Source of the DNA: Chloroflexota bacterium
Lineage (GTDB): Bacteria; Chloroflexota; UBA11872; VXOZ01
DNA length: 64,000 nucleotides
Assembly: GCA_963663275.1 (NCBI GenBank)
Contig: OY760183.1
Span: 544,001-608,000 of the forward strand
Reading direction: 5' to 3'
Shown here: piece by piece, positions 1 through 64,000 of the stretch
Position numbering within the stretch: position 1 is the stretch's first letter
Layout: every line of letters starts with the position of its first letter
Program-made: the position numbers and the translations under genes
Notes under the pieces: generated by a model
What the model was told of the DNA's origin: nothing
What the model saw: the letters and a program-made list of their open reading frames with translations, nothing else
The model's database searches: none

Positions 1-441
1 GGCACAAGACCTCGCCCTACGTTTGTTGACGTAGCGGTGTACAAGATCCCGTGCCCTACGTTCCGGCGGGGGACAAGCCCCCGCGCTACGAATGCCAAGC
101 GCGCCGTTCGCCCTGAGCAGCGTCGAAGGGTGAACGGCGCGCGCCGCAAGCGGCCATTGCTTTCGCCATCCCCTCCTCTCCGTTCATGCTTCGACCCTTC
201 GACAAGCTCAGGGCAGGCAGGCTCAGCACGAACGGAGAGGTTGCTTCTCACGCGCCTGTACCCACGTGCCGTCCTCACCCGCCTATGCCCTCGTGCCCAT
301 CCTCACGCGCCTCTTTTCCGGTAGCGCAGGTTTGTAACCTGCGCAGGGCGCGAGCGCACGCGGTATTCCTGCCAAGAGGCGCGGCACAAGACCTCGCCCT
401 ACCTTCGTTGACGTAGCGGGGCGCAAGATCCCCGCCCTACG
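1..441. repeat. Mosaic of REP-like palindromes
   Basis: GGCACAAGACCTCGCCCTAC twice, GCGGGGGACAAGCCCCCGCGCTAC, GTAGCGCAGGTTTGTAACCTGCG, and CCGTTC..CTGAGC..TCGAAG..GAACGG hairpins; most recur elsewhere in the window. Confidence 0.85.
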
Positions 442-468
442 TTTTGGCTGACGCAGAAAAGACCGGCG

Positions 469-2250
469 CTAACCCTCCGGTTCCCAATCGAAATCCGCCC
501 GCCGGTTGGAGGAGAGCGAGAAGAACGGCAGTTCCAGTTCAGGCCCATCGCGCCACCAGAGGAAGCCGTCCCACTTGTACGTGGTCCAGCCGTGCTCCAC
601 CGGCCCCGGGATGAGGGTGGAGAGGTGGTTGTTGCGCAGCACCAGGCCGCAGAAGCGGTAGAGGCCCAGCGGCAGCATCTCCTCGATCCAGTCTGGGCCG
701 ATCTTCACCCGTCCGGCGTTCGCGCCCGCCACCACCTCCAGGCAAGCGAGGGCATCGTCCCGCCAGGCGTCGTGAATCTCCAGGACGCCCAGCGGCGCGC
801 CTCCGCATTCCACGTGCGAATCCGTATCGGCGTCGAGCATTACCCACTTCTTGTGAGCCACGCTCCAGATCTCCGCCACGAAGTGGCCGTTGGTGTGCAG
901 GGTGGGCTCGGCGGACATCACCCAGAGGCGCGCCGCCCAGCCCAGCGCCAACGCGCACTGCGCCAGCACGACCGCGTAGTGGGTGCAGTAGGCGTCCGGT
1001 TGCGGCTGGCCGTGGCCCCGGTCGGCGCGCATCCAGGCCAGAATCGTCAGCGCGTCCCACGGGCAACAGCGGCGAAACTCGTGCGGCGCGCGGTGCGTCC
1101 ACTGCACCGCCACCCAAGCCCGCAGCGCCAGCATTTGCGCCCACTGCGTCTCGGCTCCCGCAATGACCGCATCCAGCCGCTCCTGCTCGCGCAGGATTGC
1201 CAGCTTTGGCTCCGCCGGGTCCTGGCGGGTGAAGGAATATGAAGGCGCAATTCCGCGCTCCGTTCCAGACAGCGCATGCGCATGTATCTTCTCCGCGCCG
1301 CCGGCGGCAGAGGCGCTCAGCCCAACGCCGCGAAGTGTCGGGGTTGCGCCCCCATCGTCAGTACGCAGCACGGCTTGCCACTGTACGTATGGTCCCAAAT
1401 CAGAAAGCGCCCCCGCGTGGGCAATCCCGTCATGCCCGCTCTCGCGGGTGTCCACCGCGCCGTTTGGCGCTACACTCGCTGCCGTCACGTCGATCCAGGG
1501 CGTGTCCTCCAGCGCCGGCCCTTCACCACTGCGGTAGCGCAGCGCAACAGCGGTCCCCGGCGGCGTCGCGGCGCGCCAGTGAAGATGCAGCGTATTATTC
1601 ACCGTAGAGGACGTCTTTGCGTTCTGTCCTGCCGGCGCCAGGCTGACCACCGGACTCGTCAGCACGCCCCGCGCCGGGTGTTCCCGCGCGCGCAGGCGCG
1701 CCACGTACTCGCCGGACAACGCGCCCTCCAGCCCGAATCCGCTAGCGTGCCAGGTCCGTCCGCCGTCCGTGCTCTTGCGGCTGTGTACTGTAGGCACGCT
1801 GGTATCCACCGCGAGTATCCAGGCGTGCGCGGCGGGGCTCTCACAAGCGAAAACGATAGTGTTCGGCCCTGGCAGCAGCGCCTCCCGGGGTATGCGCACG
1901 TGGTACCAGGCGAATTCGCCGGCCAGCGTCGTGCCCGGCCCCATGCGTTCCGTGTGGCCGTTCACCGTCACCGCCAACGGCCAGCGGTTGTCCGGCTCCT
2001 CACGAGCGTAGAAATAGCAATCGGCCCACTGGGGCGGAGTCCGGCCCAAATCAAAACGCACCTGGGCTTGGACGCGCTGGAAGAGTTCTTCGCCGTGCTG
2101 CGTGGAGAACGCGCCCGGCTCATGCGCAATCAAGTGGCTCTCCGCCAGGCGCGCCGCGCCGTCATCGCCGATGGCAATGCCGCCGTCCCTGGCGCAGGTC
2201 TCCCAATCTGCCGGGTCGGACCATACCAACGAGTTTGGGTGTGTTGACAT
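469..2250 (-). CDS. Protein with a C-terminal transglutaminase-like domain
   Basis: 593-aa ORF; YCTHYA..., GHFVAEIW..., WVMLDAD give a Cys-His-Asp triad. Confidence 0.7.
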   Translation of the reverse strand: MSTHPNSLVWSDPADWETCARDGGIAIGDDGAARLAESHLIAHEPGAFSTQHGEELFQRVQAQVRFDLGRTPPQWADCYFYAREEPDNRWPLAVTVNGHTERMGPGTTLAGEFAWYHVRIPREALLPGPNTIVFACESPAAHAWILAVDTSVPTVHSRKSTDGGRTWHASGFGLEGALSGEYVARLRAREHPARGVLTSPVVSLAPAGQNAKTSSTVNNTLHLHWRAATPPGTAVALRYRSGEGPALEDTPWIDVTAASVAPNGAVDTRESGHDGIAHAGALSDLGPYVQWQAVLRTDDGGATPTLRGVGLSASAAGGAEKIHAHALSGTERGIAPSYSFTRQDPAEPKLAILREQERLDAVIAGAETQWAQMLALRAWVAVQWTHRAPHEFRRCCPWDALTILAWMRADRGHGQPQPDAYCTHYAVVLAQCALALGWAARLWVMSAEPTLHTNGHFVAEIWSVAHKKWVMLDADTDSHVECGGAPLGVLEIHDAWRDDALACLEVVAGANAGRVKIGPDWIEEMLPLGLYRFCGLVLRNNHLSTLIPGPVEHGWTTYKWDGFLWWRDGPELELPFFSLSSNRRADFDWEPEG

Positions 2251-2486
2251 ATCGTGTCCTCGTCCCAGGCGGGGGACAAGCCCCCGCGCTACGTTTGGAG
2301 GGGATAGGCCCTCACGCTACGTATTGAAGAAGAGATTACACTTTATCAAGAGACAGTCCGCAGTCCCTCATGCCCATACGGGCAAGACGCTGCCCCGTTT
2401 GTCATTGTATACGGACAGCCCGCTTGTACGCCCACTGCCGAACGAGTACAGTACAGGCAAGAGCGCGTAAGCGAGGAGAGGGTCTA

Positions 2487-3809
2487 GTGGCGCTTGCCGG
2501 AGTCGCGGAAATCGAACACGCCATTGCGGCGCAGCCCGTCATCGACACCCACGAGCACACGTTTAGCGAAGAAGACCGGCGGCGGCGCTCGCTCGATCTG
2601 CTTTCCACCGAAATGCACCACTACGTCGGCAGCGACCTGGTTTCCGCCGGCATGACCCCGGCCGAGCAGGCGGACATGTACGACCAGAGCCGCGACCCCG
2701 CCGACCGCTGGGATATCTTCCTGCGCTACTGGCAGTTTGCCAAGACGACGGGCTACGGCAAGGCGCTGCACGTGGCCTGCCGGGACCTCTTCGGCGTGGA
2801 CGACCTCATGTCGGCGGCGCCGTCGCTGGACGGGTACCGGCGGGTCAACGAGCAGTTGACCGCCTCGCAACGGCACGAGGCGTGGTACCGCTACATCCTG
2901 CAAGAGCGCGGCAACATCGTGCTGGCGATTCCCGACGTGCAGTCCACGCAGGTGGACAAGACGCTCTTCGCCCCGGCCATGCGCTTCGATTCTTTCATAA
3001 GCGCGGGCAACCGCGCCGACGTAACGAGACTGGAACGCCAGACCGGCCAAAGCATCTACGATTTGGGCGATCTCGTCTCAGCTCTGGGCGTCGCCTTTGC
3101 CCAAGCCAAGCAAGAGGGCATGGTAACCGTCAAGAGCGGGCTGGCCTACAGCCGCATCTTGCGCTACGACAACGTGGCGCGGGCCGACGCGGAGCGGCTC
3201 TTTGCCCAGGCGGTCGCGGGCACGCGGGCGCACGGCGGCGCCCTGGCGCAGTACGGCCTGAACTTCACCGAGGGCAAGCCGCTGCAGGACTACATGATGC
3301 ACCAGGTGGTGCGCCTCTGCATTGAGCACGGCGTCCCCATGCAGATCCACACCGGCCTCCACGCCGGCAACGGCAACGTCATCACCAACAGCAACCCCAC
3401 GCACCTGGTCAACCTCTTCATCCAGTACCCGCGGGCGCGCTTCGACATCTTCCACGCCGGGTATCCCTACCAGAGCGAACTCGCCACGCTGGCCAAGAAC
3501 TTCCAGAACGTCTACGTCGATCTCTGCTGGGTGCACATCATCAGCCCCTACGTAGCGCGCGCGACCCTGCACGAGTGGCTGGAAACCATACCCCACAACA
3601 AGATCTTCGGCTTTGGCGGCGACTACGGGCCGGTGGAACTGGCGTACGCCCACTGCGTGATGGCGCGGGAAAATATCGCCCGGGTGCTGAGCGAGAAGGT
3701 GGAGGAAGGGCTCTATTCCGTAGACCAAGCCAGAATCGTCGGCGCCCGGCTGCTCCACGATAACGCCAATGAGTTCTTTGGTCTTGGGCAAGAGAATCTT
3801 ATCCGGTGA
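2487..3809 (+). CDS. Amidohydrolase-family protein (amidohydro_2/uronate isomerase-like)
   Basis: IDTHEH, QIHTG, DIFHAG and FGGD metal-binding motifs; GTG start after GAGGAG. Confidence 0.85.
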   Translation: MALAGVAEIEHAIAAQPVIDTHEHTFSEEDRRRRSLDLLSTEMHHYVGSDLVSAGMTPAEQADMYDQSRDPADRWDIFLRYWQFAKTTGYGKALHVACRDLFGVDDLMSAAPSLDGYRRVNEQLTASQRHEAWYRYILQERGNIVLAIPDVQSTQVDKTLFAPAMRFDSFISAGNRADVTRLERQTGQSIYDLGDLVSALGVAFAQAKQEGMVTVKSGLAYSRILRYDNVARADAERLFAQAVAGTRAHGGALAQYGLNFTEGKPLQDYMMHQVVRLCIEHGVPMQIHTGLHAGNGNVITNSNPTHLVNLFIQYPRARFDIFHAGYPYQSELATLAKNFQNVYVDLCWVHIISPYVARATLHEWLETIPHNKIFGFGGDYGPVELAYAHCVMARENIARVLSEKVEEGLYSVDQARIVGARLLHDNANEFFGLGQENLIR

Positions 3810-3872
3810 ACGGGTACGTACCCGGCGGGGGACAAGCCCCCGCGCTACGATCAGGTTCCCTCTCCCTGGGAG

Positions 3873-5138
3873 TGTACAGTCCGGGGACATGGGTAACAGT
3901 TATTCAGGGAGATAGGTTACACATTTTGTTCACTGAGGTCTACCGTTCTTATCGGATTGACAGCGAAGTATACGTTCCAGACGCCGTCGGTTTGCGTGGG
4001 TCGCAGGGCGACGCGGGTGTGGGCGAAAGCTCGCCCCACGCGGAGGGTCTTGCCCTGGAACGAGATGCGGCCGCTGACGTCGACGGCGCGCACCTGGTCG
4101 TCGGGAGCGTAGGTGATGGGGGGCAGCGTTTCGGGAAAGGGCTGTGGACTGGGCGTGTACCGGCTGACGGGCGTGTTGAGCGTGAGGGCGTGGTGCGGGC
4201 GTTCCCGGTTGTAGAAGTGCCGCCAAGCGTCGAAGGCGCGCTGGCAGTGCTCCAGGTTGGTGAAGGTGCGACCGGCCAGGACTTCGCTTTTCAGGGAGCG
4301 GTGGAAGCGTTCCAGCTTGCCGAGGGTCTGGGGATGGTAGGGACGGCTGTGAAGCACCTTGATGCCCAGGCGCATGAGCCAGACGGTGAGCGGCGTGAAG
4401 GGATGGGCGCTGTCGTTGCCCCAGGGGGCGCCGTTGTCCATGAGCATGGCCGCAGGCAGGCCGTAGCGCCGAAAGACGCGGGTGAGGCGCTCCTGGACGG
4501 TCTGACCCCGCTCGTCGGCGCAGGCCTCCACAGCCAGGTTGTAGCGGGAATGGTCGTCGAGCACGGTGAGCGGATGGCAGCGGTCGCGAGACATGGCGAA
4601 ATGCCCCTTGAAGTCCATCTGCCAGAGTTCGTTGGGCAGCGGGCGCTCAAAGCGAATGAAGGGCATGCGCTTGGCGCTCTCGGCCGGGTCGATCAACCCG
4701 TGGCGCTTGAGAATGGCGTTGATGGTGCTCCTGGCGGGCACGTCGGCGTAGCCGCGGTTCCGCAGCATCCGGCCCAGCGCGTCCGCGCCCTTCCCCGGAT
4801 GTGCCAGGCGCAAGGCGATGATGTGCCGCTCCATCTCTGGACGCGTGCGCTGTGGGCTGGTGTGCGGACGCCGCGACCGGTCCCCCAGGTTCTCCATCCC
4901 GCCCTGCCTGTAGCGCGTGCGCCACTTGTAGCCGGTCTTGCGGCTGATGCCCATACGCTTGCACAGTGCGCTCATGCTCACCTCACCCGTCAGCATCACG
5001 GCTATAAACTCTTCCCGCTCAGACATAGGTGTACTCACTTTCCACGACATGGTCGTCCTCCTCTAGTGACGAATTCCCATGCCTTATGGTGTAACCTATG
5101 TCCCTGAAAATGTGTTACCTATGTCCCCGGGCTCTACA
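3873..5138 (-). mobile_element. Complete IS481-family insertion sequence
   Basis: TGT...ACA ends, about 49-bp imperfect terminal inverted repeats, 5-bp direct repeat GGGAG at 3868-3872 and 5139-5143. Confidence 0.95.
3917..5050 (-). CDS. IS481-family DDE transposase
   Basis: N-terminal HTH (ISRKTGYKW); rve core WQMDFKG, MDNG, GKLERFHRSLK; stop codon lies inside the terminal repeat. Confidence 0.95.
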   Translation of the reverse strand: MSWKVSTPMSEREEFIAVMLTGEVSMSALCKRMGISRKTGYKWRTRYRQGGMENLGDRSRRPHTSPQRTRPEMERHIIALRLAHPGKGADALGRMLRNRGYADVPARSTINAILKRHGLIDPAESAKRMPFIRFERPLPNELWQMDFKGHFAMSRDRCHPLTVLDDHSRYNLAVEACADERGQTVQERLTRVFRRYGLPAAMLMDNGAPWGNDSAHPFTPLTVWLMRLGIKVLHSRPYHPQTLGKLERFHRSLKSEVLAGRTFTNLEHCQRAFDAWRHFYNRERPHHALTLNTPVSRYTPSPQPFPETLPPITYAPDDQVRAVDVSGRISFQGKTLRVGRAFAHTRVALRPTQTDGVWNVYFAVNPIRTVDLSEQNV

Positions 5139-5173
5139 GGGAGAGGGTTAGGGTGAGGGGAAAACGCCACGCT

Positions 5174-6721
5174 GTGAACGCACAAACCACCGACGGCAAT
5201 AGCGGCGATTCCGGCCGGAAGCGGCCGAACGTGCTCTTCATCATGGCCGACCAGATGCGCTGGGACGTGCTGAGTTGCGCCGGCCACCCGATTTGCCGGA
5301 CGCCGGTGCTGGACGGCATGGCCGCGCGCGGCGTGCGTTTCGCCAACTTCTACACCGCGGCCCCCACGTGCACCCCCGCCCGCTACTCGATTTTCAGCGG
5401 GCGGCACGTCCACGTCCACAACGGTTGGAGCAACGGCTGGCCCACCCAGGACGGCGAGATCTTTCTCCCCTCCATCATGCGGCACTACGGCTACGCCACG
5501 GCCATCGCCGGTAAACTGCACTTCGCGCCCAAGGAAGAAGCGTTCGGCTTCGACGACTTTCGTTCGTACCGCGCCGAGGGTCCGACGCCGGAACGCGGCT
5601 ACGACGCCTATATGACGCGCAAGTACGGCGCGTACACCCGCAATAGAATCGAAGAAGGCACCGGGGGGTTAGGCGTAGGGCGTTTCGCCGACCCGCCGGA
5701 GGATTACGATACGGACTGGATTACGACCCAGACCCTGGAAGCCCTCGACGGCCTCGAGCGGAGCGGCAAGCCGTGGTTCCTCTTTGCCAGTTACCACGAC
5801 CCCCATTCGCCGTTCGTCGAACCGGAACCGTACTTCTCGATGTACGCGCGGGAGTCCATCCCCCTGCGTCCGATTCCGCCGGAAGCGCGCCGGTTGCGCC
5901 GGGACGCGCGCGGCACCCAGGAACGGGCGCACGTGATCGACGATCCGGCAGTGGTGCAAGCAATAACCGCCGTCTATTACGGGTCTACGACGCACGTTGA
6001 CCACGACGTCGGTATCCTCCTGGCGGCGCTGGAGGAACGCGGCCTGGCGGACAATACCATCGTCCTCTTCCTCTCCGACCACGGCGACATGCTGGGCGAC
6101 CGCGGCCGCATGAACAAGCAGGTGATGTACGAAGGCGCGGCCCACGTGCCGCTGGTCATGCGGATACCGGATTCAATCCACCCGGGGCAGACTCCGGGCC
6201 GCGTGGTTGACGAGATCGCCGGCCAGGTGGACATTCTGCCGACCGTGCTCGAGCTCTGCGGCCTGACCGTCCCGCAAGGCGTACAGGGCCGGAGCCTGGC
6301 GCCGCTGTGCGCCGGCGCCGCCGCCGGTTGGCCCAATGAGGCGTTCGCGGCGGTGCGCGCCGCGCCGTTCGTGCGCCAGGAAGCGTACATGGTCGGCAAG
6401 AAGCGTATGCTGCGCACGCCTGAGTTCAAACTGATCGACTACGGCGCGGACTTCCGCACGCAGTGGGAACTCTTCAACATGACCGACGACCCCGGTGAGA
6501 CGCGCAACCTGGCCGGCGATCCCGCGCACGGCGCCGTGCTGCGCGCGCTGGCGGCGCGGCTGGATGAATGGCAGGCCGAAACGCCGTCGCACGTAACCGT
6601 GCCCGGTATGCCCACGCCAAGCTACGCGCACGTTCCCCCGGAGCGCCGCCAGGCAATGCGCGCGGCCTGGGAGGCGAACATGCGCCGCTCGGCGGCGCGG
6701 CGCTGGCCGCAGAGTTCGTGA
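5174..6721 (+). CDS. Sulfatase (formylglycine-dependent, paralogue 1)
   Basis: PNVLFIMADQ, CTPAR (CxPxR), GKLH and SDHG motifs. Confidence 0.92.
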   Translation: MNAQTTDGNSGDSGRKRPNVLFIMADQMRWDVLSCAGHPICRTPVLDGMAARGVRFANFYTAAPTCTPARYSIFSGRHVHVHNGWSNGWPTQDGEIFLPSIMRHYGYATAIAGKLHFAPKEEAFGFDDFRSYRAEGPTPERGYDAYMTRKYGAYTRNRIEEGTGGLGVGRFADPPEDYDTDWITTQTLEALDGLERSGKPWFLFASYHDPHSPFVEPEPYFSMYARESIPLRPIPPEARRLRRDARGTQERAHVIDDPAVVQAITAVYYGSTTHVDHDVGILLAALEERGLADNTIVLFLSDHGDMLGDRGRMNKQVMYEGAAHVPLVMRIPDSIHPGQTPGRVVDEIAGQVDILPTVLELCGLTVPQGVQGRSLAPLCAGAAAGWPNEAFAAVRAAPFVRQEAYMVGKKRMLRTPEFKLIDYGADFRTQWELFNMTDDPGETRNLAGDPAHGAVLRALAARLDEWQAETPSHVTVPGMPTPSYAHVPPERRQAMRAAWEANMRRSAARRWPQSS

Positions 6722-6722
6722 A

Positions 6723-6766
6723 AGACGCAGACCTCGTCCCAGACGCAGGCTTCGTCTAAGACGCAG
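6723..6766 (+). repeat. Short 18-bp tandem repeat
   Basis: AGACGCAG recurs every 18 bp just after the sulfatase stop. Confidence 0.6.
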
Positions 6767-6853
6767 TAGTTAGGGCTATATCCAATATCCGGCCCGTGGT
6801 TGTGAGCGGGCCTCACCTCGAACCAAGTATGCAATCCGCTGAGGAGTCTCAAC

Positions 6854-8419
6854 GTGAACGAGCAATCCGGCAATGGGCAGGGCGGCAGCGGCGGCAAGCA
6901 GAGCCAGCCAAACGTGCTCATCTTCATGGCCGACCAGATGCGCTGGGACCTGCTCAGTTGCGCGGGGCATCCGATTTGTCAGACTCCCGTGCTCGACGCC
7001 ATGGCGTCACGCGGCGTGCGCTTTGCGAATTTCTACAGCGCGGCGCCGATTTGCACCCCGGCGCGCTACTCGGTCTTCAACGGCCGCCACGTTCACGTCC
7101 ACGACGGCTGGTGGAACGGCCTCCCCACGCGGGACGGTGAGGTGTTCTTGCCGTCGATTATGCGGCACTACGGCTACGCCACCGCCATCGCGGGCAAACT
7201 GCACTTCGATCCCAAGGAAGACCCGTTCGGCTTCGACGACTTTCGCACCTTTCGCGCCGAAGGCCCCACGCCGGAACGCGGCTACGAAGCGTACATGAAG
7301 GAAAAGTACGGCGCGTTGAACCGCGACCGTATCGCGGAAGGCACCTGCCCCTGGCCGGACGACCCCCATGGCAGAGGCGTGGGACTGTTCGCCGACCCGC
7401 CGGAAGACATCGATACAAGCTGGATTACGCGGCAGACGCTGGAGGCGCTCGACCTGCTGGAGCAAAGCGGCAAGCCGTGGTTCCTCTTCTCCAGCTACCA
7501 CGATCCCCATTCGCCGTTCGTCGAGCCGGAGCCGTACTACTCGATGTACGACCGGGAAGCCATCCCCTTGCGCGAGATTCCGCCTGAAATCGGCAGGCTG
7601 CGCCGCAACGCCCGCGGCGGCCAGGAAGTGAATCACCTCATCGACGATCCGGTCATGCTGCGCGAAATCACGGCCATCTACTACGCGGCCACGACCCACG
7701 TGGACCACGACGTCGGCCTCGTCCTGGCCGAACTCGAGCGGCGCGGCCTGACGGACAACACCATCATCATGTTCATGTCCGATCACGGCGACATGATGGG
7801 CGATCACGGACGCATGTACAAACAGGTGATGTACGAGGGCGCGGCGCACGTGCCGTTGATTGTGCAGGTTCCCGCTGCCATACAGCCGGCGCTGACCCCC
7901 GGCCGCGTGGTGGATGAGATTACCGGGCATGTGGATATTGTGCCGACCGTGCTCGACCTCTGCGGTTTGCCGGTTCCGCCGGGCGTACAAGGCAAGAGTC
8001 TCGCGCCGTTGTGCGCCGGCAACAGCAGCGGTTGGCCCAATGAGGCCTTTTCCTGGATGCTCGGCGTGCCGCACACGCGCCAGGAAGCGTACATGCTCGG
8101 CACAAAGCGCATGATACGCACGCCGGAATATAAGCTGGTGGACTTTGGCGCGGACTTCCGCACGCAATGGCGCCTCTTCAACATGACCGACGACCCTGAA
8201 GAGACGCGCAACCTGGCCGACGATCCCGCGCACGCTGCCGTTCTGCGGGCATTGGCGGCCCGGCTCGACGAGTGGGAGGCCGAGATACCGCTGCTGATCC
8301 AAATCCCCGGCATGGCCGCGCCGAGCTATTCGTACCTGTCCGCGGAACGGCGGGCGGAATTTACGGCGGCGTGGGACGCCGGTTTGCGCCGTCAAGCCCG
8401 GTGGCGGTGGCCCCAATAA
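6854..8419 (+). CDS. Sulfatase (formylglycine-dependent, paralogue 2)
   Basis: CTPAR, GKLH and SDHG motifs; GAGGAG RBS; colinear with paralogue 1. Confidence 0.92.
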   Translation: MNEQSGNGQGGSGGKQSQPNVLIFMADQMRWDLLSCAGHPICQTPVLDAMASRGVRFANFYSAAPICTPARYSVFNGRHVHVHDGWWNGLPTRDGEVFLPSIMRHYGYATAIAGKLHFDPKEDPFGFDDFRTFRAEGPTPERGYEAYMKEKYGALNRDRIAEGTCPWPDDPHGRGVGLFADPPEDIDTSWITRQTLEALDLLEQSGKPWFLFSSYHDPHSPFVEPEPYYSMYDREAIPLREIPPEIGRLRRNARGGQEVNHLIDDPVMLREITAIYYAATTHVDHDVGLVLAELERRGLTDNTIIMFMSDHGDMMGDHGRMYKQVMYEGAAHVPLIVQVPAAIQPALTPGRVVDEITGHVDIVPTVLDLCGLPVPPGVQGKSLAPLCAGNSSGWPNEAFSWMLGVPHTRQEAYMLGTKRMIRTPEYKLVDFGADFRTQWRLFNMTDDPEETRNLADDPAHAAVLRALAARLDEWEAEIPLLIQIPGMAAPSYSYLSAERRAEFTAAWDAGLRRQARWRWPQ

Positions 8420-8435
8420 TCGAAAAGGAGAACAC

Positions 8436-9485
8436 ATGCGCGCGCTGTATCGGAACAATCGCGGAGAAACCTACCTGAAAGAGACGCCGGAACCCACGCT
8501 GGGCGAGTCCGGCGTGTTGATCGAGACAGTGGTCTCGGTGTTGGGCACCGGGTCTGAGGTCGGCGGCGTGGCGAGCGCGCGCCGGGCCGTCCAAGCGGGC
8601 AACGAGCCCGGCGCGCTGCAAGAGGGCCCCATGAGCTACCAATCGGCGGGCCGCATAGTCCAAGTTACGCCCGATCTCCAGTCCCATTACGCGCCGGGCG
8701 ACCGGGTGGTGGCCGTCGGCGGCGGCTTTGCGCCCCATGCCGAGCGGGCGTTTGTGATCCGGCACAACTTTGCCAAGATTCCCGACAACCTGGATACCGC
8801 CGAGGCCGCCACGGCCAACATCGGCCTTACCGCCTTGCACGCCCTGCGCCGCGCCCAATTCCAGCCGGGCGAGACCGCCGCCATAATCGGCTTGGGGCTG
8901 GTGGGCCAGATGATTGTCCAGGTGGTACGCATGATGGGCGGCCGCGCCATCGGCATCGACCTTATCCCCTTTCGCCTGCAAAAGGCGGAGGAGTTGGGCA
9001 TCGACCTGGCGCTGTCAGGTGATGCGGATGCTCTAGCCGCGGCGGTGGCGGACGATACGTGCGGCCTGGGCGTGGACGCCGCGTTCGTGGCGGCCGGCGG
9101 CGGGCCAACGCCGGGACGCCTCGGCGTGCGCCTGGTGCGGCCCAGCGGGCGCGTGATGATGATCGGCGGCCTGGTGCCGGACTTCACCGTCGGCCACCCG
9201 GACGCCAACCCCCACACCAAAGAAATCGACATCCGCTGGGTGTTCGGACGCGGCCCCGGCAGCCGCGACCAGGACTACCTGCGCGCCCGTACCGACTACC
9301 CCAACCGCTTCGTCCAGTGGGACCAGGAGCGCAATCTCTACGCGCTGCTCCACATGCAGGCCGCCGGCCAGGTGAACGTGGGCCCGCTGCTCACCCACCG
9401 CTTCCCGTTCGCCGACGCGCCCCAGGCCGTAGACCTCCTGATCGACCGTCCCGACGAGGCGCTGGCGGTGGCGCTGGATTATTGA
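8436..9485 (+). CDS. Medium-chain (zinc-binding-type) dehydrogenase
   Basis: GroES-like N-terminus, GLGLVG Rossmann motif, LTHRFPF C-terminus; AAGGAG RBS. Confidence 0.85.
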   Translation: MRALYRNNRGETYLKETPEPTLGESGVLIETVVSVLGTGSEVGGVASARRAVQAGNEPGALQEGPMSYQSAGRIVQVTPDLQSHYAPGDRVVAVGGGFAPHAERAFVIRHNFAKIPDNLDTAEAATANIGLTALHALRRAQFQPGETAAIIGLGLVGQMIVQVVRMMGGRAIGIDLIPFRLQKAEELGIDLALSGDADALAAAVADDTCGLGVDAAFVAAGGGPTPGRLGVRLVRPSGRVMMIGGLVPDFTVGHPDANPHTKEIDIRWVFGRGPGSRDQDYLRARTDYPNRFVQWDQERNLYALLHMQAAGQVNVGPLLTHRFPFADAPQAVDLLIDRPDEALAVALDY

Positions 9486-9675
9486 GACCGCGCCTCGCCG
9501 CTGCCGACATGTCTCCTCCATGCATGTTTCCGTCATGCGCAGCCGCGCCGCGCCCATCGAGAAACCATTTCACACGGCGCCACGTCCACGGGGCAATGCT
9601 ATCGCATTGACTTCTAATCTGAGCAGGCACGGCGCATCCGCGCCCTCAATCCGTCCGACCTCTCGCTCAAAAGGT

Positions 9676-9785
9676 GTAGGGGCACGACATGTCGTGCCCC
9701 TACACCGCGCGGCAGACCGGGTCGCGCCCCTGCACCACGGGCGCGACGTGTCACGCCGCGTGGTAAGCCGTCTCGCGCCCCCTAC
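9676..9785. repeat. GTAG-type REP palindromes
   Basis: GTAGGGGCACGACATGTCGTGCCCCTAC; near-identical copy at about 26317. Confidence 0.75.
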
Positions 9786-9920
9786 ACCGCGTAGCAAGCC
9801 GTGTGGAGGCATCTTACTTGCAACTCTCCGCCTCAAATGCCACAGCATTGGAGCCACGAGGCCGCGACAACACTGGGTCCACGGGGTGGCGGCAACATTA
9901 GGTCCACCGGACGGCGCCTG

Positions 9921-12131
9921 CTACTCCCCCGTGGATTCTACCTGCTCGAAGACTGCCGCAAGTTCCGCCGGGGACGCGGCGCGCGCCGCCTCGCCCGTGC
10001 CGTCGTAGACCCTGGCCGCGGGCGTGTCCGTCGCCGCGATGCCGAGCGCATCCAGCAGGTCCGGGTCGCGGGCCGGATCGAGCCATTGCACGATTTGCGC
10101 CGGCGTATGAACGCGCAGCGCCTGCCGGAACAGCGCCTGGGCCGCCGGCGCGGCGCGGTCGCCAATCACCACGATGCGCGTGGGCGGCCGCAAGAGCCGC
10201 TCGACCGCCTGGCCGTAGAGCGCGCCAAAGTGCCCAAAATACTGGAACGACTCCGCGTAGTTTGCCAGCGCGGTCTGCGCAACCGCGCGGTAACGCCCGT
10301 AGTTGGTGAGACGCCACAAGCGGATGAAGAGTTCGGCCGCCGCCGCCGTATCCGCCATCACCTCCTGGCGGTGCGCCAGCAAGCCCAGCGGGGGCTCGGA
10401 CTCTGCTTCATCCACAGCCGCGTGGACAGGCGCGCTATCCCAGAAGCCGCCGGCGGCCGGATCGTAATGCGCCCGCAGCACGTGTCCGGCAACGGCCCGC
10501 GCCCGGTCCAGGTACGCGCGCACGCCGGTGGTCTCGTAGGCGTGGGCAAAGGCGCGGGCGGCGGCAATCTGGTCCGGCAGCCAGCCCCAGCCGTTAGCAG
10601 ACCCCGTCGTAGACGCCGACCCTGTCGTAGACACCGACCCTGCCACAGCCGCCGTCCCCGTCGCGCACGCAGGCTCCGTCGTAGACGCAGGCTCCGTCGT
10701 AGACGCGGACGCCGACTCCGCCGCAGGCGCAGTTTTCGTCACAGACTCCGCTTGTCCCGCGGTCGCGGGCGCGTTTCCCCGCCAATTGCGGGCGACGCCG
10801 CGCTTGGCGTCCCACATCGCGTCCCACAGGTGGCGCAGGATCGCCTCCGCGCGGTCGCGGTACGCCGCCTGCCCGGTCGTGCGGTAGGCGTCCAGGAAGG
10901 CCCGCGCCGCCATGGCGTTCTCCCTGGCGTGGACTATCGGGTCAACGCAGGTCTCGCCAAACGTCCGCCGTTCGGCTGCGGACAGGCCGTAGTACGCATC
11001 CGGCGCATAGAACCCGCCGTAGAACGCGCCGCCGGTTCCCGGCGCCGGCAGCCGCGCGCACAGATAGCGCAGCACGCGCGCGCCGACCTCCGTGAACGCC
11101 TCCTCGCGAAAGACGTGCGCCGCCTCCATGTAGAGCGAGGCCAGCGCGGCGTTCTCCTCCAGCGTGACCTCGCGCTCCGGCTCCTCCCACTGGGCGTCGT
11201 TGGCAAAGCGGAAGAAAGCGCCGATCTTGTTATGCCCGATGCCTGCCTCACCGTCACCGGCCGCGCCGCCGCCAACTCCCTCGCCGCGCACACCGTCTTC
11301 GTCACCGGCGACGTATTCGCCGCGGTCGCCGTCTTCACCAAATGCGCCGCTTTCATCACCGGCGGCGACTTCGTCGCAGACGACATCTTCGTCGCAGACG
11401 ACGTCCTCCCGCTCGAAGAGGTTGCTCAACGCCATGATGTCCAGCGAGTGCTTGACCAGCGCGGCCAGATCGTAGTCCAGCGTATGCTGGCACCATTCCA
11501 GCGCGAAGCCCAGCGCCTCCGTGTGGGTAAACTTAGGCGCGGCCGCGCCGGCGCCGTCGCCCAGGCCGCCGTTCACCCGGTCGAACGCCGCCGTGATGAA
11601 AGAAATCGTCGCCGCCGGAATCGCGGGCGCCAGAATCCCGTCCGCGGCCTTCTCCGCCGCCTCCGCCGCGCGCCGCTTCTCCTCCAGCGCGCCCAGTTTC
11701 GCGCGGATGGTCTCGCGGTTCCGGCGGTATTCACCCGCCAGTTCCACCAGAAAGTCGCGCATCTCCTGCACCGGCACGTAAGTCGCGCCCGCCATCAGTT
11801 CGCCTTCCGGCGTCAGGAAGGCCGTGGTGGGCAGGCCGCCGCGATTGTAGCGCCGGTCTATGTCGGGCCGCTCGGCGGCGTCCACCCGCAGCGCCACGTA
11901 CTCCGTCTTGATGAGGTATTGCACCGTATCATCCGAATAAGCGCGCTCGTCCATCAGGTGCGACCACCGGCTCCAGGCCGCGCCAATGCAGAGCAGGATC
12001 GGCCGGTTGCGCGCCCGCGCCTCGGCGAACGCCGCCGCCGACCACGCCCGCCACGGAATGCGCCGCGCGCTGTGCCGCCCCGGCGAAAAGCGGAAAGTCT
12101 CATGTTGCGCTGTCTGGGGAACCGTATCCAT
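9921..12131 (-). CDS. YyaL/SSP411 (DUF255 thioredoxin + alpha/alpha barrel) family protein, degenerate
   Basis: IPWRAWSAAAFAEARARNRPILLCIG, ERPDIDRRY, GGLPTTAFLTPEG; two low-complexity insertions. Confidence 0.85.
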   Translation of the reverse strand: MDTVPQTAQHETFRFSPGRHSARRIPWRAWSAAAFAEARARNRPILLCIGAAWSRWSHLMDERAYSDDTVQYLIKTEYVALRVDAAERPDIDRRYNRGGLPTTAFLTPEGELMAGATYVPVQEMRDFLVELAGEYRRNRETIRAKLGALEEKRRAAEAAEKAADGILAPAIPAATISFITAAFDRVNGGLGDGAGAAAPKFTHTEALGFALEWCQHTLDYDLAALVKHSLDIMALSNLFEREDVVCDEDVVCDEVAAGDESGAFGEDGDRGEYVAGDEDGVRGEGVGGGAAGDGEAGIGHNKIGAFFRFANDAQWEEPEREVTLEENAALASLYMEAAHVFREEAFTEVGARVLRYLCARLPAPGTGGAFYGGFYAPDAYYGLSAAERRTFGETCVDPIVHARENAMAARAFLDAYRTTGQAAYRDRAEAILRHLWDAMWDAKRGVARNWRGNAPATAGQAESVTKTAPAAESASASTTEPASTTEPACATGTAAVAGSVSTTGSASTTGSANGWGWLPDQIAAARAFAHAYETTGVRAYLDRARAVAGHVLRAHYDPAAGGFWDSAPVHAAVDEAESEPPLGLLAHRQEVMADTAAAAELFIRLWRLTNYGRYRAVAQTALANYAESFQYFGHFGALYGQAVERLLRPPTRIVVIGDRAAPAAQALFRQALRVHTPAQIVQWLDPARDPDLLDALGIAATDTPAARVYDGTGEAARAASPAELAAVFEQVESTGE

Positions 12132-12320
12132 CGCTCGCTCACACGGTGTGCGCCTCTATCCACGCTCCCATTATACCGAGAGAGCGTAGACTCCCGTTCG
12201 GCCCGATCGCGCCGCGCCGGGACGGGCGCCCGCCCCGTTGCCGGAGCCGCCGTATCGACGTGCCACGGCGGCTCCGCAAGGCCCTGCGCGCCCGCTCCCG
12301 CCGCCGGCAGGCCGTTGCAG

Positions 12321-12350
12321 TTGACAAAGCTAACGCAGTGGTCTAAGAAT
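12321..12350 (+). promoter_or_regulatory. Putative sigma70 promoter
   Basis: TTGACA followed 17-18 bp later by TAAGAAT, upstream of the SBP gene. Confidence 0.55.
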
Positions 12351-12539
12351 AGGGTAGCGTAGCAGCCTGACCGTGGTGCGGCGAGTGGATTCAGATTCGG
12401 TTGCAAATCCGCCGCTTGCAGAGGAGGTGCGAAACACGGGGGATACGGGCCTACCCAAGCCAAGCCGCGTTTCTGAAATCAGTACAGGAAACGCGCAGTG
12501 TGCGTAACCGTAATGGCATTGCGAAGGAGAAAGCTACCA

Positions 12540-13928
12540 ATGCGATCCCGTTTTACAAGACGAACGATCCTCGGCGGCATGGGCGTCGGGATTGGCGCCG
12601 CGTTTGCGGCGGCCTGCGGCGCGGGCGCGGGCATGGCCCCGGCCGGCGACACCCCGGCGGAATCCGACGGCGACGGCGAAGCCGCGGAGCCCAGCATGGA
12701 AAAGCAGAAGGTGCTCTACTGGTCCCACTCCACCCAGCCCTTCCATGAAGACATCGGCGCCGAGATGGTCACCGAGTTCAACGAGTCGCAGGACCAGGTC
12801 GAAGTCTTTGCCGTCGGCACCGCCTACGGCGATACCAAGAACAAGCTCCCCACCGTGGTCGCGGCGGGCAGCGCGCCTGACATCTCATTCCTCGACCGCT
12901 ACATCACCAAGAGCCATGCCGCCGTGGGCGCTACCATGGACATTACGCCCATGGTCAAGGCCTCCAGCGTGATGCAGCCGGACGACGTCTGGGACCGCAT
13001 CCTGAACGACGTGACCTACAAAGGCCGCCACTTTGGCTGGCCGTGGGGCCCGGACACCCGCACGCTCTTCCTGAACCACGACGTGCTGATCGAGGTCGGC
13101 ATCGATCCGGAAGAACCGATCGGGAACTGGGAAGACTTTCACAACGCGGCGAGCAAGATTCACACGCTGGAAGGCGAGAACATCACCCGCCTGGGCTTCG
13201 TGCCCAACTGGGGCAGCGCCGGTATCATTGCCGGCTGGATGATCCCCTACTGGCAGCAAGGCATGACGCTCACCAGCGCCGACGAGACCAAGGCCACCAT
13301 GGACAACGCCGAGATGGTAGCGGCGTTGGAGCACAGCACCCGCTTCTACGACGCGCAGGGCGGCTGGGACGCGGTGCAGGCCTTCCGCGGCGATCTGTCG
13401 CCCGCGCTCGTGTTTACCGGCGGCGGCGTCGGCATGTTCTTCGATACCTACAGCACGCCTCGCAACACGGCGTTTGCCGAAGAATACGCCAAGATCGACT
13501 ACAGCGTCGTCTTCGAGCCGTATCCTGACGACGGCCAGCCCGCAACCTACGGCGGCGGCTGGTCCAACGTCATTCCCACCGGCGCCAAGTCGGCTGAGGG
13601 CGCGTTCAAGTTCCTGGAGTTCCTCTTCATGGAGCCGCAGGACCGCCGCTGGGCCGATCGCTGGAACCGCATTCCGGTGCGCAAGACCGTCGGCCGCAGC
13701 GAAGAGTTCATCCAGGGCGACCCCGACCGCGCACACGCCATCGACGAGATGCCCGGCGCGCACTGGGTGGTCACCGCCGCCGGCGGCCCCGACATCCTCG
13801 GCGCTCACATCCAGCTCAGCCGGGACGCCTGGCAGCACCTGAAGACCATCCCCGAAGCCATCAAAGAGGCCGAAGCCAAGACCCAGCAACTGCTGGACGA
13901 GTGGGAAGCCAACTCCGTCGTACAGTAG
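12540..13928 (+). CDS. ABC transporter sugar-binding lipoprotein (Tat-exported)
   Basis: TRRTILGG twin-arginine motif, AAAC lipobox, APDI, YGGGW; GAAGGAG RBS. Confidence 0.88.
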   Translation: MRSRFTRRTILGGMGVGIGAAFAAACGAGAGMAPAGDTPAESDGDGEAAEPSMEKQKVLYWSHSTQPFHEDIGAEMVTEFNESQDQVEVFAVGTAYGDTKNKLPTVVAAGSAPDISFLDRYITKSHAAVGATMDITPMVKASSVMQPDDVWDRILNDVTYKGRHFGWPWGPDTRTLFLNHDVLIEVGIDPEEPIGNWEDFHNAASKIHTLEGENITRLGFVPNWGSAGIIAGWMIPYWQQGMTLTSADETKATMDNAEMVAALEHSTRFYDAQGGWDAVQAFRGDLSPALVFTGGGVGMFFDTYSTPRNTAFAEEYAKIDYSVVFEPYPDDGQPATYGGGWSNVIPTGAKSAEGAFKFLEFLFMEPQDRRWADRWNRIPVRKTVGRSEEFIQGDPDRAHAIDEMPGAHWVVTAAGGPDILGAHIQLSRDAWQHLKTIPEAIKEAEAKTQQLLDEWEANSVVQ

Positions 13929-14027
13929 AACTGGATCTCAAACAGACGCTATCGGGTCTGGAGAACAACAGGTCTGGAACGACATCGTTCCAGACCTGTT
14001 GGATTTTTTCTAAGGAACGCGACCGGC

Positions 14028-14303
14028 ATGAAAACTCAAAACCCACGTGTATTCTCCGATCTGCCGATTCCTCCCGGCGAAGTGCTGGCGGAGGAGATCG
14101 CAGCCCGCGGCATGACCCGGAAGGAACTCGCCGCAAGGCTCGGCAAACCGGCACAGGCGGTAATCGAGATCATCGAGGGTAAGCAAGCAATTACACCGGA
14201 CACCGCAGTCAGCCTAGAGAGAGCGCTTGGCATAAGCGCGCACTTTTGGAGCACCCTCGAAGCCGACTATCACATGGCGCTGAGCCGGAACCAAGAGTGG
14301 TAA
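14028..14303 (+). CDS. higA: HigA-family HTH antitoxin (solo)
   Basis: PGEVLAEE..MTRKELAARLG..ITPDTAVSLERALG.SAHFW. Confidence 0.85.
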   Translation: MKTQNPRVFSDLPIPPGEVLAEEIAARGMTRKELAARLGKPAQAVIEIIEGKQAITPDTAVSLERALGISAHFWSTLEADYHMALSRNQEW

Positions 14304-14390
14304 ACAATCGCGGCTAACGACGCACAAGAAGCGCTATGTGTGGGTAACGAACACCGCTACCTGACGCAAAGAATACGCTTCAGTGCTTAT

Positions 14391-14906
14391 CTATTCACGT
14401 TCACCCGGCCGCAATCCCATTGGCAACCCGCCGCGAGCCTGCGGCCAGTAGGGTTCAGCAAGCGCAACGTTTTCGATTGAGCCTGGCCCCAGAGCCGCCG
14501 CCAGCGCCTTGTCCCAATAGAGAAACACGTCGCACTCCCACCAGATTGCCGTCGCCAGGTGAATTGCGTCCAGCGGCGTGATACCGTACGTTGCGCCTAG
14601 GGTTTGCGCCTTTTCGCCAATCTCGCGGTTGACCTCGATGAGTTGTATATACTCGTGGGCAAAGAGATTGCGTACCGCCTCGAGTTCGTTCTCGTCCAGT
14701 TCTTCACTCTTCACCTTGATCCGCCGCACCTCGGCAAGTGTGACCGTGGACGTGAACACCTTGTATATTCCCGCTTCCGCGTCTTTGAGAATGCCGTAGG
14801 CCGCTTCCCACCGCTGTAGCCCGCCGCCGCAATCGATTTCTTCCTTCTTGATGTGCGCAAAGAAGACTGATGAGTCCAGGTATGGCCTGCGAAACGACTC
14901 AGCCAT
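14391..14906 (-). CDS. PIN-domain (VapC-like) protein
   Basis: YLDSSVF, TSTVTLAEV, DAIHLATA, YWDK acidic motifs; ATG overlaps the end of the upstream ORF. Confidence 0.85.
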   Translation of the reverse strand: MAESFRRPYLDSSVFFAHIKKEEIDCGGGLQRWEAAYGILKDAEAGIYKVFTSTVTLAEVRRIKVKSEELDENELEAVRNLFAHEYIQLIEVNREIGEKAQTLGATYGITPLDAIHLATAIWWECDVFLYWDKALAAALGPGSIENVALAEPYWPQARGGLPMGLRPGERE

Positions 14907-15699
14907 CTCGCAGGCTCCGAATATACCCTTCCGTGCTGCGGCCGCCCGTAAAGTCGGGCGCAATGCCCAGAGTCGCTTCAAGAGGCGGCAATTCGGCTTC
15001 GTCCGCCAGAGTGCGGTAGCGTTCTACGTCTACGCTCAGCGCCTCTCCACGCGCGGTGTAGGAAATCTCACCGGAAACACGTACCCGACGCCTGTGTTTC
15101 AGGTCTTCGATCACTCTCTCCTCTAATTCCGGCGGCAGCGCGCACGTGATTGCCCGGTTGGTAACCGCATGATATACGTTGAAACGGCGGCTTCCTTCAT
15201 GGAGGGAAACCATTTCAACTCTGCCCTCCACAGAGCCAATCGTCTTGTGATGCACGCCGGTAAGACTTTGGAGAGTCGCATTGGATTTCCGGGATAGCGT
15301 CGCCTCTCTATTCTGGTCGGGCATGCTCACGCTGAGAGCATCCACGCCGTTCCGCCCAAACGCGCGCGCCATCGCCTGCAGATCCTGCAGCGCGTCCAGG
15401 TCGTAGCACGGTGGGGTTGCGCCCTGGGTTTCGATGCAACGTATCCCTTCAACGTATAGTTCCCCAACCTGAACGCCATAATCCTCCTCACCCCGCATCA
15501 CCCGATTGCGCAACTCGATTGTCCTGCTGGCGCCTTCCTTGATCCCGGCTACCACCCACTGCATCGTGCCGGTCTGTTCGCCGGACACCGCGCAATCAAG
15601 ACGGCACAAAATCGAATGAGACCTTTCCAGCATCAGGACAAGCGAATCGAGGGCAATGTTGCCAAGCTCACCCTCTACCGTGAGATGCAGTCTTGCCAC
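14899..15699 (-). CDS. Hypothetical 266-aa protein coupled to the PIN gene
   Basis: ORF with GGAGGAG RBS; overlaps the PIN start by 8 bp; no family recognised. Confidence 0.75.
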   Translation of the reverse strand: MARLHLTVEGELGNIALDSLVLMLERSHSILCRLDCAVSGEQTGTMQWVVAGIKEGASRTIELRNRVMRGEEDYGVQVGELYVEGIRCIETQGATPPCYDLDALQDLQAMARAFGRNGVDALSVSMPDQNREATLSRKSNATLQSLTGVHHKTIGSVEGRVEMVSLHEGSRRFNVYHAVTNRAITCALPPELEERVIEDLKHRRRVRVSGEISYTARGEALSVDVERYRTLADEAELPPLEATLGIAPDFTGGRSTEGYIRSLRDG

Positions 15700-15905
15700 G
15701 TCGCTCCTCCCAGGAGGCTCAGGTCCGCCTTAAGTCAGTATTCGCCTAGAGAGTACCCTACGCCTGCCCACACTTCCATTGTTCTATTATCTCACGCTTT
15801 GCAACTTGAAAGCCGCTATAGCAACCGCAAGAGTGAACGTTCGCCCAAGCGCCGTGTCCGCCTCGCTTCATTGCAGGTTTGGGGAGCAATCGAGACGCTA
15901 CGATT

Positions 15906-16141
15906 TCACGGCTTGGCTCCTGCAAGCAATCTTGTCACCAGTTCCTCGACCTCCTAGGCAATGCCGTCGTCGTGGAGCGCGGTGCGGATGTGCTTGCGGA
16001 CGGTGACGAAGTACGTAGCTTCTTTGAGGGGGACGGATGCAGCGACACTAGGTCATAGACAAGCGACCGCACCTTCTCGTGCCCGGGGCGGCTGAGAAGT
16101 TCGACGGCGATCTCTTGCTGGCGATCACTATCTAATGGCAT
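15906..16141 (-). pseudogene. Internally deleted remnant of a large R-M (N6-methyltransferase-type) gene
   Basis: N-terminal ..RPGHEKVRSLVYDL joined out of frame to a C-terminal-like VAASVPLKEATYFVTVRKHIRTALHDDGIA*EVEELVTRLL with an internal TAG; family recalled from memory. Confidence 0.55.
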
Positions 16142-16147
16142 TTGAGG

Positions 16148-17131
16148 CTACGGCAGGGTCTCGTACTCCGCTTGTTCGTCCACCGGATAGGGCGGCCGTT
16201 CGCCTTTGACCACGGCGGCGATGCATTCGAAGGCCATGACGACCATGGCGTGGACGGATTCCTGGGTGACGCCGGCCACGTGGGGGAAGGGCAGGATTTT
16301 GGGATGCGTTAAGAAGGGATGGTCTATTGGCGGGGGTTCCACGGAGAAGACGTCGGAGGCCGCGCCGGCCAGGTGTCCCGCGTCGATGGCCGCCACCAGC
16401 GCCTCCTCATCCACCAGGCTGCCGCGGGCCGTATTGACGATGTAGGCGCTGGGTTTCATGCGTTCCAGCAGCGGCGCGTTCACGAACTTGACCGTCTCCG
16501 GCGTGCTGGGCAGGTGGACCGAGATGAAGTCCGACTCCGCAAAGAGCGCTTCCGGCTCGGCGAACGTGACCCCAAGATCAGCCGCCGCCGCGTCGTCCCA
16601 CATCACGTCGTAGGCCAGCACGCGCATGTTGAAGCCCTGCGCCCGCCGCGCCACCGACTTGCCGATGCGGCCCAGCCCCAGGATGCCCAGGGTCTTATTG
16701 CACACGTCCACGCCCTGCACGCGGTGGAACCCGCCGTCGCGGGCAATGGCCGCGTGCTCCACCAGTTGGCGCGCCACCGCCAGGATCATGGCAAAGGCAT
16801 AGTCGGCAACCGTGTCGTTATTCGCGCCGGGGGTGATGGTAATCCAGACGCCGTGCCGGGTGGCGGCGTCCACGTCGATCTGGTCGTAGCCCACGCCCAC
16901 GCGGGCCACGATCTTCAGTTGGGGATGGGCGGCGAAGACCCGCTCGGTGAAGTTGTCCGAACCGGCGACGAACGCCGTGATGCCGTCGAGATTGTCGATG
17001 AGCTCTTGTTCTGTAAGCGGACGATACACGTCCAGCGGGTCGGCCAACTCGATGCCGGCATTGCGCAGGAGGTCCCAATGCGGGCCGGGGAGATCCAGAA
17101 TAGAACGTGCACCAATGAATGCCCTTGCCAC
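16148..17131 (-). CDS. D-isomer 2-hydroxyacid (phosphoglycerate-type) dehydrogenase
   Basis: RVGVGYD, GLGRIG, NTARG, DVF..EP, PHVAG motifs. Confidence 0.92.
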   Translation of the reverse strand: MARAFIGARSILDLPGPHWDLLRNAGIELADPLDVYRPLTEQELIDNLDGITAFVAGSDNFTERVFAAHPQLKIVARVGVGYDQIDVDAATRHGVWITITPGANNDTVADYAFAMILAVARQLVEHAAIARDGGFHRVQGVDVCNKTLGILGLGRIGKSVARRAQGFNMRVLAYDVMWDDAAAADLGVTFAEPEALFAESDFISVHLPSTPETVKFVNAPLLERMKPSAYIVNTARGSLVDEEALVAAIDAGHLAGAASDVFSVEPPPIDHPFLTHPKILPFPHVAGVTQESVHAMVVMAFECIAAVVKGERPPYPVDEQAEYETLP

Positions 17132-17249
17132 CGGTCAACTACCTTTCACTTATTAATGGCGTCCTAACGAGCGTCCTCACGCGGGGCTTCTCTATTATCG
17201 GCTATGGCGCGGCATCATGCCTACCCGCGCCACCCGTCCGATGCGGGGG

Positions 17250-17407
17250 CTGACAGGGGTAGGCATTCTACACATTCGACTTCTATTGTCATTCCGAGCG
17301 GAGCGCAGCGGAGAGAGGAATCTAGAACCGACGTTTTTGCAGCGAAAGCCTTAGATTCCTCTCTCCGCTGCGCTCCGCTCGGAATGACACTTGCCTACCC
17401 CTGTCAG
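17250..17407. mobile_element. MITE family A, copy 1
   Basis: Ends CTGACAGGGGTAGGCA/TGCCTACCCCTGTCAG; palindromic GTCATTCCGAGCG core; degenerate direct repeat CGATG(C)GGGGG. Confidence 0.8.
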
Positions 17408-17464
17408 CGATGGGGGGACAAGCCCCCGCCCGAATAAGAAAAATGAGAACGGAATCGATTGACC

Positions 17465-17650
17465 CTACGGAAGACGCAGGTTACGCGCACCTCCCGTGCG
17501 AACCTGCGCTACCGGAGAAACGAGCGTAGTTTTCATTTTCATTGCGTTTAATGCGACAACATTAGGGGGAACGGCCCGCGCTACCGTCACATGCGGGGGA
17601 CAGCCGCCCGCGCTACCCGTCACATGCGGGGGACAAGCCCCCGCGCTACA
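17465..17650. repeat. REP cluster
   Basis: Three GGGGGAC..CCCGCGCTAC variants plus a reverse GTAGCGCAGG-type REP. Confidence 0.75.
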
Positions 17651-17812
17651 GGATTTAACCGCCACCCCTGCGGCGCCGGGCGTGCACGGCAGGTTGACGC
17701 TTTGCAAAGCAACGTAGTACGGTCATATTCGTGCCTGTGCGACGTGCGCGCGCACGCGCCTTACCAAATGATACACGCGCTCCGAGACCGGCGATCCAGG
17801 ATACGTTCAGCG

Positions 17813-18289
17813 ATGAGCACGGCAGATACGGCAGATACCCAGCGCCCGCGCAGGAAGAAGCGGCGGGTGCGCTACGGCGAAGAAGAGATCCAGTCCGTAG
17901 AGATCCGCTACTTTCCCAATCCCGAACCCCAGCGGGACTACTACGTGCAGATTCGCCTGCCGGAGTTGACCTTCAAAGACCCGGTGTCCGGCTACCCGGA
18001 CTTCGCCGTGGCCACCATGGTGTACGTGCCGGACGCACGCATCGTGGACCTGAAGACGTTGAAGCTCTATTTCAACAGCTTCCGCGACAAGTATTTCTCC
18101 CACGAGCGCATCACCAACGAACTCTTCGACGAGTTGCTGGCCGGGTTGGAGCCGCGGGGGGCGCTGCTGATGATGGAGTTCAACCCCCGGGGCAACGTCT
18201 CCACGCGGGTCATCACCACCACGGACGACGCATTTCTGGAGCGCGCGCGGGACGTGCTGGAACTGCCGGCCACCCGGCCCGCCTTCTAG
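17813..18289 (+). CDS. queF: QueF-like T-fold protein lacking the catalytic cysteine
   Basis: PELTFKDPVSGYPDFA, DLKTLKLYFNSFR, SHE, FNPRG match unimodular QueF; the Cys position is Asp. Confidence 0.75.
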   Translation: MSTADTADTQRPRRKKRRVRYGEEEIQSVEIRYFPNPEPQRDYYVQIRLPELTFKDPVSGYPDFAVATMVYVPDARIVDLKTLKLYFNSFRDKYFSHERITNELFDELLAGLEPRGALLMMEFNPRGNVSTRVITTTDDAFLERARDVLELPATRPAF

Positions 18290-18539
18290 GAAGCGCAGCC
18301 ATCCAGCGCGGCCTGCCAGCGCAGCCTTCTGGGGCCAGAGCGCGTTCTCAGGCGCGTTAGCTACATTTTTCTCCTCTGTCAAGACGTTCATACATTCAAG
18401 ACCATACTGTCTCTATCTGTCAAGAGGTGAATAGGCGTGTGTCTTGTCCGTTTATAGAATTGACAGACCGATTAGAGCGGGCATCAATGGATTTTCTGGG
18501 GAATCCTGTCACTTTTTCTGCTGAACAACGGGTTTGTCC

Positions 18540-18568
18540 TTGACAGGTATTAGAGCGTTCCCCATAAT
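18540..18568 (+). promoter_or_regulatory. Sigma70 promoter
   Basis: TTGACA-17 bp-CATAAT; a similar TTGACA..ATTAGAGCG unit starts at 18460. Confidence 0.7.
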
Positions 18569-18682
18569 GTCAGCAGCACCACACCGTGGGTATCGCAAAC
18601 GTGGTGAGCAGTAAGTATCTTTTAGGTAGCGTTCGGTGAAGGGGCGTACCGAACCCGAACGGATCTTTAGGAGGAGGGATCA

Positions 18683-19687
18683 ATGCGTATTACCAGATAC
18701 CCTGCCCAATCACTGGATAGGACGTTCCTGTACAGTTCCCTTGTCCAGGTCGCTCTTGTGATTGCGGTAATCGTTGCGCTGCTGGCAGTAACGCTGCCTG
18801 CGCGCATCGCTTCGGCGGCACAACCCGGCGCATCTGCATCGCAGATGGAAGTCGTGATCGTGCCGCCTCGCATAACCATCGCTCTTGGCGAGGATGGTTC
18901 ACTGCAGTCGGTTACGACGAGCGTATTCATCGGTGGCGCGGCTACGCCGGTGAGTGTCTCGGCGGATGACCTGTCCGTGCTGGCAGGCTTCGGCCTTCCG
19001 GTAGACATGCTTCGTCTCGATGCTATGACAACCGGTCTGCTTACCAGTTCCGGTGTCGAGCACATTCAGGTCGTGAAGGGCGCAGACGGGATGATCGACG
19101 TCTACCTCAACGGCATGTACACCATTGGCGTGGACCTCGGTGAAGATGCGTCGAACTACGAGCGGGTACTGAGCCTGGTGGAAGGTTTCACCGGTTTCGT
19201 CATCCCCTTGAAGGACGTCGTGGTTCCCGTGGTGATCGCTTCCGGTGGCGATGTTGTGATCACGATCGGCGAGACGACCATGCCGGTACGTGAAGAAGGC
19301 GCGCCTTCCGGTTACGTGGCGCTTGAGCAGCAAGATATCGAGTTGATGGCCAAGGCCACGCTCAGCTACGATGCCGACGGCAAGCTGTCGGTGCTGGGTA
19401 TGTCGCCTTCCGCTCTTGGTATCGCTGGCACCGACTTGGCTCCGGCCATTGTCGGCCTCATGACGGCCAACGGCATTAGCCAGTTGAACGTCAAGATCAA
19501 CAACGACGGTCTTATGCTGGGCACCGGCGGTGAGATGCTCGCCAACGTTCGCTTGAGCGGCGTTGCGGCAGACCATGCCGTAGGAATGGCTGCCATCAGC
19601 CAGTTGGCGCCGGGCGTAGATGCCCTGCTGCCGTTCCTCGACCTGCGCGATCGCATTGACGTTGACCTGACGGTGAACCTGCCGTAA
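18683..19687 (+). CDS. Hypothetical exported protein
   Basis: AGGAGGAG RBS; hydrophobic signal with ASA-A site; shares motifs with the next gene. Confidence 0.8.
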   Translation: MRITRYPAQSLDRTFLYSSLVQVALVIAVIVALLAVTLPARIASAAQPGASASQMEVVIVPPRITIALGEDGSLQSVTTSVFIGGAATPVSVSADDLSVLAGFGLPVDMLRLDAMTTGLLTSSGVEHIQVVKGADGMIDVYLNGMYTIGVDLGEDASNYERVLSLVEGFTGFVIPLKDVVVPVVIASGGDVVITIGETTMPVREEGAPSGYVALEQQDIELMAKATLSYDADGKLSVLGMSPSALGIAGTDLAPAIVGLMTANGISQLNVKINNDGLMLGTGGEMLANVRLSGVAADHAVGMAAISQLAPGVDALLPFLDLRDRIDVDLTVNLP

Positions 19688-19751
19688 GAAGGGGTCGCTT
19701 GTAGTGTAAATCAGGAAAAGCACTACGCTCCCCCGTCATACGCAGGTGAAG

Positions 19752-19788
19752 TGAGGGATACCCTATGCGCCCCAAGGGTATCCCTCAT
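19752..19788 (+). terminator. Strong hairpin between the paralogues
   Basis: TGAGGGATACCCT..AGGGTATCCCTCA stem; short U-tail only. Confidence 0.5.
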
Positions 19789-19840
19789 TGCTTAGCAGAC
19801 GGAATCTCGGCATTACACTTAGACACGAACGCATGAATGC

Positions 19841-21139
19841 ATGCAAGCACAGAGAGGGAAGGCTATGACCACCTGGAGACGTTGGTGGGTGCCCGTACCA
19901 ATTCTGTGGTTGGTCCTTGTCATTATCGCTCTGATTGTGCTGGTAGGGATCGGCGGGGGACTCACTAAGTTCGCGGCAATCCTGTTCTTGGTGAGTTTCG
20001 GCCTGCTGTTCTCATTGCTCTACCTAGGCGCGGGGCTTGGCTATAAGGCAGGGTACCAACTCGGTGGTGGTACCGGTACCGGTCAGGCCGTGGGCATTGT
20101 CGGCCTGATCATCGGCGGAATAGTAGGCCTGCTGGCTTCGCTCTTGATCGTTTCTACCGGCTTTGTCAGCCACGGGCTTTCTACACCGTTCGCACCGGCG
20201 CGACTTACAGAGGTAGCCCCGGCTTCCGGCCCAGGGGCGCCGCCTGAGCGCGCTGAAGAGTCAATCGAAGTCTACGGCTTGCCGCAAGCGACCGTGCAGT
20301 TCGGCGAGAGCGGTAGCGTCAGCGGAGTTGAGGTCGGCCTGTTCCTCGCCGGACAGCAGTTCGACCTCAGCCTCTCCGAAAGCGAACTCGCCGATCTCGG
20401 TATCGGCGAAGTCCTGTCGGCTGACGCAATCGAAGCCCTGAAGGCGGCAAACCTACAACACATCCAAATCATCAAGGGGCCGGGCGGCGATATTGACGTC
20501 TACGCCAATGGCAGCTTTGCCCTGCGCGTTTCCGTCAACTACGAACAGGCCGCGCTCGATAAGGTCATCGACCTTGTCAAGGGTCTTGGCTATGACGTGG
20601 TCCTGCCCGATCTCGCTGTGCCCCTGGCGTTGGCGATGATTGGCACCGTCGCGGTGGACTTCCCCATGGCGGACGGCGCGGCGGCCGTCGAGAAATTCTC
20701 CGGCGAATCGTCGCAGCCTCCGGATGCGCCCAGCGCCGCCGACCCGCAGTACCCGCTGCTGATCGGCACGGTCCTGACCGCAAACGGCGACCTGCTCGTG
20801 CCTGACGTTGTCATCCTGGAAAATACCGCGCCTCTGCTCGAAGCCATCGGCTTGAACCTGAGCATGCCCGGTATGCTTCCGGCGGATACGGTGGCAGGCT
20901 TGAAGGAAGCCGGCCTCGCCGTTATCACCATCAAGCTGGTACCGCAAGGCCTCGACATCTACCTGGACGACGTGCATGCTATGACCGTCTTCCTGGGTGA
21001 TGAAGAGACCCTGCAGAACCTGAGCACGGTGGCGGCGGCCTTTGCCGGTGACGAAGCCGGAGATATGCTGGGTAGCGTGACGCCTCTGCTCGTGCGGCGC
21101 CACGAGTTGGCGGTTGACATCGTTGTGACCATTGAATAG
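19841..21139 (+). CDS. Hypothetical membrane-anchored protein, paralogue of the upstream gene
   Basis: About three N-terminal TM helices, then HIQIIKG.GG.IDVY.NG shared with 18683..19687; start may be 19864. Confidence 0.8.
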   Translation: MQAQRGKAMTTWRRWWVPVPILWLVLVIIALIVLVGIGGGLTKFAAILFLVSFGLLFSLLYLGAGLGYKAGYQLGGGTGTGQAVGIVGLIIGGIVGLLASLLIVSTGFVSHGLSTPFAPARLTEVAPASGPGAPPERAEESIEVYGLPQATVQFGESGSVSGVEVGLFLAGQQFDLSLSESELADLGIGEVLSADAIEALKAANLQHIQIIKGPGGDIDVYANGSFALRVSVNYEQAALDKVIDLVKGLGYDVVLPDLAVPLALAMIGTVAVDFPMADGAAAVEKFSGESSQPPDAPSAADPQYPLLIGTVLTANGDLLVPDVVILENTAPLLEAIGLNLSMPGMLPADTVAGLKEAGLAVITIKLVPQGLDIYLDDVHAMTVFLGDEETLQNLSTVAAAFAGDEAGDMLGSVTPLLVRRHELAVDIVVTIE

Positions 21140-21252
21140 CGCCTGCACTCTGTTCTTGCTTGGCAAGCCCTGCTTCTGCGCAGGGTAAGAGACGGCGGCG
21201 CAAAGATGGCTGTGGACTTGAGGGTCCACAGCCATCTTTCACTTTCCCCAAG

Positions 21253-21547
21253 GAGACCTTTGCACAACCCCTTCCCCATCGAGTGCTGATTGAGGGTATG
21301 TATTCTATATCCGACTTCACGTGTCGTTCCGAACGGAGCGCGGCGGAGAGAGTATTCTAGAGATGCTGGTTCTAGAGGGCTGTGCTCTGGATTCCTCTCT
21401 CCGCTCGGAATGACACTCGCATTCCCCTGTCAGCCCATTGAGGGGGAAAGGTTGAGATGGGGGTGGAAAGACCCGCCATCACGCCATTTACAGTTGCAAG
21501 TGCAGTCTGGATTCCGGCTCTCGCCGGCATGACGGAGTTGCGCAAAG
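21253..21547. mobile_element. Decayed MITE family B containing MITE family A copy 2 (21286-21433)
   Basis: GAGACCTTTGCAC left end, decayed right end; inner element flanked by CCCATCGAGTG/CCCATTGAGGG. Confidence 0.7.
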
Positions 21548-21624
21548 CAATGCCGCCGTTGCGCGTACGCCACGATACCTGCTATGCTGTCTAGTGCGCG
21601 TGCGTGAGCACCGCAGACAATTTC

Positions 21625-21810
21625 ATAGGCCGTTGACCGCAGGCGCTCCCAAATGCGGGAGCATAATCCTCAGAGCAAGAGGCGAAGCCTGTCCAGGCAC
21701 AATCCGCAGAGCCCGCCCGCCGTTGCGCGCTGCCCATCGCGGCAGTGTGGCGCAGGCGCGGCGCGCAGGCTGCGCCCAGCCTTGGTCAACCGCCAGGGCT
21801 TTTTTCATTT
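21625..21810 (+). promoter_or_regulatory. Ribosomal protein L10 leader with attenuator-like hairpin
   Basis: GACCGCAGG..ATAA..GCCTGTCCAGG structure upstream of rplJ; GCCTTGG..CCAGGGC followed by TTTTTT before the RBS. Confidence 0.7.
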
Positions 21811-21831
21811 GTAGAGAGGAGGTGATGCGCT

Positions 21832-22365
21832 TTGGCAACTCGTGAAGAGAAAGCCGTAATCATCGATGAGTTGCGTGAACGGCTGCGCGGCACGGACCTG
21901 GTGATCGTTGCCGACTTTCGCGGCCTCACGGTGGGGCAGATGCAAACGCTCCGGCGCGACCTGCGGGCCGCGGGCGGCCAGTTCAGAGTGGCCAAGAACA
22001 CGCTGCTGCGCCTGGCGGCCGAGCGGGAAGACCAGGCGGACCTCGTCCCGCTGCTCGATGGCCCAAGCGGCATAGCTTTCGCCGACGGCGACATGGTGAC
22101 GGTGGCGAAAGCCGTGACCACCTTTGCCAAGAGCGTGGATGCCCTCCAGGTGCGCGGCGGCCTGATGAACGGACAGGGCATAGACGCGGAAGGCGTGGCC
22201 GCGCTGGCGGCGCTGCCCTCCCGCGAGGAGTTGCTGGCCAAGATGCTGGGCAGCATGCAAGCCCCCGCTTCCAATCTGGTGGGCGTGCTCAGCGGCGTGA
22301 CCCGCAGCCTGGCCTACGTGCTGCAAGCCCGCGCCGATCAACTCCAGCAGGCGGAAAGCGCGTAG
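21832..22365 (+). CDS. rplJ: 50S ribosomal protein L10
   Basis: DFRGLTV, VAKNTL, LPSREELLAK; GGAGGTG RBS; TTG start. Confidence 0.97.
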   Translation: MATREEKAVIIDELRERLRGTDLVIVADFRGLTVGQMQTLRRDLRAAGGQFRVAKNTLLRLAAEREDQADLVPLLDGPSGIAFADGDMVTVAKAVTTFAKSVDALQVRGGLMNGQGIDAEGVAALAALPSREELLAKMLGSMQAPASNLVGVLSGVTRSLAYVLQARADQLQQAESA

Positions 22366-22465
22366 GCGGCAGCGCACCGCTGTGCGCCGCGCCGAGCGCG
22401 CTTGCGCATCCCAACCATAGCGAGACCCGCACAAGACGGACGCCATGCGAAAAGGAGGAATGACC

Positions 22466-22852
22466 ATGGCACAGACAATCTCGACTGAGGACATTATCGG
22501 GGCTATCGAGAACATGACGCTGCTCGAGGTGTCGGAACTGGTGAAGGCGCTGGAAGAGAAATTCGGCGTCTCGGCCGCCGCGCCGGTCGCGGTGGCGGCA
22601 GCCTCCGGCGACGGCGACGGCGCCGCGGCTGAGGAAGAGAAGGATTCGTTCGACGTGGTGCTCACCGAGATCGGCGATAAGAAGATCCAGGTCATCAAGG
22701 CGGTGCGCGAACTCACCGGCCTGGGCCTGCGGGAAGCTAAAGCCGCCGTGGAAGCCGCGCCGAACCCAATCAAAGAAGAGGTCGCCAAGGAAGAGGCCGA
22801 GGAAGCCAAGGCCAAGCTGGAAGAGGTCGGCGCTTCCGTCGAACTCAAGTAA
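22466..22852 (+). CDS. rplL: 50S ribosomal protein L7/L12
   Basis: [32 protein letters not shown]. Confidence 0.98.
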
Positions 22853-22859
22853 CGCCAGA

Positions 22860-23312
22860 CATCCGGTAGCGTAGGTTTGTATCCTGCGCCCCACGCGGGG
22901 CCGTTCCCCCTGCCCAGAGGCGGGGGACAAGCCCCCGCGCTACGTGGCGGCAGGCGATGGGCCGATCATCGACGCGGAAATGGGTGTCCCCGCCATACGC
23001 CGCCGCCACCCATCCGGTAGCGCAGGTTTGTAACCTGCGCTACCGGACCCTTCGCCCTTGCCCGGTGGCGGGGGACAAGCCCCCGCGCTACGTGGCGGCG
23101 GACTATGAGCCAATCATCGACGCGGAAACGGGTGTCCCCGCCATCCATCCGGTGTCATCACCCATCCGGTAACGCCAACCGTCCGACGCCATCATTCCGG
23201 TAGCGCAGGTTTGTAACCTGCGCCGCCTACCGGACCCTTCGCCCTTGCCCGGTGGCGGGGGACAAGCCCCCGCGCTACGTGGCGGCGGGCAATGGGCCAA
23301 TCATCGACGCGC
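22860..23312. repeat. BIME-like array of alternating REPs (3 units)
   Basis: CCGGTAGCGCAGGTTTGTAACCTGCG alternates with GGCGGGGGACAAGCCCCCGCGCTACGTGGCGGC and ATCATCGACGCG. Confidence 0.88.
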
Positions 23313-23352
23313 TCGTGCGCGCCGCCCGTCGTCTTTGCGCCGGCGCCGGGGT

Positions 23353-24036
23353 TTAGGACTCTTCCGTCTCTTCTTCCGGGCTATCCAGGACGAAGGTAAC
23401 GCCCAGGTCCATAAGTTCCTTGAAGGCTTCCGCCAGGCTCAGGAGGCTGCGGCCTTTGGTGGTGAACTGGAACTCATGGCGTTCGCCGAGCAGGCCGAAG
23501 AAGATCTTCTTCAGTTCATCGGACAGGCAATCGTGCCCCACCAGCGTCATCACCGCCTGCATTTCCAGTTCAGGGGCGGGCGTGCGCGCAATGTCGCGGT
23601 CCGTCACAATCGTCTGGAACTTGCTCAGCGCGTCGATGCCGCGCCGGTCGAGCAGTTCTACCACGGTCGGTTCCAGGACCGCGCGCACCGTATCGGCAAA
23701 TTCCTCCCGCGTGCGCTCGGCGTTGCGCCCGGCCTGGTAACGGAAGATGTCGTGGTAGCCGGGCAGCATGAGCGAGGGCGCGATGTAGTCCGACGTCACG
23801 TCGAACGTAGTGCCGCGGGTACGGCTCTCGTGCTTCACGCCAAAGCCTAGCTGCGTAAGCCGCCCCAAACTCTCCTCCTGCACGCGCGAAGGGCTGAACT
23901 CCTGCCCCTTCATTGTGCGCCGCGCCGACTCATACAGAATCTCGATATGCTGATCGCCCAGGTCGCGAGCGTACATCTCGCGCACCTTCGTGATCAGGTC
24001 GTCAACCTTTATCTGTTTCGCCATGTCTACAGCCAT
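23353..24036 (-). CDS. Hypothetical protein
   Basis: 227-aa ORF with host-like codon use and GAGAGGG RBS; no family recognised. Confidence 0.7.
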   Translation of the reverse strand: MAVDMAKQIKVDDLITKVREMYARDLGDQHIEILYESARRTMKGQEFSPSRVQEESLGRLTQLGFGVKHESRTRGTTFDVTSDYIAPSLMLPGYHDIFRYQAGRNAERTREEFADTVRAVLEPTVVELLDRRGIDALSKFQTIVTDRDIARTPAPELEMQAVMTLVGHDCLSDELKKIFFGLLGERHEFQFTTKGRSLLSLAEAFKELMDLGVTFVLDSPEEETEES

Positions 24037-24278
24037 GAGCGCCCTCTCTTCCGTACACGCTTGCCGCTGAACTCGTCTGCCTTGCTTTGCGCTTAGCTTA
24101 CCGCGCGGTCGATTCTCCTGCCCACACGCTACCATGCGTATAGGCGAGCGTCAAGCAGTGCGCAGGCGGCGGTTGCGCGCGGCCCGGCCGCGGCCATGCT
24201 TGGCACAGGCCGACTCCGTTTGCTACGATGGAACGAAGTATATCGGCTCGAAGCACACCGGAGGAAGCGCGTGCGCCA

Positions 24279-25109
24279 ATGCCGGGCCAGGCTACCGCTA
24301 GAAGCGTTTTGCGGGCTTTGAATGCGCTCAACATCCTGCCGGCGCTCCTGGCGCGGAGGCGGCAAGCAGCGGACGAAAGCCGCCCGCCGCGCGGGTTAGC
24401 GCCCGTGAAGCGGCTGAAGCGGCGTCAACTCTTGCAGTCCGCGGGCCTGCTTATGCCGGCGCCCAAGCTGGCGCCCGCGCTTTCTTTGCGCGCCGCCGAG
24501 CGGCCGGAGCCGCTCTATCAGCTTCCCTTCGCCACGCCGCCGGGCCCCAGCACCTGGTACGTGGAGCAGTGGTACGGCAATACGAACATCGCCTACCGTT
24601 TGCGCAACACGGTCTATTATCAGGGGCAAGGGCTGCACTTCGGCATCGACTTTGCCTGCCCGTGCGAGACTGAGGTGCGAGCGATTGGCGACGGCGTGGT
24701 GGTCGGCGCGGACGACCTCTCCTACGGCGCGGGCCCCCATAACGCCATCGTGCAGCATCCCAACGGCGATCTCTCCCTGTACGGACATTTGCGCCGGTTT
24801 CCGGCGGTACGCTGGGGGCAAGCGGTAGCGGCGGGGGAACTCATCGGCTACTCCGGCGATTGGCTCGATAACGTAGGCTGCGCGGCCTCGGCCCATCTCC
24901 ACCTTGAAATCCGGCGGCCAAACCGCAACTCTGCGGTAAATCCGGCGCCTTTGATCAAGGCCGATTGGCACAACCTCGCCCTGGGCCGCTTTCTGGGGTT
25001 CGTGCAAGACCTGGACGACCCGCGCCGCTGGCAGACGCTCGAAGACCAGCCGGACACGACGTTCGGCGGGCGTGTCCTGAACGACTACGCCCGCCTGTGG
25101 ATGCCCTAG
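24279..25109 (+). CDS. M23-family metallopeptidase
   Basis: HFGIDF, YGHL, HLHLE motifs; start uncertain. Confidence 0.9.
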   Translation: MPGQATARSVLRALNALNILPALLARRRQAADESRPPRGLAPVKRLKRRQLLQSAGLLMPAPKLAPALSLRAAERPEPLYQLPFATPPGPSTWYVEQWYGNTNIAYRLRNTVYYQGQGLHFGIDFACPCETEVRAIGDGVVVGADDLSYGAGPHNAIVQHPNGDLSLYGHLRRFPAVRWGQAVAAGELIGYSGDWLDNVGCAASAHLHLEIRRPNRNSAVNPAPLIKADWHNLALGRFLGFVQDLDDPRRWQTLEDQPDTTFGGRVLNDYARLWMP

Positions 25110-25115
25110 CGCGCC

Positions 25116-26249
25116 ATGGCACGGCACGCGCGGCGGCTGGGCGCAACACTTCTCTTGGGTCTCAGCGTCTTGCTGGGCGGCGCATGCGCGGTGGAATACG
25201 TGCCGGACGCCCAAGGCACGCCGCGGGCCGTGCTCCGGGTTCCCAGCACGCCGGCGCCGGCCGGCCTGCCGGCCGCCGGCATGACGCTCACGCCCACCCC
25301 GACGCCGGCGCTGCGGCGCTTGACCGAACCCGGCTGTTGCAGCGGCGTCGGGTGGTCCGCCGACGGGACGCGGGTGCTCTACGTGGATAAGCCGGATGGA
25401 CGCCCGGCGGCGCTATGGGGCGTTGCCGCCGCCACGGGAGAGCAAGCGCCGTACAGCGCGGTGGTTGGCGCGCTCCAATTCGCCGACCGGTACGTGATCG
25501 CGCGGCAACCGTCCTCGGCGCAAAGCGTCACCGTCCACGACCGGGAGACGGAAGCGCGTTTGGACGTGTGGGGCGTCGGCGGTTTTCCGCTGGTTTCGCC
25601 GGACGGCGCCCGCATCGCCTACACCGCGCACGTTGCCTGGCAGCCGGTCGCCTTCAGCCGCCGCCTGGCCCCGATCATGGTGGCGGCGCTGGACGGCGCC
25701 GAGCCGCGCCAACTGGTGACGCTCTACGGCGGCGGCGTTGTGGAATGGTTCCCGGATTCGTCACGGCTGCTGCTGTTCGGCAGGCAGGATCCCTACACTG
25801 AGCGCCCGTCGCTTTGGGAAATGGACGCGGCAACCGGCGCGCTGGAGCATCTGGCCGCCGCCGCGCGCCTGCGCAACATCTCGCTTTCGCCCGATGGCGC
25901 GTGGGTGGTGTTTCTCGCGCTGTTCGAGCAAGACCCGTATCGCAACACCACTTGGGCGCTGCACGTGGACACGGGCGCGCAACGGCGGCTGAATTTCGCG
26001 GGTACGTACGGCTGGGTCGGCGGTGAGCCCGCCACGCTCATCTACGTGCCGCCGCGCCGCACACCGGACGAAGGCTTCAGCGTGTGGAAGCTGGACGTGG
26101 CTACCGGCGAACGCGCCCGCCTTACCGACCCGGCCCAGACGCCGCTCTTCATCGCCAACGGCGATTGGGCGCTGTCCCCGGACGGCACGCGCGTAGCGTT
26201 CGTCTCGGCTGAGGACTACGCCATCTGGCTGCTGGAGATGAATCCATAG
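25116..26249 (+). CDS. TolB-like beta-propeller lipoprotein
   Basis: Lipobox GGAC; repeated WSADG/SPDG motifs. Confidence 0.8.
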   Translation: MARHARRLGATLLLGLSVLLGGACAVEYVPDAQGTPRAVLRVPSTPAPAGLPAAGMTLTPTPTPALRRLTEPGCCSGVGWSADGTRVLYVDKPDGRPAALWGVAAATGEQAPYSAVVGALQFADRYVIARQPSSAQSVTVHDRETEARLDVWGVGGFPLVSPDGARIAYTAHVAWQPVAFSRRLAPIMVAALDGAEPRQLVTLYGGGVVEWFPDSSRLLLFGRQDPYTERPSLWEMDAATGALEHLAAAARLRNISLSPDGAWVVFLALFEQDPYRNTTWALHVDTGAQRRLNFAGTYGWVGGEPATLIYVPPRRTPDEGFSVWKLDVATGERARLTDPAQTPLFIANGDWALSPDGTRVAFVSAEDYAIWLLEMNP

Positions 26250-26481
26250 TTAGCCAAACGCTGCCGCATCAACCGCAGTCGTGGCAACAAGGACGTAGGA
26301 GCACGACCATGACGGGGTAGGGGCACGACGTGTCGTGCCCCTACCCCGTCATGGTAGAGTCGCATCAACGTAGCGCGGGGGCTTGTCCCCCGCCTCGTTG
26401 GCACGCCTATGCGCGGGCGGCCTCGCCTGACCGGAAAATTCGAGGAACGCTGCCGCGAATTCACTGAATGCCACGGGTTAT

Positions 26482-26934
26482 ATGCGCGTATTCACCCTTG
26501 AAACGACTCTCTGGCTGCCGCAGCCGGCAGACCGCGTATTCTCCTTCTTCGCGGACGCGGCCAACCTGGAGACCCTCACGCCGCCCTGGCTGCGCTTCCG
26601 CATTCTCACGCCCTTGCCAATCGCCATGGCCGCCGGCGCCCGCCTCGACTACCGCCTGCGCTACCGCGGCTTTCCCCTGCGCTGGCGCACCGAGATTCTG
26701 ACCTGGGAGCCGCCGCACCGGTTCGTGGACAGCCAGATCAAAGGTCCTTACCGCCGCTGGGTGCACGAGCACACCTTCGCGGAGCGGGATGGCGGCACCC
26801 TGGCAACGGACAACGTGGAGTACGCCCTGCTGGGCGGCGCGCTCACCAACGCCCTCCTCATCGGCCGCGACGTGGAGCGCATCTTCGCCTACCGGCGGCA
26901 ACGGCTCCTGGACGTCTTTGGTGAAGCGCCCTGA
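26482..26934 (+). CDS. SRPBCC-family protein
   Basis: VFSFFADAANLETLTPPW, FVDSQIKGPY..W.HEH.F. Confidence 0.88.
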   Translation: MRVFTLETTLWLPQPADRVFSFFADAANLETLTPPWLRFRILTPLPIAMAAGARLDYRLRYRGFPLRWRTEILTWEPPHRFVDSQIKGPYRRWVHEHTFAERDGGTLATDNVEYALLGGALTNALLIGRDVERIFAYRRQRLLDVFGEAP

Positions 26935-26974
26935 CAGCGGCTTAACAGCGGCTTAACAGCGCCCTAACAACACC

Positions 26975-28414
26975 CTAGATGTTGTGAATATCCTGCCACT
27001 CGGTGTGGAACGCGCCGTCTTTGTCCACGCGCTGGTACGTGTGCGCGCCGAAGTAGTCGCGCTGGGCCTGCACAAGATTGGCGGGTAAACGCGCCGTGCG
27101 GTAGCCCTCGATGTAGTTCAGCGCGGCGCTCATGGCCGGGATGGGCAGGCCCTGGGAGACGGCCGCCGCCACGATGCGGCGCAGGCCCGGCGCGCGCTGC
27201 CGCACGTCGGTGGCGAACGGTTCCGCCAGCATCAGATTGGGCAGCGCCGGATCAGCCGCGAACGCCTGCTTGATTGGCTCCAGCAGCAGCGAGCGGATGA
27301 TGCAGCCGCCTTTCCAGATGCGCGCAACGGTGGCGAAGTCCAGATTGTAGTTCCGTTCGGCGGATGCCGCCGTGAGCAGATGCATGCCCTGCGCGTAAGC
27401 GGAAACCGCGGAAAGATACACGGCGTCTTGCAAGGCGGGCAGCAATTCTTCCCGTGAACCGTCGAAGCGCGGCGACGCGCCGTGCAGGATGCCGTCGGCT
27501 TGCTCGCGGATTTCCTTGAAACTGGAGAGTATCCGCGCTTCGGTAGCGGCGGTGATGGTGGGAATGGGGATGCCGTGGTCCAGCGCGCTCTGGGAGGTCC
27601 ACTTGCCCGTGCCCTTCTGCGCCGCGCTGTCCTGGATGATATCGACCACGAACTTGTCGGTATCCGGGTCTTTGCGCGTCAGGATGTCGGCGGTGATCTC
27701 CACCAGGAACGATTGCAGTTCCCCGGCGTTCCATCCGGCAACCACTTCCTGGATTTCCGGCACGGTCATGCCCAGGCCGCGCCGCATCAGGTCGAAGGCC
27801 TCGGCCAGCACCTGCATGATGCCGTACTCGATGCCGTTGTGCACCATCTTGACGTAGTGCCCCGCCGAGCCCGGGCCCAGGTAGGCGCAGCAGGGGCCGT
27901 CGTCCACCTGCGCCGCGATCTTGGTGAAGATCGGCTCCACCGCGGCATAGGCCGCCTCGGTGCCGCCGGGCATGATGGAAGGCCCGTGCAGTGCGCCGTA
28001 CTCGCCGCCGCTCACGCCGGTGCCGATGTAGCCCCGTCCCTCCGCCTCCACGTGGGCGGCACGCCGTTCGGTATCGTCGTAGAACGAATTGCCGCCGTCG
28101 ATGATGAGGTCGCCGGGGTCGAGCAGCGGCAGCAAGGCGTCGATCACCGCGTCCGTACCCGCGCCGGCCTGCACCATGAGCATCGCCTTGCGCGGCGGCT
28201 TCAGCGCCGCCACGAAATCCTCCAGCGTCAGCGCGCCCACCACGTTCTTGCCGTGCGCCCGCTCTTCCATGAAGGCCTCCGTGCGCGAGGTCGTCCGGTT
28301 GAAGACGGCCACGGTGAAGCCTTTGCTCTCGATGTTCAAGGCCAGGTTCTGCCCCATCACCGCCATGCCAATGACACCGATGTCCGCGCTGGCGTCCGCT
28401 TGTTGTTCAGCCAT
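26975..28414 (-). CDS. gndA: NADP-dependent 6-phosphogluconate dehydrogenase
   Basis: GMAVMGQNLALN, GVSGGE, KMVHNGIEY, QKGTGKW, QAQRDYFGAHTY. Confidence 0.97.
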   Translation of the reverse strand: MAEQQADASADIGVIGMAVMGQNLALNIESKGFTVAVFNRTTSRTEAFMEERAHGKNVVGALTLEDFVAALKPPRKAMLMVQAGAGTDAVIDALLPLLDPGDLIIDGGNSFYDDTERRAAHVEAEGRGYIGTGVSGGEYGALHGPSIMPGGTEAAYAAVEPIFTKIAAQVDDGPCCAYLGPGSAGHYVKMVHNGIEYGIMQVLAEAFDLMRRGLGMTVPEIQEVVAGWNAGELQSFLVEITADILTRKDPDTDKFVVDIIQDSAAQKGTGKWTSQSALDHGIPIPTITAATEARILSSFKEIREQADGILHGASPRFDGSREELLPALQDAVYLSAVSAYAQGMHLLTAASAERNYNLDFATVARIWKGGCIIRSLLLEPIKQAFAADPALPNLMLAEPFATDVRQRAPGLRRIVAAAVSQGLPIPAMSAALNYIEGYRTARLPANLVQAQRDYFGAHTYQRVDKDGAFHTEWQDIHNI

Positions 28415-28763
28415 GTTGCTTTTCCTTTTCCCCTTTGCATGAGCGCGTCAATGGCGCCCTGTTCCTAGCGTTACCTGGAGAGGAACGCGCAATGGCAGCC
28501 GCCACCGCCGGCGGCCCGCGCTGTTCCTGCGCTTGATTGTAGCAGGTAGTTCGGGAATTTGGTTGCGCCTGCCGCCGGCCGGTAGGCCCGTGCCCGAGGT
28601 GGGCCGCGTCCCCACGCTGCCGAGGGAGCGCCGGACGCCGCGCGACGGGCAAGAACCGCCAAGTAGACAAAACGCCGCCTATTTGGTCAAATAGGTACAG
28701 CCCGGCATGGGCAGCCTGAACAGCCTGCCGCCAGTCCCCAAAGCGAGGAACCCGCGCCCACCC

Positions 28764-29654
28764 ATGCGACTGAGCCAACAAACAGCCATCGTCACCGGCG
28801 CCGCGCACAACATCGGCCGCGCCATCGCAAGGCGTTTCGCCGCCGAGGGCGCGCGCGTCCTGATTGCCGACATCCAAGACGAAGCCGGCGAGGCGGTGGC
28901 GGCGTCGATCCGCCAGAGCGGCGGTGAGGCGTCCTTCTTCCATGCCGACGTGGGCACGCTGGACGGCAATCGCGGCATGGTGGAGGCGGCCGTCGAAAGA
29001 TACGGCGGCGTCACCATTCTGGTAAACAACGCGCATTGGGAACGGCGCGGTTCGATTGAAGAACTGAGCGAGGAAGACTGGGACGCCAGCTTTGCCGTGC
29101 TGCTCAAAGCGCCGTTTCTGGCGAGCAAGTACGCCGTGCCCCACATGCGCGCGGCGGGCGGCGGCGCGATTCTCAACCTTAGCTCGGTGCACGGCTTCCA
29201 GGTAAGCCCCGGCTACCCCACGTACGAGACCGCCAAGGCAGCGCTCATCCAGCTTACCAAGCAGATGGCGCTTGACTTGGGCGCGGACGGCATCCGCGTC
29301 AACGCGATCGCCCCGGGCGCCATTCCGTCTGACGAGATGCGGGAAGAGAACGCCGGCGATCCGACCTGGCGCGAGCGCAACATTCTCTGGAACATCCTGC
29401 CCACCGTTGGGCGCGCCGAGGACATCGCGCAGGGGGCGCTCTATCTCTGCTCGGCGGAGGCGCGATTCGTTACCGGCCACACCTTGCTCATAGACGGCGG
29501 CTTCCTGCTCGGCTTCAAGGGCCTGGGCGGCACGCGCGCGCAAGAGTTTCTGCAACGCCATCCGGAACTCATGGACTACGACCTCTCCCGTCCGCTGGGG
29601 CCGGGGGCGGTTGACAAAACGCCTAAAGCACAGAGCGGCGATGCCGCGGAGTAG
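28764..29654 (+). CDS. Short-chain dehydrogenase/reductase
   Basis: TGAAHNIG, NNA, YETAK catalytic motif, VNAIAPG. Confidence 0.92.
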   Translation: MRLSQQTAIVTGAAHNIGRAIARRFAAEGARVLIADIQDEAGEAVAASIRQSGGEASFFHADVGTLDGNRGMVEAAVERYGGVTILVNNAHWERRGSIEELSEEDWDASFAVLLKAPFLASKYAVPHMRAAGGGAILNLSSVHGFQVSPGYPTYETAKAALIQLTKQMALDLGADGIRVNAIAPGAIPSDEMREENAGDPTWRERNILWNILPTVGRAEDIAQGALYLCSAEARFVTGHTLLIDGGFLLGFKGLGGTRAQEFLQRHPELMDYDLSRPLGPGAVDKTPKAQSGDAAE

Positions 29655-29744
29655 CCCGCCGCGCGGTTGCGCTGATACCCGCGTGCCGACGCGCGCGCTT
29701 TCGCTGTCTTCGATAAAGCCGGCGCAGAGAAAGGACGCTTGCGC

Positions 29745-30557
29745 ATGAATACCGACGCCAGTCCCGTGCTGATTGCCGACGGCTTTGGCTTTCCCGAAGG
29801 CCCTTCATTCGACCGCGACGGCAATCTCTACGTCATGGAGTGCGACGCCGGGCGCATCAGCAAAGTAACCCAGGATGGGCACGTGGAAATCTTTGCCGAG
29901 ACCGGCGGCGTGCCGTGCGGCTCGCGCCTGCGCCAGGACGGCCACCTGATCGTGGCGGAGAACGGCCTGGCGCAAATCCTCGACCTTGCCCCGGACGGCA
30001 CGTGGTCGGTGGTGGCGGAGTCGTTCAACAACAAGCCCTTTCGCGGCCCCAACGACCTCATTCTCGATAGCTGCGGCAACTGCTACTTCACCGATCCCAA
30101 AGGCTCCACCCTGGAGAAGCCGGTGGGGCGCGTCTTCCGCGTGGGCGCGGACGGCGCGATTTCGGTCTTTGCCGTGGGCCTGGCCTTCCCCAACGGCATC
30201 TGCCTCTCCGCCGATGAAACGACGCTCTACGTGGCGGAGACCTTCACCCGCCGCATCCACGCCTTTTCGCTAAAGCCGGACGGCAGCGCCAACCAGCGCA
30301 GCCTCTTCGCCCAGATGGAAGGCGGCGTGGGGCCCGACGGCATGGACTTTGGCGCGGACGGCAACCTCTACGTCGCCCACTACGGCAAAGGCGCGATAGC
30401 CGTGATTGCGCCCACCGGCGAGGTGATTGCGGAACTGCCGACGCCCGGCAAGAATCCCACCAACGTGGCCTTCTGGGAAGACTCGCTCTACGTGACGGAA
30501 ACCGAGACCGGCGCGGTCTACCGGCTGGACGTCGGCGTGGCCGGCCAGCCGCTCTAG
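29745..30557 (+). CDS. SMP-30/gluconolactonase family protein
   Basis: FPEGP, PND, FPNG, PDGM motifs. Confidence 0.92.
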   Translation: MNTDASPVLIADGFGFPEGPSFDRDGNLYVMECDAGRISKVTQDGHVEIFAETGGVPCGSRLRQDGHLIVAENGLAQILDLAPDGTWSVVAESFNNKPFRGPNDLILDSCGNCYFTDPKGSTLEKPVGRVFRVGADGAISVFAVGLAFPNGICLSADETTLYVAETFTRRIHAFSLKPDGSANQRSLFAQMEGGVGPDGMDFGADGNLYVAHYGKGAIAVIAPTGEVIAELPTPGKNPTNVAFWEDSLYVTETETGAVYRLDVGVAGQPL

Positions 30558-30576
30558 GGCCGCGCCAGGCAGACTC

Positions 30577-31791
30577 ATGACCCGCAAGCAACTCGACGCC
30601 GCCTTCATCGGCGGGCCGCAGTACGACACGCTCTACGAGCGCCTGCCGCAATTCGAGCGCGAGACCGGCTACACGGTCAACGTGCGTGAGCAACTGCCGC
30701 ATCCGGCCTTGAACGCGCACATAGACGAGGTGTACGGCGGCGGCGCGGCCCGCTACGACGTTATTTCAACGCACGTCAAGTACGCCCCGGCGCAACAAGC
30801 GTGGCTGCTGCCGCTCGATGCGCACTTCTCCGAGGCCGAGCTTGCGGATTACTCGCCCGCGTTGCTCAAGCTCGCGCGGGTCGAGGGCGCGCTGCTGCAA
30901 GTCCCGCGCAACGTGGACGCCCGCCTGCTCTTCTACCGCCGCGACCTGCTGGAAGACCCGGCGGAACAGGAGCGCTTTCAGCGCCAGTACGGCCGGCCGC
31001 TGCTCGTACCGCGGACGTGGGACGAGTTGCGGGACGTCGCCACGTTCTTCACCCGTCCACCGGACCTTTTTGGCTTTGCCTTTCCCGGCCATTCGTCGGG
31101 CTTGTTCGGCACGTTCTTCGAGTTGGCGGCGATGGCGGGCGGTGTTCTGTTCGACGAGCGGCTCGAACCCGCTTTCAATACGTCCGCCGGCCGGTGGGCG
31201 CTGGGTTTCCTGGCCGACCTCTACCAGCAGGGCCTCACGCCGCGCGACCTGGCGGCAACCTATTTCGACGAAGTCTCGCAACTCTTCCGCGACGGCAAGT
31301 GCGCCCTGGCCGCCGATTGGCCCGCCTACTACGGCCTGCTGATCGACCCGCACACCAGCGCGGTGGCGGACACATTCGGCGCGGCGCTCTATCCGCTGGG
31401 GCCGGTCGGCGCGCGCGCCGTCTACGCGGGCGGCCACTCGTTTGCCGTTCCCGCGTCGGTGAAGGATCTGGCGGGCGCGCTGGCGTTGGTGCGCTTCCTC
31501 ACCTCTCCGGAGAGCCAATACCTGGAGGCGCGGCACGGGGCAATCGTCCCGCGAAGCGCGGTGATGGCGCGCCTCCGCAACGAAACGCCTCCCGACACCG
31601 TGCACGCGCAGCGCCTGGCGCTTCTGGAAGAGACTATCCAAAACCACATGCTGACCTTTCCGCAGTTCGGCGCGTACCCGCGAGTGGAGGAAGTCTGCGC
31701 CGAGACGCTGCAAGCCGCGATTCGGGGTCAGGTGATGCTGCCCCGGGCGCTGGAGTACATGGAGGAGCAAACGCGCGCGCTGCTGGCGTGA
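30577..31791 (+). CDS. Sugar-binding-type ABC substrate-binding protein without a signal peptide
   Basis: LFYRRDLL, PRTWDEL motifs; polar N-terminus. Confidence 0.8.
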   Translation: MTRKQLDAAFIGGPQYDTLYERLPQFERETGYTVNVREQLPHPALNAHIDEVYGGGAARYDVISTHVKYAPAQQAWLLPLDAHFSEAELADYSPALLKLARVEGALLQVPRNVDARLLFYRRDLLEDPAEQERFQRQYGRPLLVPRTWDELRDVATFFTRPPDLFGFAFPGHSSGLFGTFFELAAMAGGVLFDERLEPAFNTSAGRWALGFLADLYQQGLTPRDLAATYFDEVSQLFRDGKCALAADWPAYYGLLIDPHTSAVADTFGAALYPLGPVGARAVYAGGHSFAVPASVKDLAGALALVRFLTSPESQYLEARHGAIVPRSAVMARLRNETPPDTVHAQRLALLEETIQNHMLTFPQFGAYPRVEEVCAETLQAAIRGQVMLPRALEYMEEQTRALLA

Positions 31792-31923
31792 GACCGCGGT
31801 GGGCGTGGTATCATACTTGCGCAATGAAGAGTGCGCAGAAGGCCGTTTTGGCACGGTGTGTCATTCCGACATAGCGCGTTATTCCGGTGTCACTGATCGT
31901 TTGCTGTCATTCTCGTTGCCTTA

Positions 31924-31998
31924 CCGTCATTCCGGCGCAAGCCGGAATCCAGGGCGCGCGCGGCAAAGATGGATTCCGGCTTGCGCCGGAATGACGGA
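31924..31998. repeat. GTCATTCCGG REP-like hairpin pair
   Basis: CCGTCATTCCGGCGCAAGCCGGAATCCA..TGGATTCCGGCTTGCGCCGGAATGACGG. Confidence 0.8.
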
Positions 31999-32175
31999 GC
32001 CCGCCTTGCTTGTGCTCACCTTTATGACGGACAGTGTGGCCGGGAATGACGCAGGTAGTCGTTCTCCCTCCATGGTGAAAACAGCGGCCGGCGCTCTACC
32101 TTTATGTTAGTGGTCGATTTGTTCGATTGCGGTCAATGTGGAGACGGCGCGTAGTCTTTGAAGAAAGGAATTGCC

Positions 32176-33027
32176 ATGGCAGACATCAAAGTAGGCGTGC
32201 GGCTCATTTGCTTACACACGCCGGGGCCGGCGGGCCTGGAAACGGCGGCGGAGATTGGGTCCGACAGCGTGCAGTTGACGGTTGGACACGGCGAGTACAG
32301 TCCCGAGGAGCTCGATGCGGCGGGAATCAAGGAAGTGCAGCAGCGCGTGTCAGACTTGGGCATGGTGATTTCGGCAACCGACGGCGGCCTGGACGACTTT
32401 GGAGATGCCGACACGATGGCTGAGCGGTTGGACCAAACCAGGCGCCTGCTCGACCACACCCGCGCTCTCGGCGCCCCGGCGCTCACCAGCCACATCGGCA
32501 TCGTACCCAAAGACGCCAATGCGCCCCGGTGGCAGGTCTTCCGTGAAGCCATGGAAGCCGTTGGCACGCATGCGGAGCAAACGGGCATGTACTTCGGTAT
32601 CGAAACCGGCCCTGAGCCCGCGTCCGTGCTGCTGGATCTCATTAACTCAATCGACACCAATGGCATCAAGATAAACCTCGACCCGGCCAACTTCATCACG
32701 TGGGCGGCGCGCATTGCCAAACAGGAGGGCCGCCCCTACGACCGCGCGGAAGCGTTTGCCGAGTCCGATCCCCATGAAGCGGTCTACATCCTGCGGGACC
32801 ACATCATCCATACCCACATCAAGGATTCCGCCGTGAAGGACGACTCCGGCCGCCATGAAACACCCGTAGGCCAGGGCTGGATCGACTGGCCGCGCTACCT
32901 GAAGTCGTACCGGGACATCGGCTTCACGGGCTACCACTGCATCGAGCGCGAGGCCGGCGAGAACCGCGTGGAGGAAACCCGCGAGGCCATCGCCTTCGTG
33001 CGCCGGATCTGGCAGCAATTGGACTAG
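32176..33027 (+). CDS. Sugar-phosphate isomerase/epimerase (xylose isomerase-like TIM barrel)
   Basis: IETG, NLDPAN, HIKD, IERE motifs. Confidence 0.88.
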   Translation: MADIKVGVRLICLHTPGPAGLETAAEIGSDSVQLTVGHGEYSPEELDAAGIKEVQQRVSDLGMVISATDGGLDDFGDADTMAERLDQTRRLLDHTRALGAPALTSHIGIVPKDANAPRWQVFREAMEAVGTHAEQTGMYFGIETGPEPASVLLDLINSIDTNGIKINLDPANFITWAARIAKQEGRPYDRAEAFAESDPHEAVYILRDHIIHTHIKDSAVKDDSGRHETPVGQGWIDWPRYLKSYRDIGFTGYHCIEREAGENRVEETREAIAFVRRIWQQLD

Positions 33028-33039
33028 CAGTCGCGTTGC

Positions 33040-34533
33040 ATGAACGTACTCACGGCGATACTGGCGCTGGGCGGCGCCGCCGGGCTGACGCTGCTGCTGA
33101 GCGCGGCCTTGCGCCGCCTCTTTCCCGGCTTCACCTCCCGCCACGTCAAGCCGGTGGTGCAGAGCAAAGACCACGAAGACCTGCCCAGCCTGCGCCTGCC
33201 CAACGTCGGCGGCATCGCGCTGGTCGTGGCGCTCTGGTGCGTCGGCGGCGTCTGGTGGCTCGCGCGGGGCGAGGTGAGCGTACCCATGCTGCCGCTCATC
33301 GCGCTGACCACGCTCTTCTTCGGGCTGGGCTTCATCGACGACTGGCTCAAGTGGCGGCGGGGCAGCGGCATCGGCGAGCGCGCCTACCTGCTCGGCCACG
33401 CCGGCGCCGCCTTGGCGACCGTGGCGGCGCTCTACTGGTGGCCGGGCGGCTTCGGGCAGGCCGCCGCCCAGGGCGGCAGAGTGCTGCTAGCCCTCAACCT
33501 GGCCGGCGGCCTGGGTCTTGGCTTGACCCTCTGCTGGCTCTTCGCGCTCACCTTCGGCACGGCCTTCTCGGTGGCCGTGAGCGACGGCATCGACGGCCTG
33601 ACCGCGGGCATGGCGACAATCGCCGGCGGCGGCATGGTGGTCGCGCTCTTCATTCGCGCGGCCGACGGCGCGTTGCTTGCCTTCGGCGCGGCCCTCCTGG
33701 GCGGCAGCATCGGACTGCTGCTCCTCAACCAACCCTCCGGCTGGTCATCCACCGGCAGCGTGCGGCGGCGGGCGCGCATCTACCTGGGCGATAGCGGCGC
33801 GGTGGCGTTGGGCGGCGCGTTCGCCGCCCTGGCGCTCTTCAGCGGCTCGGACGCGGTCTGGCTCTTCATCGGCGGCGTCTTTCTGCTGGACGGCGGTTCC
33901 GGCTTCGTGCAGGCCAAAGTGGTCACGCCCTTCTGCCGCCGCTTCCTGCGCCTGCGGCGCTACGCCGGCACAAGCCACTTCGTGCCCCATACCGAGTTTC
34001 CCCTGCCGTTCACGGCCACGCCGCTGCACCACCACTTCGAGATGCTGGGCATCGGCCGGCTGCGCGTGGTGTGGCTCTTCTGGGCGGCCGGCGTCCTGGC
34101 GGCGGTCAGCGGCGTCGCGGTGGCCTCGTTCCCATCGTTCCACCTGGCGCCGGTGGGCGGCGCGCTGCTGCTCTACGCCGTCCTGATCGGCAGCGCGACC
34201 TGGACGGCGGGGCGCTTTCTCGGCGTGGTGAAAGCGGCGGACGGCTCAGAGGCGCTGGCCGTCTGCGGCGGCCGGCCCTACACGCTCTTTGGCAAGCCGC
34301 TCTACCGGGTGGTGGAAATGACCGCCACGCCGCCGCCGTCTCCACGGGAGCGTCACGCGCTCGCCCTCTGGCAGCCCCGCAACCGCTGGGACGCGCTGGC
34401 AAACCTGGCCTACGCCCAAATCCTGGCGGGCGAACGGGAATCAGCGCAAGAGACGTGGCAGCGCATCCCGGATGCCAGCCGCGCGTTGCGCGCCGGGCAT
34501 CCGGCCGCGGCGGCGCTGGACGGACGCGCGTAA
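33040..34533 (+). CDS. MraY-like polyprenyl-phosphate transferase (glycosyltransferase family 4)
   Basis: PNVGG, GFIDD, DGIDGL, YLGDSG, PLHHHFE motifs; many TM segments. Confidence 0.8.
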   Translation: MNVLTAILALGGAAGLTLLLSAALRRLFPGFTSRHVKPVVQSKDHEDLPSLRLPNVGGIALVVALWCVGGVWWLARGEVSVPMLPLIALTTLFFGLGFIDDWLKWRRGSGIGERAYLLGHAGAALATVAALYWWPGGFGQAAAQGGRVLLALNLAGGLGLGLTLCWLFALTFGTAFSVAVSDGIDGLTAGMATIAGGGMVVALFIRAADGALLAFGAALLGGSIGLLLLNQPSGWSSTGSVRRRARIYLGDSGAVALGGAFAALALFSGSDAVWLFIGGVFLLDGGSGFVQAKVVTPFCRRFLRLRRYAGTSHFVPHTEFPLPFTATPLHHHFEMLGIGRLRVVWLFWAAGVLAAVSGVAVASFPSFHLAPVGGALLLYAVLIGSATWTAGRFLGVVKAADGSEALAVCGGRPYTLFGKPLYRVVEMTATPPPSPRERHALALWQPRNRWDALANLAYAQILAGERESAQETWQRIPDASRALRAGHPAAAALDGRA

Positions 34534-34699
34534 CGGTTTGTCGCGCCGCAGCGCGCTGCGGCTCGTCCGCCGCGTTGCGCGCAAGAGGCTGCGGACCGTA
34601 GACGATCTGGGATAGTTGTCTAGCTGCCTAATATCGCGGATGGTGGTATCATACCCACGAGGTCGCGAACATGGGGCTACTGCTGCAAGGAGGTTAGCC

Positions 34700-35380
34700 A
34701 TGAGAATACGGAGCATAAACGGGCTTGCGGGTTTTGCGCTGATTGTCGGGCCGGTGGTGACCGTGGTCGCCTTTCTCTTCCAGCCGGGCGGCATGCTCAT
34801 CGCCAGCGCCGAGGCCAGCGACGCCGCGGGCTCGATCGCGGCCCTGGTGGAGAACCGCGCGCTCGCCAACTTCACGTCGCTCATCGTGGCCGCGTGCCTG
34901 ACCTTGACGCTCTTCGGCTATCACATTCTGCTGGGAGGCGTCAGAGGCGGCGGCATCGGCAGAGTGTCGGCGCACTTCGGCTATCTGATGCTCACGGTCG
35001 GCGTCTTTGGCTGGATTCTGATGCAGGGCCTGGAACTCGGCATGACGCACGAGACCGCCCAGCCCGCCACCGCGATCTTCGCCGTGCAGTTCAGCATGGG
35101 CCTGATTGCGGGCCTAGCGGTTGCCCTGGGCTTCCTGCTGCTGAGCCTCGGCCTGCCCACCCGCGAAGGCTACGGCAGACCGGTGGCGCTGGCAATCACG
35201 GTCGTTTCCGTAATCGCTATCGCGAGCCAGGTCGTGGGCATCAGCGATCCCGGCCTGTACGACTCCATGGTGACGGTCACGCGCGCGTGCTACTTCCTCT
35301 GGGTAGCCTGGAGCGCATACCTCGGCGTGCAACTCTTCAAGCAGAGCGAGTTCAGCGCCGACACCGGCGAGAATGACTGA
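34700..35380 (+). CDS. Hypothetical multi-pass membrane protein
   Basis: AAGGAGG RBS; about six hydrophobic segments. Confidence 0.75.
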   Translation: MRIRSINGLAGFALIVGPVVTVVAFLFQPGGMLIASAEASDAAGSIAALVENRALANFTSLIVAACLTLTLFGYHILLGGVRGGGIGRVSAHFGYLMLTVGVFGWILMQGLELGMTHETAQPATAIFAVQFSMGLIAGLAVALGFLLLSLGLPTREGYGRPVALAITVVSVIAIASQVVGISDPGLYDSMVTVTRACYFLWVAWSAYLGVQLFKQSEFSADTGEND

Positions 35381-35425
35381 GCGCGCCTCTTATCCCCTCT
35401 CCCCGGGGAGACCTTTTTCCTTGGG

Positions 35426-35566
35426 GAGACCTTTGCATAACCCCTTCCCCATTGAGGGGGAAGGCCGGGATGGGGGTGAAAAGGCTTGACGGCAAGCAAT
35501 TCAAAAGGGTAAAGGCGCCTCTGGATTCCGGTTTTCACCGGAATGACAGAGTTATGCAAAGGTCTC
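35426..35566. mobile_element. MITE family B
   Basis: Perfect 16-bp ends GAGACCTTTGCATAAC/GTTATGCAAAGGTCTC; flanks TTGGG/CTGGG. Confidence 0.8.
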
Positions 35567-35696
35567 CTGGGGGAGAGGGTGAGGGGAGATTTCCCGGCAA
35601 CCCATACCCACGTCTTGCCAAACGGGGCGGAACCGGCGAAGATCCCCCTCACCCCGGCCCTCTCCCCCAGGGAGAGGGAGACTTCCCGGGTGAGAG

Positions 35697-35842
35697 CTGA
35701 CAGGGGTAGGCATTCTACATCCGACTTCACGTGTCATTCCGAGCGGAGCGCAGCGGAGAGAGGAATCTAAGGCTTTCGCTGCAAGAATGTCTATTCTAGA
35801 TTCCTCGCTCCGCTCGGAATGACACTTACCTACCCCTGTCAG
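35697..35842. mobile_element. MITE family A, copy 3
   Basis: CTGACAGGGGTAGG ends; exact 11-bp direct repeat CCGGGTGAGAG. Confidence 0.88.
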
Positions 35843-35979
35843 CCGGGTGAGAGGGAGGCTTTCCCAAGAGAGGGAGACTCTCCCAAGTGAGAGGAAGACT
35901 TTTCGAGGGAAAGGGAGGCTTCCCGCCTGCCGGGCCCGGTTACGCATAAGGTTTCCACCAGGAAGAGGGGCCGAGGCGA

Positions 35980-37428
35980 ATGCGAAGCGCGGTGACCGGC
36001 GGGACACGGGCGGCGCGGGTGCGGCGGTTGCCCGAAGCCATAACGCCCCATGACGCGGCGCCGGCGTTCGGCCACCTGCCGGGTCTCGCCCTGCTGGAGA
36101 GCAGCCAAACGGGCGCGCAGGGGCGCTACTCGTATCTCACGGCGGATCCTTTTCTGCGGGTCGAGAGCACGGGCGACCGCGTCACCCTGCGCTGGCGCGA
36201 CCGGAATCCGCCAAGCGAAACGCGGTACGGCCAGCCTTTCGCGGCGCTGCGCGGCCTGCTAGCGGAGTACGCGCAGCCGTCCGCGCCGGAAGGCCCGCCT
36301 TTTCAAGGTGGCGCGCTTGGCGTCTTTGGCTACGACCTGGGGCGCCAGCTTGAAGTCCTGCCGTCGTACGCGCCCCGGGACGTGCCTACCCCCGAAATGA
36401 GCCTGGGATTCTACGACTGGGCGCTGGCGCACGACCACCACACGCATACCTCCTGGCTGGTGACCACCGGCCTGCCGGAGCGCGCGGACGCAGCAGCAGC
36501 CGCGCGGCAGGCGCAAATCACCGACATCCTGACCGCCTGGCAGGCGCGCAACGGCGAGCGCGAGGACGCGCTTGCGGACTTCCGCCTTACGAGCCCGCTG
36601 GATGCCAACGTGACGCGCGCCCGGTACCTGGACATGGTGCGGCGCGCACAGGCCTACATCGCGGCCGGCGACGTCTATCAGGTGAACCTCTCGCAGCGCT
36701 TCAGCGCCAGCTGGGAAGGCTCGCCCTGGACGCTCTACCGGCGTCTGCGGCAGGAAAGTCCGGTGCCGTTTGGGGCGTATCTCGACCTGGGCGGCGCGTG
36801 GGTCGTGTCCGCCTCGCCGGAGCGGTTTCTCCGGGTGCGCCATGGCGCGGTGGAGACGCGCCCCATCAAGGGCACCCGCCCGCGCGGACACACTGCCGCT
36901 CAGGACACCGCGCTGGCGCGGGAGTTGCAAGCCAGCGAAAAAGACCGCGCCGAAAACCTGATGATCGTAGACCTGCTGCGCAATGACCTGGGGAAAGTCT
37001 GCCGGCTTGGCTCCATCCGCGTACCCGCGCTCTGGCAGATCGAGGGCTACAGCAACGTTTGGCAACTGGTCAGCGCGGTTACGGGCGAACTGCGCCCGGA
37101 TGCCGACGCCGTGTCCGCCCTGGAAGCCGCGTTTCCCGGCGGCTCGGTGACCGGCTGCCCCAAGATCCGGGCGATGGAGATCATCGAGGAACTGGAACCG
37201 GCGCGGCGCGGCTTCTACTGCGGCGCGCTCGGCTACATTGGGTTCGACGGCGCGATGGATACCAGCATCGTGATCCGCACGGTCGTGCTCACCCGCGACC
37301 GCCTCTACGCCCAAGTTGGCGGCGCGGTGGTGGCCGATTCCGAGCCGGCAGCCGAGTATGAGGAAACCCTGGTGAAAGCCCAGGCCGCGCAACAGGCGCT
37401 GGAAAGCGCCGCCTCCACACACCCGTAG
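35980..37428 (+). CDS. pabB: Aminodeoxychorismate synthase component I
   Basis: GRYS, YQVNLSQR, SPERF, PIKGTRPR, AENLMIVDLLRND, FPGGSVTGCPK. Confidence 0.92.
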   Translation: MRSAVTGGTRAARVRRLPEAITPHDAAPAFGHLPGLALLESSQTGAQGRYSYLTADPFLRVESTGDRVTLRWRDRNPPSETRYGQPFAALRGLLAEYAQPSAPEGPPFQGGALGVFGYDLGRQLEVLPSYAPRDVPTPEMSLGFYDWALAHDHHTHTSWLVTTGLPERADAAAAARQAQITDILTAWQARNGEREDALADFRLTSPLDANVTRARYLDMVRRAQAYIAAGDVYQVNLSQRFSASWEGSPWTLYRRLRQESPVPFGAYLDLGGAWVVSASPERFLRVRHGAVETRPIKGTRPRGHTAAQDTALARELQASEKDRAENLMIVDLLRNDLGKVCRLGSIRVPALWQIEGYSNVWQLVSAVTGELRPDADAVSALEAAFPGGSVTGCPKIRAMEIIEELEPARRGFYCGALGYIGFDGAMDTSIVIRTVVLTRDRLYAQVGGAVVADSEPAAEYEETLVKAQAAQQALESAASTHP

Positions 37429-37573
37429 CGCGGGGGCTTGTCCCCCGCCTCCGAATTTCCGCTTGTGCCATCATGTTTGCAACGATTGGGGCGGTTCGCG
37501 AACCGCCCCTACGGGGATGGTTTGACGTTTTCCCGGGAATGGCGGCACGACCTGAAACTGGTTGACCATTACG

Positions 37574-38467
37574 ATGGCGAATACATCTACCGGCGGCGAA
37601 CCGGTCTGCTACGTAAACGGACGCCTCGCGCCGGAGCGCTCCGGCGCGGTCTCGGCGCTCGACCGCGGCCTGCTGCTCGGCGACGGCATCTTCGAGACCA
37701 TGCGCGTCACGGGCGGCCGCATCCTGCAATGGCGGCGGCACTGGGAGCGCCTGCAACACGGCGCGGGCGCCATCGGCCTCGCCCTGCCCTGGACGGCAGA
37801 CGACTTACACGCGGCGGTGGAACAGACCCTGCGCGCCAATAATCTGCGCGAGGCGACCGTGCGCCTCACCGTCACCCGGGGTTTCGCGCCCGCCGCGCGC
37901 GGCCTGCCGCCCCCCGCCGATGCCGTGCCTACGCTCCTGATTCGCGCCACGCCGTTCATGCCCTACCCGGAACACCTCTACCGCGACGGGATGTGGGTGA
38001 TCGTCAGCCGCCGGGTGCGCCGCAACGAGCGCTCGCCCCTCGCCCGCGTCAAGTCGCTGTGCTACCTGGATAACGTCATCGCGCGCCAGGAAGCGGCGGA
38101 ACGCGGCGCGGACGAGGCGCTGCTGCTGAACACGCGGGACGGCGCGGCGTGCGCGACCACCGCCAATGTCTTCAGCGTGCGGGCCGGCCGCTTGCGCACG
38201 CCGCCAGTGGCGGCCGGCGCGCTGCCGGGCACGGTGCGCGCCCTGGTGCGCGCGGAACTGGCGCCGCAACTTCACCGTCCGGTCGCCGCCGCGCCGCTAA
38301 GCGAGACGGACCTGCATGAATCCGACGAACTCTTCCTCACCAACGCCCTGATGGGCATCATGCCGGTCTGCGCGATAGACGGCCGGCCAATCGGCGGCGG
38401 CCAACCCGGGCCGCTGACGCAGGCTCTCCGCGATGCGTACCAAGCATGGCTGTCGTCGTGCCGTTGA
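37574..38467 (+). CDS. pabC: Class IV aminotransferase / aminodeoxychorismate lyase
   Basis: DRGLLLGDGIFET, KSL, LPGTVR, DELFLTN; directly follows pabB. Confidence 0.75.
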   Translation: MANTSTGGEPVCYVNGRLAPERSGAVSALDRGLLLGDGIFETMRVTGGRILQWRRHWERLQHGAGAIGLALPWTADDLHAAVEQTLRANNLREATVRLTVTRGFAPAARGLPPPADAVPTLLIRATPFMPYPEHLYRDGMWVIVSRRVRRNERSPLARVKSLCYLDNVIARQEAAERGADEALLLNTRDGAACATTANVFSVRAGRLRTPPVAAGALPGTVRALVRAELAPQLHRPVAAAPLSETDLHESDELFLTNALMGIMPVCAIDGRPIGGGQPGPLTQALRDAYQAWLSSCR

Positions 38468-38641
38468 AAGACGCCATCCCCATCCCACCCGTAGGGGCAA
38501 CCCTTGTGGTTGCCCAACGTGGTTGCCGAACCGGGGTGCATTCTGGTTGCCGAACCCGGCGCGAAAGGGGGTGACAACGGGGGGTATTGGCTGCTATACT
38601 GGGATTAAGGGAAGCGCATACCTGCTTGCTGCCTGATTTAT

Positions 38642-38725
38642 GGGTCGGTGGGCGAGCGGTCAAAACCACCAGACTGTAAATCTGGCGCCGTAATGGCTAC
38701 GGAGGTTCGAATCCTCCCCGGCCCA
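38642..38725 (+). tRNA. tRNA-Tyr(GTA)
   Basis: GGGTCGG/CCGGCCC acceptor, CCAGA-CTGTAAA-TCTGG anticodon arm, long variable arm, GGTTCGAATCC; full CCA not encoded. Confidence 0.95.
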
Positions 38726-38759
38726 CCGCGATTGTTCTCCGCGTTATAGAGAACGCATT

Positions 38760-38837
38760 GGTCCCGTGGTGTAGTTGGCCTAACACACGGCCCTGTCAAG
38801 GCTGAGATCGCCGGTTCGAATCCGGTCGGGACCGCCA
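38760..38837 (+). tRNA. tRNA-Asp(GTC)
   Basis: GGTCCCG/CGGGACC acceptor, CTGTCAA loop, GGTTCGAATCC, encoded CCA. Confidence 0.96.
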
Positions 38838-38946
38838 CCTAACCACCAAAGCCCGGGGCGGCGGCAATCGCCGCGCGGCAACACACCAGAGGATCGTGCA
38901 TGGCACTATCCTCCGATTTGCTTAAAGAACCGGTAAGGACATAGAA

Positions 38947-38976
38947 GAAGCCGCGGGCGGAAACGCCCGCGGCTTC
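38947..38976. terminator. Hairpin between convergent transcription units
   Basis: GAAGCCGCGGGCG-GAAA-CGCCCGCGGCTTC perfect stem. Confidence 0.7.
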
Positions 38977-39034
38977 TCAGCATTTTCGTATCCGCGCCCA
39001 ACGGCGCTGGCAGTCAGGCGGCAGCGCTGCTTGG

Positions 39035-39505
39035 CTAGCGCCCCACCGGCTGCGCCGCGGTCTCGGCGGACTCGACCGTCCTGCTCAGGCGCGCTTCCTC
39101 CCGCTTCTTCTGCGCCCAGCGCTTGGTGGTGATCAGGCGCTTGCGGCGGTACTCCACGTCGGTGTGGTACTTATTGCGCACGTAGCACTTGCGGCAGCGC
39201 AGCGCCCGCTGCACCACCGCGCCGCAATCGATGCAGAACTTCGGTTCCTTGGGCTTCTTCGGCTGCTTGCTCAAGCGGATGCGGCGCAGTTCCGCCACGC
39301 GCTCCTTGTTCTCACGCGCCCAGCGCCGGTTCTTCTCCAGAATCTTGTCCTTGTTGCGCTGGTAGTAGCGTTTGAAATACGTAGAGAGGCGCTCGGCTCG
39401 GCCGCAGCGGGCGCACAGGCCGGCGCGCTTGGATTTACCGTCACGCTGACCGGTTATGTCGGTCTCACAGCGTGCACAGTTAAGGACTTGAACTGTTGCC
39501 TCCAT
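39035..39505 (-). CDS. Basic protein with four CxxC motifs
   Basis: GGAGG RBS; CARC, CARC, CIDC, CRKC; strongly K/R-rich. Confidence 0.75.
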   Translation of the reverse strand: MEATVQVLNCARCETDITGQRDGKSKRAGLCARCGRAERLSTYFKRYYQRNKDKILEKNRRWARENKERVAELRRIRLSKQPKKPKEPKFCIDCGAVVQRALRCRKCYVRNKYHTDVEYRRKRLITTKRWAQKKREEARLSRTVESAETAAQPVGR

Positions 39506-40042
39506 CGGAACCTCCGCGAAAACTAAACGATAGTACCCGAAAATCGAACACGTGCCGCACACACGCCCGGCGCGCGTCCGCGCCGCCCGGCAATCCGGTT
39601 ACCGCCCAAAACCCCTCATCGCCTACTTTGTGTGCATTTTCACATGCATCTCCATAATATCTAAGAATAGCGGCTGCTGTCAAGATTCTGAAAAAACGAT
39701 TGATGCGCGCTATTACGGGGAAAAACGGCTCTCCCGCCAATCACGCTCCAGGAATTTTCCTAAGAGATTGATAAGAAAACGCCGGTGAGCGGCGCCGCCG
39801 AACCCTATCCAGATACGCTATACGGGAACCACGTTCCACCGCATGGCGCCAGCGCGGCATACTACAACATGCAAAAGTTGACAGCGCCGCAACTCTCAAC
39901 CACGCCGGGCGCGGGGCAGCCGAACGGCCTCTTTTACCGTAGCTTTACTTTGCTCTCTTGTCAATTTACCGCCGCGCTCTCCACCGCTTGCCCTGAATGT
40001 TACAATATTCACAAACTAGGCGATGGAAGGCTTGAAAACCCC

Positions 40043-40978
40043 GTGCCAATGATATCCACAGTCGAGTATCCCGCCTGGCCGGACCTGTCGCCCACGGGCT
40101 GGAGTTGGCCCGCCTTTGCCCTGGGCGCGTTCTGGTATCTGCGGCAGGGCATGGCGTTCAAGGGACGCCTGCTGCTCATACCGCAAGTCCTGGTGCTTGC
40201 GCTGGCGGCCGTGAACGCGCTCTACATTGCCCGCGATTCGTCTTTGGCGGACGCGGCGCTGCCGGCCGGCGTGGCCGCGCTGGCGCTCTGGTCGTTCTTC
40301 GGCTCCTATTGCGCCGCCTCGTTCCGCGCGGACGCCTACCGCCGTTGGTTCACGGCAAACGGCGGGACGCCGCTGGCGCCGACCGGGTGGCAGTGGGGGG
40401 CGTTTCTGCTCACCGGCGGTTGGTACGTGGCCAACGGAATGCGCATCAAGGGCCTGTGGCTCTGGCTGGCGTTCTTCACGGCGGTGGGCAGCGTGATCGG
40501 CATACCGCTGGCCTTCGCCATCATGTGCTACTGCGGCGCGAACTTCCGGGCGGAGCGCTTCTTGGAGAATCCACCGGCGCGCATCGGCCCCACGCCCCAA
40601 GAGCGCTGGATGCACAAGGACCTGCTGAAGGCGCTGACACCGGTGGCGCGCACGTCCCAGCCGCCGCTGCGCGCCTCGCTGCTGGAAAGCGCGGTGCGCG
40701 GACTGCGCCGCCAGGGCTATGCCGCGCGCCTGAGCGACGAGCACGACGAGACCCCCGCTGCCCTCACGCTTGAACGCGGCTCACGCTTCCTGGCCGTGCG
40801 CGTGGCGTCTGAGTCCCCGGCGCCCGCGGCGGAGGTGGAGAAACTGGTTGCGATCCTGGGCGACGACGCGCACAAGGTCGGCGTGCTGGTGACGAACGGC
40901 CCGCTCACCGCGCAGGCCCACGCCGCGGCCGCCCAGGCCCACGTCCGCGTGCTGAACGCGCAGGACGACGAAACCTAG
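40043..40978 (+). CDS. Membrane protein (two W-x-W-x-AF repeats, DUF2628-like) fused to an inactive Mrr-like domain
   Basis: GWSWPAF..WYLRQGM and GWQWGAF..WYVANGM; C-terminal LRRQGY..VLVTNGPLTAQA; start uncertain. Confidence 0.65.
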   Translation: MPMISTVEYPAWPDLSPTGWSWPAFALGAFWYLRQGMAFKGRLLLIPQVLVLALAAVNALYIARDSSLADAALPAGVAALALWSFFGSYCAASFRADAYRRWFTANGGTPLAPTGWQWGAFLLTGGWYVANGMRIKGLWLWLAFFTAVGSVIGIPLAFAIMCYCGANFRAERFLENPPARIGPTPQERWMHKDLLKALTPVARTSQPPLRASLLESAVRGLRRQGYAARLSDEHDETPAALTLERGSRFLAVRVASESPAPAAEVEKLVAILGDDAHKVGVLVTNGPLTAQAHAAAAQAHVRVLNAQDDET

Positions 40979-41036
40979 CCATGCGCACCGCCCGGCAAGA
41001 GAGGCTTTCGCTAACGCCATCAGACACTAGCTAGTC

Positions 41037-41109
41037 CTATCGGGCTATAGCGCACCCTATCGGGCTATATTGGACTCTATCGGGCTATATGGCACTCTAT
41101 CGGGCTATA
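41037..41109 (+). repeat. Four direct repeats with exact 20-bp period
   Basis: CTATCGGGCTATA at 41037, 41057, 41077 and 41097. Confidence 0.9.
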
Positions 41110-41139
41110 CTTGACCATAGTGGGAAGCGCGCTCCTCCC

Positions 41140-41470
41140 CGGTAGCACGCTCATTCCGGTAGCAGGCTTGCAACCTGCGTCGGCGCCGGGGCGCGCTCAC
41201 TCCGGTAGCGCAGGTTTGTAACCTGCGTCCGCCCCGGCGTGCGCTCACTCTGGTAGCGCAGGTTTGTAACCTGCGTCGCCGCCGGGGCGCGTTCCCTCCG
41301 GAGGCCTTTGCATTACCCCTTCCCCATTGAGGGGGAAGGTTGGGATAGGGGTGAACAGTATTGACGTTATGCTTTATTTGGTTGTAACAGCGCCCTGGAT
41401 TCCGGCTTCCGCCGGAATGACGGAGGTAAGCAAAGGTCTCCTCCGGTAGCGCAGGTTTGTAACCTGCGTC
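41140..41470. repeat. GTAGCGCAGG REP array interrupted by a MITE family B copy (41301-41440)
   Basis: Four GTAGC(GC)AGG..AACCTGCG units; MITE flanked by exact CTCCG direct repeats. Confidence 0.85.
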
Positions 41471-41506
41471 CAACTTGGCGCAGACGGAGCGGAAAGGACG
41501 ATTATC

Positions 41507-42340
41507 GTGAAGGCACGGCAGCTTGGTTTACTGGGGCTTCTTCTCGTCGTGGCCGTCGCGCTCGCGCGCCGGCTGCGGCGCTGGGCCGGCGACCCGCCCG
41601 CGCGGCGCGCCGCGCACAAAGAGGCAATCGAGCCGCCCGAACTGGTAGCACGCTACAGCCGCTTCATGGCGCTGCTCCCCATGCGCGTCATGCGGGGCTA
41701 CCTGGCGCGCTATGCCACCGCGCCCGCGGCCGGCTCAAGCGCCGCCGCCCCCTGGCGCATCCTGGACGTGGGCTGCGGGCCGGGCTGGTTTCCGCTGGAA
41801 CTCGCGGACCGCGCGCCGGCCGCGGCGGTCGTCGGCGTTGATCTCTCCCATCCGATGACCGTAACCGCGGTTGCCCACGCCCAAGCCGCGCAGAGCGAAC
41901 CGCGCGTGGGTTTCGCCCAAGCGCGCGGCGAAGTCCTGCCGTTCGCCGACGCCACGTTCGACCTGGTAGTAAGCACGTTGGCGCTCCATCATTTGCAGGA
42001 CCCGGTGGCCGCCCTGGAAGAGTTGCGGCGCGTTGCCCATCCGGCCGGCAGGATCATCGTCTTCGACACGCGCCGCGACATTCACCCCTGGCTGTGGACC
42101 ATGTTCAAGGCGAGCCAGGTGTTCATCGACGGCCTGGCGCTCTGCGAGAATGGCGAGCCGTCGGCGTCCCTTGCCGCCTCGTACACCGCGCGGGAAGCGC
42201 ACCGGCTGGGCCTGCAAGCCGGCTGGGAACGGGCGCGGGTACGCAATGGCCTGGGGTGGATCGTGCTCGAGCGTCCGGCCGCGCGGGCGGCGCCGTTCTC
42301 AGCGCCGCGTCCACAGCGCCGGGGGAGCGCCGCGCCGTAA
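41507..42340 (+). CDS. Class I SAM-dependent methyltransferase with N-terminal TM segment
   Basis: ILDVGCGPG, LPFADATFDLVVS, LHH. Confidence 0.88.
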   Translation: MKARQLGLLGLLLVVAVALARRLRRWAGDPPARRAAHKEAIEPPELVARYSRFMALLPMRVMRGYLARYATAPAAGSSAAAPWRILDVGCGPGWFPLELADRAPAAAVVGVDLSHPMTVTAVAHAQAAQSEPRVGFAQARGEVLPFADATFDLVVSTLALHHLQDPVAALEELRRVAHPAGRIIVFDTRRDIHPWLWTMFKASQVFIDGLALCENGEPSASLAASYTAREAHRLGLQAGWERARVRNGLGWIVLERPAARAAPFSAPRPQRRGSAAP

Positions 42341-42363
42341 GGATTTCAAGTCCGGCCCCGATG

Positions 42364-42671
42364 GAGAGCTTTGCATAGCCCCTTCCCCATTGAGGGCTGA
42401 CAGGGGTAGGCATTCTACATCCGACTTCACGTGTCATTCCGAGCGGAGCGCAGCGGAGAGTCGCTAAGAGCGCGGAATCTAAGGCTTTCGCTGCAAAAAC
42501 GTCGGTCCTAGATTCCTCGCTCCGCTCGGAATGACAGGTGCCTACCCCTGTCAGCCATTGAGGGGGAAGGTTGGGATGGGGGTGAAAAGGCTTGAACTTA
42601 AGCTATCTTTAGTTGTAAGTGCGGTCTGGAGTCCGGCTTTCTCCGGAATGACGGAGTCATGCAAAGACCTC
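42364..42671. mobile_element. MITE family B with nested MITE family A copy 4 (42397-42554)
   Basis: Outer ends GAGAGCTTTGCATA/TGCAAAGACCTC, flanks CGATG/CAATG; inner element has exact 10-bp repeat CCATTGAGGG. Confidence 0.85.
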
Positions 42672-42879
42672 CAATGGCGGTTTTGGCGAAGACGCGGCAC
42701 GCCGTCCGTGGGGTGACAAGAGGGCAACCACAAGGGTTGCCCCTACCGATGGGTTGAAAGAATCATGGCGCGGCAACCGCCGGTGAGTCCAAGACGCGGT
42801 TTGCCGTCCGCCGAGTGGCAATAGGGCAACCACAAGGGTTGCCCCTACCGATGTCTTGAATTATCGCTAAGGAACACGC

Positions 42880-44211
42880 ATGAATGCCGACATGAACGAC
42901 GCCGCGCAACCGTCCGGCTTGCCGCCGCTCGAACGGGCACGGGGCTTGCGCGTGCGGCCCGAAACCCTGGCGCGCATCCGGGCGGGCCACCAGGCCATAC
43001 TCGACGAACTCAAACCCACCGCGGCGCAAGTCGAACGCGGTTTGGAATTGCACTACAGCAGTTTCGTCGCCGACGTCCAAGGCTCCGTGCAGATGAGTTC
43101 GACCCACGGCATCGTCGGCGACCGGCTGCGGCAAGGCCTGGAACCGCATCGCGCAGAACTGGCCAAGCAAAACCTGTACCCCGATGAGCGCCAGCGCCGC
43201 CTGGACGCAATCCACTTCCGACGCAAGACGTTCGAATCGGCCTTCGACGAGCAGTGGATCGAGGAGTCGCGCGCGCTCTACCGGATCGCCGGGGTACACC
43301 TGGGCGTCTCGGACGTGGCCGGTCCCGAGCAGAACACCTTTGCCGCGGCCCTGGACCGCTTAGCGCGCATCAACTTCGTCTACGATCGCCGCGGCGACCT
43401 CGCGCGCGCCGTCAAGCCTGCGGACATCGAGCAAGCGCGCCGCGACGGCAAGCCCAGCGTGCTGTTTCACCTGGCCGGCGTCGGCTGCTTTGCCGAAACG
43501 TATGATCCCCTGAAGAACCTCGACCTCTTCTACGCCCTCGGCGTGCGCATGTCCCAACTCACCTACATCCAAGATAACGGCCTTTGCAGTTCGTACTTGC
43601 AGGAGCGCGATACCGGCCTGACGCCGCTAGGCAAGCAGGTGGTGCGGCGCATGAACGAACTGGGCATCATGGTGGACCTGGCCCACAGCGGCGACCGATC
43701 GTCGTTCGACATCATAGAAGCCTCGAATGCGCCGGTGATGCTCAGCCACACGGGCTGCCGTTCCGTCTACGATGATTCCACGAACCGGGGCTATCTGGAT
43801 AAGGTGTTCGCCCAACCCTACGCCCGCGGCGCGACGCCGCCGACGAGACCGGTCAGCCGCAACGCCAGCGACGACCTCATCCGAGCGGTGGCCGCGCAGG
43901 GCGGGCTGACGGCAATCTACGCCATCGACTACATGCTGGGCACAGGCCCGGAATCCTTCCATACCTGGCACCGCCACCTGGAGCGCGCCATCGGGCTTGC
44001 CGGCGGCGACCGCGTTGCCGTCGGCACCGATCGCACCTTCTTCCCCGGCTGGCGCCCCGGCCCGCTGGACTGGACGAACTGGCCCTACTGGACCGTGGGC
44101 CTCGTCTGCAAGGGACACGCGGACGACGAAATCCGGCAGATCATCGGCGGCAACTTCCTGCGCTACGCCCGCCAGGCGCTCGACGCGCGCCCTTGGGGGG
44201 CGTTCATGTAA
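42880..44211 (+). CDS. Membrane dipeptidase (M19) family amidohydrolase
   Basis: GLTPLGKQVVRRMNELGIMVDLAH, SHTG, GTD, GGNFLR. Confidence 0.85.
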   Translation: MNADMNDAAQPSGLPPLERARGLRVRPETLARIRAGHQAILDELKPTAAQVERGLELHYSSFVADVQGSVQMSSTHGIVGDRLRQGLEPHRAELAKQNLYPDERQRRLDAIHFRRKTFESAFDEQWIEESRALYRIAGVHLGVSDVAGPEQNTFAAALDRLARINFVYDRRGDLARAVKPADIEQARRDGKPSVLFHLAGVGCFAETYDPLKNLDLFYALGVRMSQLTYIQDNGLCSSYLQERDTGLTPLGKQVVRRMNELGIMVDLAHSGDRSSFDIIEASNAPVMLSHTGCRSVYDDSTNRGYLDKVFAQPYARGATPPTRPVSRNASDDLIRAVAAQGGLTAIYAIDYMLGTGPESFHTWHRHLERAIGLAGGDRVAVGTDRTFFPGWRPGPLDWTNWPYWTVGLVCKGHADDEIRQIIGGNFLRYARQALDARPWGAFM

Positions 44212-44302
44212 TCCTCTGTTAGAATTTAACTGCAGATGCGTGAGATAATGGACTTACCGTTGACATTGATGCGAAGCCAATTGCCAACCGATAGGAAGAG
44301 GC

Positions 44303-44824
44303 ATGGCAGACGTAGTATTCCGGGCAAAGACGCGCGGCGGAGCGAGTATCCAGAGGGCCGCAGTGCTGACAGCCTATCCTGATGGAAGATACCTCACCGG
44401 GCAGACAGACACGAACGGCAAGTGCCGGTTGGATTTGTACCGCGTCGATCTGGAAATGAAGGTACTGATAGCCGCGGAAGGCCACCTGCCCTTCCATAGA
44501 TCCCTTGTTCTGGGGAATGCGGAAGCCGTCACTTTGGAGTTAGAGCCGTCCAAGGATGATAGAAAGGCGCTGCTCTTTACCCGCGGCACAGGCTACATCC
44601 CAGGCATCGAGGGACGCCTCGCCCCACACAAAGACGGCTATGTCTACGGCGACAATATCGCCATAAACGGGAAACTCGCAACGCCTGCCGCGCACTTCGA
44701 GATAGGGCAATGCCTCCAACTGCTAGACGTATTTGGCGTCGAGACAACCGTCCGCTTCTTAGTAGTCGAGGAACAGTTTTCACTCATTGAATACACTGAG
44801 CCCAAGGCATACGCAGGGGAGTGA
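44303..44824 (+). CDS. Hypothetical beta-rich protein
   Basis: 173-aa ORF with RBS; lower GC than neighbours. Confidence 0.65.
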   Translation: MADVVFRAKTRGGASIQRAAVLTAYPDGRYLTGQTDTNGKCRLDLYRVDLEMKVLIAAEGHLPFHRSLVLGNAEAVTLELEPSKDDRKALLFTRGTGYIPGIEGRLAPHKDGYVYGDNIAINGKLATPAAHFEIGQCLQLLDVFGVETTVRFLVVEEQFSLIEYTEPKAYAGE

Positions 44825-45195
44825 GCATGGCCACGGCTGAGCAGCATCGAGAGATCAGCATGCAATTCCTGGACCAGGCGGAGGACGAATTGCACCAGGG
44901 CGACCTCCTGCAGGCCTCAGAGAAAGCATGGGGGGCGGTTTCACACTTTGTGAATTCCATTGCCCGCCAGCGGCATTGGCCGCTGGGGTCGCACAGGCAA
45001 CTGATCGACAATGCCAACCGGCTGATCAACCTGGACCCGGCAAACGCCAGCCGGAGGCGGCGCTTGCTACTCTCAACCGAGGCCCTTCATGCCAACTTCT
45101 ATCACGCGCATCTGGACGGAGTCTTGGTTGGGGAGGGTATTGAGGAGGCCAAGGAACTCATCAGGGCCTTGGACGACCTAAACGCAGACACATAG
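44821..45195 (+). CDS. PaREP1/HEPN-like protein
   Basis: GDLLQASEKAWGA..SH..LHANFY. Confidence 0.75.
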   Translation: MSMATAEQHREISMQFLDQAEDELHQGDLLQASEKAWGAVSHFVNSIARQRHWPLGSHRQLIDNANRLINLDPANASRRRRLLLSTEALHANFYHAHLDGVLVGEGIEEAKELIRALDDLNADT

Positions 45196-45228
45196 AAGAC
45201 TGGCTGGAAGTCCGCTTGGGTCGCCCGC

Positions 45229-46368
45229 CTAGTAGATGCCGGGGAAGATGCGGTACTTCACCCGCGCTTGGTACTCCGCCCACTTTTCCGCGCCGTACTT
45301 CTCAATGCACGCCTTTTCGTCGTCACGTTGGTGCGTGATGACGTACGTAGTCATGTACACGAAGTAGGTCCACGCCCAGGGATTCGCGAAGTGGCCGAAG
45401 AGTAGGGCAACGGCCAAGGCGATGAGCATCTCGCCCATGTAGTTGAAGTGCCGCGCGGGGCCCCAGAAACCGTTGCACAGAATCTTGCGGTCGCCGGCCG
45501 CGATGTACTCAGGTTCCAAAAACCCCAGGAATTTGCGGTTCGGCCAGCGCTTGAAGGTGTACTTCTGCATATTCCCGCCGCGTGAGATGCTCCAGCCGAG
45601 CCAGAGCAGCGCAGCCGTGCCGCCGAGCAAGACGTACGTCCACGGCGGCGAGATTTCCGGGCGCGGGTACGCGGCCATGCCCCAGATCGGCATAACGTAC
45701 AGCCATCCCCAGATTACCGGAGCGCCCCAGAACAGCTTGAAGCCCAGATTCTCGTGCATCAGGTCGTACGTATAGAGCTGGACGCGCTCGAAGATGAAGT
45801 AGTCCGCAATGTAGAACGTCATGAACGCCGCAAAGAGGAAAACGCCCGGGTTGGAGTCCGCGCCAAAGCGTTCGTAGTGATACGCGGCGGCGGAGAGCGC
45901 GTTGAGCGCCAACATTGTCCCGCCAACGGCGTAGAGGTACATCTTCACGTCGATGCGGTTGTTGAAGAAGGACAACTCCCGCGCCCGCCCGTGCCAAAAG
46001 GCCGCAATGGGATTCTTCACTTCGCCTTGGGGTTGGCTGAATACCCCGATGATTGCCAGGACAGCGGCAACCACCGTGCCGCCGGCCACCGCATAGAGCG
46101 CCGAGCGGTAGAACCAGTCGCGCGGCATGCCGGTCAACTCCAGCGCCCACACGACCAGCGCGATGATAAACACAAGAAGGCCGTTGAGCTTGTAACTGCG
46201 GGGTTCGCCGGTCGCCGGATCGGTGACGTAACCGGGCACCCGCCTGCCCGGCAGGATGAGTTGCGCCAGAAAGAAAACGATGAGGAGCGCCAAGGGGGTA
46301 AGAAAACCCAGCAGCGCTTCCGTTCCGGTTAGTTCGAAGAGGTGCTCGATTCCAAGCCGTTCAAGCAT
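45229..46368 (-). CDS. ERG4/ERG24-family sterol reductase-like membrane protein (paralogue 2)
   Basis: YKLNG, TYDLMHENLGF, ARHFNYMGE, C.EKYG..W.EY..RVKYRIFPGIY. Confidence 0.9.
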   Translation of the reverse strand: MLERLGIEHLFELTGTEALLGFLTPLALLIVFFLAQLILPGRRVPGYVTDPATGEPRSYKLNGLLVFIIALVVWALELTGMPRDWFYRSALYAVAGGTVVAAVLAIIGVFSQPQGEVKNPIAAFWHGRARELSFFNNRIDVKMYLYAVGGTMLALNALSAAAYHYERFGADSNPGVFLFAAFMTFYIADYFIFERVQLYTYDLMHENLGFKLFWGAPVIWGWLYVMPIWGMAAYPRPEISPPWTYVLLGGTAALLWLGWSISRGGNMQKYTFKRWPNRKFLGFLEPEYIAAGDRKILCNGFWGPARHFNYMGEMLIALAVALLFGHFANPWAWTYFVYMTTYVITHQRDDEKACIEKYGAEKWAEYQARVKYRIFPGIY

Positions 46369-46421
46369 GTCCGCATGTCGCTTTCTGTTGGGCAATAGTC
46401 ATTGCTGTGAGAGCACAACGC

Positions 46422-47561
46422 CTAGTAGATACCGGGGATGATGCGGTACTTCACCTTTGCTTGGTATTCCGCCCACTTTTCGGCGCCGTACTTCGCTTCG
46501 CACGCTTCTTCGTCTTCTCGCTGCCGCAGGGTGAAGATCGTCACGATGAAGACGAAGTACGTCCACGCCCAGGGATTGGTGAAGTAGCCGAACGCCAGGC
46601 CGTATGAAAAGGAGAGGAGCCCTTCGCCCAAGTAGTTGAAGTGGCGGGCGGGGCGCCAGAACCCGCTGGTCAGGATCTTACGATCGCCGGCCTCGATGTG
46701 CGTCGGTTCGATAATTCCCAGAAACTTGCGGTCGGGCCAGCGCTTGAAGCAGTACTTCTGCATGTTGGCGCCGCGCGTAATCGTCCACCCGAGGCAGAAG
46801 AACCCAACCGCCGCGATCAGCCAGACATACGTCCACGCCGTTGAAAAACCGGGATGCGGAAGCGCGGCTATGCCCCACAGCGGGATTATGTACAGCCACC
46901 CGTAGACCATCAGAGCGCCCCAGAAAATCTTGAAGCCCAGCTTCTCATGGATAATATCGTACGTGTAGAGTTGCACGCGCTCGAAGATGAAGTAGTCCAC
47001 GACGTAGAACGTCACGAACGCCGCAAAGAGAAAGACGCCCGGATTGAAGTCCTCGCCAAAGCGTTCGTAGTGGTACGCGGCGCCGGAGAGCGCATTCAGC
47101 GACAGCATCGTGCCGCCAACCACGTAGAAGTACATCTTAACGTCGATGCGGTCCTTGAAGAACGACATCTCCTGGGTCCGCCCCAGCCAAAAGGCCGCGA
47201 TGGGATTCTCTCCCTCGCCCCGCGGCTGGCTGAACACCGCAATGAGCGCGAGCATGGTGACAACTACCGTGCCGCCGGCCACCGCGTAGAGCGCCGAGCG
47301 GTAGAACCAGTCGCGCGGCATGCCGGTGAGCTCAAGCGCCCACACAACCAGCGCGATGATATACACCAGCAGACCGTTCAGCTTATACGTGCGCGGTTCG
47401 CCGGTCTCCGGATTGACGACGTAGCCGGGCGCCCACCTTCCCGGCACGATGAGTTGCACCAAAAAGAACGCAACGAAGAGCGCCAACGGGGTGAGAAAGC
47501 CCAGCAGCGCTTCGGCGCCGGTTAGCTCGAAGAGGTGCTCGATACCAAGCCATTCAATCAT
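46422..47561 (-). CDS. ERG4/ERG24-family sterol reductase-like membrane protein (paralogue 1)
   Basis: Same motifs: DIIHEKLGF, ANMQK, RHFNY, KYG..W..Y..VKYRIIPGIY. Confidence 0.9.
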   Translation of the reverse strand: MIEWLGIEHLFELTGAEALLGFLTPLALFVAFFLVQLIVPGRWAPGYVVNPETGEPRTYKLNGLLVYIIALVVWALELTGMPRDWFYRSALYAVAGGTVVVTMLALIAVFSQPRGEGENPIAAFWLGRTQEMSFFKDRIDVKMYFYVVGGTMLSLNALSGAAYHYERFGEDFNPGVFLFAAFVTFYVVDYFIFERVQLYTYDIIHEKLGFKIFWGALMVYGWLYIIPLWGIAALPHPGFSTAWTYVWLIAAVGFFCLGWTITRGANMQKYCFKRWPDRKFLGIIEPTHIEAGDRKILTSGFWRPARHFNYLGEGLLSFSYGLAFGYFTNPWAWTYFVFIVTIFTLRQREDEEACEAKYGAEKWAEYQAKVKYRIIPGIY

Positions 47562-47913
47562 GACCGCTTAACCCTTCCTGCAGTGACGTGGTGGTAATGG
47601 GTACAGCACAAGGGAAGTCAATATAATACTCTACCGCGTGGGACATGAGGGAGTCAACGCGCTTCCGGGGGCTACTGGCGGCAAATCCACAGGAACCTGC
47701 TCCAGGAGAAGGTCTCTCTTGGATTGTGGCGGCGGTAACCCTGCATCCTATAGTGGCGCTAGGCCACACTCCAGACAGTAAGAAAGGGCTCATACCGCTC
47801 GCACTGACGAGCGAGAGGTATTGTTGCAGCGCGAACTCGTCGCTACCGGAAAGGTCGGGGGGAGCCGCTGCCAACCCCGAGCATTGGGTGAGGCGCGGCT
47901 GTTGCCGTGACAG

Positions 47914-48741
47914 TCAGGAGGACGGCTTGGTGGCTATGGCTTCTCCATAGGCAAAGGCGCATAAGGCGCCGGGATGCTCCTTCCACCGATCATAGGCGAC
48001 TTTCAAATCGTCGACCAGCTTTTCCGACGATGCCCCGTACTTGAAGGCCGCTTCCGTGACTTCAGACGACAAGAGCCAGCGGTTGATCAAGCGGTGGATG
48101 CTACCGATCGCCTCGGGAGTGTTGTAGACGCTAAAGGAGGCGTTCATGCGGACATCGGTAAACCCGGCATTCAGGATATGGCTCTTCATATCCTTGCCCA
48201 TTTGGGGATGCCCGTCATCTGCCTGCACCAGGTCTTCGAACATATCCCATGACCTTCGCAAGATGCCGAAGTCGGGATGCGTGAAGGCCGACTCGCAGAT
48301 CATTTCACGGCAGGCCAGGATGCCCCCGGGCTTCAGGACGCGTTTCACTTCGGACAGCGCGGCCGCCGTGTCCGGGACGTGCATGAGTACGCTGCGGCAG
48401 TGAGCGACATCGAAGAAGTTGTCCTCGAACTGAAGGTCGGTTACGTCGCCAACGTGAAATACGGCGTTGTCCTGCCCCCGCTCCGCGGCCAAAGACCGTG
48501 CCATCTCAATCAGGGATTCATTCATGTCCACGCCGTGCATCTCGCCGGGCGCTACGGCCTTGGCTAAGCCCACCGAAATGTTGCCCGGACCGCAGCCAAA
48601 ATCCAGCAGATGCAGGCCGGGACTGAGAAAGGGGAGCAAGTGCGCGGCGTTGGTTTCCGCCGTCGCCCGTGTCTGAGTCTCCAGAATTACGTCGCTGTAG
48701 CCTATCGTATAATCGGGAGTCGACGAGTGCTCGCGTTTCAT
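47914..48741 (-). CDS. Class I SAM-dependent methyltransferase
   Basis: LDFGCGPG, FEDNFFDV, RVLKPGG. Confidence 0.9.
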   Translation of the reverse strand: MKREHSSTPDYTIGYSDVILETQTRATAETNAAHLLPFLSPGLHLLDFGCGPGNISVGLAKAVAPGEMHGVDMNESLIEMARSLAAERGQDNAVFHVGDVTDLQFEDNFFDVAHCRSVLMHVPDTAAALSEVKRVLKPGGILACREMICESAFTHPDFGILRRSWDMFEDLVQADDGHPQMGKDMKSHILNAGFTDVRMNASFSVYNTPEAIGSIHRLINRWLLSSEVTEAAFKYGASSEKLVDDLKVAYDRWKEHPGALCAFAYGEAIATKPSS

Positions 48742-49550
48742 GGTGGCGTCTGCTTTGACCCCCCTTCAACAACAGTCCCAGGTCTATCGCCTGCGGACCG
48801 GCTCGGAATTGGGCATTGGCGTTCACCACCCCTGCTACCACCCGGCCCTTCACAGGGAATTGCCGCCGCAGGGTGTCCCTTCACTTGACCTATCTGGTGG
48901 CGTTGCCGTCGCTTCCCTGTCTCGCAGGATAGTATTCGGCTCATGACATTCTACAACGATGCGTCAACTTTCAGCAACAATAGTGACCGGGGAATCAGTT
49001 GACTTGGGCTTGCACTTCCGGCGGGCCACTTTGTGCGTCAATCCGAACGGAACGCGCCGGGTAAGGAAACCGAATTCCAAAGCCAACTTGGGTCATGGAG
49101 CACTGACACTGGATTTCGGGCACACTGTGCGGCGCCGCAAGGGAGTCTCGCCAATGCACTGCTCGATACGTACAGGAATGGCGTGGCCTGTCAACACAGA
49201 CTCGTGAAGCAGGGATTCCGTCTACGGATTACACCACACGTACAGGAGAGCGTTGATTCAAGAGTCTCTCTGGGACTGCGGTGACGGCAAGCCGGCATCC
49301 AATGGTTGCGGTCGTCCACGCTTCTTGACAGCGCGTGAGGGGGAGTCTTATACTTCCAACATTGACGAGCGAGATGAGTTATTGCGTCTCGAACTCGTTG
49401 CAATTAGTGACTACGGGCAGAGTCGCTTCCAGGCTTGCAGTCTGACTTTCGGATTTCGGCAAGCGTACGCCTCGCTAAGGGCAAGCGGCTTGCGATGATC
49501 CGATCGAGCCTGCCCGATAGCGTAGTGGTCATTCATTAGGAGGCCATACT

Positions 49551-50855
49551 ATGGCGCGCATGAGTAGACGGCAAATCCTGGCGGGAGTTGGTCTGGGCGT
49601 GGGAGCGACCGTGCTCGCCGCCTGCGGACAGGTGCAGACGGCGCCGGCGGCGGAAGCGCCGGCGGGCGACGCGGACGCGGCGCCAAAGGAACCGGCGGGG
49701 ATCACCGGCGTCTTTCACGTGTGGGGCTACCGCTCCCAATACCTGCCGGGGGTGGTGCTGGACGAGTTTCAGGAAATGCATCCGGGCGCCGTGGTCGTGC
49801 AGTCCCAGCCGGCCGGCAATTTCCGCGGCGAGAAGTTCCCGGCGGCGGTGGCGGCCGGCGCGCCGCCGGCGCTCATGCAAGGCTTCCTCGACTTTGTCGC
49901 CATGTACGCCGACCGGGGATTCCTGGCTGATCTCGGCCCCGCGGCCAAGGCGGGGGACTTTGGCGATCTGGGCGCGTATCTGCCCGGCATCGTGGAGGCC
50001 GGCACCTTCGACGGTGTCCTGCACTTCCTCCCGCACCGGCAGAGTGTGAACATTCCCCTCTACAACAAGGACATCTTCGAGAACGCCGGCATCAATGAGC
50101 CGCCCACCCTGTGGGAAGACGTGGCGGAAATCGCAAGACAACTGACCAAGAAGAACGCGGACGGCTCCGACCAGTTCGGCCTGACGATCACGACCAGCAA
50201 GAACACGCTCAACTCGTGGTTCAACCCGGTGCTCTGGCAGGCCGGCGGCGAGTTCTTTGCGGAGGACGGCCGCACGGTGACGTTCGATGAAGACCCCGGT
50301 CTGGCCGCGCTGGAATTCCTGACCGATCTCTTCAATAAGAAGATTGCCGCCGAGGGCACCACGCCGTACTTCGAAGGCTACGGCGCCATGATCAACGCGC
50401 GCACGCCCACCCACGTAAAGCGCCCCTTCGACAACGGCAACATCCCCTGGCTCGCGGCCAGCCCCGCCTGGCAGAAGGAGAAGCAACTTGGCTTTGGCTC
50501 GCTCTCCGGCTGGGTGGTGCCGATAAGCCCGCAGTCCGACGCGGCGATCCAACTGCTGGCGCATACCCTGAAGCCCGAGAACGTGAAGGCGTTCCTCAAA
50601 CTCGTGTTCCTGCTGCCGGTGCGCGGCGACATCGAGGTGGACTTCGTCGACGAGAAGTACAACGACTGGATGCCGACGTTCATCGAGCAGAGCAAGAACA
50701 TGCACTACGACATTCCGCACCCGCACATCCGCGCCATCATGCCGCTCGTCTCGGCTGAGATGTACAAGGCAATCGGCGGCGAGGTTACGCCGCAGGAAGC
50801 CATCAGAACCGCGGGTGAGATCGGGAACCAATACCTGGCGGACAACATGAGCTAG
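49551..50855 (+). CDS. ABC transporter sugar-binding lipoprotein (Tat-exported)
   Basis: SRRQILAG, LAAC lipobox, YNKDIF..PPTLWED; AGGAGG RBS. Confidence 0.88.
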   Translation: MARMSRRQILAGVGLGVGATVLAACGQVQTAPAAEAPAGDADAAPKEPAGITGVFHVWGYRSQYLPGVVLDEFQEMHPGAVVVQSQPAGNFRGEKFPAAVAAGAPPALMQGFLDFVAMYADRGFLADLGPAAKAGDFGDLGAYLPGIVEAGTFDGVLHFLPHRQSVNIPLYNKDIFENAGINEPPTLWEDVAEIARQLTKKNADGSDQFGLTITTSKNTLNSWFNPVLWQAGGEFFAEDGRTVTFDEDPGLAALEFLTDLFNKKIAAEGTTPYFEGYGAMINARTPTHVKRPFDNGNIPWLAASPAWQKEKQLGFGSLSGWVVPISPQSDAAIQLLAHTLKPENVKAFLKLVFLLPVRGDIEVDFVDEKYNDWMPTFIEQSKNMHYDIPHPHIRAIMPLVSAEMYKAIGGEVTPQEAIRTAGEIGNQYLADNMS

Positions 50856-51028
50856 GGACTACCCCGCAATTCCAACAAACCGGTTGGAATCAAGAGCCGC
50901 AATGTTGAGGTTCATTCGGGACCGATTACGGAGTCCTGTTTGCCTCTTAGTGCAGAAGTGCGCCTCGACGGTCACTGGGCCTATGCTAGACTCCGGACGC
51001 ATAGGCCCAGTGGCATTCCGCGACTGAG

Positions 51029-51263
51029 GAGACCTTAGCGCAACTACGACCAGAGGGCAGGTCTTACTCCCTCTCCTCGGGGAGAGGGCCGGGGTGAGGG
51101 GATTCTCTGCTTGTGCTGCGCCCTATAGTTGCTAACTCGATTCAAGATGCGCGAAAACGGTAGAGGAGTCGCACACTTTGCGGTATTTTCACCCTCACCC
51201 TAACCCTCTCCCGTCGAGGGAGAGGGGACTTGCTTGCTTTGGCAAGGGCAATGTGAAGGTCTC
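51029..51263. mobile_element. MITE with family B-type ends and a different REP cargo
   Basis: GAGACCTT/AAGGTCTC ends, flanks CTGAG/CTGAA; contains two CCCTCTCC..GGAGAGGG palindromes. Confidence 0.6.
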
Positions 51264-51278
51264 CTGAAGGGGCAAGAT

Positions 51279-52091
51279 GTGCCAATCCCTAAGCCCACGC
51301 ATCTCGGCCCGGAATACGCCGCTCAGTTCAAGGATCGGAGCGTGGCCGCGGCTTACGTCAACTATCCGCCCTACGCGCCCGAGGTCTGCCAGGTGCTTGC
51401 CGGGCTGATACAGGATGAACCGCGCGTTGTGCTGGACATGGGGTGCGGGACCGGGGACGTGGCGCGGCCGCTGGCGGCCCTGGTGGAGCGCGTCGACGCC
51501 GTGGACCCGTCGGCGGCCATGATCGAGGTTGGCCGCGCTCGCGCCGGCGGCGACCGGCCGAACATCAGGTGGGTCTGCCAGAGCGCGGAGGAGTTCGCCT
51601 ACGCTGCCCGTTACAGCCTCATTGTAACCGGCGCAAGTCTCCACTGGATGGACTGGTACACGGTCATCCCGCGGATGGCCAGCGCCCTCTCCGACCGTGG
51701 CTACCTGGCGATCGTGGGCGGCCGCGGAATTGCTACCGCGCCTTGGGTAGACGATCTCAACCGGATTATCCCCGAATACTCGACGAACAAGGATTTCCAG
51801 CCATACAATCTTCTCAACGAACTTGAACGTCGGCGCCTCTTCGCAATGGTCGGCCGCAAGCGCACGGCGCCTCAGGAATACACGATGCCCGTCGCTCAGT
51901 ACGTGGAGTTGTTCCACGCGCGCAATGGCTTTTCACGGCAGCGCATGGACGCGCAAGCCGCCGCCGATTTCGATGCCGCCGTCCGCGAACTGGTAACTCC
52001 CTTTGCGGACGGACACATTCTCACCTTCGACGTGACGACCGACATTATCTGGGGTTACCCATTGGCTGATACGCACACAGAGCTTCGCTAG
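51279..52091 (+). CDS. Class I SAM-dependent methyltransferase
   Basis: VLDMGCGTG, VDPS, SLHWMD. Confidence 0.88.
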   Translation: MPIPKPTHLGPEYAAQFKDRSVAAAYVNYPPYAPEVCQVLAGLIQDEPRVVLDMGCGTGDVARPLAALVERVDAVDPSAAMIEVGRARAGGDRPNIRWVCQSAEEFAYAARYSLIVTGASLHWMDWYTVIPRMASALSDRGYLAIVGGRGIATAPWVDDLNRIIPEYSTNKDFQPYNLLNELERRRLFAMVGRKRTAPQEYTMPVAQYVELFHARNGFSRQRMDAQAAADFDAAVRELVTPFADGHILTFDVTTDIIWGYPLADTHTELR

Positions 52092-52241
52092 CACGTTTCA
52101 CAGGGACACGTAGTTCTGGTTTCTACTGCCCTGCAACAGGCTCGGAACAGGCACGCTTGGCACTGACCATACACATCGAACTCGGAAGACTCTCCAAATG
52201 GATTGAAAGTAGCATGCACATGCGGCAAGGAGACACATACT

Positions 52242-53495
52242 GTGGCAATAACAGCGCTTATCAACGGCAAAATCATCGATGGCAACGGCGGGCCGCCGGT
52301 TGCGGATGGGGCCTTACTCATTGTGGGCGACCGTATCGAGGCCGTGGGTACGGACGTGGATATCCCGCCGGAGGCCCAGGTCATTGACATCGCGGGCCGG
52401 AGCCTGCTGCCCGGCATGATGGACCTGCACGTGCACCTGAACGGCCCGTACCAGGCGCTGCAGAAACTGCGCAAGTCGCTGCTGGCGGGTTTCACGACCA
52501 TCGCCCACGTGGCCGGCACCATGCCGCCCGCCTCCACGCAGTGCCGCCAGGCGATTGCCGACGGCTGGTTCCCGGAGTGCGCGCGGCTGATTGTGGGCGC
52601 GGTGGTGGACTGCACCAACGGCCACGTGCGCGGCCGGGTGGCGGACGGCCCGTGGGAAGTGCGCAAGGCCGTGCGCGAGATGGTTAAGGCCAAAGCTGAC
52701 TTCATCAAGACGGCCGCCAGCGGCGGCTTCTGGGCGGAAGACGAAGAGACCTGGTGGCTGGACTACACCCAGGAAGAGTTGGATGCTTTGGTGGATGAGG
52801 CCCACAGCGTCGGGCGGCTCGTGGTGGTGCACTGCCACACGCAGCCGGGTCTGGATATGTCCATTCAGGCCGGCTGCGACCAGATTCACCACGGCGCGCT
52901 CATCGATGAGAAGGCGCTCCAGGGGATTCTGGATAACGAACTCTTCTTCGTGCCCACGCTCCGCGTCACCTCCCGGCAGAACATGGCGATCAAGTACGGC
53001 GCGGGCCGCCCGTGGGAGACGCGCAAGATGGGCGAGGCCCACACCGTCCACCGGGAGGGCGTGCGCCTGGCTCACCAGATGGGCGTGAAGATGGGACTGG
53101 GCACCGATTGTCCCAGCACGCCGCCCTGGGACATCTGGGATAGCGGCTTTGAACTCCAGGAATTCGTCGGCTGCGGACTCAGCCCGCTGGAAGCCATCGG
53201 CGTAGCGACGAAGGGGTCTGCCGAAGCGATGCATATCGACGACAAGCTCGGCACGCTGGAAAAGGGCAAGCTGGCCGACGTGGTTGTGGTGGACGGCGAC
53301 CCCGCCAGCGACATTCAGGCGGTGGTGAACTACGCCAACGTCCGCTATGTCTTCAAAGAGGGCCGGCTGGCGGTGAGCAGAGATCCGGACCGGCCGCCGA
53401 CCGCCCATCTGGAGACGTATCCGCGCGACTTCACCCCCATCGACGCGCGCTTCACCGCGGATCCGGCCTGGGAGGCCGCGGCCGGCCTGGCATAG
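52242..53495 (+). CDS. Amidohydrolase-family protein
   Basis: LLPGMMDLHVH, DFIK, VVHCH, HG, GTD, GKLADVVVVDGDP. Confidence 0.9.
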   Translation: MAITALINGKIIDGNGGPPVADGALLIVGDRIEAVGTDVDIPPEAQVIDIAGRSLLPGMMDLHVHLNGPYQALQKLRKSLLAGFTTIAHVAGTMPPASTQCRQAIADGWFPECARLIVGAVVDCTNGHVRGRVADGPWEVRKAVREMVKAKADFIKTAASGGFWAEDEETWWLDYTQEELDALVDEAHSVGRLVVVHCHTQPGLDMSIQAGCDQIHHGALIDEKALQGILDNELFFVPTLRVTSRQNMAIKYGAGRPWETRKMGEAHTVHREGVRLAHQMGVKMGLGTDCPSTPPWDIWDSGFELQEFVGCGLSPLEAIGVATKGSAEAMHIDDKLGTLEKGKLADVVVVDGDPASDIQAVVNYANVRYVFKEGRLAVSRDPDRPPTAHLETYPRDFTPIDARFTADPAWEAAAGLA

Positions 53496-53613
53496 GTCCT
53501 TCATACGCATCGAGTTGCCTCTTTCGACGCATAGAGCGCGGCTACACAGAGGCCCAGAGGCCGCGCCGCCTGCTATGCTGTAGGTACACTGCGTTCAAGC
53601 AAATTGAGGAGCG

Positions 53614-54930
53614 ATGATGGCGACGGACCTGATGGCCGGTGGGGCAAAGGTGGCGATCACGCCGCCTATGGGGAGCGCCTTTCAGTCCAGCCGGGCAGAC
53701 CTGCGCGTAGAGAGCGTCCTGCACGACCTCTACGCCACCGCCGTGGCGCTGAGTGACGGCGAGCGGAAAGTCGCGATTGTCGGACTGGACGTGCTCGGCA
53801 TCGATGCGCCGCTCGTAAATGCGGTGCGCGCCCGCGTGCAACAGCAAACATCCATTCCCGCTGCCAACGTACTCGTCAACGCCGCGCATAACCATTTCGG
53901 CCCCGCCATTCTGCAGGCCCTGCCCGATGAGATCGATCAGGGGTATTACCAAGGGTTGGTGCAGTCGCTGGCCGACGCCGTCACCCGCGCCGACGCGGCC
54001 CTGGAACCGGTGGCGATGCGTGTAGGCGCGGCCGAAGGCAACTTTGCCATTAACCGGCGGCGCATGGAGGGCGGCGAGGCCCAGCTCGCGCCGAACTACG
54101 ACGGCATCGTGGACCAGCGCATCCGCGCGCTGCGGTTCGAGCGGCTGGATGGGACGGTTGTCGCCATACTCTTCTCAGGGGCGTTCCATCCCACCGGCTA
54201 CGCCTACCGCATGCCGGTGGTGAACGGTGATTACGTGGCCGCAGCGAGACAGGAAGTTGAGCGGCAATTTGCCGACCAGGGCGCGCCGGTCGTCGGCTTC
54301 TTGCAGGGCTGCGCCGGCAACCAGCGCGTGCGCGTCATCGCGCCGGGCGGGACGCGCTTTCATCCCTGCTCCGGCGAGGAGATCGACACCCACGGACGCG
54401 GCGTCGGGTCCCTTGCCGCCCGCGCTGCCCGCGAGGCCGCCATGGTCGTGGGCTATCCCATCGGCGCGGCGCACGAACTCGTGTCCCTGCCGCTAATGCA
54501 ACCGCCCACTGCGGCGGAACTCGCGGACATGCGCGCAAGGGCAAAGAACGACAACTACATGCAACTCTGGACCGCCTCTATGCTGGCCCGCCTCCGGAGC
54601 GATGGCGCGCTGCCCACCAGCGTGGACTTTCCCATTCAGGTCTTCCGCATCGGCGGGCTTTGGATGGTCGGTTTGGGCGCGGAAGTCTTCCTGGAAATCG
54701 GCCTGCAGATCGAGGCCGCGCTCCTGGCCGACCACGTGGGACAAGCGGCGTGGACGCTGGGGTACACCAACGATACCATCGGCTACGTCTGCACCGAGGC
54801 GTCATACGCCGACGGCGGCTACGAACCGACGCGCTCCCACAAGTTCTACCACCTGCCGGCCGCGTACCAACCGCGGACCGAACACCTGGTGGTGGACGCG
54901 GCGCTGCGGATTGCCCGCGCGCTGGCGTAG
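53614..54930 (+). CDS. Neutral/alkaline ceramidase-like hydrolase
   Basis: HDLYATA, AAHNHFGP, NRR, HPT, QGCAGN, GAEVF, GYTND..GY..GGYE. Confidence 0.7.
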   Translation: MMATDLMAGGAKVAITPPMGSAFQSSRADLRVESVLHDLYATAVALSDGERKVAIVGLDVLGIDAPLVNAVRARVQQQTSIPAANVLVNAAHNHFGPAILQALPDEIDQGYYQGLVQSLADAVTRADAALEPVAMRVGAAEGNFAINRRRMEGGEAQLAPNYDGIVDQRIRALRFERLDGTVVAILFSGAFHPTGYAYRMPVVNGDYVAAARQEVERQFADQGAPVVGFLQGCAGNQRVRVIAPGGTRFHPCSGEEIDTHGRGVGSLAARAAREAAMVVGYPIGAAHELVSLPLMQPPTAAELADMRARAKNDNYMQLWTASMLARLRSDGALPTSVDFPIQVFRIGGLWMVGLGAEVFLEIGLQIEAALLADHVGQAAWTLGYTNDTIGYVCTEASYADGGYEPTRSHKFYHLPAAYQPRTEHLVVDAALRIARALA

Positions 54931-55199
54931 CGCGGCCATGGCCGCGGGGAGCAACGGGAAGGCAAGAACTATCCGCCTACGACGCGCGCCGCCCGCGGCC
55001 GCGGCGACGCGCCTGCGCCGCGCCCTCCGGCGGCAAGCCGCCTTGGCAGCGTTCGCCGCGCGCGGACATGCCCCATCGAGGCTGTGGGTACGTCCGCGAT
55101 AACCACAATGTCTATCTTCGCATTGATTGCACTTGCCCTTATGATGCGAACAACATAGAATGTCTTATGCTGCGTATGCTAGTAAGGAGTTGAATTGTC

Positions 55200-55676
55200 G
55201 TGCCGAAAGATAACAGCGGGGAGTTGATTGAGCGACTGGTAGAGGCGGTGAAATACCTGCACCTTCAGTTGCACACCCGTCACCTTGACGAGTGGGAGGG
55301 TCTGGACATGACCATCCCCCAGATAAAGACGTTGGTCATGTTGGGGCACACGGGCCCCCTGCGCATGGGCAGCATCGCCGTCTACCTGGGCCGGGCGCTC
55401 TCCGCCACCACCACCGTGGTGGACCGCTTGGTAGAGAAAGGGTTGGTGGATCGGATCTCGGATCCGGACGACCGGAGAGTCGTGATCTGCAGGTTGTCGG
55501 ATGAAGGGCAAGCGGCAATTGAAGTCTTCTGGCAGAATGAACGCGAACGCTTGCAGTTGCTGGCGGATATACTGACTCCGAAACAACTGCAAACCGTAGT
55601 AGAGGGGGTAGAGACGATTCGCTGGGCGGATGAGGAAGCCATGAAAGCCCTCGCTGCCATGCGGTCATCCGACTAG
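55200..55676 (+). CDS. MarR-family transcriptional regulator
   Basis: MTIPQIKTL, VVDRLVEKGLV.R..DPDDRRV. Confidence 0.92.
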   Translation: MPKDNSGELIERLVEAVKYLHLQLHTRHLDEWEGLDMTIPQIKTLVMLGHTGPLRMGSIAVYLGRALSATTTVVDRLVEKGLVDRISDPDDRRVVICRLSDEGQAAIEVFWQNERERLQLLADILTPKQLQTVVEGVETIRWADEEAMKALAAMRSSD

Positions 55677-56174
55677 CCGCGCTACTTCCTTACCACACGT
55701 CACTACCTTACATCCCCCCACAGCTTCCCACTCTCTCATACCAATCACCACGACCTTGCTCCAGCCGCACAAGGCAATGAACGCGCCGCGGCCGCCTGCC
55801 CACAAGGGAGCGGGGGCAACATGCGTGCGCGCGTCATCGCGCCGGGCGGCACACGCTTCCATCCGTGCATGCCGGAATAGATCGACGACCACGCACATGG
55901 GTCAAGCGTGGATGCGTAACACAGGCGCAACCGCATAGAACGGAGTGGGGGAAAGACATTCGGCTACAGCTTCGACCTTCACGCCTATTTCCAGGACAAG
56001 CGGACGCTCCCACCGCAGCGAGAACCTTCTCTGGGAGCGCTTGCGCCACACGCGCGGACGGACTCCAATGAGGCTGCCTTTGCCCTTTGGCGCAGTCTGC
56101 CGATGAATTCTACTTTTCTGATATGATGCATAGCGATAGGTCTTCGATTTTTCGATAGTACGGGGTAAGAGTTC

Positions 56175-56279
56175 GTGCGGAAAGATTACAGGGAAGAATT
56201 AACTGAGCGATTCGCAGAGGCGGTGGAGTATCTGAACCGTCAGGTCCACACCATTGGCATGGATGTGATGGGCGGATAG
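56175..56279 (+). pseudogene. Truncated 5' end of a second marR paralogue
   Basis: MRKDYREELTERFAEAVEYLNRQVHT aligns with MPKDNSGELIERLVEAVKYLHLQLHT of 55200..55676, then stops. Confidence 0.75.
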
Positions 56280-56312
56280 TGGAATGTGGAAAACCTGGGG
56301 AGCCACTCCGCT

Positions 56313-57191
56313 ATGAGGTTCGACAGCCCGCTCAGGTATCCGGGGGGAAAGGCGTCGCTCGCACCTTTCTTGGCCAGGACCATTGCGAAGAACGGCCTCT
56401 CCGGCTGCTCGTACTACGAGCCATTCGCAGGCGGCGCGGGGGCAGCGCTGCGTCTACTCCGGGAAGGCGTGGTTTCGGAACTTCATCTGAACGACTTAGA
56501 CCCTCACATCACCTCATTTTGGCGCGCCGTCCTCGATGAACCGGATCGGTTTGCCGAAGAGGTCATGTCGGTTCCAGTAAGCGTAGCGGAGTGGAAAGTG
56601 CAGCATGAGGTCTATAAGCGCGCCGATATTCATAAGCCTTTCGAACTTGGCTTCGCGACCTTCTATCTGAACCGCTGTAACCGGTCGGGAGTTATATCAG
56701 GCGCCGCGCCCATCGGCGGCTATGCCCAAGCCGGAACCTGGAAGATTGGCGAGCGGTTCTACAGAGAGCGACTGGCTGAGCGTGTTCTGGCAATCGGGAC
56801 GCGCAAGGAAAGAATCCACGTCACGAACATGGATGCTCTTGACTTCCTAACCGAGCGTTTGCCAACCGCACCTGAAAGCAAGTCCGCCTTCTGCTATCTC
56901 GACCCTCCATATCACTCGAACGGCAACCGTCTTTACATGGCATATTATCGTGACCGAGATCATGAAAATTTGGCACGCTACATTCAAGAGCAGTGGGGAT
57001 TCAAGTGGGTGATGTCGTACGACGATACGGACTTCATTAGAGATCTATACGCGGCATCGGAAATATCCATCATACCCTTGGAGTATAGTCTTCAGGAACG
57101 TCGAGAAGCCCACGAACTCCTGATTGCGCCGTCCCACGTGCTACTCGCTGACCACACCGCTCCGGCAATCCCGGAGAAGACGAGAGTCTGA
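56313..57191 (+). CDS. Dam/D12-class DNA adenine methyltransferase
   Basis: SPLRYPGGK, YEPFAGG, YLNR, YLDPPY, MSYDD. Confidence 0.92.
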   Translation: MRFDSPLRYPGGKASLAPFLARTIAKNGLSGCSYYEPFAGGAGAALRLLREGVVSELHLNDLDPHITSFWRAVLDEPDRFAEEVMSVPVSVAEWKVQHEVYKRADIHKPFELGFATFYLNRCNRSGVISGAAPIGGYAQAGTWKIGERFYRERLAERVLAIGTRKERIHVTNMDALDFLTERLPTAPESKSAFCYLDPPYHSNGNRLYMAYYRDRDHENLARYIQEQWGFKWVMSYDDTDFIRDLYAASEISIIPLEYSLQERREAHELLIAPSHVLLADHTAPAIPEKTRV

Positions 57192-57215
57192 GGACGCTCA
57201 GACAAGGATCCAACG

Positions 57216-58322
57216 ATGGCAATTCAAGACAATGTTCACAAGATTGAAGTATCTGACCTGCGCTTCGACCTCAAGAATCCGAGGCTTGCCGAATATGACC
57301 TGAGTGCGAACTCAAATGAAGTTGACGTGGTTAAGGTGCTGTGGGAAGTCATGGACGTAATGGAACTCGTAATGTCTATAGCTGCCAGTGGCTTCTTTGC
57401 CCATGAACCCATCATAGTCGCGCGGGAAGATGGGAAGAATGTAGTTATAGAGGGGAACAGACGCCTAGCGGCAGTCAAAATGCTCCTTGACCCCAAACTT
57501 GCAGAGACCTTGGGCGTGGATGTACCTCCGATCACGGAAGGAGCCAGGAAGGATCTTCGCACGCTTCCTGCCGTGCTCAGCACCCGAGAGGAAGCCTGGC
57601 AGTATCTCGGTTTCAAGCATGTAAACGGTCCCGCCAAGTGGAGCAGTTACGCCAAGTCCCAGTACATAGCTGACGTGCACCGGAACTTCAAAGTGCCCCT
57701 GGAGGACATTGCCAGGCAAATTGGCGACACGCACCGGACCGTTCAGAGGCTGTTCCGGGGCCTGATGGTCATCGAGCAAGCCGAGCGGATGAAACTGTTC
57801 GACCGCGAGAACCGCTACCATAGGCACTTCTCATTTTCCCACCTCTATACCGGTATTGGCTACGACGGAATTGCCTCCTTCATCGGCTTGCGCCCGGAAA
57901 CCGAGGAAACTGAAGAGCCGGTCCCACGCGAAAAGAAGAATGAGCTAAGGGAACTCTGTATCTGGCTCTATGGCAGCAAGAGAGAGGACAAGCGGCCCGA
58001 AATACAGTCGCAGAATCCCGACTTGCGAAAGTTGGACGCGGTCTTAGCAGATGGAGAAGCAGTCGCCGCGCTTCGCGCGGGCATAGAACTGACTCTGGCT
58101 TTTGATATGAGCAAACCTTCATCAAGTGTCTTCGCAGAGTCCCTCTATGCCGCAAAGAGAAATCTAGAGAAGGCCAGAGGATTGGTTTCAACCGGTTACG
58201 ACGGTTCGGACCGACTCTTGACGGTTGCAAATGACGTAGCGGAACTAGCGGACGATCTTCATCACGACATGGATAGAAAGTATGGACCACGGAGTAGGCG
58301 GAAGATAAAAAGGGGACGTTAA
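57216..58322 (+). CDS. ParB/sulfiredoxin-like N-terminal domain protein
   Basis: LRFDLKNPRL, EPIIV, VIEGNRRLAA; HV.G...W; HTH-like IARQIG. Confidence 0.8.
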   Translation: MAIQDNVHKIEVSDLRFDLKNPRLAEYDLSANSNEVDVVKVLWEVMDVMELVMSIAASGFFAHEPIIVAREDGKNVVIEGNRRLAAVKMLLDPKLAETLGVDVPPITEGARKDLRTLPAVLSTREEAWQYLGFKHVNGPAKWSSYAKSQYIADVHRNFKVPLEDIARQIGDTHRTVQRLFRGLMVIEQAERMKLFDRENRYHRHFSFSHLYTGIGYDGIASFIGLRPETEETEEPVPREKKNELRELCIWLYGSKREDKRPEIQSQNPDLRKLDAVLADGEAVAALRAGIELTLAFDMSKPSSSVFAESLYAAKRNLEKARGLVSTGYDGSDRLLTVANDVAELADDLHHDMDRKYGPRSRRKIKRGR

Positions 58323-59248
58323 TGTTCAAGTGGCCGAACGTGCCGTCCCCTAACGCGGCTGAGCACGAACTCGCTGATTTTGCCGAGTTGCTCTGCTGGC
58401 GGGATGGCCGCTCATCAGCGACTGCCTTGATGCACTCCCTTGCCAGACTCGCCGAGAATGACTACTCCGACGGCGTTCCCGAAGATGACATGGTAGCTAA
58501 CTATGTTGAGAACGCGTACGTAGAGATCGAACGGCGTGCAAGAGATTGCGGAGAAGGCTACCCCTTCGCCCTGGGAGAGAATGGGGATACACTGCGTACC
58601 CGCTCGCGCACAAACAATGGCAGACATGCTATCTACAAATACCTGTTACTGGCGACGCGACTAAACATGCGCACACACCGAAACCACGCTGAAATCGATG
58701 GAACGCTACTTTTCGAAGAACTTTCCGCGGAAACGTGCAAGGAGTACTTTGGCGATCGTACGGAGAGCATGGTCTTCGGCACTGCTGCGGGAGGAACCGG
58801 ATTCGAGGAGAAAGTAGAGTATCTCTGTATGAAAATAGGGGAGGGCAATGGCTACGAGCCTAAAGTCGAGAGTCGAGAGTACGCTAGAGACGGCAAGTTG
58901 GATGTCGTGGCGTGGAAACACTTTACGGATAGGCTGCCAGGAAAGCTCATAGCGTTTGGGCAGTGTAAAACGGGGACGAACTTTAGAGATGACCTTGCCG
59001 AGTTGCAACCGGAATCTTTCTGCAAGAAATGGATGCGGAATGATCCCGCTCTGTTCCCTATGCGCATGTTTTTTGTCGCCGAGGCTTTACCGCGTGGGGG
59101 TTGGTACAATTTCGCGGCCGATGCCGGTCTGCTCTTAGATCGGTGTAGAATCGTGGATTTCAGCAATCATATTTGTCGGAGCGTATCGGAGAAGGTCGAG
59201 GATTGGACGGCAGCCGCAGCCTGTTCATCCGGCTTACCGAGCCAATAG
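58322..59248 (+). CDS. Putative PD-(D/E)xK restriction endonuclease-like protein
   Basis: FEELS..DGKLDVVAW..GQCKTG Mrr-like D..QxK core; TAATG overlap with the ParB gene. Confidence 0.65.
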   Translation: MFKWPNVPSPNAAEHELADFAELLCWRDGRSSATALMHSLARLAENDYSDGVPEDDMVANYVENAYVEIERRARDCGEGYPFALGENGDTLRTRSRTNNGRHAIYKYLLLATRLNMRTHRNHAEIDGTLLFEELSAETCKEYFGDRTESMVFGTAAGGTGFEEKVEYLCMKIGEGNGYEPKVESREYARDGKLDVVAWKHFTDRLPGKLIAFGQCKTGTNFRDDLAELQPESFCKKWMRNDPALFPMRMFFVAEALPRGGWYNFAADAGLLLDRCRIVDFSNHICRSVSEKVEDWTAAAACSSGLPSQ

Positions 59249-59411
59249 CGTCCCGGGGTCCTGGCATGACACTTCGGTCAGATAACAACTCGCTTACCAT
59301 TGTGGTCGAATTTCCCCTGCGGTAGTGTATAATGCAAGCAAAGCTGCGGCGGGCGGCTGCACGATGGGGTGCGAGGGCGCCGCTGCAATGGGGATAGGGG
59401 GTTAGGCACGC

Positions 59412-60584
59412 ATGGCAGCCACGGCGGACGCGCTAGACCCGCGCGAATATCGGCGGATTCATCGTCTCTTGCTGCGCAGCCGGCGCAGCGCGGGCCGAGA
59501 GCACGAGCAGATTCCAAAAAACTACCTGCAAACGCCTGCCGCGGAACTGGACGAGCGCATCGCCGCGGTGCGGCGCGAACTGGGCGAACGCGTGCTGGTG
59601 CTCGGGCACCACTACCAGCGCGACGAGGTCATCAAGTACGCCGACCTGCGCGGCGATTCCTATAAGCTGGCCACCTTTGCCGCCACCCGGCGCGACGCCG
59701 AATTCATCATCTTCTGCGGCGTGCACTTCATGGCGGAGAGCGCCGACATTCTCACCGCCCCCCACCAATCGGTCATCCTGCCCAATCCCACCGCCGGCTG
59801 CTCCATGGCCGACATGGCCGACATCGACGACATCGTGGAGTGCTGGGAGCAGCTAACCGACGCGGTTGGTGACTCGATCGTGCCGATTACGTACATGAAC
59901 TCCACCGCGGCGCTCAAGGCCTTCTGCGGCGCCCACGGCGGCATCGTCTGCACCTCTTCCAACGCCGCCGCCGTCTATGAATGGGCCATGGAACGCGGCG
60001 AGAAGATTCTCTTCTTCCCCGATCAGCATCTGGGACGCAACACCGGCCTGAAATTCGGCATTCCCCTGGACGAAATGGTCGTCTGGGATCCCATGGAGAC
60101 GGCGCTGGGCGGCAATACGGCAGCGGACGTGCGGAACGCGCAAGTCATCCTCTGGAAGGGCTGGTGCTCTGTGCACACGCGCTTCACGGTGAAGCAGGTC
60201 GAGTTCGCCCGCCGCCAGCAGCCGGACGTGAACGTCATCGTCCATCCGGAGTGCCCCATGGAGGTGGTGCAAGCCGCCGACTACAACGGCTCCACCGAGT
60301 TCATCCTGAAGACCATTACCGAGGCGCCCAGCGGCACCGCCTGGTCCGTCGGCACCGAGATCAACATGGTCAACCGCATGGCCGCCGAAAACCCCGATAA
60401 GCGCATCTCCTGCCTGGACCCCATCGTCTGCCCCTGCTCCACCATGTACCGCATCCACCCGGCCTACGTCGCCTGGGTGATGGAAGACCTCCTGCAAGAC
60501 AAGGTCACCAACCAGGTGAGCGTCGACCCCGACGTGGCGCACTGGGCGGTAGTCTCCCTCGAGCGCATGCTCACGGTGCATTAG
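59412..60584 (+). CDS. nadA: Quinolinate synthase
   Basis: GHHYQR, FCGVHFMAE, AGCSMAD, CTSSNA, PDQHLG, HPEC, GSTE, CSTM. Confidence 0.96.
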   Translation: MAATADALDPREYRRIHRLLLRSRRSAGREHEQIPKNYLQTPAAELDERIAAVRRELGERVLVLGHHYQRDEVIKYADLRGDSYKLATFAATRRDAEFIIFCGVHFMAESADILTAPHQSVILPNPTAGCSMADMADIDDIVECWEQLTDAVGDSIVPITYMNSTAALKAFCGAHGGIVCTSSNAAAVYEWAMERGEKILFFPDQHLGRNTGLKFGIPLDEMVVWDPMETALGGNTAADVRNAQVILWKGWCSVHTRFTVKQVEFARRQQPDVNVIVHPECPMEVVQAADYNGSTEFILKTITEAPSGTAWSVGTEINMVNRMAAENPDKRISCLDPIVCPCSTMYRIHPAYVAWVMEDLLQDKVTNQVSVDPDVAHWAVVSLERMLTVH

Positions 60585-60770
60585 CAATATCTCTCGCTGG
60601 CTTGCGCGCGTACGTTGTTCACCTCCCCACAACGACTCTATGCGGTCGACTGAATCAGGCTAGTGGCGCGCAAAGTCGATGCACGCCGCGCGAAAGCAGA
60701 AACGAGTCACACTTGGCAAATGACCACTGACTGGAATCGACAGACAGCCTGGGAATATGAGATCTGAGCC

Positions 60771-61730
60771 ATGGCAGTAAACAGGGACAAGCCGGATAGA
60801 TGGAAGCGTGACATTGCCCAGTCGGTAGACATGTACAACGACTGGTTCCTACGGTTTGCGCCGGGGGCATACCGAAACACCCGCGTGCAAACGACCGCTG
60901 CGGTAGAAGCGACTCTACGAGCGACAGATAACTTGACCGGCGTCGGATTGGCGCTGCTCAAATCAAATCCCGCTGTCTTGCCAACGTTGCGGATGTCGGC
61001 GTGTCCGCCCTTAGCCGCGGACCGGCTTGTTGGGCTTGCCGGTGTGCCTCCGAACTTGGTCAAGGTCATGGAAAAGGACGGAAGACTGCCGCCGCGAATG
61101 CTCCCAGGAGACGTGGATGACGCTCTGGAGAGGATAGCAAGGGTTATTCGGAGTATGGCAGACCCAGATGTGTTCGTGTGGCTGGAGCGCGGTGATATGC
61201 CGTCGGAGCAGGAACGCTACAGGGCAGCGACGATTGTGGCGGACCGTCTGACCGGCGCGGTAGCAAATCCTGTGATCCGGAACGCGCAGGAGAAGCGCCA
61301 GCTTGGCTCCATCGCCGGATGGCTGGAGAAGCAGGGGTACATCAATTTTCCACCGGAAGATGCGGCGTATGATACTCTGTCGCCGGGTTCGTTCGCGTTT
61401 CGCCTGAATGTGCCGGCCCAGCAAGATGGAACCGACAGGCCTGTAAACATCCCAGTGGACACAGTCGTTATGCCCAAGACCGCCAAGCCAGGCGACTTGC
61501 CGTTGCTGGTCGAGGCCAAGTCGGCGGGAGATTTCACGAATGTGAACAAGCGGCGCAAGGAGGAGGCTGTGAAGGTGAGCCAGTTGCGCCGGATGTACGG
61601 GCAGCACGTGCGGTATATCCTATTCTTGTGCGGCTATTTCGACAGCGGTTACCTGGGCTACGAGGCGGCAGAAGGTATTGACTGGGTATGGGAACATCGC
61701 ATCGGCGATTTAGAAGAGTTTGGGTTGTAG
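60771..61730 (+). CDS. XamI-family type II restriction endonuclease
   Basis: VNRDKPDRWK, IRNAQEKRQ, EAKSAGDFTNVNKRRKEEA. Confidence 0.8.
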   Translation: MAVNRDKPDRWKRDIAQSVDMYNDWFLRFAPGAYRNTRVQTTAAVEATLRATDNLTGVGLALLKSNPAVLPTLRMSACPPLAADRLVGLAGVPPNLVKVMEKDGRLPPRMLPGDVDDALERIARVIRSMADPDVFVWLERGDMPSEQERYRAATIVADRLTGAVANPVIRNAQEKRQLGSIAGWLEKQGYINFPPEDAAYDTLSPGSFAFRLNVPAQQDGTDRPVNIPVDTVVMPKTAKPGDLPLLVEAKSAGDFTNVNKRRKEEAVKVSQLRRMYGQHVRYILFLCGYFDSGYLGYEAAEGIDWVWEHRIGDLEEFGL

Positions 61731-63314
61731 ATGGCAAGTACCATGAACGAACTGGAAGAGCGCCGGCTTGCCGTTCAGATGAAACTGGACGCCGCCAAGG
61801 ATCAGGCGGAACGGAACCGTTTGGGCCAGTTTGCGACGCCAACGGGACTCGCCGTCGAAGTGCTCCGGTACGCCAGTGAACTACTGGATGCAACTGCGCA
61901 AATCCGGTTCTTGGATCCAGCCATCGGCACCGGGTCGTTCTATTCCGCGCTGCGAGCAGTCTTCCCCGAAGAGCGCCTGGCACATGCCGTTGGCTATGAG
62001 ATCGACCCGCATTACGGCTTGGCAGCGGCAAAGCTCTGGAGCAAGGCGAGCCTGGACGTTCGCCTGGACGACTTTACCCGGACTGAGCCACCGGCGGCCT
62101 CAGAGAGATTCAACCTGCTGATCTGTAACCCCCCTTACGTGCGGCATCATCACATACCGCATGGCGACAAGAAACGCCTCAAGGAACGGGCATGGAAGGC
62201 CTGCGGCGTTGAAATCGATGGGCTTGCCGGCTTGTACTGCTACTTTCTTTGCCTGAGTCATGACTGGCTGGCGCAGGGCGGACTGGCCGGGTGGCTGATA
62301 CCCAGCGAATTCATGGACGTCAATTATGGCGCATCGGTTAAGCGCTACTTGCTCGAAAAGGTTACGCTGACGCGCATCCATCGCTTTGATCCGCACGAGG
62401 CGCAGTTTGGTGACGCTCTGGTCTCATCGTCCGTCGTCTGGTTTAGGAAGGAATGTCCGCCCCGCGACCACGAGGTGCGTATGACGTACGGCGGCTCGTT
62501 GCTGAGTCCGAAATTGGAGCGACTGGCGCCTGTCGCGATGTTGGGCCGCGACCGCAAGTGGATGAAGTACCCGCTGAATGATTTCCGCCAAGACTCGGGC
62601 GCTCCGGCTCTGTCCGACTTCTTCGAGATCAAGCGCGGATTGGCAACGGGCAGCAACCCGTACTTCATCCTGCCGGTCGAAGAAATCGAAGACCGGGGAC
62701 TGCCTTTCGAGGAGTTTCGACCGATACTACCCAGCCCCCGGTACGTGCCGGAAGACGCGGTTGAGTCGGATGAGATTGGCAACCCGGTGTTAGAACGACG
62801 ACTATTCCTCTTGGACTGCCGCTTGGCGGAAGACGAGATCGAGAAGCGCTATCCGGCGCTGATGGCGTACCTCGAGGAAGGAAAAGCGCACGGTGTGGCT
62901 GATCGGTACCTGTGCCGGCATAGAAAGGTCTGGTACATGCAAGAGGACAGACCGGAGGCTCCATTCCTCTGCACCTACATGGGCCGCAACGACAGCAAAA
63001 GGGGACGGCCATTCCGTTTCATCTTGAATCACTCGCGGGCGACGGCCTCTAATGTCTATCTGATGCTATACCCGAAAGAACCGCTCAATCGGTTGCTGCA
63101 AAGAAAACCTGCGTTCAAACAACGTGTCTGGGAGATTCTGAACGAGATACGCCCGCAGGCGATGCTCGGCGAGGGCAGAGTGTATGGCGGCGGGCTGCAC
63201 AAGCTGGAGCCCAAAGAACTGGGAAACGTACCGGCGGTTGCGCTTGCGGAGTTTCTGCGGGAGAAGGGACTGCAACAGAAACAGGAACAGTTGGAATTGT
63301 TCCAGCTAGCCTGA
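61731..63314 (+). CDS. Gamma-class N6-adenine DNA methyltransferase, cognate to the XamI-like enzyme
   Basis: GQFATP, LDPAIGTG, NPPY, YGGGLHKLEP; starts immediately after the REase stop. Confidence 0.9.
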   Translation: MASTMNELEERRLAVQMKLDAAKDQAERNRLGQFATPTGLAVEVLRYASELLDATAQIRFLDPAIGTGSFYSALRAVFPEERLAHAVGYEIDPHYGLAAAKLWSKASLDVRLDDFTRTEPPAASERFNLLICNPPYVRHHHIPHGDKKRLKERAWKACGVEIDGLAGLYCYFLCLSHDWLAQGGLAGWLIPSEFMDVNYGASVKRYLLEKVTLTRIHRFDPHEAQFGDALVSSSVVWFRKECPPRDHEVRMTYGGSLLSPKLERLAPVAMLGRDRKWMKYPLNDFRQDSGAPALSDFFEIKRGLATGSNPYFILPVEEIEDRGLPFEEFRPILPSPRYVPEDAVESDEIGNPVLERRLFLLDCRLAEDEIEKRYPALMAYLEEGKAHGVADRYLCRHRKVWYMQEDRPEAPFLCTYMGRNDSKRGRPFRFILNHSRATASNVYLMLYPKEPLNRLLQRKPAFKQRVWEILNEIRPQAMLGEGRVYGGGLHKLEPKELGNVPAVALAEFLREKGLQQKQEQLELFQLA

Positions 63315-63332
63315 GAACATGCATCTACCTTA

Positions 63333-63505
63333 GAACCTGTTTACGATCTGCTTAGGGGGGAGTCTGCAAAGCCGATAAAGACCGTTCGTGCTGAGCCTGT
63401 CGAAGCATGAACGGCTATACGCCACCTTGCGGCCGTTCCGTTCACCCTTCGACGCGGCTCAGGGCGAACGTTCCTCGTGCAGACAAGAAGATCGTAAACA
63501 GGCTC
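63333..63505. mobile_element. MITE family C
   Basis: 17-bp ends GAACCTGTTTACGATCT/AGATCGTAAACAGGCTC, TTA on both flanks, REP-like core as at 104-236. Confidence 0.75.
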
Positions 63506-63651
63506 TTAGAGAACTCTCTCGTAGTCTCGGCCGCGGTGCGCCTCACACTTGGCAGAGTACCTTTGGCAGTCCCGCGTGCGTGCAGTATACTGACACGAGC
63601 GCGGGACGTTTTTCGTGTTGCCTGCGCGCATCACCACGCCGGAGGAAGCAC

Positions 63652-64000
63652 ATGAAAACGAACACAATTCGCGAGAAACTCAACGCCGGTGAGCCGACGT
63701 TGGCGACGCACGTGCATACCACGTGGCCAGGAATGATCGAGGTGATCGGCCTGACCGGCATCTACGATTACGTGGAGTTCGTGGCCGAGTATGCGCCGTT
63801 CAACCTGCACGACCTGGAAAACTTCTGCCGGGCGGCGGAGTTGCACGATCTCTCCACCATGATCAAGGTGGACCAAGCGCCCCGCACCTTCCTGGCGCAG
63901 CGCGCCATTGGGGCGGGTTTTCAGAGCGTGCTCTTTGCCGACAGCCGCACGATCGCGGACGCGGAGGAGTGCGTGCGCGCGGTGCGGGCGGATACGCCGG
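63652..64000 (+). CDS. HpcH/HpaI aldolase-family protein (runs off the window end)
   Basis: GGAGG RBS; MKTNTIREKLNAGEPTL..YDYVEFVAEYAPF..AIGAGFQSVLF. Confidence 0.8.
   Translation, partial: MKTNTIREKLNAGEPTLATHVHTTWPGMIEVIGLTGIYDYVEFVAEYAPFNLHDLENFCRAAELHDLSTMIKVDQAPRTFLAQRAIGAGFQSVLFADSRTIADAEECVRAVRADTP

Follow-up and report, generated by a model that had tools for sequence, protein, structure and literature searches.

Introduction

To our knowledge, QueF carries out the only known biological reduction of a nitrile to an amine, and all of the members described so far need one cysteine to do so. The 64-kb stretch of DNA analysed here (the window) belongs to a genome that consists of a single 3.53-Mb contig and is 99.6% complete, and it encodes a QueF homologue that contains no cysteine at all. 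What can such a protein do, and why is it kept? A first-pass annotation of the sequence had read the protein as a QueF homologue whose catalytic Cys is replaced by Asp, had concluded that it cannot be a standard nitrile reductase, and had offered in its place either a T-fold enzyme with new chemistry or a deazapurine-binding protein. The substitution proved to be real and fixed, and a canonical QueF is encoded elsewhere in the same genome. A natural Asp-QueF that is strongly conserved and persists beside a normal one makes a good candidate for a novel T-fold activity in queuosine/deazapurine salvage.

Family assignment and features of the protein

The features on which the argument draws are the following.

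17813..18289, + strand: coding sequence of the QueF paralogue without Cys (158 amino acids plus stop), from the ORF, its translation, PF14489 and TIGR03139
17813..17872, + strand: N-terminal tail, residues 1-20, predicted to be disordered (pLDDT 47-67), with the K/R run RPRRKKRRVR
17978..17980, + strand: codon 56, GAC (Asp), where B. subtilis QueF (bsQueF) has its thioimide nucleophile Cys55, from the gap-free alignment to 4f8b/4fgc
17999..18001, + strand: codon 63, GAC (Asp), equivalent of the proton donor Asp62, retained (alignment; invariant in the clade)
18047..18070, + strand: QueF/NADPH motif D-L-K-T-L-K-L-Y, residues 79-86, with Asp in place of the N9-contacting Glu78
18101..18106, + strand: codons 97-98, His-Glu, equivalents of His96/Glu97, retained (alignment; invariant in the clade)
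18227..18259, + strand: C-terminal helix, residues 139-149 (AlphaFold2 secondary structure, H139-149), kept in the clade

The translation of the ORF includes PELTFKDPVSGYPDFA and VDLKTLKLY. The protein matches the Pfam QueF family (PF14489) with 80.3 bits against a cut-off of 27.3 and the NCBIfam equivalog for unimodular preQ1 synthase (TIGR03139) with 111.5 bits against a cut-off of 86.9, and by these two curated cut-offs its sequence belongs to the unimodular QueF family. Close relatives are named 'preQ(1) synthase' or '7-cyano-7-deazaguanine reductase' in the databases, and a search of the ESM Atlas with the protein returned QueF clusters only. The absence of any cysteine, part of the original claim, holds for all 158 residues and likewise for 17 of 17 orthologues. 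It is confirmed that the ORF encodes a unimodular QueF homologue in which the catalytic Cys is swapped for Asp. Despite the equivalog pass, the sequence argues against filing the protein as EC 1.7.1.13, because it lacks two hallmarks of the enzyme, the catalytic Cys and the Glu that opens the QueF motif. In this respect the variant is an annotation trap: as it passes the equivalog, pathway reconstructions would include it as a QueF, which it probably is not.

Both ends of the protein are conserved in the genus. The start (MS...) is kept in 17/17 orthologues, and the first 18-20 residues contain 6-8 K/R in every one of them. Among the 21 nearest canonical QueF tails listed, 20 contain 0-4 K/R, and the sole exception is 64 amino acids long with 12 K/R and 13 D/E. 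The 68%-identical member of the variant clade (P0013) is without the N-terminal basic tail. At the other end, the C-terminal helix is followed by the conserved sequence ...VLE[LM]P[AV]TRPAF.

Active-site residues

A phmmer search against the PDB sequences aligned residues 31-132 (102 residues) without gaps to bsQueF (4f8b; E 7e-19), and the residue numbers of the variant equal the literature numbers for bsQueF plus one. D56 was assigned to the catalytic position because it lies in the only column that distinguishes wild-type 4f8b (C) from 4fgc (A), which is titled a C55A mutant. The catalytic thioimide Cys is missing from the variant, with Asp at the aligned column and no Cys elsewhere in the chain. 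In the 2026 review PMC13740343, Cys55 of bsQueF attacks the substrate to form the thioimide, Asp62 donates the proton, and the substrate is held by Glu97 (to N1/N2), the backbone of His96 (to O6) and Glu78 (to N9). The general acid is present in the variant as D63, which is aligned and invariant in the clade. The substrate anchors His96/Glu97, Val77 and Phe33 are likewise retained as H97/E98, V78 and F34, again aligned and clade-invariant. The short motifs PDF (residues 62-64), SHE (96-98) and PRG (125-127), which had been reported as kept, are all in place.

The QueF motif is worded in the same source (PMC13740343) as E(S/L)K(S/A)hK(L/Y)(Y/F/W). The variant departs from it at the first residue, which is Asp, and at the fourth, which is Thr; both lysines and the aromatic residue, here Tyr, are retained. 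The first-pass reading that the Glu of this motif has become Asp (DLKTLK) was borne out, as D79 (GAC, 18047-18049) pairs with the Glu of VESKSLK in 4f8b. Among 167 homologues the first position of the motif is E in 152 and the fourth is S or A in 145. Within the variant clade F34, D56, D63, V78, D79, K84, S96, H97, E98 and T131 are invariant, the 68%-identical member included, and K81 is K or R.

Altered enzymes give some idea of what the two substitutions may mean. According to PMC13740343, bsQueF C55A/S and E. coli QueF (ecQueF) C190A/S are inactive on preQ0, although the same source, inconsistently, also reports that ecQueF C190A/S slowly forms traces of preQ1. Variants of ecQueF at Glu89 leak 7-formyl-7-deazaguanine in that account. 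The conclusion that the protein is not a standard nitrile reductase stands on this mechanism from the literature: the thioimide cannot form without a thiol, and the nucleophile that the literature presents as indispensable is absent.

Conservation, selection and history

The homologue set comprised 18 sequences from a word-indexed search and the best 150 of 2173 from an exhaustive HMMER search (E <=0.001) of 1.84 billion representatives. When these 167 homologues were aligned with MAFFT, position 56 held C in 147, D in 14, G in 3, R in 1, N in 1 and a gap in 1, and position 79 held E in 152, D in 14 and A in 1. The Asp63 position is D in 166/167, and the E98 position is E in 166/167 with a gap in the remaining row. 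Of the 167 aligned, no sequence combines Asp56 with Asp79 except the 13 that form the variant clade (68-100% identical), and outside this clade Cys is found at position 56 in 147 of 154 homologues. The only other homologue of the 167 with Asp56 is the orphan P0081, which carries Glu79; it was placed as sister to the variant clade (SH-aLRT 90), a grouping of two long branches that should not be relied on.

Asp is found at both positions in 17/17 genomes of the genus (84-100% identity), which is the only genus of its order in the genome set. At codon 56, 16 of them have GAC and one has GAT; at codon 79 all 17 have GAC. Additionally, contigs from three public runs have Asp at both codons and no non-Asp change; one of these runs is not independent, as this genome probably comes from it. 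The argument that a single base error is unlikely, because TGC to GAC requires two base changes, is strengthened by these counts. Cys in the reads or in the orthologues, as well as relaxed selection, had been named as evidence that would count against the proposal. Asp was found throughout (17/17; three runs), and the median dN/dS of 0.08 indicates strongly purifying selection (Nei-Gojobori, 17 orthologues, 135/136 pairs usable, median dS 0.92). Within the protein, residues 21-135 (the core) have a dN/dS of 0.038 and the tails 0.19. The canonical paralogue, at 0.158 (120/120 pairs), lies above the variant, and the variant is thus more tightly constrained than the true QueF of the same genomes. 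A sequencing artefact or a decaying gene was rejected on the grounds of the two base changes and of the Asp codons in 17/17 genomes and three runs, and with an intact frame and a dN/dS of 0.08 the probability of either is close to nil.

Homologue searching and tree building, which had been recommended as a check, recovered the Asp/Asp sequences as one clade with an SH-aLRT of 97. The tree was a quick IQ-TREE run (LG+C20 PMSF, SH-aLRT only) on 75 rows: 6 from the variant clade, the 48 nearest canonical sequences (P0014-P0061, 100-230 amino acids), 6 QueFs of the same class, the organism's own paralogue and 14 relatives of that paralogue; P0062-P0167 and the remaining relatives of the paralogue were omitted. 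The stem of the variant clade measures 1.13 substitutions/site against a median terminal branch of 0.33, its crown is short, and in these 75 rows the clade has no supported attachment point among the canonical QueFs. Besides C56D and E79D, the clade has fixed residues that are rare (<5%) in the 154 other homologues, and those near the site include F52L, C/S54F, S/A82T and I/A95F. A long stem, a short crown and fixed changes are the pattern of a burst of change that was followed by constraint.

Distribution

Across 98 genomes of the class, the Asp variant turned up in this genus alone; the other families have either one canonical QueF (42-49% identity) or none. The same was true of a 401-genome sample of the phylum, in which the next best match is 51% identical. 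This sample includes five unpublished genomes (G301, G228, G132, G340 and G253); they yielded canonical-type matches only, 43-45% identical, and none of the conclusions is founded on them alone. Scans with a sequence pattern returned 15 loci of at least 84% identity from the genome collection and a single one from the metagenome collection, and these are labelled, where a label is given, as Chloroflexota MAGs. As far as was searched, the Asp variant is limited to one uncultured Chloroflexota genus and one 68%-identical fragment.

Predicted structure and oligomer

AlphaFold2, run with a 97-row alignment, predicted the monomer with a pLDDT of 88.4 and a pTM of 0.79, with residues 1-20 disordered. 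The best PDB matches of this model in Foldseek were bsQueF 4fgc/4f8b (E ~1e-11, TM 0.67-0.77), followed by FolE, V. cholerae QueF and QueF-Like (rank 19, E 2.4e-6). The structure of a QueF decamer has been solved. A three-copy prediction of residues 21-158 gave an ipSAE of 0.75, compared to 0.01 for the best control, a value that may only mirror the solved decamer; in the calibration of the ipSAE mark, 20/30 solved pairs and 1/23 single chains reached it. At least 88% of the contacts recur between runs, with a partner pLDDT of 84 or more. The predicted contacts join residues 96-99 and 126-136 of one copy to residues 34-51 and 73-84 of the next, and the C-terminal helix contributes to the predicted interface. 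The model thus places the His/Glu anchor and the motif helix at a putative subunit interface, like that of the solved enzyme. The geometry of Asp56 and Asp63 used below is assumed from the gap-free alignment and not from the coordinates of the model.

The canonical paralogue and the queuosine pathway

A second QueF-family gene is found at ~33.1-33.5 kb of C1, about 530 kb from the variant. It encodes 146 amino acids, scores 117 bits against TIGR03139 and keeps Cys, Asp and Glu. Only 28-33% identity is shared between the variant and this paralogue. The paralogue is present in 16/17 genomes of the genus and is missing from one 69%-complete assembly; in 16/16 it keeps the catalytic Cys/Asp/Glu and adjoins a gene for a TIGR00697 'queuosine precursor transporter' (Pfam Vut_1, 162.8 bits). 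It falls in a large Chloroflexota/Dehalococcoidia subfamily with 2118 matches, many of them from Dehalococcoidia and SAR202.

The search for canonical queF, queCDE and tgt elsewhere in the genome, also recommended at the outset, found queF and tgt and did not find queC, queD or queE. Tgt (a single gene of its family), QueA, QueG and FolE are encoded outside the 64-kb window. QueC gave a PP-loop-level match only in this genome and is above the cut-off in 0/17 genomes of the genus and 5/98 of the class; QueD and QueE (TIGR03365 model) were not found in the 99.6%-complete single-contig genome. The organism looks like a preQ0/preQ1 salvager in which the route from imported base to Q-tRNA is complete without the variant, because the canonical QueF with its transporter, Tgt, QueA and QueG are present and QueC, QueD and QueE were not found. 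The nitrile-reductase step is, as judged by its retained residues, covered by the canonical QueF.

Gene neighbourhood and expression

The statement that no other que gene lies in the window was upheld by a Pfam search of 46 ORFs. The neighbours of the variant are a gene for a divergent 2-hydroxyacid dehydrogenase and a gene for a 334-amino-acid protein without an assigned function, which are found at 16/17 and 17/17 loci of the genus, respectively. A promoter-like site precedes the gene downstream of the variant, and no operon partner was found for the variant. The neighbourhood offers no functional clue, and the synteny is confined to one genus. No preQ1 riboswitch was found near either queF gene in an Rfam search with E up to 1. 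The only Rfam matches there are miRNA-like and fall on a long hairpin upstream. A search for defence systems with PADLOC gave no match. At the RNA level, two contigs of ~200 nt from one metatranscriptome library are ~90% identical to the gene over 17857-18242, and they are too weak for a claim that the variant is expressed.

Proposed function of the Asp variant

From the family, the substitutions, conservation, selection, the paralogue and pathway context and the predicted fold and oligomer, we infer a ligand, a use of NADPH and a physiological role for the Asp variant. We give about an even chance to a neofunctionalised T-fold protein that has kept the deazaguanine pocket and given up thioimide chemistry and that would bind a cationic ligand, the ligand on its own being less certain. 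In this model a QueF-type homo-oligomer would be retained with a guanine-like pocket between subunits, in which the pocket anchors (equivalents of Glu97, His96, Val77 and Phe33), the putative general acid equivalent to Asp62 and the NADPH-motif lysines persist. The changes of Cys55 and Glu78 to Asp would make covalent nitrile reduction impossible, and the conversion of preQ0 to preQ1 would be handled by the canonical QueF beside the queuosine-precursor transporter. Asp56 and Asp63, both assumed to face the C7 substituent, would make what was a nitrile site receptive to a cationic group. The ligand may be a 7-deazaguanine of the preQ1 type (aminomethyl) or of the queuine type (secondary amine), and the protein could serve in the storage or hand-over of a salvaged base. 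Alternatively, its activity could be confined to that half of QueF chemistry which uses NADP(H) and needs no covalent adduct, the imine/amine interconversion. The two possibilities raised in the first-pass annotation, a T-fold enzyme with new chemistry and a deazapurine binder, would both fit the invariant pocket and the NADPH-motif lysines.

These parts of the model differ in strength. NADPH is probably still bound at the subunit interface, as judged from the motif; the motif lysines could also be conserved for structural reasons and not for the cofactor. It is solely the side-chain chemistry that suggests a cationic ligand. By analogy with the traces of preQ1 reported from ecQueF C190A/S, the variant may have residual reductase activity. 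A bolder version of the proposal, which we consider possible but doubtful, is a new Cys-independent NADP(H) oxidoreductase with a double-carboxylate site that acts on cationic C7 side chains. If this were true, amines of the preQ1 or queuine type would be oxidised or formed via a non-covalently bound imine, a salvaging symbiont would be able to interconvert queuosine-family bases in a way not open to any known enzyme, and the reaction could even occur on nucleic acid held by the basic tail. A reductase of the archaeosine base (G+) was dropped as the lead hypothesis, since the free base readily deaminates to preQ0 according to PMC5485725.

With the key nucleophile gone and the K/R composition of the tail conserved in 17/17 orthologues, the variant might also be a non-catalytic pseudoenzyme that retains the fold, and perhaps the ability to bind a ligand, and acts as a sensor, a scaffold or a partner of the canonical QueF, of Tgt or, through its basic tail, of nucleic acid. 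We regard this as unlikely. The equivalents of Asp62 and His96 and the NADPH-motif lysines are invariant (K81 as K or R) and the replacing Asp/Asp pair is fixed, so the site looks tuned and not abandoned; P0013, moreover, does without the tail, and a distance of ~530 kb from the canonical queF together with the low identity makes mixed oligomers less likely. The variant could, in another reading, still reduce preQ0 (EC 1.7.1.13) with Asp56 in the place of Cys, either through an acyl-imidate adduct or non-covalently, as a redundant or oxidation-resistant isozyme. The equivalog cut-off and the database names of relatives would agree with this, as would the slow formation of preQ1 by ecQueF C190A/S in the parts of PMC13740343 that report it, and an enzyme without Cys would evade the oxidative inactivation that the abstract of PMC5372742 describes for Cys55. 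We nevertheless consider such a reductase improbable, since the Cys mutants of both enzymes are elsewhere in PMC13740343 described as inactive on preQ0, and the ecQueF variants at the equivalent of Glu78 leak the formyl intermediate named above. Against it also stand the near-universal Cys outside the clade (147/154), the canonical QueF co-retained in 16/17 genomes, which full redundancy would not explain, and the long stem with several pocket changes, which point to a shift of function.

The basic tail invites a further reading, in which the variant grips tRNA or DNA and acts on a 7-deazaguanine within it, in the manner of the archaeal QueF-Like enzyme on preQ0-tRNA. The disordered K/R-rich tail in 17/17 orthologues and the shortening of the N9-contacting Glu to Asp are in line with this, and QueF-Like sets the precedent of a T-fold enzyme that works on nucleic acid (PMC5485725). 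QueF-Like, however, has the Cys and lacks an NADPH site according to PMC5485725 and PMC5699537, which is the opposite of what is found here, and one methylene less at position 79 would be unlikely to admit a ribose. The genome has one Tgt-family gene only, with no DpdA-like second copy and no PADLOC match, and the 68%-identical clade member lacks the tail, so a nucleic-acid substrate deserves little credence; for DpdC, the passages of PMC10164549 give no fold that could be compared. There is, finally, the chance that the protein has left queuosine metabolism and moved to a pterin or GTP-type T-fold substrate. A Glu anchor for 2-amino-4-oxopyrimidines is common to T-fold proteins, and weak FolE matches were obtained (Pfam, 18.1 bits; phrog_5949 'GTP cyclohydrolase'). 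The zinc ligands of FolE are Cys/His/Cys, and the corresponding zinc site is impossible in a protein without Cys. An identity as GTP cyclohydrolase I (FolE) was rejected for this lack of Cys and for a PF01227 score that falls short of the cut-off of 27. A role as gap-filler in folate synthesis was also rejected; FolE, FolB and HPPK were all found in the genome, so no T-fold folate step is missing. As the QueF-specific motif is retained as well, such a switch of substrate is very improbable.

Comparison with known systems

No description of a natural Cys-to-Asp QueF was found in the literature, and the supplementary alignments of phage QueF proteins (PMC10516641) might include one. The variant resembles bsQueF in sequence family, predicted fold, length class, pocket residues and the predicted interface pocket. 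It differs in having Asp for both Cys55 and Glu78, in the absence of a protective Cys55-Cys99 disulfide, in the fixed residues L52, F54, T82 and F95, in the basic tail and in the canonical QueF with which it coexists. With that canonical paralogue it shares the Pfam and NCBIfam family and the genus range, whereas the paralogue has Cys/Asp/Glu, an adjacent transporter, a higher dN/dS and a large subfamily.

The engineered enzymes bsQueF C55A/S and ecQueF C190A/S and E89A/L are altered at the same two positions as the variant. They are laboratory loss-of-function forms, and the Cys variants, according to PMC13740343, bind the substrate without a covalent bond and show little or no activity. The natural variant is unlike them in having Asp at both positions and in being under strong purifying selection.

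QueF-Like, the archaeosine synthase of Crenarchaeota (PDB 5JYX, 5K0P), is a precedent for a QueF paralogue that carries out a different deazaguanine reaction. The variant itself is not a QueF-Like protein, as it has no Cys, its NADPH-motif lysines are present and its match to 5jyx reaches only an E of 0.26. As described in PMC5485725 and PMC5699537, QueF-Like keeps the Cys/Asp pair and the thioimide, has lost the NADPH site and uses preQ0-tRNA as its substrate. The Asp variant is its mirror image, with the Cys lost and the NADPH motif kept.

Repetitive DNA upstream of the QueF variant gene

The intergenic region upstream of the gene for the Cys-free QueF variant contains a REP-like palindromic unit, GGGGGACAAGCCCCCGC, of which the window holds 10 exact copies against 0.08 expected. 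The depth of public-run contigs aligned at this repeat region is very high, which suggests that the unit is present in many copies in the genome. Near the Cys-bearing canonical queF of the same genome, further copies show up in the form of recurring peptide-like ORF fragments. At 17249-17408 lies a perfect inverted repeat with nested arms, which forms a long hairpin and is perhaps an element of the MITE-like or REP-cluster type; Rfam matches to miRNA families at this position are spurious and are caused by the hairpin.

17131-17812, intergenic region (~680 bp) with the GGGGGACAAGCCCCCGC unit
68, 2271, 3827, 22922, 23070, 23257, 26375, 37430, further sites of the unit
17249-17265 / 17392-17408, outer arms (17 nt) enclosing the inner repeat
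17287-17324 / 17352-17389, inner perfect inverted repeat (38-nt arms)

Neighboring and other genes in the window

Downstream of the QueF variant are two ORFs without a Pfam family that have a common region of ~130 residues with 33% identity. The first of these is kept in this position across the whole genus.

18540-18568, promoter-like site preceding the 334-aa ORF
18683-19687, ORF of 334 aa
19841-21139, next ORF, 432 aa

Elsewhere in the window are sulfatase, sterol-reductase and restriction-modification genes. The tandem pair of ERG4/ERG24 genes is unusual for a bacterium and may have a bearing on a host-associated way of life. The restriction-modification cluster encodes a XamI-type restriction endonuclease (363 bits), a D12-class adenine methyltransferase and an Eco57I/N6-type methylase, as well as NadA and two ORFs without a family.

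5153-8416 (+), two neighboring sulfatase genes, N-sulphoglucosamine sulphohydrolase C-terminal domain
45232-47561 (-), two tandem ERG4/ERG24 sterol-reductase family genes (121 and 128 bits)
56286-63311 (+), restriction-modification cluster

QueF and QueC homologues in other genomes

No QueF match was found in families f3 and f4 of the same class (genomes G018-G062). Most of these genomes (g3-g6, g8, g9) have a QueC-like gene that scores 64-82 bits, well below the QueC cut-off of 150 bits; they are possibly diverged paralogues of the QueC family that serve a different function. Among the aligned QueF homologues, the metagenomic orphan protein P0081 (165 aa) has Asp at the Cys55 position (…FARDFASGYPDL…) and keeps Glu78; a search for relatives found only its own cluster (2 member sequences, 1 contig). 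Either the Cys-to-Asp change arose a second time in P0081, or this protein is related to the variant clade, though very distantly.

Follow-up and report, generated by a model that had tools for sequence, protein, structure and literature searches.

Three neighboring genes of low GC content raise the question of whether they form a defense system and, if so, one that already bears a name. The initial annotation had read them as an operon of a methylase, a ParB/Srx-fold protein and a PD-(D/E)xK nuclease, and had found no named system to match it. We analyzed the cassette within the window (the whole stretch of 64,000 nucleotides), and compared its proteins and gene order with those of related loci.

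A foreign insert of three genes

As the initial annotation had described, the three open reading frames lie on the plus strand (Table 1), with a gap of 24 bp between genes 1 and 2 and a TAATG overlap between genes 2 and 3 (positions 58320-58324), and the motifs that it had pointed out (DPPY, EGNRR and a D..QxK core) are all present. Its statement on base composition was also borne out: GC content is 54.2% in the cassette against 63.5% in the window, within the lowest 1% of equal-sized stretches, and GC3 is 0.60-0.64 in the cassette genes versus 0.84-0.87 in nadA and the amidohydrolase gene. The cassette is a foreign, horizontally acquired insert; the low-GC stretch is missing in 5/5 genus relatives tested, and the cassette family is patchy in the genus (4/11 relatives positive). 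Immediately upstream, the remnant 5' end of a marR gene terminates in TAG, in the same frame as the methylase start, and marks the insertion site. No flanking repeats, promoter or terminator signals above chance were detected around the cassette.

Table 1. Features of the cassette, in window positions or in residues of the gene 2 product.
Feature	Location	Strand	Remarks
marR 5'-end remnant	56175..56279	+	72-78% identical in DNA to the 5' end of marR next to nadA in relatives
Gene 1: D12-class N6-adenine DNA methyltransferase (predicted)	56313..57191	+	292 aa; alternative GTG start at 56286
Gene 2: ParB/KorB-like protein	57216..58322	+	368 aa
Gene 2, ParB/Srx NTPase domain	about residues 6-135		NPR, E64, EGNRR, H135
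Gene 2, HTH-containing middle domain	about residues 127-279
Gene 2, C-terminal helical hairpin	residues 301-358
Gene 3: winged-helix-like domain and Mrr/MspJI-like PD-(D/E)xK nuclease domain (predicted)	58322..59248	+	308 aa

Domain make-up of the three proteins

Gene 1 matches Pfam PF02086 (E 3.6e-18) and the PADLOC model PD-Lambda-5_B (E 5.2e-98, over residues 2-281), which backs its earlier assignment to the Dam/D12 methyltransferases. It also shows 41-46% identity, over the parts compared, to methylases adjoining PD-lambda-5A-type genes, and its sequence places it among the D12 adenine methylases of the PD-lambda-5B clade (hereafter D12A). The motifs FAGG and DPPY (residues 197-200, positions 56901-56912), by which a Type II restriction-modification (R-M) methylase is judged, are both intact.

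The ParB/Srx-fold call for gene 2 can be extended to a full ParB/KorB architecture of NTPase domain, HTH and C-terminal hairpin. Its AF2 model (pLDDT 89) matched Noc, ParB and KorB in Foldseek (E 6e-7 to 2e-6), and VIA comparison gave Z 8.9 with the KorB N-domain (rmsd 3.0, 92 aligned) and Z 5.3 with the KorB DNA-binding domain (rmsd 3.6, 111 aligned). Moreover, hhalign related gene 2 to the host's own ParB, encoded elsewhere in the genome, with a probability of 93.9, and its motif residues, including EGNRR at 79-83, are invariant in 165/165 alignment rows. Gene 2 thus has the domain architecture and the Box II GxxR of the CTP-dependent ParB, KorB and Noc clamps; unlike them, it lacks a ParA-binding motif and differs in the Box III region. 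The alignment of the gene 2 family does not preserve the canonical Box III, which reads ENLQR in the host's own ParB, and clamp closure is therefore not assured; the nucleotide specificity of ParB-type proteins is not predictable from sequence (PMC12704722).

The likening of gene 2 to the ParB-like domains of GmrSD- and SspE-type systems, in contrast, did not hold, as gene 2 is ParB/KorB-like with an HTH and has no DUF262: a Pfam scan at E 0.1 gave no match at all for gene 2 or gene 3, PF03235 (DUF262) included, and the 25 PADLOC families that gene 2 was listed with comprised no GmrSD, Ssp or Menshen model. GmrSD, SspE and Menshen NsnA likewise place a ParB/Srx fold beside a nuclease in defense, but they use DUF262 with an HNH or ABC ATPase partner, whereas the cassette has neither PF03235 nor an HNH or ABC ATPase subunit.

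Gene 3 has no Pfam, PADLOC or NCBIfam match, and its 123 homologues have no family in common and do not match the Pfam Mrr models. Its AF2 model (pLDDT 94) aligned in VIA with MspJI (Z 6.9, rmsd 4.5, 151 aligned), FokI (6.4) and AspBHI (6.0), and residues 11-95 with the wHTH protein F-112 (Z 4.3). The initial annotation had made its reading depend on a PD-(D/E)xK fold in gene 3, and this was found in the model: with middling fold scores (best Z 6.9), gene 3 is predicted to join a winged helix to an Mrr/MspJI-like PD-(D/E)xK domain. Foldseek returned no match to the model at E <= 0.001, its value for an Mrr-like catalytic domain being E 0.013. A PDB sequence search with the nuclease profile yielded chance antibody matches only; in the ESM Atlas, the clusters reached at 0.98 were unnamed, and leads (HaeII, BsoBI) appeared only under 0.9. 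No longer fused form of the nuclease was present among 8,000 candidates (weak evidence).

The core residues of gene 3 are E132, D190, D194, Q214 and K216, arranged as D190xxxD194...Q214-C-K216. The Mrr-like D..QxK core proposed earlier is therefore present, but its lysine is not invariant: roughly half of the family has one at 224 instead. Across 165 rows, D190 is conserved in 162, D194 in 164 and Q214 in 163, while the putative catalytic lysine occupies 216 or 224 in 162/163 homologues (81 rows have it at 216 alone, 79 at 224 alone and 2 at both; no row lacks it at both, and one row is gapped). The two lysine states mostly track clades, so that few events are likely to lie behind them. Gene 3 may share the D...QxK-type catalytic domain of the Mrr/MspJI family, and departs from that family in the missing Pfam Mrr match, the apparently obligate ParB partner and the usually adjoining methylase.

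Relationship to PD-lambda-5 and other described systems

The claim that the operon matches no named system stood for gene 3, which no PADLOC model recognizes, but not for genes 1 and 2, which partly match PD-Lambda-5. Our PADLOC comparison was a scan of the HMM library, in which the ParB part of gene 2 (residues 10-169) matched PD-Lambda-5_A at E 8.9e-20; the PADLOC system rules might call genes 1-2 a partial PD-Lambda-5. The ParB, HTH and middle regions of PD-lambda-5A and gene 2 are homologous (hhalign 99.9 over residues 10-277), the methylases belong to the same clade, and both systems occur in prophages or mobile islands. However, PD-lambda-5 consists of two genes, and its A protein, of about 430-510 aa, ends in a HEPN-like domain (a weak call, with HHpred probabilities of 35.6 and 8.0), whereas gene 2 loses homology at 277 and ends in a two-helix hairpin without such a tail. 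The effector of the cassette would instead be a separate PD-(D/E)xK protein, unrelated to PD-lambda-5A (hhalign probability 0.1), and its methylase class is exchangeable, unlike that of PD-lambda-5. The third gene and the missing HEPN-like tail rule out PD-lambda-5 proper, and the cassette is most likely a three-part relative of it; in one locus, a cassette-type system and PD-lambda-5 stand side by side. PD-lambda-5 gives E. coli broad protection, and the host into which it was cloned had no mrr (Vassallo et al. 2022, PMC9519451). An identification of Ronin with PD-lambda-5, also considered, proved wrong (10.1101/2023.04.06.535777).

Other described systems differ in their effectors. In the MAE_28990 HEPN operons (Anantharaman et al. 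2013, PMC3710099), where a HEPN effector gene accompanies ParB and methylase, the third gene encodes a HEPN RNase rather than the PD-(D/E)xK DNase fold predicted here; PF18737 (HEPN) matched neither gene 3 nor its 123 homologues, and a PF18737 search of the cassette's own genome gave a single match, below the cut-off. The PADLOC candidate PDC-M38A has the ParB region in common with gene 2 (residues 47-299, E 2.6e-18), fused to an AAA_21 ABC ATPase (AbiEii-type) in a protein of about 730 aa, and is followed by a gene for about 93 aa that is not the cassette nuclease. A literature search found no description of a methylase-ParB-nuclease cassette. Because Pfam, NCBIfam and PADLOC all miss the nuclease, cassette loci read as orphan methylases or as partial PD-lambda-5.

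A fixed ParB-nuclease pair with an exchangeable methylase

Searching with the nuclease profile gave 2,114 clusters at 50% identity, and about 1.5-2.5% of the genomes sampled in three phyla carry the family, as do many prophages, where the pair occupies cargo sites such as that between phage integrase and CI repressor in Vibrio. The pair also lies next to Type I R-M, Z1/DUF4420 and Dnd genes. A first genome scan with a single protein as query returned nothing. In a plasmid collection, two nuclease queries had no match and ParB queries reached five records. The nuclease beside a more distant ParB in one further locus did not align to the gene 3 profile (probability 0.1).

ParB and nuclease are tightly coupled. 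The gene arrangement is not due to chance, because ParB adjoins the nuclease in 79/80 genome loci (65/80 also with a tblastn match to gene 1) and the 1-base stop/start overlap recurs (55/78 loci). In viral ParB loci, the nuclease directly follows ParB in 76/80, the remaining 4 ending right after ParB, and the pairwise identities of the two proteins are correlated (Spearman 0.76). Co-occurrence of the three genes, which the initial annotation had proposed to check, is conserved, but what stays constant is the pair of ParB and nuclease, and the methylase is exchangeable and sometimes unlinked. A methylase, from one of four classes, lies within 2.5 kb of 138/161 distinct pairs (113/131 among those with full flanks): D12A in 80, another D12 clade, D12B, in 16, D12B with N4/N6 in 2, N4/N6 in 7 and C5 in 33. 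Moreover, nucleases 66% identical accompany methylase clades only about 28% identical.

No methylase was found within 2.5 kb in 18/131 full-flank pairs. Of 10 genomes in which the pair had no adjoining methylase, 9 encoded a D12B methylase elsewhere, and one tested genome, G1210, had neither D12A nor D12B. D12B was detected in 5/20 relatives in one set of nuclease-negative controls and in 0/56 in another, these controls being unmatched for lineage or habitat and kin not being independent. The in-trans D12B signal is confounded, since D12B usually has its own NotI-family R-M partner (7/9), occurs in 5/20 negatives and is present in genome G1222 although the pair there has its own C5 methylase. 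D12A-level matches were absent from 20 nuclease-negative relatives, while D12A or D12B was present in 7/7 nuclease-positive genomes.

Proposed function and alternative explanations

The cassette very probably serves in defense. Our main reading, with a probability of about 0.5, is an R-M-like anti-phage or anti-plasmid system with a ParB switch that licenses the nuclease; the R-M-like interpretation of the initial annotation was supported, as were its domain calls, the conserved co-occurrence and the fold of gene 3. Gene 1 would mark self by methylating an adenine at a short site throughout the host chromosome. Gene 2 would dimerize via its C-terminal hairpin and bind unmethylated sites on incoming DNA through its HTH; with nucleotide bound (CTP, ATP or GTP), it may close or switch like the ParB/KorB clamps and then recruit or license gene 3, whose winged helix would hold DNA for the PD-(D/E)xK center to cut. 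ParB and nuclease would thus jointly act as a restriction enzyme, with the nuclease presumably gated by nucleotide-bound ParB. We propose that methylases could be swapped, or supplied from elsewhere in the genome, because any site-covering methylase could protect the host. A more speculative version, which we put forward tentatively, is that a ParB/KorB-type nucleotide-gated clamp takes the place of the ATP motor that Type I/III enzymes use, loading at unmethylated sites, sliding and delivering a separate nuclease. Such a module would represent an R-M class not yet described. In evolution it would have been re-paired with writers of m6A, N4/N6, m5C and possibly phosphorothioate marks, and an unlinked methylase could serve it as well.

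Among the alternatives, an unlikely but serious one is that ParB and nuclease act as guards, monitoring the methylase, the methylation state or a nucleotide pool. Once a phage blocked methylation, they would destroy the DNA of the host, much as PrrC and Ronin stand guard over R-M systems. PD-lambda-5 was indeed described as a compact RM+Abi system (PMC9519451), the same ParB module is fused to the HEPN-like tail of PD-lambda-5A and to the AbiEii-type ATPase of PDC-M38A, and the pair can also adjoin complete R-M systems (D12B with a NotI-family enzyme in two loci, C5 with Z1 and DUF4420, DndC-D-E in one). Nevertheless, in most loci the trio stands alone, as it does here, with no other restriction enzyme to guard, and the HEPN call is itself weak. 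Another reading, rather improbable, makes gene 3 an ordinary Type II enzyme with gene 1 as its partner, and gene 2 a KorB/DndB-like regulator that times expression or damps the nuclease. KorB, a nucleotide-dependent repressor, is the closest structure to gene 2, and DndB has been proposed as a negative regulator in Dnd systems (PMC12839542); yet the divergence of the methylases beside similar nucleases, the near-constant presence of ParB beside the nuclease, its overlap with the nuclease start codon and the direct fusion of the same ParB to effector-like domains in relatives all argue against it.

Marginally less probable still is Type IV restriction, in which ParB and nuclease would cut foreign modified DNA like Mrr, MspJI or GmrSD, with the methylase as a passenger or a shield of overlapping host sites. 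The top structural matches, MspJI and AspBHI, are modification-dependent, methylase-free pairs exist, and the layout of gene 3 (winged helix and Mrr-like catalytic domain, about 300 aa) is one that we take to resemble Mrr. However, the structural match covers the catalytic domain only, with no SRA reader domain aligned, and 0/123 homologues match Pfam Mrr; in addition, most pairs adjoin a methylase, presumably cognate and often overlapping, and D12A without the nuclease was not found in the 20 controls. Finally, a role outside defense, be it selfish addiction or the maintenance or regulation of a prophage, seems very improbable. The patchiness, low GC and marR insertion would suit any selfish cassette, but two components are common to a validated defense system, no parA was seen adjoining the pair in the loci read, and for R-M systems addiction and defense are not exclusive.

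If the R-M-like reading is true, ParB-type nucleotide switches would drive restriction in addition to their known parts in segregation and gene silencing, and the cassette would offer a way into the mechanism of PD-lambda-5, so far unexplained. It is compact, with under 3 kb and three clear catalytic motifs.

Genomic context of the cassette

The initial annotation had described three open reading frames, a 24-bp gap, a TAATG overlap and the motifs DPPY, EGNRR and D..QxK, and all of these were recovered: the three-gene feature is real, intact and conserved. Its low GC was also borne out, with 54.2% for the cassette and 63.5% for the window, while GC3 is 0.60-0.64 versus 0.84-0.87 in the two adjoining host genes. 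The cassette is an insert at a variable site, because marR is separated from the nadA upstream region by 3.7 kb here versus 0.4-0.6 kb in all five nuclease-free genomes tested of the same genus, because a marR remnant precedes gene 1, and because the trio lies on the opposite side of marR in three relatives. Among the genus relatives sampled, 4 of 11 carry the cassette. The remnant, nearer to the relatives' nadA-linked marR than the intact marR is, reads in the same frame as the methylase start; therefore, expression of the cassette may be driven by the former marR promoter. Genes for another restriction enzyme and methylase, matched in one of five genus relatives at a different position, lie close by, and the surroundings of nadA resemble a hotspot for defence genes.

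Features of the cassette and its surroundings (window positions)
Feature	Position	Strand	Remarks
Intact marR	55200-55676		59-64% identity to relatives' nadA-linked marR; nadA itself 90-93% identical
Decayed marR 5' end	56175-56279		immediately before methylase gene
Gene 1, D12 methylase	56313-57191	+	
Gene 2, ParB	57216-58322	+	
Gene 3, nuclease	58322-59248	+	
XamI-family restriction enzyme gene, then Eco57I-type methylase	60771-63314		58.5% GC; just beyond nadA

Gene 3 encodes a predicted nuclease

Gene 3 had no match in Pfam, PADLOC or NCBIfam, and its 123 homologues have no family in common, although it belongs to a large group (1,169 proteins in one search and 2,114 clusters in another). 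In the predicted model (pLDDT 94), the N-domain is helical and winged-helix-like (Z 4.3), and the top structural matches of the C-domain are nearly all PD-(D/E)xK nucleases, namely MspJI (Z 6.9), FokI (6.4), N.BspD6I (6.3), AspBHI (6.0) and LlaBIII (5.5). Such Z values are moderate, and at E <= 0.001 nothing was returned by Foldseek; still, the matches of the model support the fold originally claimed. As for the proposed D..QxK core, D190, D194 and Q214 are nearly invariant, but K216 is present in 85 of 165 rows only. A lysine occurs at 216 only in 81 cases, at 224 only in 79, at both in 2 and at neither in 0, with 1 gapped; moreover, all 10 K216A rows of a separate 123-row set carry K224. Conservation of the three residues, together with a lysine at one position or the other, supports the putative active site, and we read the alternation, whose two states mostly track clades, as a probable relocation of the catalytic lysine.

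The ParB module and its relation to PD-lambda-5

Gene 2 had no match in the Pfam scan, and the PADLOC model PD-Lambda-5_A matches it at the N-terminus only. With its structural model (pLDDT 89, built on a 61-row alignment), Foldseek retrieved Noc, ParB and KorB (E 6e-7 to 2e-6); in VIA, residues 6-135 aligned with the NTPase domain of KorB (Z 8.9) and residues 127-279 with its DNA-binding domain (Z 5.3), and a predicted helical hairpin spans residues 301-358. N21, R23, E64, E79-R83, H135, W142 and G170 are invariant in all 165 rows of an alignment that includes two copies of the window locus. Family members vary in residues around the HTH, which would fit a ParB that reads the target site.

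Against 11 longer PD-lambda-5A-like proteins from the collected loci, the gene 2 profile aligned over residues 10-277 (probability 99.9), with no similarity beyond them. A ParB profile search of 401 Pseudomonadota genomes gave 27 places: six are of the gene 2 type with the nuclease next to it; seven encode proteins of 438-511 aa followed by a D12 methylase, as in PD-lambda-5 (four of the five scanned with PADLOC matched full-length); and six encode proteins of about 710-730 aa, the one tested being PDC-M38A, a ParB fused to an ABC ATPase. Several effectors are thus served by one ParB module. A sister architecture was seen at locus L132 (1495-3448), where a more remote ParB of 358 aa, similar to the N-terminus of PDC-M38A, precedes a distinct protein of 302 aa whose D...QxK pattern is Mrr-like.

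Pfam identifies gene 1 as a D12 adenine methylase, and its top PADLOC model is PD-Lambda-5_B (E 5e-98). It shares 41-46% identity with methylases adjoining PD-lambda-5A-type genes and 37-41% with those of distant trio members, the PD-lambda-5A-linked enzymes being equally close. The likeness to PD-lambda-5 thus comprises the methylase model and the ParB region; however, PD-lambda-5 has a HEPN fusion and a two-gene layout, neither of which is found here, and the cassette is therefore not a member of that system but a predicted restriction-modification-like relative. The earlier remark that the trio could not be matched to a named system needs correction for genes 1 and 2, which match PD-lambda-5 models in part. 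The entry for PD-lambda-5 reads 'ParB/HEPN, methyltransferase', with two genes and broad protection, and the accessible part of that article gives no mechanism (PMC9519451); PMC3710099 lists operons in which members of a HEPN family accompany ParB and a DNA methylase. The trio is not described in the accessible parts of PMC12839542, PMC10853773, 10.64898/2026.10.19.760177, PMC12704722, PMC12065111 or 10.1101/2023.04.06.535777, and a literature search, covering mainly open-access articles and, for these surveys, their main text, listed no paper on it.

Co-occurrence of the genes and exchange of the methylase

Conservation of the gene association, a check proposed in the initial annotation, was confirmed for ParB and nuclease: they adjoin in 79 of 80 genome loci (the best 80 of 197 found with the nuclease) and in 76 of 80 viral loci (the best 80 of 139 found with ParB), and in the other four viral loci the record stops directly after ParB. 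In samples of 401 genomes from each of three phyla, the prevalence was 7, 10 and 11, the centre genome counted. Leaving out the window's pair, 138 of 161 distinct pairs have a methylase within 2.5 kb, classified with small profiles from the collected loci (examples verified against Pfam) as D12A, the class of gene 1 (80), D12B (16), D12B plus N4/N6 (2), N4/N6 (7) and C5 (33); the remaining 23 include five on short contigs. Gene order and orientation are not constant. On a FastTree tree of ParB, at least 14 class changes occur among the 138 labelled rows, and within a set of 62 close rows D12A and D12B replace each other seven times, counts that come without a shuffled control and that short branches may inflate. 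The nearest cross-class pair is 73% identical in ParB and 66% in the nuclease.

Several loci differ in their surroundings. L081 and L124 were scored methylase-free, yet C5 and Z1 genes lie slightly farther off. L081 (1176-9579), deposited as phage, combines C5 methylase, Z1 and the pair, and its other strand carries ParB and nuclease a second time, in divergent form; at L112 (4824-12953) and L124 (1-8042) the pair is joined to clusters of C5 methylase, Z1 and DUF4420, with an additional HATPase and DUF262 gene, respectively. At L108 (47-7004), DndC-DndD-DndE/ATPase genes directly precede the pair and there is no methylase, possibly a phosphorothioate-linked version. The trio of L105 (3972-8407) is convergent with a full-length PD-lambda-5A gene, and the two may share one methylase. 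In several prophage contigs (L083-L090), the trio, whose methylase may lie on either side of ParB and nuclease, occupies one cargo site following a conserved pair of 207-aa and 535-550-aa genes that we read as terminase-like and that had no Pfam match.

Possible function

With a probability of about 0.5, the best fit to these results is restriction-modification, in which ParB and nuclease together would act as the restricting part. A guard or abortive system, for which PrrC is an analogy, we regard as possible but doubtful. An ordinary Type II enzyme accompanied by a regulator of the ParB type and modification-dependent restriction, for which Mrr offers a similar domain layout, are about equally unlikely, and a role outside defence seems very improbable.

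Methylases encoded elsewhere

Ten of the 14 close loci without a methylase match were examined for a methylase in trans. D12B is encoded elsewhere in nine of these genomes, beside a NotI-family gene in seven; the tenth, G1210, has none. Among controls, namely 20 nuclease-negative Chloroflexota relatives, five have a D12B-level match and none has D12A. Across 61 relatives of genome G003, all four genomes with such a methylase fall within the five nuclease carriers; in one of the four, however, the pair already adjoins a C5 methylase of its own, so that shared habitat can produce this overlap. Supply in trans is thus suggested, not proven. A methylase of D12B level is also encoded in the window's own genome, at a great distance from the cassette (L252, G000:C1:3528165-3528956). 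A D12B methylase paired with a nuclease of the NotI family recurs at L235-L243, L246, L036 and L044; the two apparently form a Type II restriction-modification system, and they directly precede the ParB-nuclease pair at L036 and L044.
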